Assembly: GCA_051047955.1 (NCBI GenBank)
Contig: JBPGPT010000007.1
Location: 124,001 to 188,000, forward strand
Direction of reading: 5' to 3'
From: Cystobasidiomycetes sp. EMM_F5
Lineage: Eukaryota
DNA: 64,000 nt
Made by a program: the position numbers and the translations under genes
Notes under the pieces: generated by a model
Seen by the model: only the letters and a program-made list of their open reading frames with translations
Told to the model about the DNA's origin: nothing
The model's database searches: none
Shown: positions 1-64,000 of the stretch, piece by piece
Numbering within the stretch: the stretch's first letter is position 1
Layout of the letters: every line of letters begins with the position of its first letter

Positions 1-1562
1 GTACTTTTTGGCGAACGAGTAGACTCGAGCCATTCGGTCACCTTCAGGGGTTCCGGCGATACCAGACTGGGCAGAGTGGATATCGTAGTGAAGACCGTAG
101 AGCAGAGCGACGACAATTTGAGCAGGCAGACGGACGAAGAGGAGGTTCTTCATGTTCTTGATCTCGTAAATCTCTCCGGCGCCCATTGGGTTGTCGCGAA
201 GTCTGCGCATAGCCCAGCCAAGAGGGCCACGCTTCTTCTCGAGCTGTGCATGCAGCCTGCTGTCGCTCTGCTTCTGGAGCTCGCGGTAGGTGAGTTGAGA
301 CTGCTCCACATCGGCGCTGGACAGTGGGGAAGGGTGAAGGTTCTTTTCGGGCATTTCGGAGATGGGAATATCGGCACTCGGCGAGTCTGGGTGGATCTTG
401 CGCTCGTCGTAATCTCCACTGTCGGAGTTGGCAGAAGATGCAACGGTCTTGGCTGCGTCCTTTTCTGCCTGAACAACGCTGTAGTCTGGGACGGCGGCCT
501 CGGTAGCATCGGCTGGGGCAGGGCGCGAGAAGAGGAGAGGACCGAGGAAGACGTGGTAGGCCTTAAGTGTGTAGTCCTTCTTGACGACCTTGGCATGCAC
601 GTAGGGCACAAAGAAGAGGGCCGCGAGCGCCGCAAGACCAGCACCGGTACCAAGGCAGATTGCGGCAATATCCGCAGGTGGACGCTTATTGAGGCCGAGG
701 GATGGAGATCCCTTGTAAACAATGGACAGAGTACAGATGGTTCCCGCGATGAGGAAGAAGAAGGGCGAGGTGTAGATTGACCACGGCACCGGGTTGGATC
801 GCATGTGGACGACGATCTTGATGAGCATGAAGATGGCAGCACCGAAGCACGCCGAAATTGCTGGAGCCATTCCGAGACCGGCGAAGATAGCGCCGAGACC
901 CTTGCCGTCGTTCCATCCCCATTGAACGTTGCTTGCACCGGCTACAGCTACACCGACACCGGCAACAGCGGAGACAAGAGAGTAAGTAGAGGAGACGTGG
1001 GCACTGTGAGGGGAATGATCAGCGTACGGTAGAATTGGGCTATTAGACTTAAACTTACGAGTGTCTGGTACACCACATGACCCAAGAGGAAGCGGCGGCA
1101 AGTGCGCATGTGAACGCAAGCATTTGTACTGGGGCGTTGTTTCTGAAGGCGCTTGTAGGCTAGTCGAGGTTTAGCTTTGTGTGCGACTGCCAAGCAGAGG
1201 AGCCTGCTTACAATGATACCGTTTTTAATTGTATCGGCTGTACGAGCTCCGACAGCGATAGCTCCGGTCATCTCGAAGATGGTCTGATTGCGGGAAGGTA
1301 TAATTTAGCTGGTTGGGGTACTCATTGGTAAATCTTTACTCACACCCAGGATCATGGCCTGGCGGTACGAGACTGAGCGTGAGCTGACACTCGTGGCCCA
1401 AGAATTGGCGACATCATTGGCGCCATTATTGTATGCATCGAGCATTGCGAAAAAGGTACCAATCGCAAACACATATGTGTATCTGGCGGTACTCGAGAGT
1501 GAGCATACTGCACTGAACAACGGCAACGTCCGTGCTTACTTTTCCATACCTGCGGCCGCCAT
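1..1562 (-). CDS. PHO89: PiT/PHO4-family (Pho89-like) sodium:phosphate symporter, multi-exon, 3' end beyond window start
   Basis: Spliced N-terminus MAAAGMEK|YTYVFAIGTFFAMLDAYNNGANDVANSWATSVSSRS (intron 1483-1539) carries the PiT signature GANDVANS. Downstream hydrophobic exons include PFFFLIAGTICTLSIVYKGSPSLGL. Confidence 0.92.
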
Positions 1563-1914
1563 GGCTGCTAGCTTCTTTTGCGATAAGGGTGGGTGGGGGC
1601 AGTCGAAGGGTACGGGGTCAGTGGGTGGATGTAGAGTCAGTCGAGGCGGGTAAGATACGTCGACGGTGGATGGGAAGAGAAGGAGCAGCAGCAGCTTCCC
1701 GCTATCTCTGCAATGTCAGCGCTGTAAAATCTTTCTGCAATCTGAATTTTCCGGCGACTTGTCCAAATCACGAACATGCCTCTTTCCCGACGAGCATTTG
1801 CGCGACTGCAGCTACACCTCCTCGCGTGCATCTCGCTTGGAAGACCGTACTCCGGGTCCAGCCCCAGCGGTTGTTGCAAGAAGATCAAGGCTTGGCACGA
1901 ATGTGCAGTCAGGT

Positions 1915-1973
1915 CACGTGTCTCAGATTGGACGTGTACGCCGAGCGTGGCAACAGATACCGACGCGCACGTT
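1915..1973. promoter_or_regulatory. Putative Pho4-type bHLH sites (CACGTG 1915-1920; GCACGTT 1967-1973) upstream of the phosphate transporter
   Basis: Both CACGTK variants lie 350-410 bp upstream of the PHO89 ATG. CACGTG and CACGTT are the established yeast Pho4 sites. Confidence 0.5.
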
Positions 1974-3076
1974 CGGCAGACGGTGGTGGGGCGGGGATGA
2001 GCAGAGAGGAGAGGTGCGAGCTAGGATGCGTACAGTGAATGAAGATGAGTGCACAATCGCAGGGTTGAAGTGCTGCGTCTCTGTCCGTGCGCCGCCCTGC
2101 TAGGAAGCTCGCGGATGCGACCGGTTCACAGTAGCCAGTCTTCCTACTGCAGACACGGGAAGGACTGATTCTGCTCGGATGTCTGTGTCAAATGTGTGCT
2201 GCTCTTTTTAAAATGAATTGAAGACAGAAACCGCCTTCCACCGACTTAGGGTCATCGGAATGACCCTTCAGACTCCAGAGATGTCAGATACAAGAGATCC
2301 TCCGACTGCATCGCTAAGCAGACCGCGTGACGTGGAGAGGTATTGCTCGCATCCAATGCTCAGCCACGGGTAAGTCGTACGTGGGGAACTTGCTGTGATC
2401 CGATATATGCAAGCACTGGCAGTAGCGTCAATGATACCCTTGCCTCTGGCAGCCAGATGCCACAGCATCTCGCAGTCAGGCTCGCTACTACATCAGCATA
2501 TTTGAGGCCTGCGTCGAAAGTGACGATGCAGATGGTTATGCAGCCAAGAGCTTGAAAGCCATGCGGTTCGATGCAAATGGTGTCCGCGTTCGACAGTCAG
2601 CACGAGTCTGAAGTAGCACTCCACCCTAGATTGCTTTAAGGTAGTTACTGCAGGCTGATTAATGTATCCTAGTCACACGACCGGCAGTCCAGGTGTCATC
2701 ACAGGCGTCAACTTTGGTCAACTTAGTACTGAATGCAAAGCATCAGCAACGATCATGTTGAGCGTTGTGGATTAGAGTAGTATTGCACATCAGTGAGGAC
2801 ATTATCGACAGTGGTATGGGTTGCGGGGTCGGCGGAATGCGACACAACAGGAACCAGGCAGTCGAGACTGATGCCTTTGAGATTACAAAGACACGAGGCT
2901 GGATGAAGAAAGAGTAGGCGAGCCCTGCGTAGGGTCTGCCTTGCATTGTTCGACTTGCAAAGATTAACGACATTCAGTCACCGTCCAATCTGACGCAACA
3001 TGGACCACACATAAGGATGCCATGCGAGCCAAATGGCGCTTAGATGAGGATCTTGTCACTTCTATGAGTGTGGAAT

Positions 3077-6000
3077 ATGTCGCAGCCATGCATCAGCGTC
3101 ACACTGGAGCCTGCCAGCTCGGCCTTTTTCGCTGGCGAGCTCATGGAATGGAGGATAACGTTCAAGAATGAGAGGCCGCCGAAGCAGCCCATACCAAGCC
3201 AGCATGGCAGACAGGTTCCTCATCGTCATTCGCATCGGTCGGTGTCATCAGTTTATAGTGCTCCGGCGTCAAGAGCCAACTTTGATGGCGTCGAAGGCTT
3301 TCAAGATGGTCGCGTAACTAACACATTAAAGCAACATCCTGCACATCAGACTATTATATCTCCTCTGACTCCCACATCCCGTCCGAGCTCGTCGAGAAGT
3401 TACTTTGATGTAAACAACTCGTCGTCGACATCAACACACATAGTGCTGCCCGAACGCAAGGGAATCATCGGATCTCCACTAAAGTCTGCACGGCGATCTA
3501 TATCTTCAACGCTTGTATCGCCTCAATACCGTCACGACGCGCCAACTCCAGCCACAAGCGGCAGCAACCTGACTGCCGTAAAGGCTTTGCAACATAAAAA
3601 GAACGACTACTCAGTCGCAATAAGCCACGATGATGCTTTTCAGACCAACCCGCGCCGGGTGACAAGCTTCGGTCTCCTCACGGACGAGGCTGAAGGCGAA
3701 GATGGCGTTCTCGACCTCAGTTCTCAATTGGCCGGAATGGCTTTGTTGCGACAGAGAGAAAGTGTTGTTGCACAGTCCGGCATAGACGGCAATAATGGCG
3801 TGTTAGGATCACCTATGCCAGGTCAACGGAGTAGCTTGCCACGGTCGGTCTCAGATTCAACAAGCTTGCGGTCGCGCGAAAATCATCAGCATCTGTCCAT
3901 ACCAAGACCCGATGCGTCTACACATCCATCTCGCGTACCAAATGATCGTGATAGCCAATCACCCCGTTCCGATGGGGGCTCATCGAGAGGGACCGAATAT
4001 GGCACGTCAAAAGGGGCACAGTTTCCTGCTGTCGGCAGGTCTGAAGGGCAGCCGAAACCGGCATTGCCACAGTTACACCTACCACGTCACTCGCTGGCTC
4101 ACGGGCGGTCATTCTCAGCCGCGTCTCCGCTACATCCTCGTTCGGCGCCGCTGGCATTGTCATCAATTGCTGCGCATAAAATGGATGATTCCGATTACGA
4201 AGATGGGAGAGAAACGTTACTCTGGGCCTTCGCTCAATTCAGTGGCAGTTTTACGGTGGAGGAGTCGCTTGTGAAGAACGCGGAATTCCTCGCCATCAAG
4301 CATAGTCTGCTTGGTAGGCATAATATGCCTAGCAGCAGTTCACCCATGAATGCTGGAGTATCTGCATCGGTGATAGGAGGCGGTAACCTAGGTACTCATG
4401 TCCCTAACTCTACTGTGTCCACCAGCCAGCGACCACGAATGGGCGGGTGGAGGAGCTGGATGTGGCGGAACACGCCGGAAGCCAGCTTATCCAAGACACA
4501 ACTTGTCGAAAGAAGAGGGCTGTATATCGATCCTGTAGTCGACACGGCTGCAGACGTACGACGGAGAAGCTCGGCGGCGGTCACGAGCGCTTCGTCATCC
4601 TCAGTGCCCAGTATAGGATCGCTGGAGGAAACGAGACTCCACGCACTGAATGACAAAAGCGTACCAGTCTATACTTCGCCTCCGAGTATACTTGCTGTTG
4701 ATCTTGTGCTTGAACCTGGAGAATCCCGCAGCTGTAAGTAATAGGCTTCTCTGAACACGAACAGACTAAGTAAACGAGGGGACACTCGACCGGTCAGATA
4801 AATTCTCTATGCAGATTCCAAATGACTTGCCGCCGTCTTTCCGAGGCAAATCCATCAGCTTCAATTATGTTTTCAAGATTGGGACAAACCGATGCCCCCG
4901 GCCAGGTTCAGCGGGAGACGACCTGGAATACAATAAGATCGTCAAGGTACCTGTCAGGGTATACAACAACGTGTCAGGTCAGTACATTATATTCTATTTG
5001 ACCCAAGTCAGGCTGATCGGCCGCTTCCTTGCAGTTGACGGCGTACGGCCATTCTATGACTTGACCAATCCCATAGTCGTACATCGTGATCCAGCCAAGG
5101 TGTCCATCACAGATGGCTCACCGTTTCCTGTACCGAGTGCAAGTCTAGCTCGCACCGAGAGACAGCGTCAGCCGTCGCATAGTGCATCGATTGCCGAGCA
5201 GGCACAGGCTGCTGCTCAATCGAAAGAGCAGAAGGAGGATTTCTACGAGTATGCGACAAGCCTTCTGCAGAATGTCGCCAGTGCATCGCCTCAAGTAGGA
5301 GGATTCTATGCAGATACTGCTCCCTCGATGGCCCGAGTGCGGAGCTCCAGTGACGGTCCGAGCTCAACTAATACCGCTGAGAAGGATGAGAAATCCTGCA
5401 AGACGGCCGTTGAGATCGTCAGCCGCAATGCTCAGAAAAGTGCGCTATTCTTCTCGATTGCTGTAAACGATCTGACATTGATCTCAGTATCATACGACAT
5501 CAACAAGGACGGATACAAGATAGCAGTGGTCACGCTTGTGAAATCCGCTTTCCGATTAGGCGACACAGTAAATTTCACGCTACTTCTAAATCTACCAGCA
5601 TCGGATACCTACGGAACAATAGCGCGGGCGGCTCGCGTCTTTCGCATCGCAGCTCGATTGGAAACCCACGAATTGGTTGAAACTACTATAGCCAAGAAGT
5701 CGCCGCAACAAATCCAGAGCCTGACCAGGCGGCTGCATGCGGAGCATCACGAGACAACGTTGGACAGTGGACGAATAGGCATAGCGCTCGCCATTCCTAG
5801 CGGCGCAACGCCGGATTTTGCGTCGAGTGGTGGTAAGTCACGGGCTGAGTTGTATTTGCTTTCCGCACGAGAACTGACTCTACGTTCAGTCAAGTTGCAA
5901 TGGACTTTGCGGGTCTCTTTTCTTCTATTACCGCCTGCTGGAGCGACAGGCTCGGGAAAAGAAGGCTTGCCTGACCTCCATGAGCATGAGAAGGCAGAGC

Positions 6001-6383
6001 ATCTGAAAGGCATGCTGTCCCCCGACCAGCTGCGATCGGCAAATCACGCCAAATCGAGATCGATGGCGTTCGGCGGAACGTCTCTTCCTGGCACTCCGGT
6101 ACCTGTAGATACTATGGCTAGAAGTCATTTCCTTCCGATGCCGCAACTCGAGCCGGATCAAGAGTATACAGCATATCGAGGTGTCCCTGACCTCAGCTTT
6201 GTCCCGACGCTGTTTCAGACGCCTGATACGCTGTCGTCGCCCGGCAATTCCAGAAAGGCGCGGCAGGAAGAGACCGTCGTTCTTCTACCAGCCAAGATTG
6301 AGACCGTCGAGGTCTCCATTCCGCTGCGGGTCTTCCCTAGCGCAACACCTTTCAGACCGCCAATCGCAGTCTTCAGTATCTAG
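3077..6383 (+). CDS. RGP1: Rgp1-family protein (Ric1-Rgp1 GEF subunit for Ypt6/Rab6), multi-exon
   Basis: Motifs FFAGE..RITFKN, ETLLWAFAQFSG, LAVDLVLEPGESRS, LPPSFRGKSISFNY, YDINKDG, IPSGATPDF. Short GT-AG introns join the two long ORFs. Confidence 0.85.
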
Positions 6384-6794
6384 GTTCAGCAAGCATGATT
6401 TTCGTCTCAGGTGGTATCAGGGAAGAGGGAAGCATAAGTACATGCAGACTGCAGTGCAGTGCTCCTTGTTGTTGTGTGCCTAGTCTCCTTTATTCCTCTA
6501 CAGCTACACCCTCAGGGCCAAGGCATTAAAAGCGCGTCGCAGCGATGCAGATTCTCAGCACCACTTTGACTGTATTGTCTTGCTCGCAATGACCGTCGCA
6601 TATGCCATATCAGGGGCTTGGTGCTCCGGTAGCCATGCTTGGTGTCCGAGGTCTTGACAAGCTAAGCCGGAAGCGGGCAAGCGATCAACAACTTACGGAG
6701 TCTTGCAATCGCTATGCTGCGTTTCACTTTTTCACCCTCGCGATATCCATCGTCTCCGCTTCGACGGGTGCTTCTGAAGTATGCTTGTCGCGAG

Positions 6795-7190
6795 TCATAC
6801 AGAGACGCCGAACCAGCAGAAAGTGACTACGGTACCCAGTCCGAATAGTGCGCTCGCAAGGACTGCAGTTCCAGCCTCTGCCAGCGGTATCGTCTTCTTC
6901 TCCAAGCTGCGTTCGAGTAAGCAGCGACATATCAGCAGCTGTTCGAGCAGGGGCGCACATTGCTTTCGTACACACTCACGTAGTAAAGAGGAAGCTGACG
7001 ACGAACGCAAGTGCGAGTAATGAAAGCGAGATGAAGGGTATCGCGCTCTCCGACAGCGCTGGCTGGAAAGGCTGCATTGCCGCGAAAGCTGACCGCTGAA
7101 GATGTTATCGATAGTCGACATCGTCAGAACCTCTGCAAGGCGATGGGAGCTGATCTATGACTTCCTCACCTCGGCCGCGTAGTCCAGCAT
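6795..7190 (-). CDS. OST5: Oligosaccharyltransferase subunit Ost5/TMEM258-like, 82 aa, 3 exons (7190-7170, 7095-6980, 6906-6795)
   Basis: Manual splice gives MLDYAAERSAFAAMQPFQPALSESAIPFISLSLLALAFVVSFLFTTLEKKTIPLAEAGTAVLASALFGLGTVVTFCWFGVSV. It has two TM helices, an FQP motif and an FGVxV end, as in yeast Ost5. Confidence 0.8.
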
Positions 7191-7830
7191 GGTCGCGCTC
7201 ATATCTGCTCCCTTCCCGTAAAGTTGGCCGACAGCCAACCTGTATGGTCTACATGTCTCATACTGATGGGCAATTGATACTGACGTCAAATGGGCACCCT
7301 GACGCTGCGTGATGGATCTCTGTTGACAGTATTCGATATGCTGACATTGACAATGCCACGACGGGCTATCGTGCTATGGCTAACTCGCCTTGAAACACAA
7401 TTCAGATACAGGATCATCGCTTGACGTGCCGTTCATGAAGACTGTGCATATCAAGTGAGATTAGCACGTATTCAGGTCACTCGAGTCGCTTCACACGCGT
7501 GTCGACAACGCCCGACAGCCACAAGCATAGCTTAAGATACAAATACGCGATCCTTATGACACAGCTCGCAAGCTCTCTTCGATTGACGTTGCTGACGATA
7601 ATGAACATAAATACGAGGATGCGTGCGACAGTCCTCAGCCAGTGTACTTCTGATGATGTCCTGTCACCTCAAGCAGGGACTAGAGGACGGGCGGACAGCT
7701 ACGAGAGCTTGACTGTGTGCGACACGCAAGTATGCCCAAGCCATGCCTCAAGATGTACACGTCTAGTGAATATACTTGACGTTCGCGTAATACACGGTAC
7801 GCCGACGTAACAAGCTCCTCAAGTATCTGC

Positions 7831-7878
7831 CGGGGATTTAGCCGGAGCCTTCGGGGATTTAGCCCACGTAGCGGGGAT
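7831..7878. repeat. Phased direct repeat CGGGGATTTAGCC x2 plus a third CGGGGAT (20-21 bp period), intergenic
   Basis: Copies start at 7831, 7852 and 7872. Confidence 0.7.
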
Positions 7879-8235
7879 CCAACGATTACCCTGCGTATTT
7901 ACCCAAATAAACGGGTAATAAGACAGCTTTCTGGCTGTAGAGGCCCTTTACTGGGTGATGAACGGTATTCACTACCTCTACTTCCTTCTCCACATTCTGA
8001 ATGATCTGAAAGCGAAAGCAACGGGGCCTTTGCGCGTGTGCTTAGGATACTCAGACGCACTGTACTGGCATTCGATTGTTGCCCTTTGCACCAGCTCTCT
8101 TTGCTGTCCATTCCCATGTCGCCTCCACGTGGGTCTTTGCAATGCGTCTCAGGCACAGCTCTTTTTTACGTCTTTACCACTTCGAAAAGTCAGAGCTCGC
8201 TTTGCAACCTGCAGCACCCAGCATCATACACGGCC

Positions 8236-9017
8236 ATGGTGTCCACGATATCCGCACAGTCCGGCCAGACGAACGGGACAAACTACGATCCCGACAACTC
8301 GCTCACTTTGCCCGGCGGCAGCGACCAGGACGGGCGACCACCGCGCAGCAGGACGCAGAGCCGTCGTGCGAGTAATCAGAGGTATGCAGTGTGTCGGATG
8401 ACGCGTGTCCATTGGTCTGATTTGGTATTGACAACGCCCGCAAACAGCAAGGAACTGTCCGAGCTCGACCTGCCAGAGCCCTCTGGCCTGGGGTCTGCCT
8501 ACAACCCGCGCCCTCGTATCATAAGCGGTAACAGCAGGAGCGCTGCTGTCGCTTCCCCGGGCTTGCTATCCGCGACAGACCTCGACACTTCGCCCTTTGT
8601 AAAATCCGTACCAGGTTCGCCCTACATTGGCGCGTCGTCCTCTCCTCAGCCTGGCTCAATCCCTCGTTTCGGTGACACGTCCGCCTCGGATGAGCTGGTA
8701 GGCAAGCTCGAACAACTCGAATTGCCAGAACCCGAGGCTCTCACCGAGGGCAACCCACGAGGTGACAGCGAGCGAATGCGAGCAGCAGACGAGATTCGAG
8801 ACGCCTTTTCTGGACTCGCAATGCCCGAGCCTGAGTATGTCGTCAGAGCAAATATGCGTGCAAGTGGTGCAAAGACACCTGAACCTCCGTGAGTGCCCTG
8901 CCAGTGTGTGCGACTCGTATAAACAACGCTGACTGCCAATTCTAATCCAGCGCAAGAGAGCCAGGCGAGGTCTTGCCTGCAGCAGAGTTTGTCAGAAGAG
9001 CTAGCATCAAAAGGTAG
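8236..9017 (+). CDS. Hypothetical disordered protein (~217 aa) with three (L/M)PEP motifs; probable exons 8236-8381, 8448-8888, 8951-9017
   Basis: GCCATGG start context, gtatgc..cag and gtgagt..cag introns with ttgac/ctgac branch motifs, and an open frame. No recognisable domain. Confidence 0.6.
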
Positions 9018-9189
9018 ACTGCACCTCAACACCGCTCCTTTGCATTTTTGCAACAAGCTAGTTTAGACGACCGTCGTTCTCACATCACAGTATGCCTTGC
9101 GCATCATACCCACCATCATATCATGCTACTGTTCTGCATCTTCATTAGTGCAGTACTCGACCGTTCACATGCCCGCGTACTTCATGCCT

Positions 9190-10501
9190 CTAGTAGTGAT
9201 AGACAAAGGCAGCCCCACTCGGTCCCTTCTGTTTCTTTCCAAAGCCCGGCAGCTGAAACATCTCAAACAGCTTTTCTGCAGGCGTTGCAAAGCCTACTGA
9301 GCGAACATCGCCAAAAGCCATACGCGAACCCCGTATCAGGGCAGTCACACTGCCTGCTGTCGATACCAGCGGGCCGCCTGAGGATCCAGGAGTGGGCAGT
9401 ATATCGATGTTCTGCTCGCGTTTCATCAGTGGCTTGTTGCACTGTGGCTTGCTCAAGCTTACCAAACTATTGAGATCGTCATACGTTCCAGGCTGACATA
9501 ATCCGTAAGCTTCGGAGTGTAAGGCGTACTATTCAGCTCACCTCGACATCGTTCCCGCGAGGATCCTTATAGCCCACCACCCTGCACGAGCGCCATTCCT
9601 CGTTGCCAATGAGGAATAGCTGCTGCTTGTCGCCGACTTGCGGAGGGTGTAGTGCGACTGGGACGCTGCGAAGCTGTGACGATGCCGAAGAAGCAGCATT
9701 GTCGCTTTCCTGTCGGCGGGGCATGGCCAAATCGCTGACTGTGTACACAACAAGATCATGCAATGGTAAAGCAGATGCTATGCCATTGATTGGCAAAATC
9801 AAGCCCGATCTCGTTATGCAGATTGTCGAGGAATCGGCTGATCCAATTGATCGCTGCGAGTGCGCTGCCTGATAGATTCCTGTAAGCATGCGAGCTTGAT
9901 GGCGTCGAGAAGCATGACTTACTGATTCAAGCGTATGACTGCATGTGACGATATATGTCGTCTCTTGCAGCGTGCGAATCACAAAACCTAATGACCAACT
10001 CGTGATTGGCGGATCGGATGCGATGACATGGCTGACCAGCACCAAGCCATCCTCTTCTGCTTCTTGCACAAGCCTACCCGATATGCGTCGGGATGCAAGT
10101 TCGCAACTGTCTTGCCATTTGTCAACACGGTTCGATGTGGAGAGCCTGCGCGAATCGCTAGGCGTGTCTTCGAACGCCAGCTCGTCGTTCAAGACTCGCG
10201 CCGCATGATTTCCCAATTGCTTGTACAGCTGGGGTATACTAGCGCATTCTTTGGACAGGCTGTCATCTCTACGAATATGCCGATGAAACTCGTGGAGATA
10301 TGTTTCGATGTCGGATGCACTTTCCGAAGCAGATTCTGGATGCTGAGCCTGAGTCGTGGGAGATGGAGGAGCGGGAGAACGGAGGAGGATAGAGCGAGGC
10401 AGACTTGTCGACTCTGTAGCATATCCTCGTCGACGGTGACGAGTGTGGCTTGATGACGGCAGCGCTGTCGCATTTCGGAATTGGTTGATTGAGCTTCGCA
10501 T
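9190..10501 (-). CDS. Trypsin-like (Trypsin_2/HtrA-type) serine peptidase-domain protein, possibly mitochondrial
   Basis: SLGFVI...YIVTCSH (His), LHDLVVY (Asp) and PTPGSSGGPL (Ser) occur in order across spliced exons. The N-terminus is Arg/Ser-rich and free of acidic residues (MRSSINQFRNATALPSSSHTRHRRRGYAT). Confidence 0.7.
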
Positions 10502-10703
10502 CAGGCTTGTTGCTCTCGCTTCTTGCACACATGCTTCCAGGCATAACGCCAGGCGATTGTGCAGAAAACTCATGGTTCAGAGCAATTGAAAGCTGTCAAA
10601 GCATCGATTGGCGTGCATTGCATTCAAAATATTGCGAGAATGGCTTTCACGACTACCAATCCATGCAATAACACGAGTCAACCGTGCAGACTGAATACCA
10701 TCA

Positions 10704-11417
10704 ATGCAGGCGCATCCTCTGATTGCGCCAGTCATCGCGCCCGGGTGTTGGCCAGGCGCCAGCGATGAAGACAAAGCGAATGAGCTGTACAGAATGAAGC
10801 AGATGCGGTGGATGACTGCGGGAATGGAGAGCTGTGTGTCCAAGGGAGTCATGGCTGGCGTCGTCGGTGGGCTTGCGCATTTACCAGATTGGCTATCGAA
10901 TCCTATCTGACCGCTTTAACAAAATCATGATTTCGCATTACCTAACCTCCCAGGATTCGGATTCGGTATTCTCCTCTCCTTGTTCTCTTTCGGTATGGCG
11001 TATGATACGCCATTCGGCCGGACACTGGATGGCAAGGAAATCTCCTACAAAAAAGCCATGAAGGATGGGTGGAGCAGTGCGGTCCGTCAGGGCAAAGGCT
11101 TTGGAGCTGTCGGAGCCGCATACAGCGTGTCAGAATGTATAATTGAAAGCGTCAGTACCCACAGCGTTTTATCTGTCATGTCGCTCTGCGGACCAATTCA
11201 GTCTAATCTTCTCCATACAACACAGTATCGAGGCAAACACGACATACAGTCTGCCGTTGGAGGTGGATTTACAGCTGGTGCTATACTCGCACGCAAGAAT
11301 GGTACACGCGCGATGCTATGGGCCGGTCTCAGTTTCGCCGGATTTTCATATGCACTCGAAAAGCTATGGATCAGGAAACCCCCGGCTGACGAAGACAGTG
11401 GGTTCTTCGTCTGCTAG
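10704..11417 (+). CDS. TIM22: Mitochondrial inner membrane translocase subunit Tim22 (Tim17/22/23 family), 3 exons
   Basis: Motifs MESCVSKGVMAGVVG, GKGFGAVGAAYSVSECIIES|YRGKHD, GGFTAGAILAR, FAGFSYA. Confidence 0.92.
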
Positions 11418-11713
11418 AGCATGCCGTCGACTTTCAGTACTCCCAAGCATATTGTCAACTCGTCTTTCGCCATTCGTACAGTAGTAAAACGCCTTTGCAG
11501 TTGGATAGCAGTACAGGGTTGTTGTCAATATCACGCATGAGCAAAACAGCATCACCACTCTCATCTTTCTCCATCCATCTTGGCGAGCAGCCTCCTGCTG
11601 ATGACTTCTCACCACTGCTCGCAGGTTTTTCTCCGACAACGAGAAACTTTCTCGTCCGGATTCTAGCCGCCTTTCCTTCCGCAGATAAAGGGCATTCATT
11701 ATGCATTGTCCCA

Positions 11714-12031
11714 TCAAGCCTTGTAGTTGACTGCACGCTTCGCTGGTGTCGAATCGTCAGGGCAGCAGCCAAGACCGGAACGTACGTATCCTGGAGCACA
11801 GGTAGCGTATGCACACATTCCGGTGTAGCAGAGCTGGACACATCACACAGTCGATTTCCTCATCAGCCATCACGATACGATACGCTTAGTGATGGTGATT
11901 GTACTCACTGGGGTCGTGCCCGCTGCAGTCGGGCAATCGGCAGATGTAGCACAACCGACGAGGCAGGTGGCAGCACTGGCGAAGGCTACCAGGCTCGATA
12001 AGACGGACACGATCACAAGAATTTTGACCAT
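11714..12031 (-). CDS. Small secreted cysteine-rich protein, 80 aa, 8 Cys; exons 12031-11909 and 11833-11714
   Basis: MVKILVIVSVLSSLVAFASA-ATCLVGCATSADCPTAAGTTP|LCYTGMCAYATCAPGYVRSGLGCCPDDSTPAKRAVNYKA*. It has a signal-peptide-like N-terminus and a clean phase-0 gtgagt..ctgat..cag intron. Confidence 0.82.
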
Positions 12032-12968
12032 CTTGTATTAGGGTGGGTTATGGGTGTATGCGTCTAGATGGTGTAACGTGTGTGCGTGCGTGCCTGGAGA
12101 TCTGACACTCTGTGCCAAAGTTTGAAGAGTGTGTTTGACGATGGATATGAAGCAAAGACAAGATTGTTGAGCTTAAAACTTGGACAGATATCGTGCTGGG
12201 CATGCGCATAGCCCACTACCCTGGCTGCAAATATCATTGTCCGAAAGCGTCCAGGCGAAACTCTTCAGGCACCGACGCCACCATTCCCCGCCAAGATTGG
12301 AAATTGTCATCCATCACAAGGCGATGCTCGCTTTTGCGGCCAGGCATCGCATCCTGTTCTTAAAAGACAGTATTCAAGTGGAATCTGACCTTGCTGCACG
12401 CCGGATGCGTTTACTGACTTGGCTCAAAATTGAGGCAAACGAAATCGACACAGGTCGGGTAGATTCGCATGGACGTTTCCAAGTGCGAGGGGTGCATGCT
12501 GTTTCTCAATTCTTGTGCAACACGCTTCCGTGCCTTTCCTAGAGCAACTTCCAAGCAAGTCGTTGAGCGAAACTAGCGAATCCATCATCTGAAAAAGAGT
12601 GACTTATTCAGCCTACGCAACCATCTCGTCAGCATACACACTTCCTCCGGGAATAGTGGAAGACAAGTCTCCATTACGACAATGATCAAGACCAGCAACC
12701 CGTTGCTTTCGTGTATTAATTGTATTAATCGTGTGATGAATCCTAGAACACAAGACAGGACATGATATTATAAGGGAAATTACAAAGAGAAAGAGAATCA
12801 TCTTGACGCTCAGTAAAAACCCTAGAGTTCGCTTTGTTTTATTCTTTCTGCATTACTTTGTTGCTTGAAGTCGGGAAGGTCGTGGACTGTAATATCCGTT
12901 TGTTTCGTAGCCATAACTTGAACTTGGAGTGTCGAGTCGTCAAGATTACTTGATTCAAAGCAACGCGC

Positions 12969-14142
12969 CTAATCGCTTCCTGCGATAAGAGGAGCACGCT
13001 CGCCGTCGTCGCCTACGAGGGACGGGTTGCGGGCGGTGTAGAAGACTGCCTTGACAATGGCGAGGAGGGATACGATGAATGCAGCGAGTGCTACCCAGTG
13101 GATAGTCTTTGGGTGTGTTTGGTCTAGAATGGGTGACGAGTCAGCTGCTGATTGCCTGACTTGATACATGGCGAGGGAGATGTCGACTACTCACTGACAA
13201 AGATTGCCGACAGCTCGAAGGCAATGACTGCTGCACCTGCTACGTCACCTCTGCTCGAGTGGAAAGCGTATGCGACGGAGGTAGATCCGAGAAAAGCGAG
13301 AGCAATAATTGCGAGTACGCGTGTAGCGAGCGAGGCGTGCTGGTGGTGCTTGTCCTTGCTGAATGCGGCAAAGGCTGTGAGTACGATGAGGAATACCGAG
13401 TAGGCGTGCCAGAGGGAGAAGGGGAGGTGTACAAAGATTGCGCTGGCTGTCGTCTTTGGTGGGTGTCGGACCTTGAGCTCCCAATAGACGGTGGAGACTG
13501 CGAGTGCCAAGAGGAGGGTGAAGATGACTGTGGGTGGTGAGGGGGTGAGTGAGTAGTGGGTGAGTTAGTGCGTAGGTGAGGAGTGGGTGAGTGGGTGAGT
13601 GAGTGAGTGAGTGAGTGAGTGAGTGAGTTAATGATGAGTGAGTGAATTAATGACTCAATGACAGAGTAGTGAGTACACTCCACTCACACCCAATCACATA
13701 ATGGCCGTGATGGAACAGAGTACTCCATATGCCATTGAGCAGTCCGATGATTGCAAATCTCCACCCCACCCCCTCTACGACTGGCTCGTAGCCTGCGTCA
13801 AAGAATTGAAAGATGACCGTTCCGAGGAGTAGGAGGTCAATCAGCGTCCACACGTAGAATCCATACTGCGCTGGGGTGATGTAGGTTGTCTTTGTCGGGC
13901 TGCCGGGCTGTTGAATAGGATTGAAATTTGCAAGACATCAGACATGGCATGAGAGCGAGTCATCACCACTGCTCACCGACAGGACCGAGTAGAGGTTTGT
14001 TCCAAAGAAGAAGGCGAATACGAGCTGGGGAATAATGTGAAAGTCAGACTGATTTGAATCATTTCGTCGTTTGTCCTTGTCCTCCACCACCCACCACGTT
14101 TACCACCTTCAACGCCAACCCGTCTGTGACTGAGCGGGCCAT
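12969..14142 (-). CDS. Conserved-looking fungal multi-pass membrane protein (TspO/MBR-like N-half), multi-exon
   Basis: Motifs TYITPAQYGFYVWTLIDLLLLG, VGWRFAIIGLLNGIW, IFVHLPFSLWHAY, C-terminal ERAPLI; about 7-8 hydrophobic helices. Confidence 0.75.
13541..13687. repeat. Intronic (GTGA)n/(TCAC)n microsatellite; perfect core 13595-13628 with degenerate flanks
   Basis: Directly visible; it fills the 160-nt intron 13528-13687. Confidence 0.9.
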
Positions 14143-14461
14143 TGTCGGTATATGATATCTCTACTGTACGCTGTGATTATGTAATGCAATGCCCTCTGTT
14201 TGCCGTCTGGATTGTACGCTCCCAACCTGTCTGACAGCTGGCATGTTGCGACAGGATGACTGTGATCGAGAAAGCAATGACGAGAGGTTTATAATGGATA
14301 TTGTAATTGTTAATACTCCATTACAACCACACAACTGCTGCAACATACATGGCCTATTAGATGCTCCGTCTGGCAACACCGCACCGCCGCCGAGTAAAAC
14401 GACAAACAGGCAGGCTCATCTGAGAGAGCGGGTATACATACAGACATTATTGTAATAGAGG

Positions 14462-16127
14462 ATGGACGACGGCGTGGAGAGATGGATGGGGAGCAGTGGG
14501 AGTGGGAGTGGGAGTATGGGTGGGAGCGAGGATGGCTCACACGTTCCCGGCCTGAGCCAGTACATACCCTCGACGACCGACAGGCGATACTCGGACACTA
14601 ACAAGCCAGACTTCCTGGACGACTTCATACCGAGTACAGAGTACAGCGACACAGCAAACGATAACAACTCCTCGTCCCGCCCTTCCTCCTCGGCGTCGGG
14701 GGGTTCATCCAATTCACTGCCACAACCATCACAACGCGAATCCTACATGCGACCGTGCTCGTTTCTGCAGCCTGGATTGGTATTCTCTGGCAAGCAGTCG
14801 TTCACCGCCTATATTACACCCCCACCCGCTCCTCCAATTCAATCCCCCTTGCGCGCAGGCCAGATCAGATCATCGTCGTCGTCGCATCCGATACCCCATC
14901 GACGGCACGAAGTGCATCCGACCACGCCCTCCTCTACTCACCCTCACCCTCGTCCTCCCCCTCTGTTTACCAACGCCGATTACGCCTCGACTCAACTCCC
15001 ATCGTGGTCGGAGGTACAGTCATCTGCTATCGATCCGTACCTCCAGGCACTCCTCTCAGGAGCACCGAGCTATCGTATTCCAGAGGCTTCCCTCCTCGGT
15101 GCATCCGCGCGTGCAAGTAATGCGACTAACATTACCGCTCCCTCGACATCCTATTGTGCCTCGCGCGAGGAATGGGAAGTGCAGGTGAGCAATCGCACAA
15201 TTCCAATACCCTTCATACGATCAACTGACTTTGTGCAGGTCTCGATATCCTCCGTCGACTACGAGAGAGGGACAGTACGAGGGATAATGAAGGCTCTCAA
15301 CGTCCCTCAATCCCCATCCGAACAACGACGAGCGCAGTACCATGCGGCAACGTACAATGATGCAGGACGACAGCCTCACTCAAGAAGATGTACAGTGACG
15401 ACGTCGTTTGAGGGAGAGATTGTCGATTTGCACAATCATTCCCTCTGGACGCGCGTACGGCCGCCAGGTCATACGACTACCAGGGAGCGAAACTCGTCAT
15501 CACACGCACATTCGTCCACAGACAATCGCTCAGACAAGGAAGTGGCAGCAAGCGAATCGGGATCCTTGTCGTGGCTAGCCTCTAATGCAACAGTCGACAA
15601 GACGACAGATCTGGAATACTGGGCAAGGCTGGAAGCGTTTACTGCGCTCGGTCCATCGGCCGAAAAGGAGATTTGTCGAATCGCTCGAGAAGGAAGCTGG
15701 GTGTCTAGGAAGAAGACTGTCTCACCGTCCACCGCACAACCCCACTCGGCGACAGTGGACACACAGCACGACACTATACAGTACTATGGAAGCAAGCAGC
15801 CCGATCCGAGAGACTACCTCTTGATGCGCTGGAAGGAACGGGATTTTATCGATTGCGACGCCCTCACCTCTGGGTTGACCATTTCGGGTTTCTACTACAT
15901 CTGCCTGAATCGGAACAATGGGCATTTGACAGGTGTGCCAGTCTCTCACACATGCTGCCTTTATGACACCGATGACTAATGTATCCTTCTCCCTCACAGG
16001 ATTCTATTATGATCCCCAGTCGACCCCTCATCAACGATTAGAGTTGCGGGCCGCCCGCACGACGCAGCATCTATCAGATTCGAGCGTTGCTGGAGGTGTA
16101 TGGTTTGGGAGCTATAGCATATTGTGA
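14462..16127 (+). CDS. GID4: GID complex substrate receptor Gid4/Vid24 family
   Basis: Motifs SFLQPGLVFSGKQ, WEVQV|SISSVDY, TTSFEGEIVD, DLEYW, YLLMRWKE, GLTISGFYYICLNR, G|FYYDPQSTPHQRLEL. Confidence 0.9.
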
Positions 16128-16359
16128 GGTGGTGAATGCTGATCATCCAGGTCGCTGCCTGGTGTGTTTCTCGGATTAGAGTTGTCGTGTAGCCTATATA
16201 TCGCATCGCATTACAGTTTATTATGCAAGGATTAGCGATTCGCGGGTCTTGCTCGTCGTTGCAGACTTGTCAGCCGCTGTTATTGTCTGACGAGAAGACG
16301 CCTCGACGAAGCCTTTCAAAGACTTGAAATGCTGAGCCCTTGCTTGACTTGCAACAGCC

Positions 16360-19338
16360 ATGGCGAGCCAGTACATTGGTAATGCGATATCTGTGACGCT
16401 CAGCAACGGGTGTGTGGTGCTCTATGATGGGAGTGCCAGGTTGGATTGCGCTGATACCATGAACGGGGGTCCAATATATCCAGAACAACCGTCGACGGGA
16501 CTCTGGCAGAAATCAACGTCGACTCTGGGACACTGACTCTGACTGACGGCGAGCTGATATCGTCTAATATATCCTCGCGAAACCCCGTCTGACATGTTTG
16601 CCTGTTGGTCGTTGTTAAAGCCATCGTAGCCCAACACGGTTTCGAGCCTCTCCGCGTTCACAGGCAGGTTCTGAACCGCTCAGAAGTCAAAGGTCTTCGT
16701 ATTGTGGAGAGTAAACCTGCCCGTCAACCGCCAGCTCTCAGTCAGCAAACATCGTACAATGCTCAAGTTGCATATCAACAATCGACCCAGCGGGTACAAC
16801 ATACCCCGACAAAGCAAGATAGGCTCGCAGTAAATGATGTGCGGCAAGCACTGCCTAATCTCGACCCCGCTATACTCTCAGTGAGCCCGAATTGCACATC
16901 TCACACCTTTGTCTGACAACTTCGTATAGATTGGCAGAGAAACGCCACCGTCCCAAGTATGGCTGTCTACCTGCCGAGAACGAGCTTTGTATTGACTGAA
17001 TGTACTTCTCATCTTTTACCCTTTGCAATGCTCCTTCTTTCGTCCTTAATGTGATAGTCATCCCATGTCACTCCGCTAGCGTTCGACAGTCCGCTACCTT
17101 CGCTCGTCCAAAGTCTGTCATCACCCAGCTCCATCCCTACACTAGCTTCACAACAGAAACAGCGTCAAGTACCGACTGCACCCGCTTCCGTTCGACCCGC
17201 ACCATCGTCACTCGCAAGCAATTCTACCATTGCAGCGCTGTCCACCGCGTCTGCTCCTCAACCACACGGTCATCCTGCAGTACCTACAGGGTATCATGCG
17301 GGACATAATGCTGCACTGACTCGACATGCAGCAGCGGGCACAACACAATCACCCAGAGAGCGTACCAATCTCGCACGAGCGACTATGAAGAAGAAGCATT
17401 CCGCCAATGCTGCCAATGCAAAGATGAATATGTCGAATGATTCGGGATATATTGCAAGACGGTTTGGCGGAGCCGAGACGGCGGGATCGGAAGCTGATGA
17501 GTCGCATGTCGCAAATTCCGAAGCTCCTGCTGTCAGGCGGAAGGTAAGTGCTATTACGCCTCGAGGTGAGGTGCAATTATTCATGCTATCGTTTGTACGT
17601 ACTGCAGGGCACTCACTCGAGCTTGAGACCGCGGCAACAATTTGTGACGAGCTTACAACCGTAAGAACAAACGCGCGCACTTACAATTTCAATATCAACT
17701 GAGACCGTCGGTTTAGTGATGACACAGAAGCAGGCGAGACTTCTGACGCACCAAGTGGAAGTTTGCACGACGATTTCGATTTTTCTCGTGGACTTGCTTC
17801 TTTCGATAAGCAACAGGTATTCCGGGAGATTCGGGTAAGCATTGCATACAGCAGCTGTATTCAAAATACTCTTGGGCTGACTGACTGGATCATCACCGCA
17901 GGAAATGGACAAGACTGATCCCTCACATCGGCTTATCGCGCACAATAAACGGGGCGGCGCTTCTTCGCCCAATCCATATACTACTAAGCTAAAGTACAAT
18001 GAGAACGTGCTTTCACAATACGAAATGGACGCATCAGCCATAACTCCAGAAAATAAAGGCACTCAGGCGTACTTCACCTTGCAAGTGCCCGAAGAAGCGT
18101 CTGAAGCGCCAGCCGCGACCGCGACGGAGGATCAGGAGGCAGAGTATACCGAGGATGACTTCGCGAACAGCGACGATGGCGCTCCCGCACGCTTGCGAGG
18201 GGTCGTATCGGTCGCAACACCCACTTCGGCGCATGGCGGCCCAAATACTCATCTGACGATTGCTGGAGCGACTGACCTGCTCAATGCGGGCCCATCGCCG
18301 GCGTTTGCTGCATCGGGTATCAACACGAACGGTGGTCACAATGGCGCTTTCAAGGCGATGAAGACTAAAGAGGGTATTGACTGCGTTGCTGTTACGGACA
18401 AGCAATGGAAGGATGTTCTTCAGCTATGCAGCATAGAGTGCGGGCCTGATGCAACCCAGCAAATTGAAAACGCTGCCAGAGGAGTCGGTGAGGAGAACGT
18501 TTACTTCAATACCGTGGTACTCTTGGAGCTAAAGCCATGCGCTGCGAAACACAGCTTCCATTGTTTTACGCGAAGTTGGTCCTGCTCCAGAAGTGGTATT
18601 GTTGTGTACGCCCTGTCGCAAAGGTAGCATAGGACTGCGTGCTGGAGCGTTCCTCATGAATCATGGTGCCTCATGCACTGCGTTTCTACCTCACAATCAA
18701 CACGAACAGACGCCAAACAGGCAGTCGGAGGTGTACTTGCGGCAATTCTCTGCGGCCGGAGGCAGTATCGTCCGAAGCGCGCACGGTACGCCACTTCGTT
18801 ATAGGCAAATTCGATTTCTGACATGCTCCCCAGAGCTTCCAGCAAATGCAGACATAATCATCGATGCCCTGCTCGACAACGAGGCCAATGTGAAGAGACC
18901 GCCCACACAGCCAGACTCATCTATTCCAGATGCGATCTCCTGGGCATTAAGCTGTACGAAGTCTGGCTCGAACACTCAGTCTCCACAGTGGAGTATCGAT
19001 CTTCCAAGCAATACTGACGCCAATACAGGCTACCCATCGCCCGGAGCGATTTGGGTTGTTTCGCCTAGAGCTGTGGTTGCACTCGGCTTTGTCAAAGCTC
19101 CGTCGGCCAACGCTCGATACAACTTGTATCTAGTAGACATGGGTATACCCTTGGTACGTAACCGGATTGACCATGTCAGTTGTCGCGTAGCTGACCAGTT
19201 GTGTGAAATAACGTGTCAAACACTCATTAGACGGCAGTCGAGCGCGCCGGCATCAAGAACTACCAAAATCCGTTTATCGGAGACACTTGGGTGCGTTTGA
19301 TCACGTCTCATGACTGGTCTGCCTTACAGGATACTTAA
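16360..19338 (+). CDS. EDC3: Enhancer of mRNA decapping Edc3 (LSm, FDF and YjeF_N domains), many exons
   Basis: LSm start MASQYIGNAISVTLSNG, FDF motif DDFDFSRGLASFDKQQVFREIR, YjeF_N elements QIENAARG, DIIIDAL, SIDLPS, LYLVDMGIP. Confidence 0.88.
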
Positions 19339-19553
19339 CGTAAATCTCGCAGGTTACTTCAGTACATTGACAGCACAAACCGACACAGAATGGTTACCCC
19401 AGGATATTTGGTATCATACGATGCAACACGGCTACTACCATGATAACTGCTGCCACTATTCACGGATTTCCCTATAGTTCTTCGATATACATCATGCCTT
19501 GAGGCAGGTTCAGGTTCAGATAAATAGTCCATTACATTGCATATAGTTTCGCT

Positions 19554-22500
19554 TCACGCTACATATGCAGGCGGCGGCAATTCCCCTGCTGTGCCAGTCC
19601 ATCCCGACGCTAACAGGGACTCCTCGACGTGAACTTCAGAAACAACCGGAACCGCTGCCGCCTGCGTTGTCGAATGCTGCAGCGCAGGGATTGTTCGACT
19701 GTGACCCGACGCTCGCTCGGCGTCGGACATCTCGTGTGGATGAAGACCTTCTGCATTGAACCGAAGTTCTCGCGCATTGGTCGGTGCCTGACTGTAAGTA
19801 GGCAGCTGATTGACCAAAGCAGTCCGGCACTGCTCGTGAACATCGTCAGATAGAGAGTGCCATCGTCAGCGTGACTACGCACTGAAAGGATGTTCATAGG
19901 AGCTTCGACAATCTGGGAGCGGCATCAGTATAAATCAAAGTGCGGAAGGCACACATCGGCTTACGATATCGAATTTCTTGCGATTGCCCTTGCTATCCAT
20001 AGCCTCATTATCTCCTCGTTCTACTCGGAGGCATACCTTTAGCGAGTGGACAATCGTTATATTCGCAAGTTCGTTTGTGGATGAAAATGACAAGTCGCTG
20101 GAACAGTCCGGCAATCGGACGCTACCTTCGAGCAGCCACGGTCCCATGGGGTCTAACACAGAGACGCCGGTGCCTGTAATTCATGTGATAATTAAGCCGG
20201 CGTCTCGGTAGCGCGATTGCAATGTCGCACTCACTGTCAGACGATCCAGGACTGATCAACCAGTCACGCAACGGAGACTGCAGGATCGCAGTCGGCGATT
20301 CCGAGATTATCGGCAACAGCGGTTCTTTCCAATCGTCGTAGACTATCCTAGCCATCTCGTACTTCTTGATTGAAGAGCTGCGCGTAATGAGCTTCTCATG
20401 AGCGTAATATACATGCCTCTGAACGATGAACGGATCAGTTCTCGTGCAATACTGCCATTTATTGGCTAGACGGACCTGCTCAAGATATACAATCATTCGG
20501 AACACTCGCATCTTCGAGAGCGGATGCAGGCGTATAGATATGGGGATTTCGCCACCGATTGGTGCACTCTGAAAAGAGAGTCCTCAGCAATTATCGCCGT
20601 CCAAAATGAACATTCGTCACTTTGCAGTGTATCACTATCTTGTAGCTTAATTGTGTTTCCCACATCCGGTCAACTATGATACTTTCGATCGATTCGAGGT
20701 CGTCCTCGTTCGGTGCAGCTACAATGTGGACCTCGTTCAAGGATGTCAGGTTTGTCGTCAGCGCTCCAGCGCGGTGTATGAAGCCTTTGATCATATATTT
20801 GACGCTGCCATGGCTTGCATGAATAGTCGGCGGTAAAGACACTGGTATGGGAACTGAATTGTGTTGTTAGTGCACTTAAACCTTTTACTATGTCAGTGTA
20901 CGTATGACATACTGAAGATCGGATAGTTATACGTTCCAGCTTTGAATTCCTGCCAGCCGACGTTTTTGACTCTGCCTCTTGGATGATCTTCACGATCGTC
21001 ATCATCGTCGTCGGAATGGTTGTCACTTTGGCTATCATCCGCTGCCACCACGCTAGTTGCAGCGCCTATGAGGGCGTGTTTGATTGCTTTTAGACCTTGT
21101 GCACGCCCACGGCTAGCACTCCGGGCTCTGCGGTCTTCACCGTCATCCCCATTCGCTCTGCCTTGTGAATCCGGGCTAGTACCTCGTCTCGACTGGCTGC
21201 TAGCTTTGTTCCCGCCAAGAAGTGACGAGAGGCTGAAACGCGTAGATTTCGATTGCGACCGCGGAGCAGGTCTACTTCCACTCGGTGCCCTGAACGCTGA
21301 TGCAGCAGGAGAAGACTCCCGGGCTCGGCCAGGTGCAGTCACCGTTTCAATGCGCAGACTGGAAGACGTATGATTGCTAGCTCTGGATCCGCGAGCTTCT
21401 TGCAAAGGCGGTCCGGTGCTTTGCGTGAGTGGAGATGACAGAGGCGAGGATTGCAAAGACGGTTCTCGCGAGGGCGTGATTGATCGACCACGGCCATTCT
21501 GGTCAAGTGTAGATTGCGGAGAGTCGGTACTGTCCAGCAATCCATTGACCGTCTCGCTGAAAGGGTCTCCAAGACTCTGTGACGGAAGCCAGCTGTCACT
21601 TGGTAGCATAAGACTGGCTGCACGAGAGGGGGGAGCAGACGAATCCGACGTGTTAGCACCGGAATTCATAGCTGATGCTACCGAGGCATTCAAGTCGCCT
21701 CTCAGCTCCGACATGCGAGTAAGCCGAGCCGAATGCGTGCTAGGGGAGCGAGGACTCTGTGTTGGGCGCACTGGAGAAAGATGATGAGATGAGTGCTGAT
21801 TGCGTGGATCTGCGGATACTTCTGAATACTGCGGAGCGTCTTCTAGGGGTGTCGGGGAGGCGATGGGCAGGGGCGACGGCTGTACGGACCCAGGACTGGA
21901 TGACGGCGAGCGAGTCATCGGGACTCGCCTGTCAGACGCTGTGAATGCAGAAGTGCTATCGAGACTACCCCTCATGGGAGCAAATGATGCGGAGCGTTGC
22001 TGTCCCCGACCGGCGGCTGCGTCGAGTAGCGTTCGCGATCTAGATCGGGATCTATGGCGATTACTGTAGTTGTCTAGACCTTCGTCCAGCCTAGTGCCTG
22101 GCATTACCGACGCACTCCGACGAGTGTCGCCCGTCTCGGATGCATCAAAAAACAGCAAATGTCTTTCAACAAGGTCGGTCCTTTCCACCGTGTCCAACCT
22201 GCGTGGTCCGATACCCTGAAAATGTCATGCACATTTTAATGCTGTCTAAATGGCTATCAATGTGTTCGATGCGTACCTCTGGCCATTCCGTCTTCGCGAT
22301 GCCTTTCAGCCTGACGCCAATCTTCTTTATGCGAGTAGGCTTAGTCAGGGTAACTGTCAATACTCCACGAATGATGGCTGGCGGCCGCAAAGCATCGATT
22401 GACCTGCTCTCTTCCTCGTTTTCCTCCACTGCAGTTTCTCCATCAGCATTGGCCGTGTCAAGTACGGCTCCATTAGTGCTGCGCTGGAGTCCGCCTGGAC

Positions 22501-23108
22501 TGCGTCCTCGACTGTCCATCCCATCAGTAAGACTATTCAATTGCTCTGCTAGCTGTCCATTGCTGAGTACAGAACGGCCGAGTGCAGGCCTGGACGAAGA
22601 GCGTTCGGGGGACGCACGGCGTGAAACTGACGGCGATCTCGAGTCTGCAAATGTACCAGCACCTGTCCTTGTAGTTGATCTTGCAGGCCTGTCGACACCG
22701 GTAATTGCAGCGGCTGCAGCTGCGACTGTCGGGATGGACCGTCCTTGGCTGCGACTACGCGATCCAGCGCCTCCCCTGCCTGCAACTGGGGTGAAGCTTA
22801 TGAGACTACCTCCTTGACCAGCTTGGAGCACATATGGAGAATTGGGTGGGCCTGCGTTGTTTGATGCGCGACCTGGAGCGCTGCCGCCATTCGCATTCGC
22901 ATTCGACGGCGACTGGGATCGCTCTGCGGCTGCACGACTGCGCTGCCTTCGACGTTCTCTTCGCATGTTGGCCGAGTCTAGATTTCGCAGGAATCTGTGT
23001 GGATTGTGCCCTCTTCAGCTCGTTGAAATTCAGTCATTTTAGGCTATATCCAGCGCACATCACAGGCTCGGTGAGGTTGACGACCACCGTGGAGCTCGAC
23101 GGAGCCAT
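19554..23108 (-). CDS. Alpha-arrestin (ART-type Rsp5 adaptor) with large disordered insertions
   Basis: Motifs NLTEPVI|FLR, RGVLTVTLTKPTRIKKIGVRLKG..KTEWPE, WQEFKAGTYNYP, LPPTIHASHGSVKY, HSLKVCLRVERGD; PY-type motifs LPTY and PPAY at the C-terminus. Confidence 0.85.
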
Positions 23109-23279
23109 GTTTGAAGTCGAGCAGGTTGGCAAACAGAAGTTGTTGGTCGGAAAGTGAGAGCAATTGGAGCTCACGATAAAGCAAGAGGAACGAAAATAGG
23201 GGAAGACGGCCGAGATAGTGAGCAATTGCGGAGAACGACAACAACGACGGAGAATAAGTATGTACGCTACACTGAGGCC

Positions 23280-25352
23280 TCATGACCCCGTTAAGATAGA
23301 AGACAGCGCTTCCCGGATACTCGTATCGGTGAAAGCTGATCCGGCAGTCTGAGAAACAGGAACACACTGAATGTGAAGAGAGCCGAGCGCTTCGACGTCA
23401 ACGTGCAGTCTTCCGGCTTCCAGATACACGATATGTGTAATGTAGTCCCCCGGACTGAATGTGAGTTGCCGGCGTGCGAGAGGCGCGAGATGATGCGGAT
23501 CATGAACAGTCTTACTAGCCTGTCGAATTGATCCGTTGAGATGCATTGTGATAGCATGGACCTTTGGGGCACAGAATCAGAATTCAAGCCATGTGTAGAA
23601 TCAAGCAACCATAACTGACGAAATCCAGAGCTGTCATTCCCTCCGTCTCCCGGTCAGGGTTACCATTCAGAAGTAGAATCTTCTGCTTCAATCGTGTTGA
23701 CATGGCGATCGTATTGCCAACTCCGCTAAGAACCAGGGGAGGAATCAAGCTCGTATATAACGATCTTTTCCCACGTGTAATATAAGCTTACAGCCTTTGT
23801 CAATGGTGCCTGACAGTGGAGACTTACCCGCATGAATAGACAAGCACTTCGCACTTGACAAGGCTGTTTAGAAAGACAGATGCTGGAGCAGGATAAGTTT
23901 CTTGACCGTAAGTGTTGAGGTAGAAGATCCGGGATATTGGACTCGGTAAGGGTACGAAAGAGCCATCTTCAGGCTTGGTAAAGATGATATTCCCGCTTGG
24001 CGACGAATCGCGGCGTGGCGTGTCCCATTGCACGTCGCCTGGATCATGCTCTTGTCCAGCATCGTTGTCGTCTATGTCGTGACCATCGTCTAGCTCTAGC
24101 TGTGTACGCGCAAGTACGCCAAGACTGTCATCGTCAACGCTGCTTTCACGTAGATGCGAACGCCCGTGCGTGAATGGCGATTCAGATGTGGTTCCGACGC
24201 CATAGTTGGAAATACGGCTTTCGGGGCGCGAAAGTACCGCAGATTGATGTGCAGCAGCACCCACATAGCTTGTGGGTGTGTGTGCAACTCTAGCTGAAGC
24301 ATCTCGAGGAGTAGATGACGATGTCAGAGAAGGTGTATACGCACCGCTCATCATGTCGGCAACAGCGCTCTGCTGCGACGGGTGCGATATTTCGTTCTGC
24401 CCGACGATATGTGTGCCATCACCCAATTCTGCTGCTATCGTGACCAGAGAATTCGTGTTTATTGAGGGAATCACGGAGTAGGATGGACTTATCCCACAAA
24501 CGGAAGAGAAGAGGAATATGGCAGACTGCAATGAGCGGACAAAAAGCTGAGCACCGGCAAGCCAAAAGTTGCCAATACTGCCGCTTCTAAAGTTGAACCG
24601 TCTTTGCGCTCTCCTAAGGATCGCATGCTCGAAGTGTACTGCGGGACTTCATCAGTACTTCGGCCGCAGTTGCTAGAGAGCTGCACAAGAACCTAGAAAC
24701 GCTCTTATCGCCTCGCGTCTGTCTGCGGGGATGTCATGCCACAAAGAATGACTTCCCTCCACGATGCTGAGCCTGTATGTTATGGATCAGCCACAGACAT
24801 CATTGCCAGTCCAAAAGGCCTGTAGCTGACCATTCCTGTTTAATGGCCTCGTTTGATATGTGCGACTCGCTGGGTAACCGATACGCAAACAAAGCTTTGA
24901 TACCATCATAAGCGTGGGAGTCGGGAATCAGCCGCACCAGTCGAGACCGTATGTCTCCTGAATATTCATCAACCCGTTAGCATGGCAGCAAAACCTGGGA
25001 ATCTTCAACTTGTTGAAACAGCCAACCTATTGACGGTCCACCGAGCACTCTGCACCAGGACAACAGCAACGCCATCAGCGAAGGATGCGACGACATGCAA
25101 TATCTGGCCATACCTGATGATCTCGCTGGAACTGCCGCCGTTATCGCTCACCGGTAACACAAAGGACACGTTGTCGAAGAGGCCAGTGAAAGCATCCAGC
25201 ACTGAATTGGCAGCGGAACCGCCGGAAATGACAAGCGCAGAGATGGGCCTGCCAGGTTGATGTGCAGCTAGCGATGCTACGCTCCCGCTGAGCGGCGATG
25301 GCGCGTTCTCCGACATGGGTCCATCCCCGCTTTGCAATGCGGCAAAGGCCAT
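23280..25352 (-). CDS. UPF0052 / CofD-YvcK-like protein (yeast YNL011C-like)
   Basis: Motifs VISGGSAAN, LPVSDNGGSSSEIIR|VLGGPSI|GDIRSRLVRLI, IGNFWLAG, IVGQNEISHP, YSCG|SLYTSLIP, LLNGNPDRET. Confidence 0.88.
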
Positions 25353-25657
25353 TGACCTCTGTCGGCCTACCGGACCTTCAACAAGCGCACAGACTGCAGT
25401 ATACTGAAACGAATACTGATGATTCTGTAGGTTGCCTTATGCCTGCTCGTTAGGGTGTACTTTGGAGAACGATCTGGGATGGCGACCCCTGCAAGCACTC
25501 CAAAGTACTCGAGCTGCATTGTACTATGAGGAGGATAAATGTTCTGATACTCCTCTTTTGCTTTCTAATTACTTCTATGTATGTTTTGGCGCGATGCCCT
25601 TTTGACTGACCGTCGCGACTTGCCGGTCTTGGTTTATTCCCTTCGCAGCGCTTTGCG

Positions 25658-28249
25658 CTAGTATGCAGCACCATACCCAGCAGACTGTTAAACTGATCAG
25701 TATTCCTGTGCAGAGCATCCGAATCATGCGTTTGCTGACCTTGCGCGGATCGCTGGCTGCCTCGAGCAGACCATCCCTAAATCGGATAACAACATGACTG
25801 GTAGAGCCAGCAGTCGGATTCTGATAAGTCACATTGTATCCTAGGCCGCGGAAAAACCCAACGGTCCCATTGCTGAAACCCGTTAAATTAAGGGAAGCGT
25901 TCGGCAGCTCGAAATATGTCAAACCGCTGAGCTGATCGTGCCATCGCGGCGAATAGACACATTGAGTAGCATTCAGGCCTTGGTCAATGTGATGATAGAG
26001 CTCCTGGATCGTAGTAGTAATTACTGACGCGCTGTGTCAGCCAAGGTCTGCTACTTGGGCAAAAATTGACTGCCTACTTCGAGAACCGCCCGCCGACCCG
26101 GTAGCAATGGTAACATCGCCGGTGACTAAGTCCTCCGCGATGGAGCTTGCAATCGATGATTGTGGTCTCTTCCCGCCTGCGATGAAGTTGATTGGAGAAG
26201 CCGCAAAGCCAAAGCTGTTCACCTGGCCGGGACTGCTGAAATCGTCTGTATGGTCGCTGACATCAGTATGAGTATCAAATTTTGAAGTGCTCCAACGTAC
26301 CCATCTCATTGTTGAGGATAAAGCCATCCGGTGTCACTAGCGAAGAATTGTCAGATGGTCGCATTCTTTCATCGTGGCATGTACTAACTGAGTTGCGATC
26401 CCCAAAAGAGGTTGACTGAGAGCATATCTCAGCGACGCAGTCCGCCAATCGCATTACGTCCATCCTGCTTACCGGTGGTTGTCAAGCTGACCGACCCTCC
26501 ATTCTTATCGATGACTGCCATGTGAGATGTGCCAGCCTAGGCAAAAGGACTTCAATTGTCATTGTATCGGCGTTGCTCTAGGGATTACTTACCTCGCGAG
26601 TAGCAGTCGTCAGAATGTTTGGGTTTGGCATATAGTAGGAGAGGTTAAAGGTCTGGGTACTGGAAATTTTTGCTCGAATCGCATCAACCGTCGCATTCTG
26701 CAGGTATAGCCGTTCGAGCATGGTAACACTGCATCATTGTGTAAGAAAGTCGACGCTTTTGTTCGGTTCGGAAGGGACATCGCTTACTTTGGTGTGAATG
26801 CGGGATCGCCGAATGTTGTTCTCTGACCGTCTGTAATATGACTATCGCTTAGTACGGCACCAAGAGCAAGTATTATTTGACTGACAAGCAAATTCGTTGG
26901 CCTGTACAAGTCGATGTAGAGTCAAGTTGATCGCTGGATCATTGTCTTGCGCACTGCCGTCGAAGCCTTCGAAGACTTTCAGGGCAGACAATACCACCGC
27001 CCCAGAAGACGGCGCGACCGTCGAGAAGATGCGTTGGTTCCTATATGGTACGTGTCAGTAGCGGCCAAAATGGGGCGTCCACTCGCACTGACCTGTAAGT
27101 AATGTTGACGGGTGTTCGGACAATCGCCGTGTAGTTTGCCAGATCCGCTGCAGTCATGATTCCCCCGCTATTTCTTATAGTGTTGATGGTGTTGTTGGCG
27201 ATGGAACTATTGGCATAGAAAATACCGACGCCCTCGTTCGCAATGCGTTCAAGCGTGTCAGCATAGCGCTTGCGGTAGCATGTTTGGCCTTGGACTAGAC
27301 GGGTACCGTTGGGAGCACTGTCATGTGTGTAATCAGGGCTTGCTCTGCCTCGTCCATGCGTTGTGCTCACTAGCTCTCCGCAAAAAGCGGATTTGCTAGC
27401 GTGACATTGTAGCCCGCTATGGCGGCTGCCAAGTCAACATTAATGTTGAAGCCATTCCTCGCTAGGTTGATGGCTGGCTGGAACAATGTCTTCCACGGCA
27501 GTGAGCCGTGTCGCTCGTACAGCATCTGCCATGCTCGAAGTTCGCCTGGCACGCCCACTGCCAACCCGCCAATAGTGGAAGCCGTCTGTGTGGGTCCAAG
27601 CGCAGAATACATGGTCAAGTTGCCTGCGTGATGGATCAGTACAGAGCTTTCACTCGCTTTTTTGCGTATATACCGGCTGCAGGCATAGTTTCTCTAAAGT
27701 CGATTTCCTCGTAGCCATGGGTTCCATCCTTGTTGTTGTATCTGGAAAGGAGGAAGCCTCCACCGCCGATACCGGAGCTGATTGGCATTGATTTTGAGCT
27801 GCTGCCTTGCGGTGTTCATGGCGGGTTTGCCACTTACTGGTAAGCTGCTATCGTGCCGACGCAGAGACCCGCAGCAATAATGGCTGGAACAGCTACATAA
27901 GCGCACGATAAATTGCATTGCGTATTCGTAGCTTACCATCGGCAGCATTACCACCCATGGAAAGGATGCTGATTCCGATATCACTGCACTCGGCGACTTC
28001 CTGCGAGTTTCAAGGGACAAAGTAGGAGACTGATAAGCTCCATTCACGAAGAAGTAACACCCGACTCACTGTCGCAACAGCACCGTTATATCCGGAAGCA
28101 TCTCGAGGACGGCCGGTCGTAGCATTTCCTCCACTTTGACGACGGACATGTTGGCTAGGGTTATACTGCCTGTCAAATAGCTCATCCAGAGGTGCTGCTA
28201 GTACGTGACAGGCTGAAAGCAAAGCCAAGGAGACCAAGGTTGGAAGCAT
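25658..28249 (-). CDS. Gamma-glutamyl transpeptidase with N-terminal signal peptide, many exons
   Basis: Motifs GGNAAD, SGIGGGGF, IDFRETMP, GGLAVGVPGELR, catalytic GTSHMAVID, GFILNNEM|DDFS, GGKRPQSS, GSAGGSR, ASDPRK. Confidence 0.95.
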
Positions 28250-28682
28250 GTTTGCCGAGCCGATAAACACAGATTGAAAAAGAAAGCTGTATCAGCAGAT
28301 CTAGAAAGATTCGAAGAATGAAAGATGGCAGAATTGGTGGATGGACAGAGAAGCAGCAGAAGCTGGGCGCGCCCTGAGATATGCAAGCTTCTGTTCCCGT
28401 AAAGAGCCTATCTACGCGTGATCGAGTAGATCACATGTTCAGCCCCAGGAAAGCTGTGCCTGTCTAGATAGCCGAAAATATGGAGATGGCAACACTGCCT
28501 CTGCTTCATTGGGTTACTTCAGCAAGCCGGCACTATTCCTACAAGGACGAGCCTGCCCGTAACTGCTATGATGAAACTGACTGCCCAATACGGCAGACTT
28601 CAGGAGGAAGCCAGGTGATGCGAAAGAGTACAGACTGATTCAACTACGGTTGTACTGCTGAATGCTTGGCTTTCCTGCTACA

Positions 28683-29929
28683 TTATGCTCTCGTCCGCTT
28701 CCTGTTTTGCCCCTTTTGCGGGCTGCAGCATAGTCTTCAGAAGAGGTATCGACATCGGGCAAAAGATTGCGACGCTCACCTTCTACGAGCTCTCCCTTCG
28801 TCCACATCGATCGGCATGTCCTCATACTGTATGGAAGTGGCACCAACACCTCCCCACATGTTCTGCTGCTCACGGTCTGCCTGACTCTGCAGAGCCTTCT
28901 TGATGTCGACCAGCATGGCAGAAATCTGACTGCTTTGTTGCTTGTCATAGTTGGCTCTCGTTGTTCTAGAGCCGAAATCAGCTGCATCACTGCAAGTCTC
29001 AAATCGAAACCCACTCTTGATTGCGAAGATTCTGAATATGACCATCGACTTCTTGCAGGGTGCGTCCGACACGACTGTGCCATGTTTGCAATTGAGCCAG
29101 CATTCCGTCGATGGGCCGTGCATTACTTGATATACCAGTCGAGGATGCTGTCGGCAAGCTCTGTAGCCTGACATCTCTGCCAATAACGTTGTCAACTTCG
29201 AGAGCCTTGTGTTTTTGATTGAGGCGGCCCTGCAGCAGCTCGTGGTACATCGCCTCGATGATAAAGTCCTCCAGCCTGTGTTCACTGGGAATGTCGAGTT
29301 GTTGCAGAAGCGTAGCTGGTGTGTGGGAACGAGCATGTCTCAACACAGACACATCGGTCGAGATTGTATCGGTGTGACGCACAATACGGAATGAGGCGAC
29401 TCTTGGAAGTAATATCGACGAGCGTCAGTTGCTTGAGCTTTGTGAGCTGTGCTTTGTTGAGCTGCGGCAGTCCTGGACACTCTGCAATCCAACGTCAGCT
29501 TTACCTTGGATCTCAGCATCGTCATGCATCAGTCTCACGGCGATAGTCTGCCAGGTTGCCGTACGCAAAGATCTGGAGCGCCAGCCATTTCCCGCTATGC
29601 TGTTCCGAGTGCTCGAGCTTTAGAGTCGCCAGCCATATGCTCGTCAGGTCTTTCATATCAGCCATCCACGACGGCAAACACACCTCGGCCACAGCTTTCG
29701 TTTCGAGGAGCTCTCCAAACGCAAAGACGCCAGGCGCAGCAGTCACTTGGTCAATCAGCGACGCAGCTCCAGCTCCACGGGCAGACTTTGCCAGCAGCAG
29801 GAATGGTTCCAGCTTTGACGGCGCAGCAAACGTCCTGGCAGCGGCAGCTTTGGCTGGGACTGGCGCAGTCGACGTCGCTGGAGGTGGTGCGCTGTCGATA
29901 CGCTGCACCGCAGCAAAGTCTTCCTGCAT
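28683..29929 (-). CDS. CSN7: COP9 signalosome subunit 7 (PCI domain)
   Basis: Motifs LEPFLLLAKSARGAGAASLI..VTAAPGVFAFGELL, LQIFAYG, KLKQLTL, LEDFIIEAMY..LLQGRLNQK, GRDVR; basic C-terminus RKRTRA*. Confidence 0.9.
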
Positions 29930-30039
29930 CGTGTTGGGCAGACTTGACAATGGTCCAGTGTCGAACCTCTGGATCCTGTGCGAAACGACTGGGCATACTC
30001 TACAACACTGCGTGATGATAACAGCCAGCATACAGCGCC

Positions 30040-32394
30040 CTACGCGTTCATCGCTTGCTTCAACGTACGCTCCATCTTGTCAAAATCCTTCGTCTCAATG
30101 CCCGTTATCGGCGTCTGCAGCGTCTCCTCTATCGTCTTCATAATCTCAAAGGACCGCTTGTCGTAAATCATGTTGATGCTGATGCCCTGTCGCCCGAATC
30201 GACCAGTCCGTCCGATACGATGCAGGTACGTCTCTACATCCGGCTTGCGCTCTGTAAAGTGCCACGGCATGTCGTAGTTGACAACCATCTTGACAGACAT
30301 GACGTCGATGCCTCTCGCCAGTACGTTTGTCGCAATCAGCACCTGCACGATGCCACATGTCAGCCATTGTTCTCTGCTGCATCGCACAGACCCTTCTATG
30401 CACCTTGTAATCGCCTGTCCGGAACTTGTTCATGATGTCGTCTCGCTCTTCCACCGTCTGTGCACCATGTAGCGACACAATCTTGTGACCCTCCGCCGTC
30501 ATTCTGCGTGATATCTCGTCTGCAGTTTCTCTCCGCTCTACAAAAATTATACTTTGACCGACTGCGATCATCCACGTTAGCCCACAAGAACGCCTGGACC
30601 CGAGCGGCGATTTGGACTCACTCGTTAAGAGAGCGTACAGCTCGACCAACACATCGTACCGCGCATAGTCGGATTCGCAATCGAGGAAGAATTGTTTGAT
30701 GGCCGACACTGATAGCTCTTCAGCCTTTAAGCGAATCTCATTCGCCTCTGCAATTCAATTTGAGATCAGCATATGCCAATACCAGGTATGTGCGGCTTGA
30801 ACTGACCAGGAGCGAAGCGTTCAGCGAACACTCGGACGTGGTCAGGAAAGGTAGCGGAGAATAATACGACTTGGAAAGTCTTGTTGCCTAGATTTGTGCA
30901 GAAGCTGAGGGTAGCAGTGATTGTGAGTCATGATTCGGACTGCGGTACAAGCAGACTGACTTCTTCACCATGAGTGATTGATCGCCAAGCGCTTGTTGAG
31001 ACAGCATATTATCTGCCTCGTCCAGCACTAGCACCTTGAGATGCTTGAGATCCAGCGTCCCTCTCCGGCGGACCATCTACGATATCACCACATTCCATCA
31101 GTTCCAGAATCCACTCTGGACAGAAAAGACGCGCACATCTAGAAACGTCCCAACGGTTCCGACAAGGAGTTGGGCCTCAATCTTCTCCCCTCTAAACTGT
31201 GCTCCCTTTGCCGCAAAGAACTTTGTGACGGGCGTGTACTGGCCCATCTTTTCGACGACTTGCATAATCTGGTATGCCAGTTCTCGAGTCGGTGCTATAC
31301 AGATGGCTTGTGGTGACGGGATGGAATAGTCGATTCGTGATAGCATCGTGAGAACGAAGGCGGCAGTCTTGCCTGTGCCGGATTGGGATTGTCCAATCAT
31401 GTTTCGAGGGCTGTAAGAGATGTGGAATGAGCAAGCCGTAGATTAAATACTTGACTTGAAGTGTGACGACGCACGGATTGGCAAGCAGTAGTGGCAGAGC
31501 GCGTTCTTGAATCTTTGACGGCTTGTTGAAGCCGAGCGCGTAGATGCCGCGGAGCAAGTCAGGATGTCTACGGACGACAAGAGTTGGACGTGGCATGATG
31601 TATGGTGTGATCGTATCAAAATGGCGAATGCAATGCATCAGTAGCAAACACTCTGCACATCAACATTGACAACGTACAAATTCAACTGTTCGAACGTTTT
31701 CGCCGAGTAGAGCGGTGATGCTTCGTCTGCCTGTCTGTCGGCCAGGGTGACCTGGTGGATTGAGAGTAATGGCATATCCTCGTTAGACGGGCTTTTGTGC
31801 GTATGCATGTGCATATCTCCTGTACCTGGACATCAGCTTCAAACAGAGCCAGCTGCTGCTGGACTGTACATTATAGCGAGGTAGTCAATCATATCAGCAT
31901 TTATGTAATAGTTAATCATTCTCCAACGCCGTACCATCTTCATTCGTCTGTCGAGGTTCCATATCTCCTGGAGGAGCTTCTTTTGCGCCAGCTTCTGGCT
32001 GTTGACTGCTGGTCGACGCTGCGGCAGGAGGAGGAGGAGCAGACTGAGACGCTGTGGATGTATTAATCGTCGTCGCCGTCGTTAAAGTCCTGGATGACGC
32101 TGCCGCTGAAGCTGCCGAGGCTGCCATATTCCATCCATTCGAGACGGTCTCCTTCCTGCCCTCCTTGGACGCAGCTCCGCCGTTGTTACCATTCACATTC
32201 CCATTACTACCGACACTGCTCGTCTCCCTGCTGCCCTCCTGCCCGCCAAACGCAAATCCACCAAGTCGGCCAGCCAGGTCACTGCTGCTCGACGACGCTG
32301 CAGCCATGTCGCCAGCAGCCTCACTGCCCAGTCCCTGCTGAGACGTCGAGGCCTTCATCGCTGGTGCGGCAGACGGCGTCCATCCTCCAGACAT
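30040..32394 (-). CDS. DBP5: ATP-dependent DEAD-box RNA helicase Dbp5 (mRNA export)
   Basis: Motifs [78 protein letters not shown]. Confidence 0.96.
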
Positions 32395-32485
32395 GGTCGA
32401 TTCTTTGAATTGGTTAGAGGTACAACAGTGTTTGTGCGAAATGTAGACGCATCAATCAATCACCTCGTCACCTCGTGCTCGTACA

Positions 32486-33419
32486 TCACCACGCATACCC
32501 TACTCCGTGTCCCGGCATGTTGCCAATGTTGATGATTGGACGGTCTTCTCGGACGTAGCCTGCACCACTCCTCATTCGGACAGCAATCTCCTTCTTCATC
32601 TCCTTTTGCTTGGCTTCTTCTCTCGATAGACCAGGTGCAAGTACGACGTGCATTCGTGCTCTGAGGAATAGCCCAACGTTAGTTCAACTCGTCTGGTAGC
32701 GTGCAGACCACCCACTCGGGCTTCATGCGTATCCCAAACTTGCCCCGCCCTCTGGGCTCAATTCTCCGGAGGTAGACTCCCTTACTGACCCACGCCTCCT
32801 GCACTACCAGTCTCTCCCGCCGCAGACCCTTCATTACAGCATGATCTCTGGCCAGTACGAGCATGCTCTTGATCCGCGTATGCGCTACCCGCTTGTCGCT
32901 CATTTGCATCTGGAGGATAGCAGAGTCGATGGGCTTGCCAGCGATAAGTCTCCCCACGGCGTTCAGTTTTCGCGGCGATATTGGGATTGTTCCAGTCGAC
33001 GTCTTGTGCTGCGATTGCGAGATTAGACTAGACTTGAGCGTAAACGGGTAGTATCGACTCACCTGCGTGTACACCTTTCCGCTGCGTACGTATCCGCTTG
33101 TTGGCAACTGCGGCTCCTCGTTCACTGCTACAGCCTCCTGGGCCTCCTCGAGCGTCTTTTGGAGCAGGCTGCCCAGCCCGTCCTGCTTCTCCTGCTGCCT
33201 CTGGACCGCCAGCTCAGCTCTGGGCGACAGTGGACGGAACTTGTACGTCGCTGCCTCTGCTGCTTCCTTTATGCGCGTGTACAAGCCTGGCTTCTTTGCG
33301 GTGCTGCTGCTGCTCAAACTCGAGCTGGACGCCTGGCGGAACTGCAGCGCGCTCCGTGGCTGTCGCTGGCATACACATCGCAGCAGCGTCGTTGTGGATA
33401 TCGTTGTTCTCGTCGTCAT
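32486..33419 (-). CDS. MRPL22: Mitochondrial ribosomal protein L22 (uL22m)
   Basis: Motifs ISPRKLNAVGRLIAGKPIDSAILQM, EAWVSKG, RIEPRGRGKFG. Mitochondrial-type N-terminus; last exon ends GYAW*. Confidence 0.9.
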
Positions 33420-33506
33420 GTTTATTGTTTTGCAGTGAATTGGTCAAAGGAAACCCCGTTTAAAGATATCGTTCCTGGAAACACTCCAACTTTTTTGCAA
33501 TTTCGC

Positions 33507-36500
33507 ATGAATCATGGGCAGGACAGCGACGCAGCTTCAACGTATCCGCCGTCCACGTCTACGGCATCGACTCCGCAGCGTAGCCATGCCCGGTCAGGCT
33601 CGACGTCCGCAAAGAGCGATGTGACCCGGTACTCGCTTTCGACGATATCCTCCTGGAAGGGCAAAGCACGAGCCAGCGACGCGATGGACGATGCTGGGGA
33701 TGCTGTTCACGGCGCAGACTCTCCGAGACCTCCCCTCCGTCTCCAAACTTCATCCTCATTATCCGAATTCACAACTCCGTCCACGCTCGCACGCCCGTCG
33801 AATGAATACAACGAGCCATTCATGAATACTCCAGATGGTCACCCGCCGGGTCATACTACATTCGATGGAAACGACGGAGAAATGCTTACAGACGCCAGAC
33901 GATACGAGGAGTTTGACACGGTGGACTGGATACAGGATACCCTGTTTGAACGAGCGAGGCGGCTAAGGGAAACGCGTGCGGCAGTCAAGAAGGCCAATAG
34001 ACTAGCCAGGCAAGCTTCGTATTCCTCCTCTCGGTTTCGTCTCGCAGGCCTCTCGTCCGACCAGGTCAAACACTGGCTAGAAACACTGCTGTACGCTACC
34101 CAGTCTTGGCTTGTTTTTGCGCTTGTTGGAGCAGGAATAGGCGTAAATGCTGCACTAATAGACGTAGCCACCGGTTGGCTGACGGATATCAAATTTGGAT
34201 ACTGTCGGTATGCCATCTTACACGTCAATCCTCTTTATACACGCTAAATCTGTGTAATACTAGGTACTCTTGGTGGCTCAATTCCAAGTTTTGCTGTTGG
34301 GAGATTGACCCTGTCGGCTCACCGGACGATGGAAGTTCAGGTAGCGAATACTGCGAGGACTGGCACTCTTGGTCCGACAGCTTCTTCGGCATGGGTTTCC
34401 TCGTATACACATTCTACGCCGTCCTCTTTGCCTTTTCTGCAGCTTTCATCGTTCGCAAATGGGCGCCATACGCAGCTGGATCCGGGATATCGGAAATCAA
34501 ATGTATCCTAGCTGGCTTCATCATGAAGGGTTTTCTAAGCGCGACCACCCTTCTCATCAAAAGCATAACATTGGTAGGTTCTCTCATTTCCTGCACTCGC
34601 CATATTGCATACTAATACTTGTTTGATTCTCCACAGCCCCTAGTCATAGCTTCTGGCCTCTCTGTTGGAAAAGAGGGGCCTACGGTACATATAGCAAGTG
34701 CCATCGGCTCTGTCGTAGGCAGCTCATTCAAGCGCTTTTCAAGATCGCAAGGTATGTCGTCGCGCATATAACCGCCATCTGTACTGACTTAAGAATCGAT
34801 CAGCCAAGATGCGCGAAGTCATCACTGCCGCTTCTGCAGCCGGAGTGGCAGTCGCTTTCGGCTCCCCTATCGGCGGTGTCCTGTTCGCGCTCGAAGAAAT
34901 GACTGTCAATTTCCCCATCAAAACTATGTGGCGATCCTTCTTTTGTGCCCTCGTCGCTACCGTCACTCTATCAGCCATGAACCCGTTCCGGACTGGCAAA
35001 CTAGTCCTTTTCCAAGTCTCATACGATCGGGACTGGCATTTCTTTGAGATTGGAGGGTTCATACTCATTGGCATATTTGGCGGACTCTACGGCGCTTTCG
35101 TCATCAAGTACAACTTTCAAGTCCAGTCTTTTCGTCGAAAACATCTCGCAAGCAACGGTGTAGCCGAGGCAGTCGTCCTTGCTGCACTCACAGCATTTGT
35201 AGGATATCACAACCGATTCCTGCGGATAGACATGACGGAATCTCTCGATATTCTCTTTCGAGAATGTGAAGGTGGCGGAGACCACGACAATTTGTGCCAG
35301 ACTTGGGCACAGTGGAGAATGGTCAACTCGCTTCTACTCGCGACAATTATTCGAGTAGCATTTATAATCATTTCCTATGGCGCTAAAGTTCCGGCTGGCA
35401 TCTTTGTGCCTTCTATGGCTGTAGGAGCGAGCTTTGGAAGAATGGTTGGTATTCTTGTGAAGGCAACTTACAGGTGTGAAGCCATCTGACTCATCTTATT
35501 GACGCTGACTGACATGATGGGGCAGAGCGAATCCACATTGGGCAATCTTTGCTGCTTGCGACCCTGAAGTTCCTTGTATAACCCCGGGTACATATGCTTT
35601 CTTGGGTGCAGCCGCTGCTCTTGGGTGAGGGAAGATATTCAGAACAGTGCTGCACGGCATCTAACAAACAAATTAGGGGGATCATGCGCATCACAGTTAC
35701 CGTGGTAGTAATTATGTTTGAACTAACTGGCGCACTGACGTACATATTGCCGACAATGGTAAGCATTTCGCGTTCGCACACCTTGCATTGCACTGCCTGA
35801 CTACATAACCCGCCAGATTGTGCTTATGGTCACCAAAGCTGTCTCGGAAATGTTCGGCAAGGGTGGCATTGCCGACCAAGCTATCCGCTTCAATGGTTTT
35901 CCTTTCCTCGACAAAGAAGATCATCACTTCAACGAACCCGTATCACGCGTGATGAAACGGAATATTCTAGCCATACCGGCTACTGGACTGCACCTTCACG
36001 AGCTGGAATCACGCTTCGTCTCTTCAGCATTTCGAGGCTTTCCTGTCGTCCAAAGCAAGAGCGATCACACGCTACTTGGTTACATTACTAGATCCGATCT
36101 CCGATGGGCAGTCGATAAAGCTCGAAGGTCATCTGGCAGAATACCACGGAATGCAAAATGCGTCTTCCGGAAAACTGCGGAGGGGAATGATCAATCATTC
36201 GCGGATGATGCAGATGATACTTACCAGGATGTAGGCTTGGAATCACTGAACTTCGCGCCTTGGGTCAACGAGGTGAGAACCACCTACAACGGGGATGGCA
36301 AGAGCAATCGCTGAGGCACACATGTTGTCAGACCATCCTTACTGTCTCGCCCAATCAAGCATTGGAAATAGTGATGCAGCTGTTCAAGAAAATGGGGTGA
36401 GCCAGTGTCTGACCAACATGTAGCCTGAGCTCTCTGCTGACATTTTAGTAATTTTCAGGCCACGCGTCATACTAGTTGAGCATCGAGGTCAACTACGTGG

Positions 36501-36837
36501 TTTAATTACGATCAAAGATATCCTGAAGGAGATTATAGCGCACGAGCAGGTTGAGCATCCAGAGGGCGGATTGCTCGATGCGGAACTGGAGGAATCGCTG
36601 GAAGAGGCGCAAGAATGGGTGAAAGAAAAGGCAAATATCATCGCCGACAAATTAGGGCTAAAGCGATCTAAGCACGGGGCAAATGGCATCGTCTTGCCTT
36701 TGTCTGCTGGCATACCGCTGGAAGATCGTCATGGGGCCGATGACTCCGACAGTACTATTATCTTCGATGCCGCTGCAGCGGAACGTTCGAAGAGGCAGGA
36801 ACGCTTGGGCAATCCTTTCCAGATGAATGGTGGCTAG
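33507..36837 (+). CDS. CLC-family chloride/proton exchanger (Gef1/ClC-3-like) with CBS domains
   Basis: Motifs YEEFDTVDW, GSGISE, GKEGP (gating Glu), FGSPIGGVLFALEE, PAGIFVP, VVIMFELTG, CBS-domain GFPVV. Confidence 0.95.
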
Positions 36838-37048
36838 ACCTCAAGCGAGTAAATTTAGGGTGATACGAGCAGTGACCAGAAGTATACTGTATCTATATAC
36901 ATTTAGGGAATCTGGTAGACAAGAATATATCGAAAGACTGAGTATACTGAATCTATGGCTACAAGGTTGACTCTACTCGAGCAGATGGTGCTACATTTGG
37001 TCTACTGCAAACGCAGCGCCGCTATATCTGGCAAGCCCGTGTGTTTTG

Positions 37049-39839
37049 CTACTCAAGACTCATCTTGTTTAGGTCGACTCTGTTGTTGGGTCTAGTGTCG
37101 TCATCCTGCTGCGGGCCAGCCCATCGGCGAGTACCGCCGGCGGAAGACGATATGCTTGGTGCCGGACTACTGCCTCTGCTCCTCAGACCCGACAGCCAGC
37201 TGCCATTGCCGACCACCGGGCTAGCCGGCATCGAGGACGTCGGAGCATTAGAAAGTCCTGACAGCTGGTAGCTCAGTCCCGAAGCATTGTTGCCGATACT
37301 GGCTGCTGGCCCAAGCGCAGTCAGAAGGGATGTAGAGGGGAGAGCGAGATTCTGTAGATTCGTTTGTGTGAGGCGAGGCGATAGCGATACACTGGATGTT
37401 GATGCTGGCGAGACTGCACGACGCTTGAAGGCACTGCTGTAAGACTCAAAGCGTTCGCCATCGTTAAGTTTCCGCTTTCCCGGTCGAGACGCGCTTGAAG
37501 CAGACCAGCCTAGGGCTGATGAAGGCGATACCTTTAGACCATACAAGGTTTAGCTAGAGAATTAATGCGCAGAAAGTTTGTAGCTCACATCCATATCCGT
37601 ACCAGTCCGCGAAGCGGGGGCTGCGGGTGTCAACGGCTTCGATGGTCCTGACCACAGGCTTGACGAAGGGTCTCGCATCGCCCAAGCAGGATTTTTGCTA
37701 GTTGCACCATCGCCCATTCCGCTATCACCAGCCATAGACATTGCATCTATATCTTCGTCTACCATACCCGTATCACTGAGCATCTCGTTGCCTGGGTAGT
37801 CTGCATCACTTCCAGACGAGTCCTCGCCCTGCTCATCGTCAATGACTGCAAATTCAGGAAAACGATTCTTTGTCGGTATATTCGGTCGACCGGACGAGCT
37901 GGAAAGTCTGCGACTGTCGTGTCCAAAACCAGAAGCACTGCCAGGAGCATAAGCGAATGGAGAACCAGTTCCCGATCCGAAACCTGTAGCACGTTGTGTA
38001 GCAAAGGGCGATGTCGCTGACGAGTTTTGCACTTGATTTTGCTTGTTGCCACGAGGAGACGTGAATGCCGGGAGCGCAGCGGTGGATTGCGTTATTCTAT
38101 GCAACGCGGCCTCGGAGGCCACTTCGAACTCGCCCGTCTCCAAGCGGAGCTGAGATATGATGCGCAGGTGGTCTTTTGATTTGGGCTGTGAGCAGATGAT
38201 CAGTTGGAGGTCTGTGCGTTACCGGTGCTGATGTACATACCATGAGACTGCCTTTTTTGTGATTCACGGCACGCTTGACGACTTGAGGTGTTGCAGACTC
38301 GCTCCCACTGGATTGACTGAGCGCCCTCGGTTTAGGAAGCTCGCCTTCAGGTCTGGTCTCCGGAGGTCGACCACGTCCATATTCAAGCTTACGACCCGCT
38401 GTTTGCTGATCCCCGCTACTACTGCTCGAAGAGTTGCCGTTACTTGACCGATGTGGCACGATTGAAGTAAAGCCCGAAAAAGAGCTGGACCGCATTCGTA
38501 CTGGCTGAGACCCGCCGTGTGACGGCTCCAGCGGTGCTGTCGTAGGCATTGATGCAAAGTCGGAAGCTGAAGACATTGCTAGTGGTCCGCGAGAGAATGA
38601 TGACAATGAGGACAGCTTGTGCGAGGCTGATTGGCTGCGTCTCAAGCTTATTGGCGGAGGCGTCTTTGGTGCAGGCGGAAATGACCGCTCATATCCTGCA
38701 TCAAAGGGCGCTGGCGAGATACGCATGCTCTCCTGATTGGATTCTGGTGCGCTATGGAGAAATGCATGCTGATTGGTCTGCACTTGAGCTGTCCCATCGA
38801 GCGACGCGGACGGAGATGATCGAGAGGGTCTGAAGCTAGCTTGAGTGGAGTGCGGATCAAGCGATTCTGAGGAGATGGAGCGATCAGGTGAATGACATCT
38901 AGCATTGTTTTGCGTCAAGCCGCCTGGGGAATCGTAGCCGGAAGGAGATGCGGTGCCCATGGAAGCCGAAGATGACGTTGGATGTAGAGGATTGTTTGAA
39001 TTGCGGAAAGAGGAGGAGAAGGTACCGAACGGAGCATTCGGTTGCGTAAACTTGGGCGGTCCAGATTTGAACGAATAAGGATTTAGAGGGTTGAAAGAGC
39101 GGCCAAGCGTTTCGTTATCGTTGCTGTCGGACACGTCTATTCCCTCGGCATTTGTGGAAGGCTCTTCGACCAGGACATCATCGTCCATGATGCCCGAACC
39201 ACCTGGCCGCAGGACTCCTGGCATTCGGGACAATGACCCTGAATTGGCTGCTGCGGTCGCAACATTCGCTTGATGCTGCTCGGAGGCGAGGCGAGCTAGG
39301 AGAAATTGCTGTGATCTGGGTGGACTGGATGGCCATGGCGGAGACCGGGATGAGACTTGGGTAGATTGGGACAGTGACCTTGGTCGTGTAGGCATACCGA
39401 GGATTGGACGGGCGGTAGAAGCGAACGGAGAACTCGCTGTGGGCGCACCGTACGATATCTGACTGGTATCCGGAACATCTTCCATCATGTCGTCGTCCAT
39501 TGCGATGCCATCGGCGTCTGCAACGTCGGCTGGCCTGTAGGGATATGCTGCGACATCGTCGGCGTCGCACGCGAGGACAGAGTGACGGCGGAGAGGATGC
39601 GAGAGCGTCATGAATGGATTAGACGTGCAAGATGAGCCAGTGTCTGGATTAGAATGCTGCAATGTCGTCGGATACTCGATGTTGCTCGACGATGCCGCCG
39701 GGAAGAATGCAGAAAACGAGCTCGCAAAGACTGGCGATTTCGACATTGCCGTCGACGTCGAGGCTACCGTGTCGCCCTGCCTCGACCGCTCCAGCTCTGT
39801 ACGCTGCTGCTGCTGAAGCTGCCATGGTTCCGCCGACAT
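37049..39839 (-). CDS. Hypothetical Ser/Pro-rich protein, 3 exons
   Basis: Three long collinear ORFs joined by short GT-AG introns. Conserved-looking islands VVKRAVNHKKGSLM|PKSKDHLRI and GKRK...FKRRAVSP. Confidence 0.7.
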
Positions 39840-40068
39840 TATCGCAGGATCCAGCTTATCTGATGGATTCGCACAGGCTTCAGGATATCATATTGTCAGG
39901 TGTGCGTGTGAGACGCAGTTGCTGGCATCGAGTGTGCTCCTTCTCGAACGTCATTGGTCTATTGCATGGTGGATGACCCGTCTCTTGGTACAACATACAG
40001 TTCACCCCGAATGCATCAGAGGTCATCGCCAATGACTGCCTCTCTTTGCGCTGTTCAAAATGCATTCA

Positions 40069-40998
40069 CTATAGCCGCCTCGTCCGTTTATTGCAACTCA
40101 GCGGTTGCGAGCTGTCGGTCTGTCTCTTCCAACCGTCCCCACTATGGTCAGATTGTTGCACCGTCAGGTGCGAGTCCCCCATATGCTCTTGATTAGCTTG
40201 TTTGTCGACCAGCGCTGGGTGATCCTCCTCTTGCTCTTGTTCGCTGGTACAATGAGAGCTACTGCCCTCCTGAGTTGCGGTAGGCGCCGTCTTCTCATCA
40301 CCGTTCTGCTTTGTTTGGCTTGAAGAGATTTTCTCGTGCCGACTTTTCTGCCTTGATAGGTACACCCGACACGTTTCTCTTAGGATATGAAGGGGCCTCT
40401 CCGCCTGGCCACCAAGAGGGGTACCTGCGCTTTTGCACCGAGCGCGCGCGCGTCCAAGGTCGCGAAACCCACTCATCATCCCTTGCAATGCTGCGTCTTG
40501 CTGTTGCGCCTGCAAGGTGCTGTTACGCGTAGCTACGTGTGTCGGCGGTTCCCTGCGCTGCTCGAGCCACGCCTTGATCTTGCGAGTCGACTCGTTTTCA
40601 AACTCCTCCCGCTCTGACTGCCTCATTGGTACTTGCATTACCAGCCACGGTTGCAACTGAGCCTGTACCTCTTTGAACCTCTTCTCTGCCTTTGCGGGGA
40701 ATGGCTTGTTTGGCTCCACTCCGTCTTGCTGCTCGTACAGACGCATTTCATCGAGTATGGGTTGTATTTCCAGCAGATGCTGAGCACAGGTGCGCAAGTA
40801 AGGGACATTGTCTACGCATTGCTCGTACAGTGCCCAATGGTCGTCTGCCTCGCGCTGGCTGGAGCAGGGCCATGCGCGTAGCCTGTCGACTAGGGCAGGG
40901 TCGCCTTGATGATAATCGCATAGAAATGCTCGGAGGTACTCTTCCTGCGCCTGCAGCATCATCGACGACTCTTGCTCGGTGGTTGCGTCAGTCGCCAT
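40069..40998 (-). CDS. Hypothetical protein, 309 aa, apparently intronless
   Basis: Long ATG-initiated ORF (GCCATGG context) with helical E/Q/R-rich composition; no recognised domain. Confidence 0.55.
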   Translation of the reverse strand: MATDATTEQESSMMLQAQEEYLRAFLCDYHQGDPALVDRLRAWPCSSQREADDHWALYEQCVDNVPYLRTCAQHLLEIQPILDEMRLYEQQDGVEPNKPFPAKAEKRFKEVQAQLQPWLVMQVPMRQSEREEFENESTRKIKAWLEQRREPPTHVATRNSTLQAQQQDAALQGMMSGFRDLGRARARCKSAGTPLGGQAERPLHILRETCRVYLSRQKSRHEKISSSQTKQNGDEKTAPTATQEGSSSHCTSEQEQEEDHPALVDKQANQEHMGDSHLTVQQSDHSGDGWKRQTDSSQPLSCNKRTRRL

Positions 40999-41194
40999 GG
41001 CTGCGTTGACTGGGACTGGACGAGAGGGGATGGGGTGAGACGAAGGCGAGACAGGGTTGCGCTTAGATGAGAGGTTGGGTTAGGTTGAAGGAGTATCAAG
41101 TGGAATGCGAATATCTGAAGCCATCAAATGACTAGATAACCCCCCGTTATATACTGGCTCCGGAGGTTGTGACTTGCATCCGACCATCACATCG

Positions 41195-42542
41195 ATGGCC
41201 GTGTCGTCGTTTCTCAACAGCGCATTCAGCACGCTGTCGCTGCAGGCCAGGGGTGGGTCCATTTCATTCGTATCGTTCATCGTTGTGGTTAGTGATTTGA
41301 CGCCGTATTCCATTGTTCATTAGACGAGCACTCTTCGATATGGATACTCCTGGCTGCTGTTGTGGGCATAGTGTCCATGAGCTCATACGTGACGAGCTTT
41401 GGAAAGAGTGGGCAGCGATACAGGCCAGAATGTGTCGATGTTCTTGAAGCAGTTCTGATGGTTTGCTGGTCATTCGCAGTGCTCCTCGATTTGGCTCGGA
41501 ATGGAGACTCGGTGGGAGATGGATATACCATTCCACAGCGCTCACTGCTGATATGGTGTGTCCTCCAGCTCGATAGATACGGCGCGAAAAAGGGTCACTG
41601 GGCAATCATCACTGGGTGCACAGCTGGTATCGGACGGGAATTTGCACTCCAACTCAGCAGGGCAGGCTTCAAGGTGCTCTTGATTAGCAGGAATGGAGAG
41701 AGCTTGAAGGCGCTCCAAGGGCAGCTTAGTATGTACATGTCGATGAGACTTGATGTATCCGCTGAGTCTCCGCTTTCAGAAAACCCATCTCGCATTCACG
41801 CCATCGACTTTGCAAGTGCAGATGGACAAGCGTACGCTTCTCTCAAGTCGTCAATTGACAGCCTCGACGCGCCAATCGGCGTACTCGTCAACAACGTCGG
41901 CGTGTCTCACTCTATGCCAGTCCCGTTTGCAGAGTGTCCAGAAGACGAGATGGAGGGGACGCTCGATATAAATGCACGAGCTACAATGCGCATCACTCGG
42001 ATTGTCCTTCCGCATCTTCTCAAGAATGGTCCAGCGAAAAAGAGGTGGGCGGGCGACAAGGTTTCCTCATGGCTGAATATGCCAAACTAAGACTCTTCAT
42101 TTCCGCCAGCCTCATAGTCAACATTGGAACATTCGCCTCTCTCACCAGCTCACCCCTACTTGCACCGTACGCCGCCTCCAAATCCTTCCTCTGGACATGG
42201 TCTCGCGCCATCGCTTCCGAGCTCGAGCCATACGGCGTCAAAGTATCCCTCATCAACACATACTTTGTCGTCTCGGCCCTCTCCAAGATTCGCAAACCCA
42301 ACCTACTCACGCCTACGCCAAAAGCGTACGTCAAGGCCGTCCTTTCGCATATCGGATTGCGGTGCGGGGCGACAAAGAATGCATATGTCAGTACGCCGTA
42401 CTGGAGTCATGCAATCGCGCACTGGGTGGTGGATCATGTAGGGACGGATAAGTTCTGGATGGACTATACAAAGAAGCTGCACGTTGATATCCGGAAACGA
42501 GCGCTCAGAAAGCAGGAGAGACTTGCTTCCAAGACCGAGTAG
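41195..42542 (+). CDS. IFA38: Very-long-chain 3-oxoacyl-CoA reductase (SDR)
   Basis: N-terminal TM helix; motifs WAIITGCTAGIGREFA, VLVNNVGVSH, catalytic YAASK, YFVVSALSKIRK, PYWSHA, DIRKRALRK. Confidence 0.92.
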
Positions 42543-42545
42543 TTT

Positions 42546-43176
42546 GCAATACAATCTAATGCGTTGGTTGGTAGAATACTCAAATGCTGCGGAATGCAAG
42601 CAAACGTCGCTTGTCGTCTTGCTGCCTTGGATTGATTTGCATATGAGACCCCTTTGATGTCCTTCAACCAACCTGAGCCTGAAGCCTGAGCGAGAGATTG
42701 GGGGATAACGGCGAGGGAGCATCGTCTAGAGAGGATACACAGAGCAGGAGACGGAGGTGCAGATTACAAATATCGATATCGGTATCGATATATTGGCAAT
42801 ACTATCGAGCCAGGACAACACAACACACACCAGCTGGCCAGTAACGCCAAAGAGCACGATTGACAGCCTGGACCACTCTGGCGAGTCTGGAAACCAGTAT
42901 ATCGCTGCATAGCCTCGACCCTCATCTGGCAGTCCAATTGCTGCCATCCGACGTGGTCTTTCGATAATTGGACGGGCAATACGTGCTCATATTTGACACT
43001 CACAACAGTCTCGGAGCATCGCAAGACAGCCCTACATCCGTGTAGCTTGCTCCCGTTCATGCGCTGTGAACAGCGTCAATCCTCGACCGGTGCCGCGAAC
43101 TTGGAATACTCGATAGCAATACAAGCCGCAGCATATACCGTGGAACGCAATACGGAACACTGATAGCAATCAATAC
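42546..43176 (+). promoter_or_regulatory. Cluster of same-strand GCAATAC heptamers upstream of the PSP1 gene
   Basis: Exact copies at 42546, 42796, 42976, 43116 and 43147; variants GGAATAC at 43103 and TCAATAC at 43170. Confidence 0.45.
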
Positions 43177-46100
43177 ATGCTCTCGTCCTCGTCCTTATTG
43201 GGCGAGGCCTTGAAGGCCACCGCGACGGCCAGCGATGCAGCTAGCAACGACGGCTCATCATCAGGCTCAGCAGCAGGTGATGCCAAACATACGTTGCACG
43301 CACACATGAGCGCTTTCTAACGTATCCTACGCAGGCCATAATGGACCTTACCATTCCGTCATAGGGCTGGGCAGATCCTCTCGCAGTCCCTCTGCAAGTC
43401 CAGGGCTTGGCCGACGTATACCCTCCCCAAACACATACGGAGCCGTAGGCGCTTCGTCGAATCTCTCAGGCTTCTCACCTCAACATTCATACCAGCATCA
43501 CTTTTCCTCACAATCGCCTTCACTACCGACCATCCCATCGGCTTCAAACATATCATCGACCTTTGCAGATGCGAATGACGAGGCGTCTACGAGCCCAAGT
43601 ACATCTCGCACTGCCGCACTCGGCGTCGGAAGTACGCCATTCCCGATACCGTCAAAGTCTAGGTCTTCGTCACTTGCGCCTATAGGCTCTGGCAGTCCAA
43701 GAGAACAGCGGTTATACGAGAGAGGAGGCACGACGCCGTCGGCCAATGTCTACTCGACTTCAGTTGGCGCGTCTGCGACTGCTGGTTCAAGCTCACTGCT
43801 GTCGTCTAGCTTTCCGAATTCCAGTCCTTTGCTCGACCGTAGCAACCTAGGTGTCGTTGGGAACAGCAATTCGCCTACACATCGCGGAAGCGGAGCTACA
43901 TCACCCGCACCTTATCAGATAGGATCTGGCAGAGGTCTTCTCTCACGCCATCTATCGCTGTCAGGAACGCCGTTGTCTGGAGCCAGAGGAGGGGGAGCTG
44001 CAGGAGGACGCACTGCCAGTCTTGGTCGACCTCCTTCGGCCGCTTCGACGAATGCGACTTCCTCCTCGACTTCTCCCGCCATGCAACATGACACCGTGAC
44101 GTACTCACAATCTCCTGGTTTCGCCCACGAACCGCCCGTACATTCGCCAGGTTCAATTTTCTCGCAAGATGCGAGAGAAGGTCGACCTCGGACGCGATAT
44201 CCATTCGGAGAGGTAGTAAACCAGCAGTCAGGATCACCTACCGTTCAGCCACCGTCAACTCCGCTCGCATCGTCCGCCAATACTTTTGTCCCTTCTTCAG
44301 CCTCAGCTCGCATACCTTTCCAGCAAAGACCAATAGCGTCAGCACTCGCACGCACAGTCTCTTCATCAGACTATCCGTCCGGAATCGCTCTGTCAAACAT
44401 GAGTCCGTTTGTTCGAGATGTCGCCCCGCTGCCCTTCGCGCATGGCGCGAACATACGGAATACTAGTAGCATATCGTCTTTCAGCAGAGGTGTGGCTGAG
44501 TCGAATCCGAATGGATCACTCCATAACACTTCGAATACCGGCATGAGAAATCCGTTGTCAGCATCTACACCCCTGAGTGCCGACGCAACATCGAGGGACG
44601 TCGACAATAGATACGACAATACTGCAGGAGTATCTTCCGGAGATGGTGCTGTGCCGAATGTGAATCACCTTACTACCGCTGCTGGCGGCTTGGCAAACTC
44701 GTTCGGAGGTCCTAGGAGGAGGGAGAGCTTTTGGGGTGAACCCCAGACATCGAGAAGCGACTGGCCAGACAGTAGAACAGGAACCGCTCTGACGAGTCGA
44801 GCTTTGCGCGGTCACGGTTATGGCGGGATATTGGAACAGAGCGATGATGAAGAGGATGAGGATGAGCTCGCGAAACCGACGAGAAGCGGGGCGACATCCC
44901 GAAGGCATTCCGTAGCTGCGTTTACGACAACACCGCTGACGGGGGGATCGTCGGGCATAGTCTCTTCACAGCCTGGACCGCTGAGAAGTCAGTTCGGCTT
45001 TCATCTGCCAGGAGACGCTTTCAATATGACACCTGCGCGACCGAACTTTGCCAATGACAAAACTTCGACATCAACTGCTTCGCTGACAATGTCAGCCTTT
45101 TCACCTTCGGCAACGCAGCAGCGCCCGTTTGACGTCAATAGCTCCATGACAGGTGCCGGACATGGCAAAAGCATGTCCTCTGTAATATTCAAGGGTCCAG
45201 GAGATATACTTAGTGACAGCTTTGGGATGCCCATGGGTCCTAGCGCTATACTAGGAAGAGGCAGAAGCGACTCGGCCAAGTTTGATGACGATGATTTCTT
45301 GGCAACAAACCTCAGCAATGCTCTTCAGCTCAACCTGGACAAGCAGCAGCAGCAGCAGCAGCAGCAGACTTCTTCTTCTATTCGCATCCGTAATGCGACA
45401 GGAGACGACATGTCTGCAAACCACCCAGACAGTAGCCCTCGGAAAACCTTGCAGAATCAGTACCCTCCAAGCGGTAGCTACAACGGCGAAGGGGGATCTG
45501 GAACAGTCAGGAATGCAGCTACGGCTGTATCGTTGTCGCCACCACAGAATCGCGTAGTCCGGACTGCCAGCACTTCAGGTGACCCATACTCGCCTTCCGC
45601 TTCAGCCGCTCGATTTCTGGCGACCGCACAGAATGTACAACCTCCACCTTTGCCGCCTCAAACCAGCTTATCACCTAATCCGTCTAATGCAAACCCATAT
45701 CAGGCGATGCCGACAACTCCGCCTGCGGTACCTCAACAGCAACGCTTTGCTAGTCCAAACAATCAAGACTCACAGCTCGGAATGTGGCCTGCTCCGGGGT
45801 CCAATGTATTCGCGCAGCATCAACAAAGTCCGCACTTCCGCAGCGGCACCCTACCTCCGCCCCACTCCTTGCAAGACTTCTACAATGCGCCTGAGACTGC
45901 CAATCCCCCTGGGCGATCCTTCGCAAGTGACAATGTACGCTCACCGACTCAAGCCCCAAGTTTCGTCAGCCCTAGTATGATGGCAAGAGATGGCAACGTA
46001 CCGCCATCACATAACTTGCCGATGCAAATGACATCTCCACCTCCTCACATGTACATGCAACACCGCCTACCAGCAGCAGGGACAATGTTGCCGCCCTTCG

Positions 46101-46920
46101 CAGGTTTCGGTCCCGGCATGCGTCAGACTAGCGGTCCAACGCAAAATGTATCTCAGCTGAATATACACGCGCATCCTTACTATGTAGCCCCAATTGCGCC
46201 GCAGCCGTCGTTGAATGACCTGGGCAGAGGTATCCCACTGCACGCCTTACCTTCGGGCGGTCCTCTGTTCATTGTCGAGTTCAAAGCTGGGCGCACCGAT
46301 CTGTTCTATATTGACGATCCGCAATCGCTCGCGCTCCAGAAAGGCGATCTTGTGGTTGTCGAAGCCGATCGAGGCAAAGATCTTGGTAAAGTGCTGACCT
46401 CCTGTACGTTGGAGGAAGTCCACGAGTTCCAAATCCATCAAGTGCAGTCAGCTCTCGGTCAACTCGCCGCCGGTGCAGGAGGTGGCCACACAATTGGCGG
46501 AATCGCAACTCTTAGTCCAGGCCAGCAGCCATCTCCTGCGGCTATCGCTAGAATGACAAAGGAAATACATCCGAAGCGTATATATGGTCGAGCTTCCCCA
46601 GCTGATGTAGCGTTACTGGCACTCAAGGCCCAAGACGAACAGAAGGCATTGAATGTCTGCAAAGCCAAGATCGTGCAGCACCAGCTACCTATGGAGGTGA
46701 CAGACGCGGAATTCCAATTGTAGGTCTGTGTCAGGCTACTAGATACGCAAACTAATACATTTTTTGACTTAGTGACCGCCGCCGATTGACGTTCTTCTAC
46801 GTGGCGGACCGCAGAATAGACTTCCGAAGTCTAGTAAAGGATTTGTTCAGACTGTATAAAACGCGGATCTGGCTTTGTGCCATCGATAATGGGACGATAC
46901 AGCAGCCACAGCAAGGTTGA
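43177..46920 (+). CDS. PSP1 C-terminal domain protein with long disordered N-terminus
   Basis: Motifs [72 protein letters not shown]. Probable first exon starts at ATG 43177 and splices in frame at 43335. Confidence 0.88.
45341..45367 (+). repeat. (CAG)n poly-Gln tract inside the PSP1 CDS
   Basis: aag followed by (cag)8, translating as KQQQQQQQQ. Confidence 0.85.
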
Positions 46921-47185
46921 GCCGAATAATAAGCCTCAGATCTTTGGAATACTAGACAAGATCGGCAAATGCTTATCCCTGGAGGATACAGCACCTCTAA
47001 CATACGAAAAAACAAGAACTTGAAATAATGCTGGCCAAGTCGTTCGCAAGCTAGTCCGCTAAGTTTGCTCTTACTTGCTGTACATTATCGTTACAGTGGT
47101 TGTAGTCTGCTAGACATCGTCTATAAGTAGCATAACGTACATTTCTTAGATTGTGAGCATGGCGTCCTCCTAGTTACAGTATCGT

Positions 47186-50100
47186 TTACACGAGGAGCGC
47201 AAGTAAGGGCACCTTCCAATGCCCCAAGTTTGCAATTTTCGGCTTTGCTGGTCGCTTTAAAACCTCTGCATTTTCTTCGTTGTCTGCTTGAAGAAGCGCA
47301 GCTTCTAAGTCGTGAAGCTGTGCATCACCCAGCGCGGTCCAGACCTCGTCTATTGAGCGCTGAACCAGATCAAGGAAGGAGGTTACTCCGTCCTCTAGTT
47401 CCCTGCCTTGGTCGAGCAGATCTGGCTGATCATCCTCGTCGTTCCGAACGATTTCCTCTTGTGACAAGCGTACGTAGAGCCGCGTCAATGAGGCAGTCGA
47501 CGCTGCGAAGGTGGTTCAGCCCCCTATCACAAACAAGCAGTGCCCAATACAGGCTGACATACCGACCAACTGGCTTAGCTTTCCACCCTCGCTGACCAGT
47601 CTGGTCAGGCTGCCCAACAGATATGACTCCTCGTATACGGAGCCCTTGCCGCCACCTGCAGCCTTGTTGAGTGCGCGTCGATCTGATTTGCGGGTTTTGC
47701 CAGATTTGATAGAGGCTCGGGTAGATGCGGCAGCCTTCGTATACCTAGTAAATTGCGTTGTTGCAACTGTCGAAGCTCCGGCTTCCGTTTGAACGTCCAC
47801 ATTGTCCAGTGCATCATCACCGACGCCAGGTAGTAGCTTGCCATAGAAGGATGCTAGGGGAAAAGGTCAACGAACACAATCGCAGGCGAGGTCCGATGGT
47901 CATGCACACACCTGTATTATTCAACCGTTTTTCACGTAACTCGGCCAAGCGTGATACCTGCTTGGTGACTTGATCCTCAAGCTCATTAACCTCGTCGAGA
48001 ATTTTCTCTTTGGCGTCCAGCGATTGAGGAAGTATCAGAGAGTTGACTAAACCTGTCTGACGGTGTAATGTTGCCTAAACACCGAAAGTCTTAGCTCACG
48101 CGGAGTAAGTCAGGAAGAGATCGGGGTACCAAACGCAGCGCATCCCCGAAGTCCGCTCCATCACACAAGGCCTGGATCGCTGCAGGAATGTTTTTTGCAT
48201 AGTCACAAAGGACTTTGCTGGCTTCATTGTGACGATTTCGATTGCGCAGTCCGCCTGGATAAATCTGTAAATATACGGGTCAAGCGTTTGGCTGCGAGTC
48301 TGCACTCACTAGCAACGTTTTCGGCAAGCGTGATCATGTCTTGCTCGGCCAGCTGCACTTGGCTGGCAAGAGCGAACAGTTCGACCCAATTGAGAGCGCG
48401 CTGATACGCAATCATTGCCTTGCGAGGCTGACCAGCCATTGTGTAGGCTGTCATGCAATCAGGTCGATCAATACAGCTCCAATAACAATTCGGGGAGTCA
48501 TATTCACAGAGGGCAGCTTCCGGGCAGCGATCGTCCTGCATCAGCCAGTCACCACGTTTTTCCAGAACAACCTGAGCATAACGTCGAGGTAGCATGTCAG
48601 TCTCGCGTTACAACAGAATATTGGGCGCCCGTACCTGTAGGTGAGACGCCTGGTCCTTATACGACTGCACAGCTGCATCGTAAAGATCGTGGGCAGCTAT
48701 ATATGATAACGCCTCCTGGAAGTAATCGGCACCTGTAACAAACAGCAGGTATTAGCACCAAACACCTGCTGCCATTGCACGATGAAAGCACACATACCAG
48801 CTGCAGCCAAGTGCGTCAGGGCAGGTGCGTACTTGCGCAAATGGTCATCGATTTTAAAATGCTGATAGTGCTCCGGGTATTTTCGAAGGCCTCGCAGAAA
48901 GGGAATGTACTCCTTGGGATCCTGCAATAACACCAGACTCAGGGAAAATGTAACGGCAGCAGGTGCTTTAAGTTGGCCCACTTTCTGGCTCTGTTGCGCG
49001 ACGGCCAATACAAGCTCAAAATCATACGTGCCGAGCGCAACATCGTATAAAGTAGCGGAGTCGGCCAGGTATATGATGAAGCGGACCGCCTCCTCTGCCT
49101 TCTTAGATGATATGGCTGATACAAACTTATAAGCCATAGCTTTGTGGACCACGATCGTAAGGGTAACTTGCCTTTCACTCGTCGAATCACCTGCAGGGCC
49201 GAGACGTAGTCTGCCGGCCGTTGACATGTATGCGTCGTGATGATGGATGTCATGTAACCAAGAATATCCTTCTCCTCCAAGCACAAGCGGATTCTATGAC
49301 AGAGAGTGTTCACCTTGCTGTGTATTGAAGGGCTTACTGTCCGCCCTGTGAAATCATGGCACAGAGAGGCATACAAGGTCCTTGTGACATCGACGTCCCT
49401 GTGCGTAAATACATGTAAGCGGCGACGCAGGAATGTATACGTGTTTGAGACGGACTTGAGTCCAGATATGAACACGTTAAGGTACTCTGGGTCGGCCACA
49501 GCATCCAGAAACTTAGGCACGTCTTCTACGAAAACATCGAAATTGAAGTCGCACAGGAAATTGAGGTCGATGCGATGTCTTCGGCAGATCAGGTACGCGT
49601 CCTTGTACTGCTTTGCCTCAAGGTGTCTCTGCACGATTTGCAGGACGAGTGGCCGTGGGCATATGGTCTCCAGATTACCTCTCGGCATTTGTAAGACAAC
49701 AGACATGGAAGACGGAACCACAGTAACTATACGACTGCCTCGCTCTACGCGCCGAGCATACGTGACATCTGTCGGTTTCGCCGGTCTTGTCGCATCTTCG
49801 ACTGGGGCAGGTTTCAAGGCGTGGATATAGTCCGCAGTCTCGCTTTGCGTATCGAGTATTCCATCTCGACTGGCTAGAGTACTGATTTTTGCGAAGCGTA
49901 CCTCATGCGCCAGGGTCGTATACACGAGGAAGTCTCCTGTCAGTAGGAAGGAAGAGACATTGGCTGCAATAAGCTTCTCGGTTGTGAGAAGTGTGCCTTT
50001 TGCACTCAGGCCAAACATGAGCTTGTCACTGATACACTGCCAGCTGGGACAGAACTCGGAAAACTCTGTAATCCGGCTGTCTTCGGCGTCGAATATTGCG

Positions 50101-52230
50101 CCCGTGACAGTCTGGAGGTAAACGGCAGCATGGCTCATACATATACGGGCAAAGGAATGCGCCAAAATTCGTTTGGTGATTGGAGGGTCTTGCTCGGTTT
50201 CGGAGGGTATGGACACCGTGAAAATGCAGTCGTGGTCTCTGCGATGCGTAGACGCGAGTACAGAAAAGACATCGATCCCATCTTTCCGCGAAAGGACTAG
50301 CTGCTTGGGTGTGGAACCCTGCATTTGATGGCCGATGGAAGTCATGATTCGCCCCTGCGATGATACTTTCCCGCCCTTCTCAATGCAAAGTCGCCACACC
50401 ATTACGCTACCGTCTGAGAACAGTGCGGCAACGGAATCGTCGTCCTCGTGAAAGGCGACATGTACAGGTGTCTGACCGCCTGTATCGAGTTCGAGCGAAC
50501 ACATAGGCGGAGGCACATTTTGGTAGCGGAATGGCGTGAGCAGTAGTTTAGCTTGCAGACAAGCAATTACAGTCAAACTCTAGCGTGAGAAAGGCATGCT
50601 GGATCGCACTCACCACCATCGACAACGGCCACGAGCCCCGTGTCATTGGGACACTGTCTGTTTGACCGATATGTATCCCACATGAAGACTCGCTTTTCTA
50701 CGGATGAAGTCAAGACCAGGTACAGAGAGAGCTCTTGCTCTGCGTCCCAGACAATGTCCTGCACATTGTCACTCGATGCCGTCTGAATTGACTGTTTCAA
50801 GTACCAATGGCTGCAGTCATCTATGTCAGCGGAGAAAGTGGCATGTGGGCACTGTCAGCTCACTAATTGTTTCTGCGCCAGAGCTGTACCGTGTCTCGAA
50901 GGTCATCGTCCTCTTCCGTGCCTGTCCGTATCCATACTGCAAGGACTGTGGAATCCGAATTCCAGGCCAAGCGCATGACCGTTACCTTACCCGAATTCCG
51001 TAGGGAGAACTCGTATCTGCGAAGCCCATTCCGCTCGAAGAATACGACCTGGCTTGACTGTTCGGCGGTTGCTGCCACAATGCTCCCCGAGGGTTGCCAG
51101 GCTAGCGGACTTTCCAGCCCCGGCGTAGGCTCGGATGTTGATTGTAGGACGGCTGTCCTGGAGTAAAAGCGTAGTCGGCGTTCCCTTTTATTCGAAACTG
51201 CAAGGTCGTGGAGCGATGTGACTACAAAAAAAGCGCCATCACCTCGCCACGATATCCGGTAAGCTTCGTCTAAGCAGCGGCTGTCGCGTTGCGTAATATT
51301 TGGCAGTTGGGGAGACGTAGATGAGGAAGCAGCGGCTTGAGCGGATGAAATAGCCAAAGCTGACGCTGCAGGAAGCCCGGCAACAGCGTCACGTCCGCTT
51401 TTCCCGATAGAACCATGGAATTGTGTTTCTTGAGCTCCCCAGCCTAAATTGACTGGCTTGTCCTGACCAAACTCGACGGTCTGGAGTGCTCCTTCTGAAA
51501 GCACGTCGAAGGTCTTTGTCATTTCAACGAGATTATCTTCGCCTATCGCATCAGCTTGGTCAATCAGCTCACATCGATGGCCTAGGGGGAAACGGTAACT
51601 CACCAGTAACAAGGACGAGTAGTTCTTCGTCTGGCGACCATGCTGCAGCGTGGATCCCAGCTTCGACAGATCCGACGACATCAACCTATTTGCGTTTGAG
51701 CGGTGTCAGCGATTCAATCGCGACCAGTGTAGCGTGCATTACTCACCTTGTTTGCACTGGGATCTGTGTCTTCGTTGACGTCTACACAGACAATATCTCC
51801 ACCAGCGAGGACAATGACGAGGGTCAAATTTTCCGCAAGAAATCGAAAATCAACGATATGTCTATCGTTCAAAAACTGAAAGGGCGGTTCTGGAGGAGCT
51901 TGGAAGGATACGATAGGCTTGCGAGGATTGCTACATCAGCCGTCGTTCTTGCCCAATATCGGATACATGTCGCATGATCGATATCCTCTTGGAGTCGCTC
52001 CAAACGCTCACCGTGTTGCTTTCCCCAAGCTGGCTGTTGGCAACAAAGACCTGCACCTCGACACCGCCGTCTGGCAGAGGCCGCTCGCTGGCCAGATAGA
52101 GGGTCTCCTTATCGTCCGGATGCGATAGCGACGTCGCTTCGTTGCGTACGGCCAGCGAAGTGTAGCGAGCTGCAGCCTTCTTGCCGTGGACCTTGCCAGC
52201 CTGGCACGTTAGAAGGGTCAGCGACCTCAT
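47186..52230 (-). CDS. ELP1: Elongator complex subunit 1 (Elp1/Iki3), many exons
   Basis: Motifs GWGAQETQFHGS, ISWRGDGAFF, FFERNGLRR, RRVERGS, LQMPRGNLETICPR, QK|DPKEYIPFL, KGSVYEESYL. Confidence 0.96.
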
Positions 52231-52386
52231 TGTGAGGGCGACTGCTGGTCGAAAACCAAATGATGAACAGGCAAGGCTCGACTGGGCTCACGCAGGCGAC
52301 AACGTACAACATCGCTTTTCCGGACATCGTTCTATGCTACATGAGTGTTAATCGACTGCGTTACAAGGGCTCAATTATCGTCAGCA

Positions 52387-54629
52387 TTACGGCTGCTGTC
52401 GAGCGTGCTGATACTGCAGCCAACGTTTCCTCCCCTCCTCGAGCAAGACGGATCGCCGGTCATTGTCACGAACGAGTCCTGTCAAGCTACGATTCGATAT
52501 GCTATGGGCATCCACCGATGCCGAAGTAGTGAGATTCGCCGACGGCGACTCCTCCGCAATCTCTGCCAACAGTCCATCTGTCAAGTCTGCCTTGAGTCGT
52601 GCAGGCCACCACGCCTCTGGAGAGATATCCTCCGCTTCAAGAAATGCATCGTATTGACTGCCGGAGCTACTCTGTTGCAGATCGGTCGAGCCGACGATAC
52701 TAGGAATTGCCTTGACTTGCTCCAGATACGCTCGAAGAGTGCTGCCCTTTGGAGTTTTGCTCGATTGGTGCAGCGAGAAAGGCAGAGGACCATAGTTGCC
52801 TTGACCCAGTGCGTAAGAAAAAGTGGGAACGGCTTCGATGATTTCCCGTACGAGAGAGTCAACCTCGTTTGCCACGAGTTCAAGATGCGTCATGCTTTCC
52901 TGTACTGAATCAAAAGGCTCGTCCGAAAATGTACTCTGAGGCTTGGTTGTGCGGGACATTGACACTCCTTCAAGGTCGCTAAGGGTTTGAGCCCGCTGAT
53001 CCGAACCGCCTGGACTACCAGATATCCGCAAGAAATCGCTATACCTCGTCCACAGGACAGTCAGGGCTAGGGAGTATTGCTCGAGAGCATGGCAAAGCTC
53101 AATGATGAGCAGTCTGTTGGTCTCGCTTCGACTACCAGGCTTCGCTACAAACTGCCTGCGCAGTGGGTAAAACAGGTTGCCGTGTTCCAATGTACCTGAT
53201 GTGCTTTGAGCAACGTCAGTTGCAAAGGAGGACCGCATCGAGCGTGGTTGATGGCGAGCGGGAACGGTCGTGTCGAAAAAAGTCTGTACGGATATGTCAT
53301 TCAGTCTGTGCCAGGAGCGCGGTCTCCGTTTCATACCTCATGACTTGCTTGTAGCGCCAAGCTCGACAGAGCCGTCACGCTTTCTCGATAAGCTGCGACC
53401 CAGGCTTCCCAACGAGCGCTTATTGGTGGTTGTGAACTGGGCAGAGTGGAAGGAGGATATGCCGTCGGATTTTGTTGCATATGCGGAGAAGCGTTCGTAA
53501 TGGATGCCAATGAGCCACGTCGCAGACTGTTCCAATCATTCGAAGACACGGAGTATCCCGATATAGTAGAACGCCTTCGCCGTGCACGGGCCTTGTCGTC
53601 ATCAAACGGATCCGACCAGGTCCAGCTGGATTCGCTCGGTCGACCTAAGCTGGGAACGGGTGTGACTATACTAGGCCGACGCGTATCGGGCGCAACAGAG
53701 CCGATCAAGGGTGTTGTGGCAGCAGAAGTACCCGTACTCGAGATATTGAGGGAGGGTTCCCGGTATTTAGAGCTTTCCGAAGTATCTATACCACTAGAAT
53801 GCCGCATAAGAGGCTTAGAAGAATAGGTGCTCGACCTATCCGGGAAGCTGAATGCCGAAGCTGGTTGCGACGCACTGCTGGCTACACTCGATCTTGAAGT
53901 GTTTACAGCCGCTACCCGGCGCATGGTCAGGCCCACGCCAAGTGGATCATCGTTCTGTAGGATGTCTATCAGACTTATTGGAGGATCCGCAGAGTCTGGG
54001 TTCTGGTACGCGTCTGGGCGAGATGTCGATGTTCCAACAGCCTGGAGTTCCGGCGCTTTGCCCACTCTCGGCCAGACACCATAATGACCCTTTCGCGGGG
54101 CAGCATTCTGCATGTTTGCCAGGTTGTGGAAAGCCAGCTTTATAAATTCGCTGTCAGAGCTGTCAGCTGTTAGACGACTTGAGCTAGATAGAGCTGGGAA
54201 AGTGACGCGGCGATGGGCTAGCGACGGACGATGTCGGGGTGGTGCGGCACTCGAGTCGTTCGCAGCAGCGCCAGCGTTTCCGCTTCCTGCGCGTTCATTC
54301 AGTCTTGATGGATGAGGATCATCGCCTGATGGATCCTGGGGTCGCACAAATGTCGATGACTTCCGCCAGGCAGACGATAGCCTGTTGACTGCAGTAGGCC
54401 TGCCTCCTTCTGCAAATACTGAAACTGCTGGAACTGGAGATACTGATAATATTGGAGAGAAATCAAGGTCTTGTTGCGATTCTGGCCGTGCACCTCTTGA
54501 CTGCGTTTCGCCTGGACGAGCCAGAAATGAATCAGCGGACACACAGAATGAATATGACGCGGCGAAAATTTGCGCACCTTGATGGTCTGCGACATGCTCG
54601 CTTTGGCGCTTTCCGGGTTCGCGATTCAT
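52387..54629 (-). CDS. Hypothetical protein; the 432-aa and 315-aa ORFs are joined by a phase-0 intron at 53284-53336
   Basis: ASHE|gtatga...cag|TFFDTT splices in frame. Ser-rich N-half and helical C-half; no recognised domain. Confidence 0.65.
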
Positions 54630-55391
54630 TCTTCAAAACCTGGTTGACTCTCAAAATATATATCCAAAGAGCAGTCTTCCATCTTTGACGTGGGATGCAT
54701 CTCCTGCAGCCCGCAGACTTTTACATAGCTCAACAGATGACTGTGGGACCGCGTCCAGCTCCTCCGAATCCCGCCCGAATGTGTGGAAATGGCAAGCCTA
54801 ACTTATTGGCTCCGCGGTCGTGGAGTTATCTTTGGACGCAGTCCAAGTGAGCTGTAACTAATTGCGTATAGAAGCGAGCGCGGGGTATCGGTTCACTATC
54901 GAACATTCACGCCGCCCTGGGAAGCCATGTGGGATTTACATGTACATTTCTTGCAAGAGCGGTACAAGGTCCCTCATCAAGTAGTGGAAGAGACATCGAC
55001 CTACAGATACACGGCAGCCCACAGCATTAATTAATGTGACTGGCTCTGCTTAATTTGACTGGTCTAAATGACTGTGTACTTACTTATGTGTGCGTGAATT
55101 GCGCCCCGCCCCAGATCGTGTACCTTACCCCAGGCTGTCAGATCATTCTTTCGGAACTCAACTATTGGTCAAAATTTTCGCACCGCTGCAATTTCGCACC
55201 TCGAAAAGCTCACACATGACAGCTGCCAACACATGTGTAGGTCTCCGTTACTTTCCAGCGTATAGGCGTCCATCGAACAAATTATGATTGGCAATGGAAA
55301 ACGAAAAACAATGGATATACAAAGAGTCTTGACGAGAAACTCGCCGACGCATAAAACACGATACTGGCGCGAAGCGTCGTCCCAGGTAGTC

Positions 55392-56732
55392 TCACGCTAC
55401 GCCTGCAAACATCATGGCTTCTGCATGCGTCTGCCGACCACCTTCATAACGACGCGGGGAAGCTGCTGATACTCGATGGCATCGATGCCGACGAGTTGCT
55501 GGACGCAGACCTCGAGGTCAATGCGCTCGAAGTCGGTGGCATCCTTGTCCGCTTGGGGCGTTTCCTGCCGGCACATCGTTCAAAGTGCTGGAGATGCCAG
55601 TCTGATCGTTGACAATCAACGTTGCAACTGTGTCACATACAGGTTCAGCATGTGTCTTCGTAATGACCCCCGTTATTCGTACGACTCACTACCAGGCTAC
55701 TTGGCAGAGGCTACAGCGAAGCATCTTCTGCAAATGAGCCAATTGACCTTTCTCCTGCACGCCAACCTTGCCGCATCCGCTACACACGCAGACGCGCTGG
55801 AGCGCCCGTCTCTTTTGCTGACTTTTTGTGCCGAGCGGGACAGCACGAGCTATAAAGCGCGTTGCTGTACTTGTTGGGAATGCATGCTCTAATGGGCAAT
55901 TCAGATGTGGCAATGTCGTCCAGTCCCCTCCATGAATCGGCATCTTGGCGCCAGCATTACGGTAGCGTTCTCGCGAGAATGTGAGGAGCAAGTCTGCTAT
56001 CGTCTGGTCATGCGTGATGACCTTGTTGGGGAGATATGGCGCCATTCCAAATTTATGGTAACTCGCTTCGTCAGGGTGAAATACTTCGTCCAAAGCGAGA
56101 TCGCTTCCAGTAAAGGCCGATGGCATACAAGCTGCCAGTTTGAGAGCCAGTACCGCCAACGGTGAGCGGCCTGCAATCTTGAGAAAGGGCGTACATGTCA
56201 TGAGTGGCCCTCTCGGATGTATAACGGCGGTATCGCGCTTCTCGTCCCACAGCGTGAACAGTACGTAGAGGTATGCGGAATCTGCGACCTGCGCAATGGT
56301 ACTGTCGAGATCGGTCAAGGAGATTGTCTTCTTCCCCTTGCCCGCCATACCCTTCTCTGCGAGATGCTCGCTCATTTCCTTGTTTCTGACGAATGAGGGT
56401 TTCAATACGATTTCAGCCTTCCATACGTTGGCAACTCCGTCTGGTAGCTTTGGCGGGCAATCGAGATAGATGTAGTCGACCCAGAGAAGGGTCAGGGCAT
56501 GAGCTAGGCGTTGCGGCTTGCGATTCATGTCGCACTTCATGAATTCAGCAATTTCCAGAAATCGTAGGCCCAACAGCGTAAGGGACGCGCCACTGCTGCA
56601 GGTCTCGCAATCACACGTGGTAGGATGTGTGTATGTTGAATCTGCAGTCTTTTCGACGTGTTTGAGGGTATTCTTGACGCGGTCGAGTGCCTTGAGGACA
56701 TTAGCACGCGCATCGGCAATTGCTGTGCACAT
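55392..56732 (-). CDS. MYND zinc-finger protein, paralogue A (intron 55628-55689)
   Basis: CSGC...RCSLCQVAWY|CNVDCQRSDWHLQHFERC gives a complete MYND pattern after splicing. Confidence 0.85.
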
Positions 56733-57331
56733 AGTATCGAGGGTCGGGATACAAAGTGGTTGAATTCGAGCCAGTCGAGTAGTGTGGACGAAACGTCAAA
56801 GGATGGATGGAGTCTGAAGTGTCAGCAAGTCAAAGTCTGAAATTGGCCCAAACATTGCCGGCGGGCGCAGGGGCTGTTCAGGATGCAAGCGCAAACCCCA
56901 GCTATAGCTAGCCAGCGAGGGTTTTTTGACTCTTTGTTGACTGATATCGTCTGTTGTTAGCGACGAGTGCGCCATATCCGACCTTACAGGACAATCAGAT
57001 TGAGCACAAGCCAACCGAATGAGCGCGATGTGGAGAAATGCAAAAATCGACTCTGTGTCAAAAATACCAAACGACGAGGACCAAAGCAGATCTTTAACAA
57101 GAGTGGACTCACAAGTTGAGTACAACAATCGTTTTCATATCAAACAAGGAGATAAGTACATGTACAAGATTCCGGCCATTCGGTATATTTACAGCATGAA
57201 AAGGAAGGGTATATGCGATTCTATCCGGATCCCTAATCGTGTCAAGTAAGCTCTATGTGCGTTAATACTCTGCATTGGCTCAATCTGATTCCAGCTCGAA
57301 GATCGACGAAGTAGAGCGGAGACGCGATGAT

Positions 57332-58708
57332 TTACATGATATTGCAAGACGACTCGGAACAGACGGACGTGGCGGGCGTCTCCGGTGATGTCTGCTGAGA
57401 GCTACTCCGCGAAGTCATGGAGCTGGATCCTTGGGGCCTTTCGTAGATTCGACGCACTTTTGGCCTCCACTTTCGAAGTCCAGTACAGCTTTTAGCGTGA
57501 TGTCTGTTCCAATCCTCCCGTTGACATGTCTTATCGCAGCTGGACTCTGGCGTCAGGATGCAACACTTGTCAATCCACAGTGACGGTACCCCACAACAGC
57601 ACAAATCGACTTACTACCAAGTCGTTTGGCACAAGCTGCATCGCAACAGCTTGTCAAACAGTGAGAGGCCTCCATTCCTGTCTACACCGACATGACCACA
57701 TCCACTACACACGCAGACCTGCTGAGCGTATGAATTCAGGCAAAGCTTTGAGGCGGGTACCACCGGTCGACATGCGTTGAGTGGGGTGGGCACGGCCGAG
57801 AACGTTGTCTCGGTCGAAGTGATGACGAAAGATTCACATAAGGGGTCCACGAAGGGTAGAGATGTCCAGGCAAATCCGTGACTGGGGAGTGGGGTACCGG
57901 AAACTCCGCACGCCGCGGTCATCAGGTCCGCCAGTGTCTGGTCATGCGTGATTACTCGATACGGCTTGAATGTGTTGAACTCGCCAGCTGTGATGTCTTC
58001 GTTCGATTTGGATTTATTCTCGTACAAGTATCCGCGTTGCGAAAACGCAGACATGATGCAAGTGCTAAGCTTCACGGCCAAAACGCACAACCATGACTGT
58101 CCGGGAAGGAAAAAGAAGGGAATATTCGCACATATTTGAGTAAGTGAGGATGCATCAGTTGGCTGATTGCGGTCCATATCCCACATTGTGAGCCGAATTC
58201 CGAGCATGGCTGCTTCCTGCGAAAGCGGAGCTTTCTGTTTAACATTCTGTAGCGATTCGTCTGCTGGCCCTTGGAAATAGTGGAACTTGTCTCTGTAACG
58301 GTGACCCTTACGGGCAAGGTGTGCTTTGACGAGCGTAGCAGCATCTGTCGTTACAGGTGCTAGGACAGTTTCCAACAGCCAAACGTTGCGCGTTCCATTG
58401 CTGAATTGCAGCGGGCAAGGTAGAGGTCCGTACTCCATCCACATGGTGCAGATCCATCTGGCCAGCGTGTCGTTGTAGTGGTTATCTTGACCGTCGGTCC
58501 CAAATATCGCCATTAATTGAAGAGGCGGCAAACCCATCAAGCAGAGGTCTTCGCTATCAGTGCGATGATTTCCGAAAAACGTCTTCATGCGAGCGACATA
58601 GTGCTCAGGACAAAAGAGCTTGAAGGGAGTGCCCTTTTTCGGCTGAGGCTTTGCTGGGCTTTGTTGCGCAACCGATTTTGCTGGGCAGTGTTTCTGAATT
58701 TGCAGCAT
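57332..58708 (-). CDS. MYND zinc-finger protein, paralogue B (intron 57540-57614; start uncertain)
   Basis: CSGC...RCSLCQTTWY|CDKTCQREDWNRHHAKSC. The intron is at the same position as in paralogue A. Confidence 0.85.
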
Positions 58709-59208
58709 TGTGCATAAGACGCAAGGCCAGCTGAATGTTCTCGTGAAGACGAATCACCGTCGAATAAAACAACGTGCAGGTCATCAGTACTGCCCGAGTT
58801 CATCATCCAAGCTAAAATTTTAGCAATTCAGGTCCACACGAGGGGATGTGTCAGGAGTGTCAACATCCACAGATTACGTGATTGAGCTGCAATGCGACGC
58901 TGTAACTATAGGAATAATGTCTGATTTCTTAGCACGGTAGTTGTTAGTAGCTAGTCTCCGCAATATTGATGTCCTCTCGCTTCCACTGTCAGTCGTCCGA
59001 TAAGGCGAAGCTTCGACACCACCGCGCACGGATTCTCTATCTAGACACTGTAGTCCGCGTACAGTACGTCCTATGCGACCCTTCTCCCCTCTCCTCTTTT
59101 GTCTCTCTTTCTTTTTCTCCTCGATCACATCCGGAAGCCGAGTTTGACGATGCCGACCTGAGAAAGCCAGCCAAGTCGCATATTGTCGTAAGCAGCAATT
59201 CATCAACC

Positions 59209-60198
59209 ATGGGTGGTCAGTAGTGCTGTCGACATTGTCTACGCTGTCAGGATGCTGATGCTCCTCTTTCCTCGCTTTTCCTGGCCGCAATTCCGACACA
59301 TCTATGCACACCATGACCGACACATATATGCTATCATTGCTGAATGATGACCATGCTCAATATTATGCTACAAACATGTCTCGAATTATGCAGCCTACGC
59401 TTATCTCGCCGAGCTCTCGAAGCGAAAGCAGAGCGATGTTTCCCAATTCCTGCTCCGAGTACGTGAAGGAATATAGCAGCAAGCTACAAGCAAAGGACAA
59501 ACAAGCTTATACGATTCATCTTTCTCTGTGATTGCCTAAACAGACCCGATGCTGGGAGTACAGGCAATTGAATGTCATTCACCGCTGCTCTCGCCCTTCG
59601 CGACCCGACAAGGCTCGCAGACTGGGCTACAAGGCAAAGCAGGGTTACGTCGTATACCGTGTCCGTGTACGCCGCGGTAACAGAAAGCGACAGGTGGCAA
59701 AGGGTGCTACTTTCGGCAAGCCGACCAACCAGGGTGTAAACCAACTCAAATTCCAAAGATCCCTGAGATCAGTCGCGGAAGAGCGTGTAGCGCGAAGATG
59801 CGGTGGTCTACGTGTACTGAACGTGAGTCATCATCGCTTGACACCGTTGATACATCTTTGCTGATGACACAATGTTTTCAGTCCTACTGGATCAATCAGG
59901 ACGGAGTGTACAAGTATTACGAAGTCATCCTCGTCGACCCCTCCCACAAGGCTATCCGTCGTGATGCCCGCATCAACTGGATTGCCAACCCCGTTCACAA
60001 GCGTCGCGAAATTCGCGGTCTCACCTCTGCCGGCAAGCAGTCTCGCGGCCTCGGAAAGGGACACAAGTACAATCATGGTCCGCAATACGCTACGTGGAAG
60101 AAGCATAACCTCTTGAGTTTGAAAAGGAAAGGGGAAAGAGCGTTACCTCTTCATCGGGCTAGACTAACGCTTGATTACCTTTCTGCAGATACCGATAG
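59209..60198 (+). CDS. RPL15: 60S ribosomal protein L15 (eL15), 5 exons; last intron apparently GA-AG
   Basis: [33 protein letters not shown]...[15 protein letters not shown]...LRVLN|SYWINQD...[10 protein letters not shown]. Confidence 0.97.
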
Positions 60199-60519
60199 CC
60201 GCGCAGACTTTGCGTCGGCTTGTATCTTCGGAAACAAGCTATGGCGACCTTGCGTCAGTTGTACTATCAAGGAGCGCGACGTCGGCTTTGTCATGTCATG
60301 GAGCATCCTTTCGGTCGCTTTTGCCAATCAATGCAGTGTTCGAAAACTTAAGATTTTAGGCGACCTTGTTATGCGTCACTTCAGTGACCACAAGGCGAGC
60401 TTCTGACCGGGAGATCATCTAAATCGCAGCACTTTACTTTGCATACATTGCTAATCGGCATGCAACGCTTTAGATACACAGTACTACTGCACTGACGTTC
60501 AACACGTGCCGTGCGATCA

Positions 60520-61323
60520 CTACTCTTCTTCTGTCCACTGATTAGCCAACTCTCCTATTTTCGGTAAATGGTATCTTTGCAGAGTGTCTCCACTTCGATA
60601 TGCTTGAAAACTATGATAAACAGAGTTATATCAGACGGACTTGAGTATGCAAAATCAGATATTAAACATACGCAAGATGACCATACAGCGCTGCATCGAC
60701 TAGAAAGAGTAGCCAGCTGAAGAAGCTTGACCAGAGGAGGAGAATGTGCAGGATGGCTAGTCCTGCACCGAGTAACAGGGACTGCCAGGCGTGAAAACGG
60801 CTACACAGAAGCCATTAGAGGATGTGTGAATTGTGTAACATCGCGTAGCTTACACGTAGTCATTCTTCGTTTCCAGTATGAGTAAAACTATCGCCAGTAT
60901 CGGGCCAGCAATGTACGCTGCTGCAGCTTCTATATCGATCCTCCAGCCATACGTTGTATCGTATGCATCGTGAGTGTTGCTCTCATTCTGGTATGCTCCT
61001 CCTCTGCCGCTACCCACTTCTCCACCATTCTCTACGTCCCACAGCACATCCCCCTGTGCAGCACTACTGCCCTGCCGCGACGAAGACGAGGCAGACCCTC
61101 CTGCATTCCCGCTGAATGAGTTGAGGTCTGATGGCCGTGCACCAGATTGATATGATCCGACGCTAAACCACGGAGACTTGGGCCGTGTCGCTGTGTTCGA
61201 TGACGATGTGGATGGCTTGCTCGTGGAACTTGAACCTGGTAAAAGACGCGAAGAGCTGCCTCGAGGGGACGATGGAGGGGATTGGTAGGGTGCGAAATTG
61301 AGTGAGGGAGACGGGCGAGCCAT
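60520..61323 (-). CDS. Small membrane protein, UPF0132/Tic20-like, 3 exons
   Basis: Motifs RIDIEAAAAYIAGP, LLILETKNDYV|RFHAWQSLLL, AYRSGDTLQRYHLPKIGELANQWTEEE*. Confidence 0.75.
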
Positions 61324-61578
61324 TGTTGGAGTCTGTATGGCTCTTTACGCGAGGTTGCGTTGTCGATAGTTGTCGCCGTGATTACCCAGCAAATACCCAA
61401 CAGCGGTGCAAGCCTTTTAGATGGAGTGATGTTCAGATGCTCAGACGGCGTAATCGCACATAGTCATGACTCAATCATGGTGAGTTGTTGGAAGGATACT
61501 TGTTGACGAGCAATCGCATCGTCGCTTTTACTGCTTCCAGTTCGTTACCGACTGGCATTATCCTGCTCCGCTCGTACA

Positions 61579-62306
61579 ATGTCATCTACATGCACAGACT
61601 GCGAGAAAGATGACGCTCCTCAGGCTGCGCCGGCAGTGAATCATGTCGAGGAGAATGTTATGGATCCAGCTACATTTACAAAGCCAGATCTGAGCAAGGA
61701 TGTGAGGGTAGTCATCGAGTACTGCAACAGATGGTGAGTAGATGCAGCCTCGATGGAAAAGCCAGGCTGATGCTCGTGGTGGTTTGCGAATTGTGTTGTA
61801 CTGACAGTCGATGGTAAGGTTGTGTCCGCTTGCAGACGGCATGCTCAATCCTGACACTCCAATCGTCAAAGGAACGCTCGGGCTACGTGGTCAGTCTTAT
61901 CGCTGCTTTCGACTTTAGCTGTCACTACTGACTTCACATTTAAAAGGATACAGACCGAACTGCTCAATACATTCTCGCCGAGTGGGGAATCCGAAAAGAC
62001 ATCAGACGCATCCCCATCTACCATCAGTGCAGTCACAATAATGCCCCGCTCAGATCCGGCAACGGCAGGGCGATTCCGGATATGGCTGTACAAGGCGAAT
62101 GAGCCAAAGCCAGTCCTGATACACGATAGAAAGATTGAAGGTGGCTTTGCGGAAACTAAGATTATCGTGAGGGATTGAACTACTCGCTTTGATTGCAAAT
62201 ATTGATATACAGCGTGCAGAAACAGAAAATCAGAGAGATTATTGACCCTTCCAGGGGGCTCGGGCACTCTGACAAGCCTGGCAAGTCAAGTATCCCATCG
62301 TCTTGA
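61579..62306 (+). CDS. Rdx-family (SelT/SelW/SelH-like) thioredoxin-fold protein, Cys form; exons 61579-61733, 61808-61813, 61872-61889, 61947-62166, 62220-62306
   Basis: Spliced product reads VVIEYCNRCRWNARATWIQTELLNTF...AGRFRIW...IHDRKIEGGFAETKIIKQKIREIIDPSRGLGHSD, matching the Rdx family pattern. Not present in the ORF track. Confidence 0.88.
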
Positions 62307-62497
62307 TAACGGGTAGATATGTCCGGCTTTGCACGTCGTTCGCTCGCGATGAATAATCCAAGTCCGGCAAGTTGCAGGATTACCTTTTCTGCCTTGACAT
62401 CGATGCTGGGCACAGCCACGAGGAGTTCTGCCATGCAGGTATCACGCCATCAGAGAAGGTCGAACAGTGCTGAAACCTAGGACTACGACTACGACAT

Positions 62498-64000
62498 TCA
62501 AGACCAGCCTGAAATATTCTGCTCGAGCGGATCACGACCCTGCTGAATCTCGACCTGTCTCTGCTCTTCGATGACGAGTCTCGACAAATCCGCAAATCCC
62601 ATCTCTCCAGCCGCGGTCCGCAAAAGGTCTTTCGTCCTCCCTTCGCGCTCCAATCGCGCCCATCCGCGCATACACATCCAAAAGTCCTTTCTCACTTCCT
62701 CCCGCCATGGCTCAAGCACAATGCCTGTCCTTTCTTCGCTGTTGCCTGGTTCGATACCATGCGATTTGAGAAAGTCAATGATGCGGTGTTGGTAAATTTC
62801 GCTTTCGCCCGCTTCGGGACGGCCTTGACGTTGTCCTAGCTTTTCAATCGTACGACCGAGCGCACGAGTGCGATCTTCATGAGCTCGTAGGGCGTCTTGC
62901 ATCTCAGAGCGCGAAGGAATGATGGATGGAACGGCAAGAGACCAAGCTATCAATGCCGCTTGTACGGCGTTGGACAACCTGTAGCTCGTAGACATGATGT
63001 TTCCGCACCAAAATAGCGATGCAGGTCCATGCGACTCTGCAAAAGACATGGTGTGCTCGTACAATGGACGTACTAAGGAATCGCAATCTCTGTTCAGATG
63101 CTGACAGACCATCAGGAGCCTAGGCGACTCACCGTACAGATCGGTGCTGACTAGCCCATTGAATTCTTCGTCTTCCAAATCGGGCAACACACAGCCGGGT
63201 CTTCGGACCAAGGCGCCGCCTCGCTCGAGGTATTCATATCGGATAATAAAGCCTGTTCCAAGGTAGACGGTGTCAATTCTGTAACGGCGCGCTTAGTCAA
63301 GCTCCGCTTCAAACAATGCAAGAACCACGTATGAAGAGCTCACTCGTCAATCTGGGTCCCATCACCCAACAGTACAGCATCTTTACTAAAGCCAGCTAGG
63401 CGTGCTGTCCGCTCGAATGGCCATGATGGTGGCAGTACGACTGCCGGGTTCATAGCATGGTAGACCTGTGTTTTGTCGTTATTGACTCGCCGCTGATTAC
63501 ACACTGTGTTTGGCAAGCTTCCCACCTTCCTGGCCGTGGTACCTATTTGTAAAGCACCGTCCAGCCCGGATGGTCCGGATCCGACGATCAGCACAGTCTT
63601 GTCTGTAAAAGGCTCAGGACCTCGATAGTATGCCGAATGTACGACTTTCCTCCCGGATTCATTCTGCAACCATTCTTCCTTGCCCGGCAGGAACGGTATA
63701 AAGGGATGGACGAGATGACCAGTAGCGTCTATAATCACATCGATATGGTCTGTGTACTCCAGGTCGTCTGGATTTGACGGGAATGGTCGAGAAATTGCGC
63801 GCCAGAACCCTTCTTTCCCTGCTTGCGGCTTGACCCACGTTGTGCTGTACAGCTCTCGCTTATACAATATGCGACGTGGTAGTTGTCTGCGAGCGACGTC
63901 TGGGGGCGTATTCTGCGGCCGTAGCGGGACTGCGTGATTCTGAATGTGCCCATTTGATGTGCTTGCAGATACGGCTGCATTCCAGTCTTGCTCGGAGGAA
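62498..64000 (-). CDS. Flavin-containing monooxygenase (FMO-like), 5' end beyond window
   Basis: Motifs IIDATGH, VVHSAYYRGPEPF (FMO fingerprint), NADPH-binding VLIVGSGPSGLD, IDTVYLGTGF. Confidence 0.88.

Follow-up and report, generated by a model that had tools for sequence, protein, structure and literature searches.

A probable GA-AG terminal intron in the eL15 (RPL15) gene of a basidiomycete-like fungus

The eL15 gene and its surroundings

A complete gene for the ribosomal protein eL15 (RPL15), with five exons, occupies positions 59209-60198 on the forward strand of the window (the whole stretch of 64,000 nucleotides of DNA that was analysed), as determined by reading the sequence and splicing it by coordinates. 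Exon 1 (59209..59215) consists of ATG GGT G, and the product starts with MGAYAY..., like that of its closest relative, the metagenomic locus L001. Introns 1 (59216..59393, 178 nt, GTG|gtcagt ... atgcag), 2 (59459..59543, 85 nt, CGA|gtacgt ... aaacag) and 3 (59823..59881, 59 nt, AAC|gtgagt ... ttttcag) are ordinary GT-AG introns, all with a cag end. They delimit exon 2 (59394..59458), which was placed by computed splicing, exon 3 (59544..59822) and exon 4 (59882..60126), the latter ending in ...AAA AG. The frames of exons 3 and 4 both show significant similarity to the Pfam profile of the family (PF00827, Ribosomal_L15e), exon 3 over profile positions 23-116 of 191 (E 1.2e-40) and exon 4 over positions 113-183 (E 3.4e-32). 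The gene would be completed by a putative GA-AG intron 4 (60127..60188, 62 nt, AAG|gaaagg ... ctgcag) and by a terminal micro-exon, A TAC CGA TAG (60189..60198), that completes an Arg codon and then encodes Tyr, Arg and the stop. All these features are on the forward strand.

The start codon of the gene is intact, and the frame contains neither frameshifts nor stops. In an alignment of 34 sequences (the spliced eL15, 32 complete homologues and the L001 product), the protein spliced at the GA site deviates in only two of the 117 columns with conservation of 90% or more, with Val replaced by Thr in LLRVR and Thr by Leu in HNT, and this number lies inside the spread of the aligned sequences. Because the departures fall in the normal range, the gene appears to be constrained rather than decaying. 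No second eL15 copy was detected in the 64-kb window. The best explanation of the locus is a functional eL15 gene of a basidiomycete-like fungus that looks single-copy within the window searched. The alternative that the locus is a recently disabled copy, with a canonical RPL15 elsewhere doing the work, finds some justification in the fact that mutation of position +2 of a donor is a classic inactivating lesion. However, the intact start codon and three intact GT-AG introns, the unbroken frame, the near-complete agreement with the conserved columns and the lack of another copy in the window make a pseudogene extremely improbable.

The nearest named homologues over exon 4 all belong to Basidiomycota, with 81-87% identity. 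The exon of the ELP1 gene on the reverse strand of the window (48942-50579) likewise has its best matches exclusively in Basidiomycota, with Microbotryomycetes on top, at 31-36% identity. Given these best values for ELP1 and the maximum of 87% for exon 4 of eL15, the lineage seems to have no close relative in the collections searched. A scan of contigs from prokaryote genomes yielded three loci, of which one is a distant match and two are short fragments resembling eukaryotic sequence. The two fragments, L081 and L082 (207 and 331 nt), come from actinobacterial genome records, are of the eukaryotic type and share 63-78% identity with the eL15 of the window; most likely, they reflect eukaryotic contamination of the actinobacterial assemblies.

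Downstream of eL15, a convergent neighbour on the reverse strand (open reading frame 60853-61344) seems to end with a 53-nt GT-AG intron (60801-60853, CGT|GTAAGC ... gtgtag). Given the position of this terminal intron, the 3' ends of the two genes lie a few hundred bases apart. Further along, the open reading frame at 61855-62175 on the forward strand matches the thioredoxin-like Rdx family (PF10262, E 7.9e-07) and overlaps an open reading frame on the opposite strand (61869-62285). Scans of the window with Rfam and for tRNA genes produced no matches, and therefore no U1 or snoRNA was found in the window.

The terminal junction and the conserved C-terminus

The frame of exon 4 reads ...CAT AAC CTC TTG AGT TTG AAA AG|GAAAGG, with G60127 and A60128 at the start of the putative intron. 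The non-canonical donor GAAAGG (60127..60132) matches the consensus AG|GTAAGT at positions -2, -1, +1, +3, +4 and +5; it deviates at +2, where A stands (60128), and at +6, where G replaces T. Downstream lie the branch motif gACTAAC (60162..60168), whose branch A at 60167 is 21 nt away from the end of the intron, and a pyrimidine-rich tract with the CAG acceptor (60170..60188, cag at 60186-60188). Direct reading of the sequence bears out the description of all these elements in an earlier sequence-only reading of the locus, namely, the frame up to ...LSLK-AG|gaaagg, gactaac, the cag and A TAC CGA TAG, along with the match of the donor to the consensus, to which the deviation at +6 has to be added. 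Computed splicing also reproduces the protein end proposed there: removal of the 62 nt from 60127 to 60188 gives a 606-nt coding sequence for a 201-aa protein that ends in ...LSLKRYR*. The same junction can be written one base leftward as GG...CA, with an identical mRNA. A different terminal exon was considered and rejected, since Tyr-Arg-stop occurs only once between 60100 and 61500 in any frame, at 60190.

Eukaryotic eL15 proteins are about 201-204 aa long and carry x-R-Y-R at the C-terminus. The RYR motif is contained in 106 of 120 homologues and, in 102, x-RYR stands at the C-terminal end, followed by no more than one residue. The spacing N-x-L-x-L-x-RYR is exact in 104 homologues, and an insertion of 2-9 residues between L-x-L-x and RYR was found in none of these 104. 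Exon 4 aligns to residues 118-198 of the solved 201-aa chains of Schizosaccharomyces pombe eL15 (9axt_BZ and 8esq_N), with residue 81 of the exon at residue 198, so that exactly three residues are missing. The conserved C-terminus that includes these three residues is reproduced solely by the junction 60126^60189, and full-length colinearity with the family is attained only when this GA junction is used. Thus, the 5' end of intron 4 is set by the protein family. When both strands of the window are counted (128,000 positions), the motif AGGNAAG occurs 31 times, or about 2.4e-4 per position; its presence at the sole position and in the sole codon phase that restore the conserved protein end is, judging from the sequence, more than chance.

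The position of intron 4 was compared with those in metagenomic relatives. A scan for eL15 relatives recovered 80 loci, the best of which is L001, a cDNA-like sequence from another species with 86% identity over the part of exon 4 used for the search. In 62 of the 80 loci, no intron separates the RYR end from the exon before it. In 15 loci, a GT intron lies directly after His-Asn-(Thr), five codons upstream of the position of intron 4, and in two more (L063 and L066), a GT intron follows Leu-Ser. In none of the 80 loci is the Arg codon that precedes Tyr-Arg-stop interrupted by an intron, so the position of intron 4 appears to be lineage-specific within this sample. All 17 introns in this part of the gene start with GT, and no non-canonical donors were found among them. 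The comparison of orthologous introns that the sequence-only reading had envisaged therefore lends no support to a conserved GA donor, given that none of the 17 introns sits at the position of intron 4.

L001 contains an uninterrupted, full-length open reading frame, which suggests that it is probably a transcript; its protein is 88.6% identical to the eL15 of the window, and the nucleotide identity over exon 4 is about 79%. The coding sequence of L001 ends with ...CGC AGA TAC CGA TAG, that is, with the same AG+ATACCGATAG as at the proposed junction, and its last 10 nt are identical to the micro-exon. Such an end is compatible with a shared intron, not proof of one. Among the other relatives, the metatranscriptome-like contig L006 (positions 364-700) agrees with the eL15 of L004 and L011 as far as ...LSLR and then continues with an unrelated KHTSKQ... 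instead of RYR-stop; either a chimeric contig or an aberrant transcript may account for this switch.

The GA donor and its competitors

The strengths of the candidate donors were compared by predicting their duplexes with the conserved 5' end of U1 snRNA, represented by an 11-nt motif. The GA site at 60127 forms a predicted duplex of -5.3 kcal/mol, against -6.6, -3.2 and -5.8 kcal/mol for the GT donors of introns 1, 2 and 3, respectively, -2.5 kcal/mol for the GT at 60117 and +0.1 kcal/mol for a GT at 60142. Hence the GA site is inside the range of the gene's own GT donors, and it ranks among the top 7.3% of G sites drawn at random from the window.

As a further reference, we used 34 putative introns of the window (49-178 nt, median 58.5 nt) that were picked by eye from joins of open reading frames with canonical signals; because the picks leaned on such signals, the donor statistics of this set are partly circular. 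Intron 4, at 62 nt, is close to the median length, and the distance of 21 nt between its branch A and its acceptor falls within the range of 6-38 nt in the 34 introns. Two putative introns in other genes of the window, at 43277-43334 on the forward strand (a PSP1-domain gene) and at 27673-27624 on the reverse strand (a gamma-glutamyltranspeptidase gene), lack the G at donor position +5 (GTGATG and GTATAT, respectively) but show good branch and acceptor signals. Surveys that joined open reading frames by introns with any donor dinucleotide had a background at the level of the signal (for example, 152 for GT, 131 for GA, 144 for GC and 122 for GG), and at this low sensitivity no second GA-AG case was recognised in the window. 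The coding signal obtained by scoring codon usage was too weak to place the exon boundaries. No further copies of intron 4, of the kind expected of an introner-like family, were found in the window.

Two GT dinucleotides compete with the GA site. The one at 60117 (GTTTGA, 60117..60122, forward strand) was presented in the sequence-only reading as the only one nearby. Its use would remove a 72-nt intron, shift the frame and produce a 267-aa protein, and retention of intron 4 would produce 291 aa; both products run to the same stop at 60404-60406, as that reading had anticipated, and thus have no early stop but added tails of 66 to 90 residues. Joining of this donor to the AG at 60161-60162 was rejected because the product would be cut to ...HNLLN* and the intron would have no branch site. 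The claim that no other GT is close by is mistaken: the GT at 60142-60143 (AGC|GTTACC, donor 60142..60147, forward strand) defines a 47-nt intron that uses the same branch site and acceptor at 60188 and keeps the frame.

This canonical, in-frame GT-AG alternative counts against use of the GA site and calls for a comparison of the two. If the GA is real but unused, splicing from 60142 would yield a 206-aa eL15 with KGERA before the terminal Tyr-Arg, such that Tyr-Arg-stop is retained, and the length of the intron is only 2 nt below that of the shortest putative intron of the window (49 nt). However, the five added residues fall between L-x-L-x and RYR, where none of the 104 homologues with the exact spacing has an insertion, and they turn the Arg at position -3 into Ala. 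The U1 duplex of this donor is weaker than those of all 34 putative introns, of which the weakest is at -0.4 kcal/mol, and neither its T at +3 nor its C at +5 is present in any of the 34, a soft argument in a set chosen in part by donor consensus. By these partly circular measures, the donor at 60142 is the worst and its intron the shortest in comparison with the set, whereas the GA intron is typical except for +2. We therefore consider splicing from 60142 unlikely.

Another way to dispense with a GA donor is to suppose that A60128 is an assembly or sequencing error, or else a private, recent mutation of the sequenced strain, and that the true donor is AAG|GTAAGG, in an ordinary GT-AG intron. 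This explanation draws strength from the fact that a single T for A would create a near-consensus donor exactly here, and the site lies within a purine-rich, low-complexity run (AAAAGGAAAGGGGAAAGAG). Against an error, the 15 open frames of at least 300 codons in the window, 21,891 nt in total, give no sign of a noisy assembly; with that many long frames, the assembly does not look riddled with indels. Moreover, an inferred comparison of priors suggests that a substitution error at one given base of a finished assembly is rarer than GA-AG introns are in a basidiomycete (0.038%, as published for Ganoderma lingzhi). On balance, we give an error or private mutation a small, although appreciable, chance of being the correct explanation.

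With the competitors thus weighed, intron 4 (60127-60188) is probably a U2-type GA-AG intron. The rest of its 5' splice site fits the consensus and is predicted to pair with U1, and the branch site, pyrimidine tract and AG acceptor are at normal distances. The U12 type was rejected: U12 introns have an RTATCCTT-type donor and a TCCTTAAC-like branch site near the acceptor, and these motifs are absent from intron 4, with its donor GAAAGGGG and branch ACTAAC. GA60127 is the best-supported candidate for the 5' splice site of this intron, and we infer that A60128 is genuine and that the spliceosome uses the GA site. The view of the sequence-only reading that an essential gene contains a GA-donor intron holds to the extent that the protein end and the U1 pairing single out this site; that reading overlooked the canonical in-frame rival at 60142.

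Splicing at the GA site could proceed as follows. U1 would recognise AAG|GAAAGG through pairing at -2, -1, +1, +3, +4 and +5, with the single A at +2 tolerated. The optimal ACTAAC branch site, which is 40 nt from the donor and 21 nt from the acceptor, would act with the pyrimidine tract and the CAG acceptor to help the intron through both catalytic steps. Thus, the weak +2 position would be offset by otherwise full complementarity to U1 and by the optimal branch site, and the joining of AAA AG to A TAC CGA TAG would produce the canonical ending KRYR of a 201-aa eL15. GA 5' splice sites are reported to be poor in the second catalytic step, and the title of the 2003 work of Brackenridge and coworkers, cited in PMC7072748, contains the wording 'dead-end'. 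Given this description, a GA donor is an odd feature of a highly expressed, essential gene.

Known GA-AG introns, regulated splicing and gene annotation

A natural GA 5' splice site that is efficiently used is reportedly present in human FGFR1-3 (Brackenridge, Wilkie and Screaton, EMBO J 22:1620, 2003). Like that site, the GA donor of eL15 retains the consensus at other positions and has a GT a few nucleotides upstream. In FGFR1-3, the GT is 6 nt upstream, and the GA site is said to require it, according to a citing passage in PMC7072748, whereas the GT of eL15 is separated from the GA by 10 nt, lies out of frame and pairs weakly with U1.

GA-AG introns are indeed rare, as the sequence-only reading stated, and have also been catalogued in fungi already (in the parts of PMC11590231 and PMC3577648 consulted here). 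In the basidiomycete Ganoderma lingzhi, 35 GA-AG introns (0.038%) make up the commonest donor variant after GC, with 1,706 GC-AG introns (1.85%) (PMC11590231, Table 1). In Fusarium graminearum, GA-AG is among the 0.31% of 'other' sites in 2,604 introns (PMC3577648, in the part covered). As in these cases, intron 4 is a short fungal intron, putatively of the U2 type, that would run from GA to AG; unlike them, it is predicted from the genomic sequence, whereas the cases in G. lingzhi and F. graminearum rest on transcript data. The passages of the two papers that were covered place none of these introns in a ribosomal protein gene (PMC11590231, PMC3577648), and no fungal ribosomal protein gene with such an intron was found described in the literature searched, which was judged mostly by titles. 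The GC-AG introns resemble intron 4 in that a single departure at +2 is compensated by an otherwise strong consensus; in contrast to GA, GC fits U1 by wobble and is about 50 times commoner (1.85% versus 0.038% in the table for G. lingzhi, PMC11590231).

In the GA-AG-rich animals Eurytemora affinis and Oikopleura dioica, AG precedes the GA donor and A follows it, a context shared by AG|GAA at intron 4 of eL15; in these animals, GA-AG introns are found genome-wide (3.2% of the supported sites in one species), and a variant U1 has been proposed (PMC7072748, in the part consulted). The same cross-kingdom survey, in that part, gives RNA-seq support for only 19-23% of the annotated GA-AG sites (PMC7072748). 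Intron 4 is a probable further case of this rare class. Catalogues of GA-AG introns already exist for fungi, animals and plants alike, so it would involve no biology of a new kind.

The sequence-only reading also raised the possibility of a regulated splice switch. In such a switch, the choice among GA60127, GT60117 and retention would tune the output of eL15, much as some yeast ribosomal protein genes control their own expression. Three possible donors are indeed present within 26 nt; the donor GGAAAGG (60126-60132) pairs with CCUUUCU of the pyrimidine tract (60178-60184) in the predicted fold; and the reported dependence of the FGFR GA site on its neighbouring GT offers a precedent. However, the fold of 60105-60200 is no more stable than those of shuffled sequences (-21.5 versus -19.97 +/- 3.44 kcal/mol, z -0.44), the pairing of GT60117 with U1 is weak, and neither the 267-aa nor the 291-aa product has the early stop of the usual unproductive isoform. 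In the yeast genes RPL30, RPS14B and RPL22B, autoregulation through splicing requires the protein to bind a defined RNA structure. Like them, the eL15 gene encodes a ribosomal protein and has a 5' splice site that is weak or unusual; unlike them, it has no significant predicted structure and no alternative isoforms of the unproductive, early-stop kind. With neither a stable structure nor an unproductive isoform among the findings, the idea of a switch gains no support from the analysis, and we regard it as very improbable. A more elaborate scenario, in which intron 4 is a young, lineage-specific intron that is spliced efficiently from the GA, with the choice among GA60127, GT60117 and GT60142 acting as a valve on eL15 output, strikes us as quite doubtful.

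If the GA-AG assignment is correct, intron 4 would provide a clean example, anchored by the conserved protein end, of a GA donor that is tolerated even though inefficient splicing of the gene ought to carry a cost, and it would be useful for asking which compensating features, such as extended U1 pairing or an optimal branch site, make fungal GA donors workable. The interest would be greater only if transcripts show efficient use of the GA at the apparently lineage-specific intron position.

A correct assignment would also mean that gene predictors limited to GT and GC donors mis-annotate the C-terminus of an essential protein, with 206, 267 or 291 aa in place of 201. Public eL15 models already expose such weakness of prediction at a nearby terminal intron: the 14 of the 120 homologues that lack the RYR motif are gene models with wrong ends that run past an intron or break off there (P0018, P0036, P0053, P0059, P0064-P0066, P0070, P0076, P0077, P0082, P0085, P0093 and P0107). 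Annotation commonly goes astray at the small last exon of fungal RPL15. Most of the 14 wrong models read through a GT intron after His-Asn-Thr ('HNTYV...'), and several others, 492-1187 aa in length, are fused to neighbouring genes.
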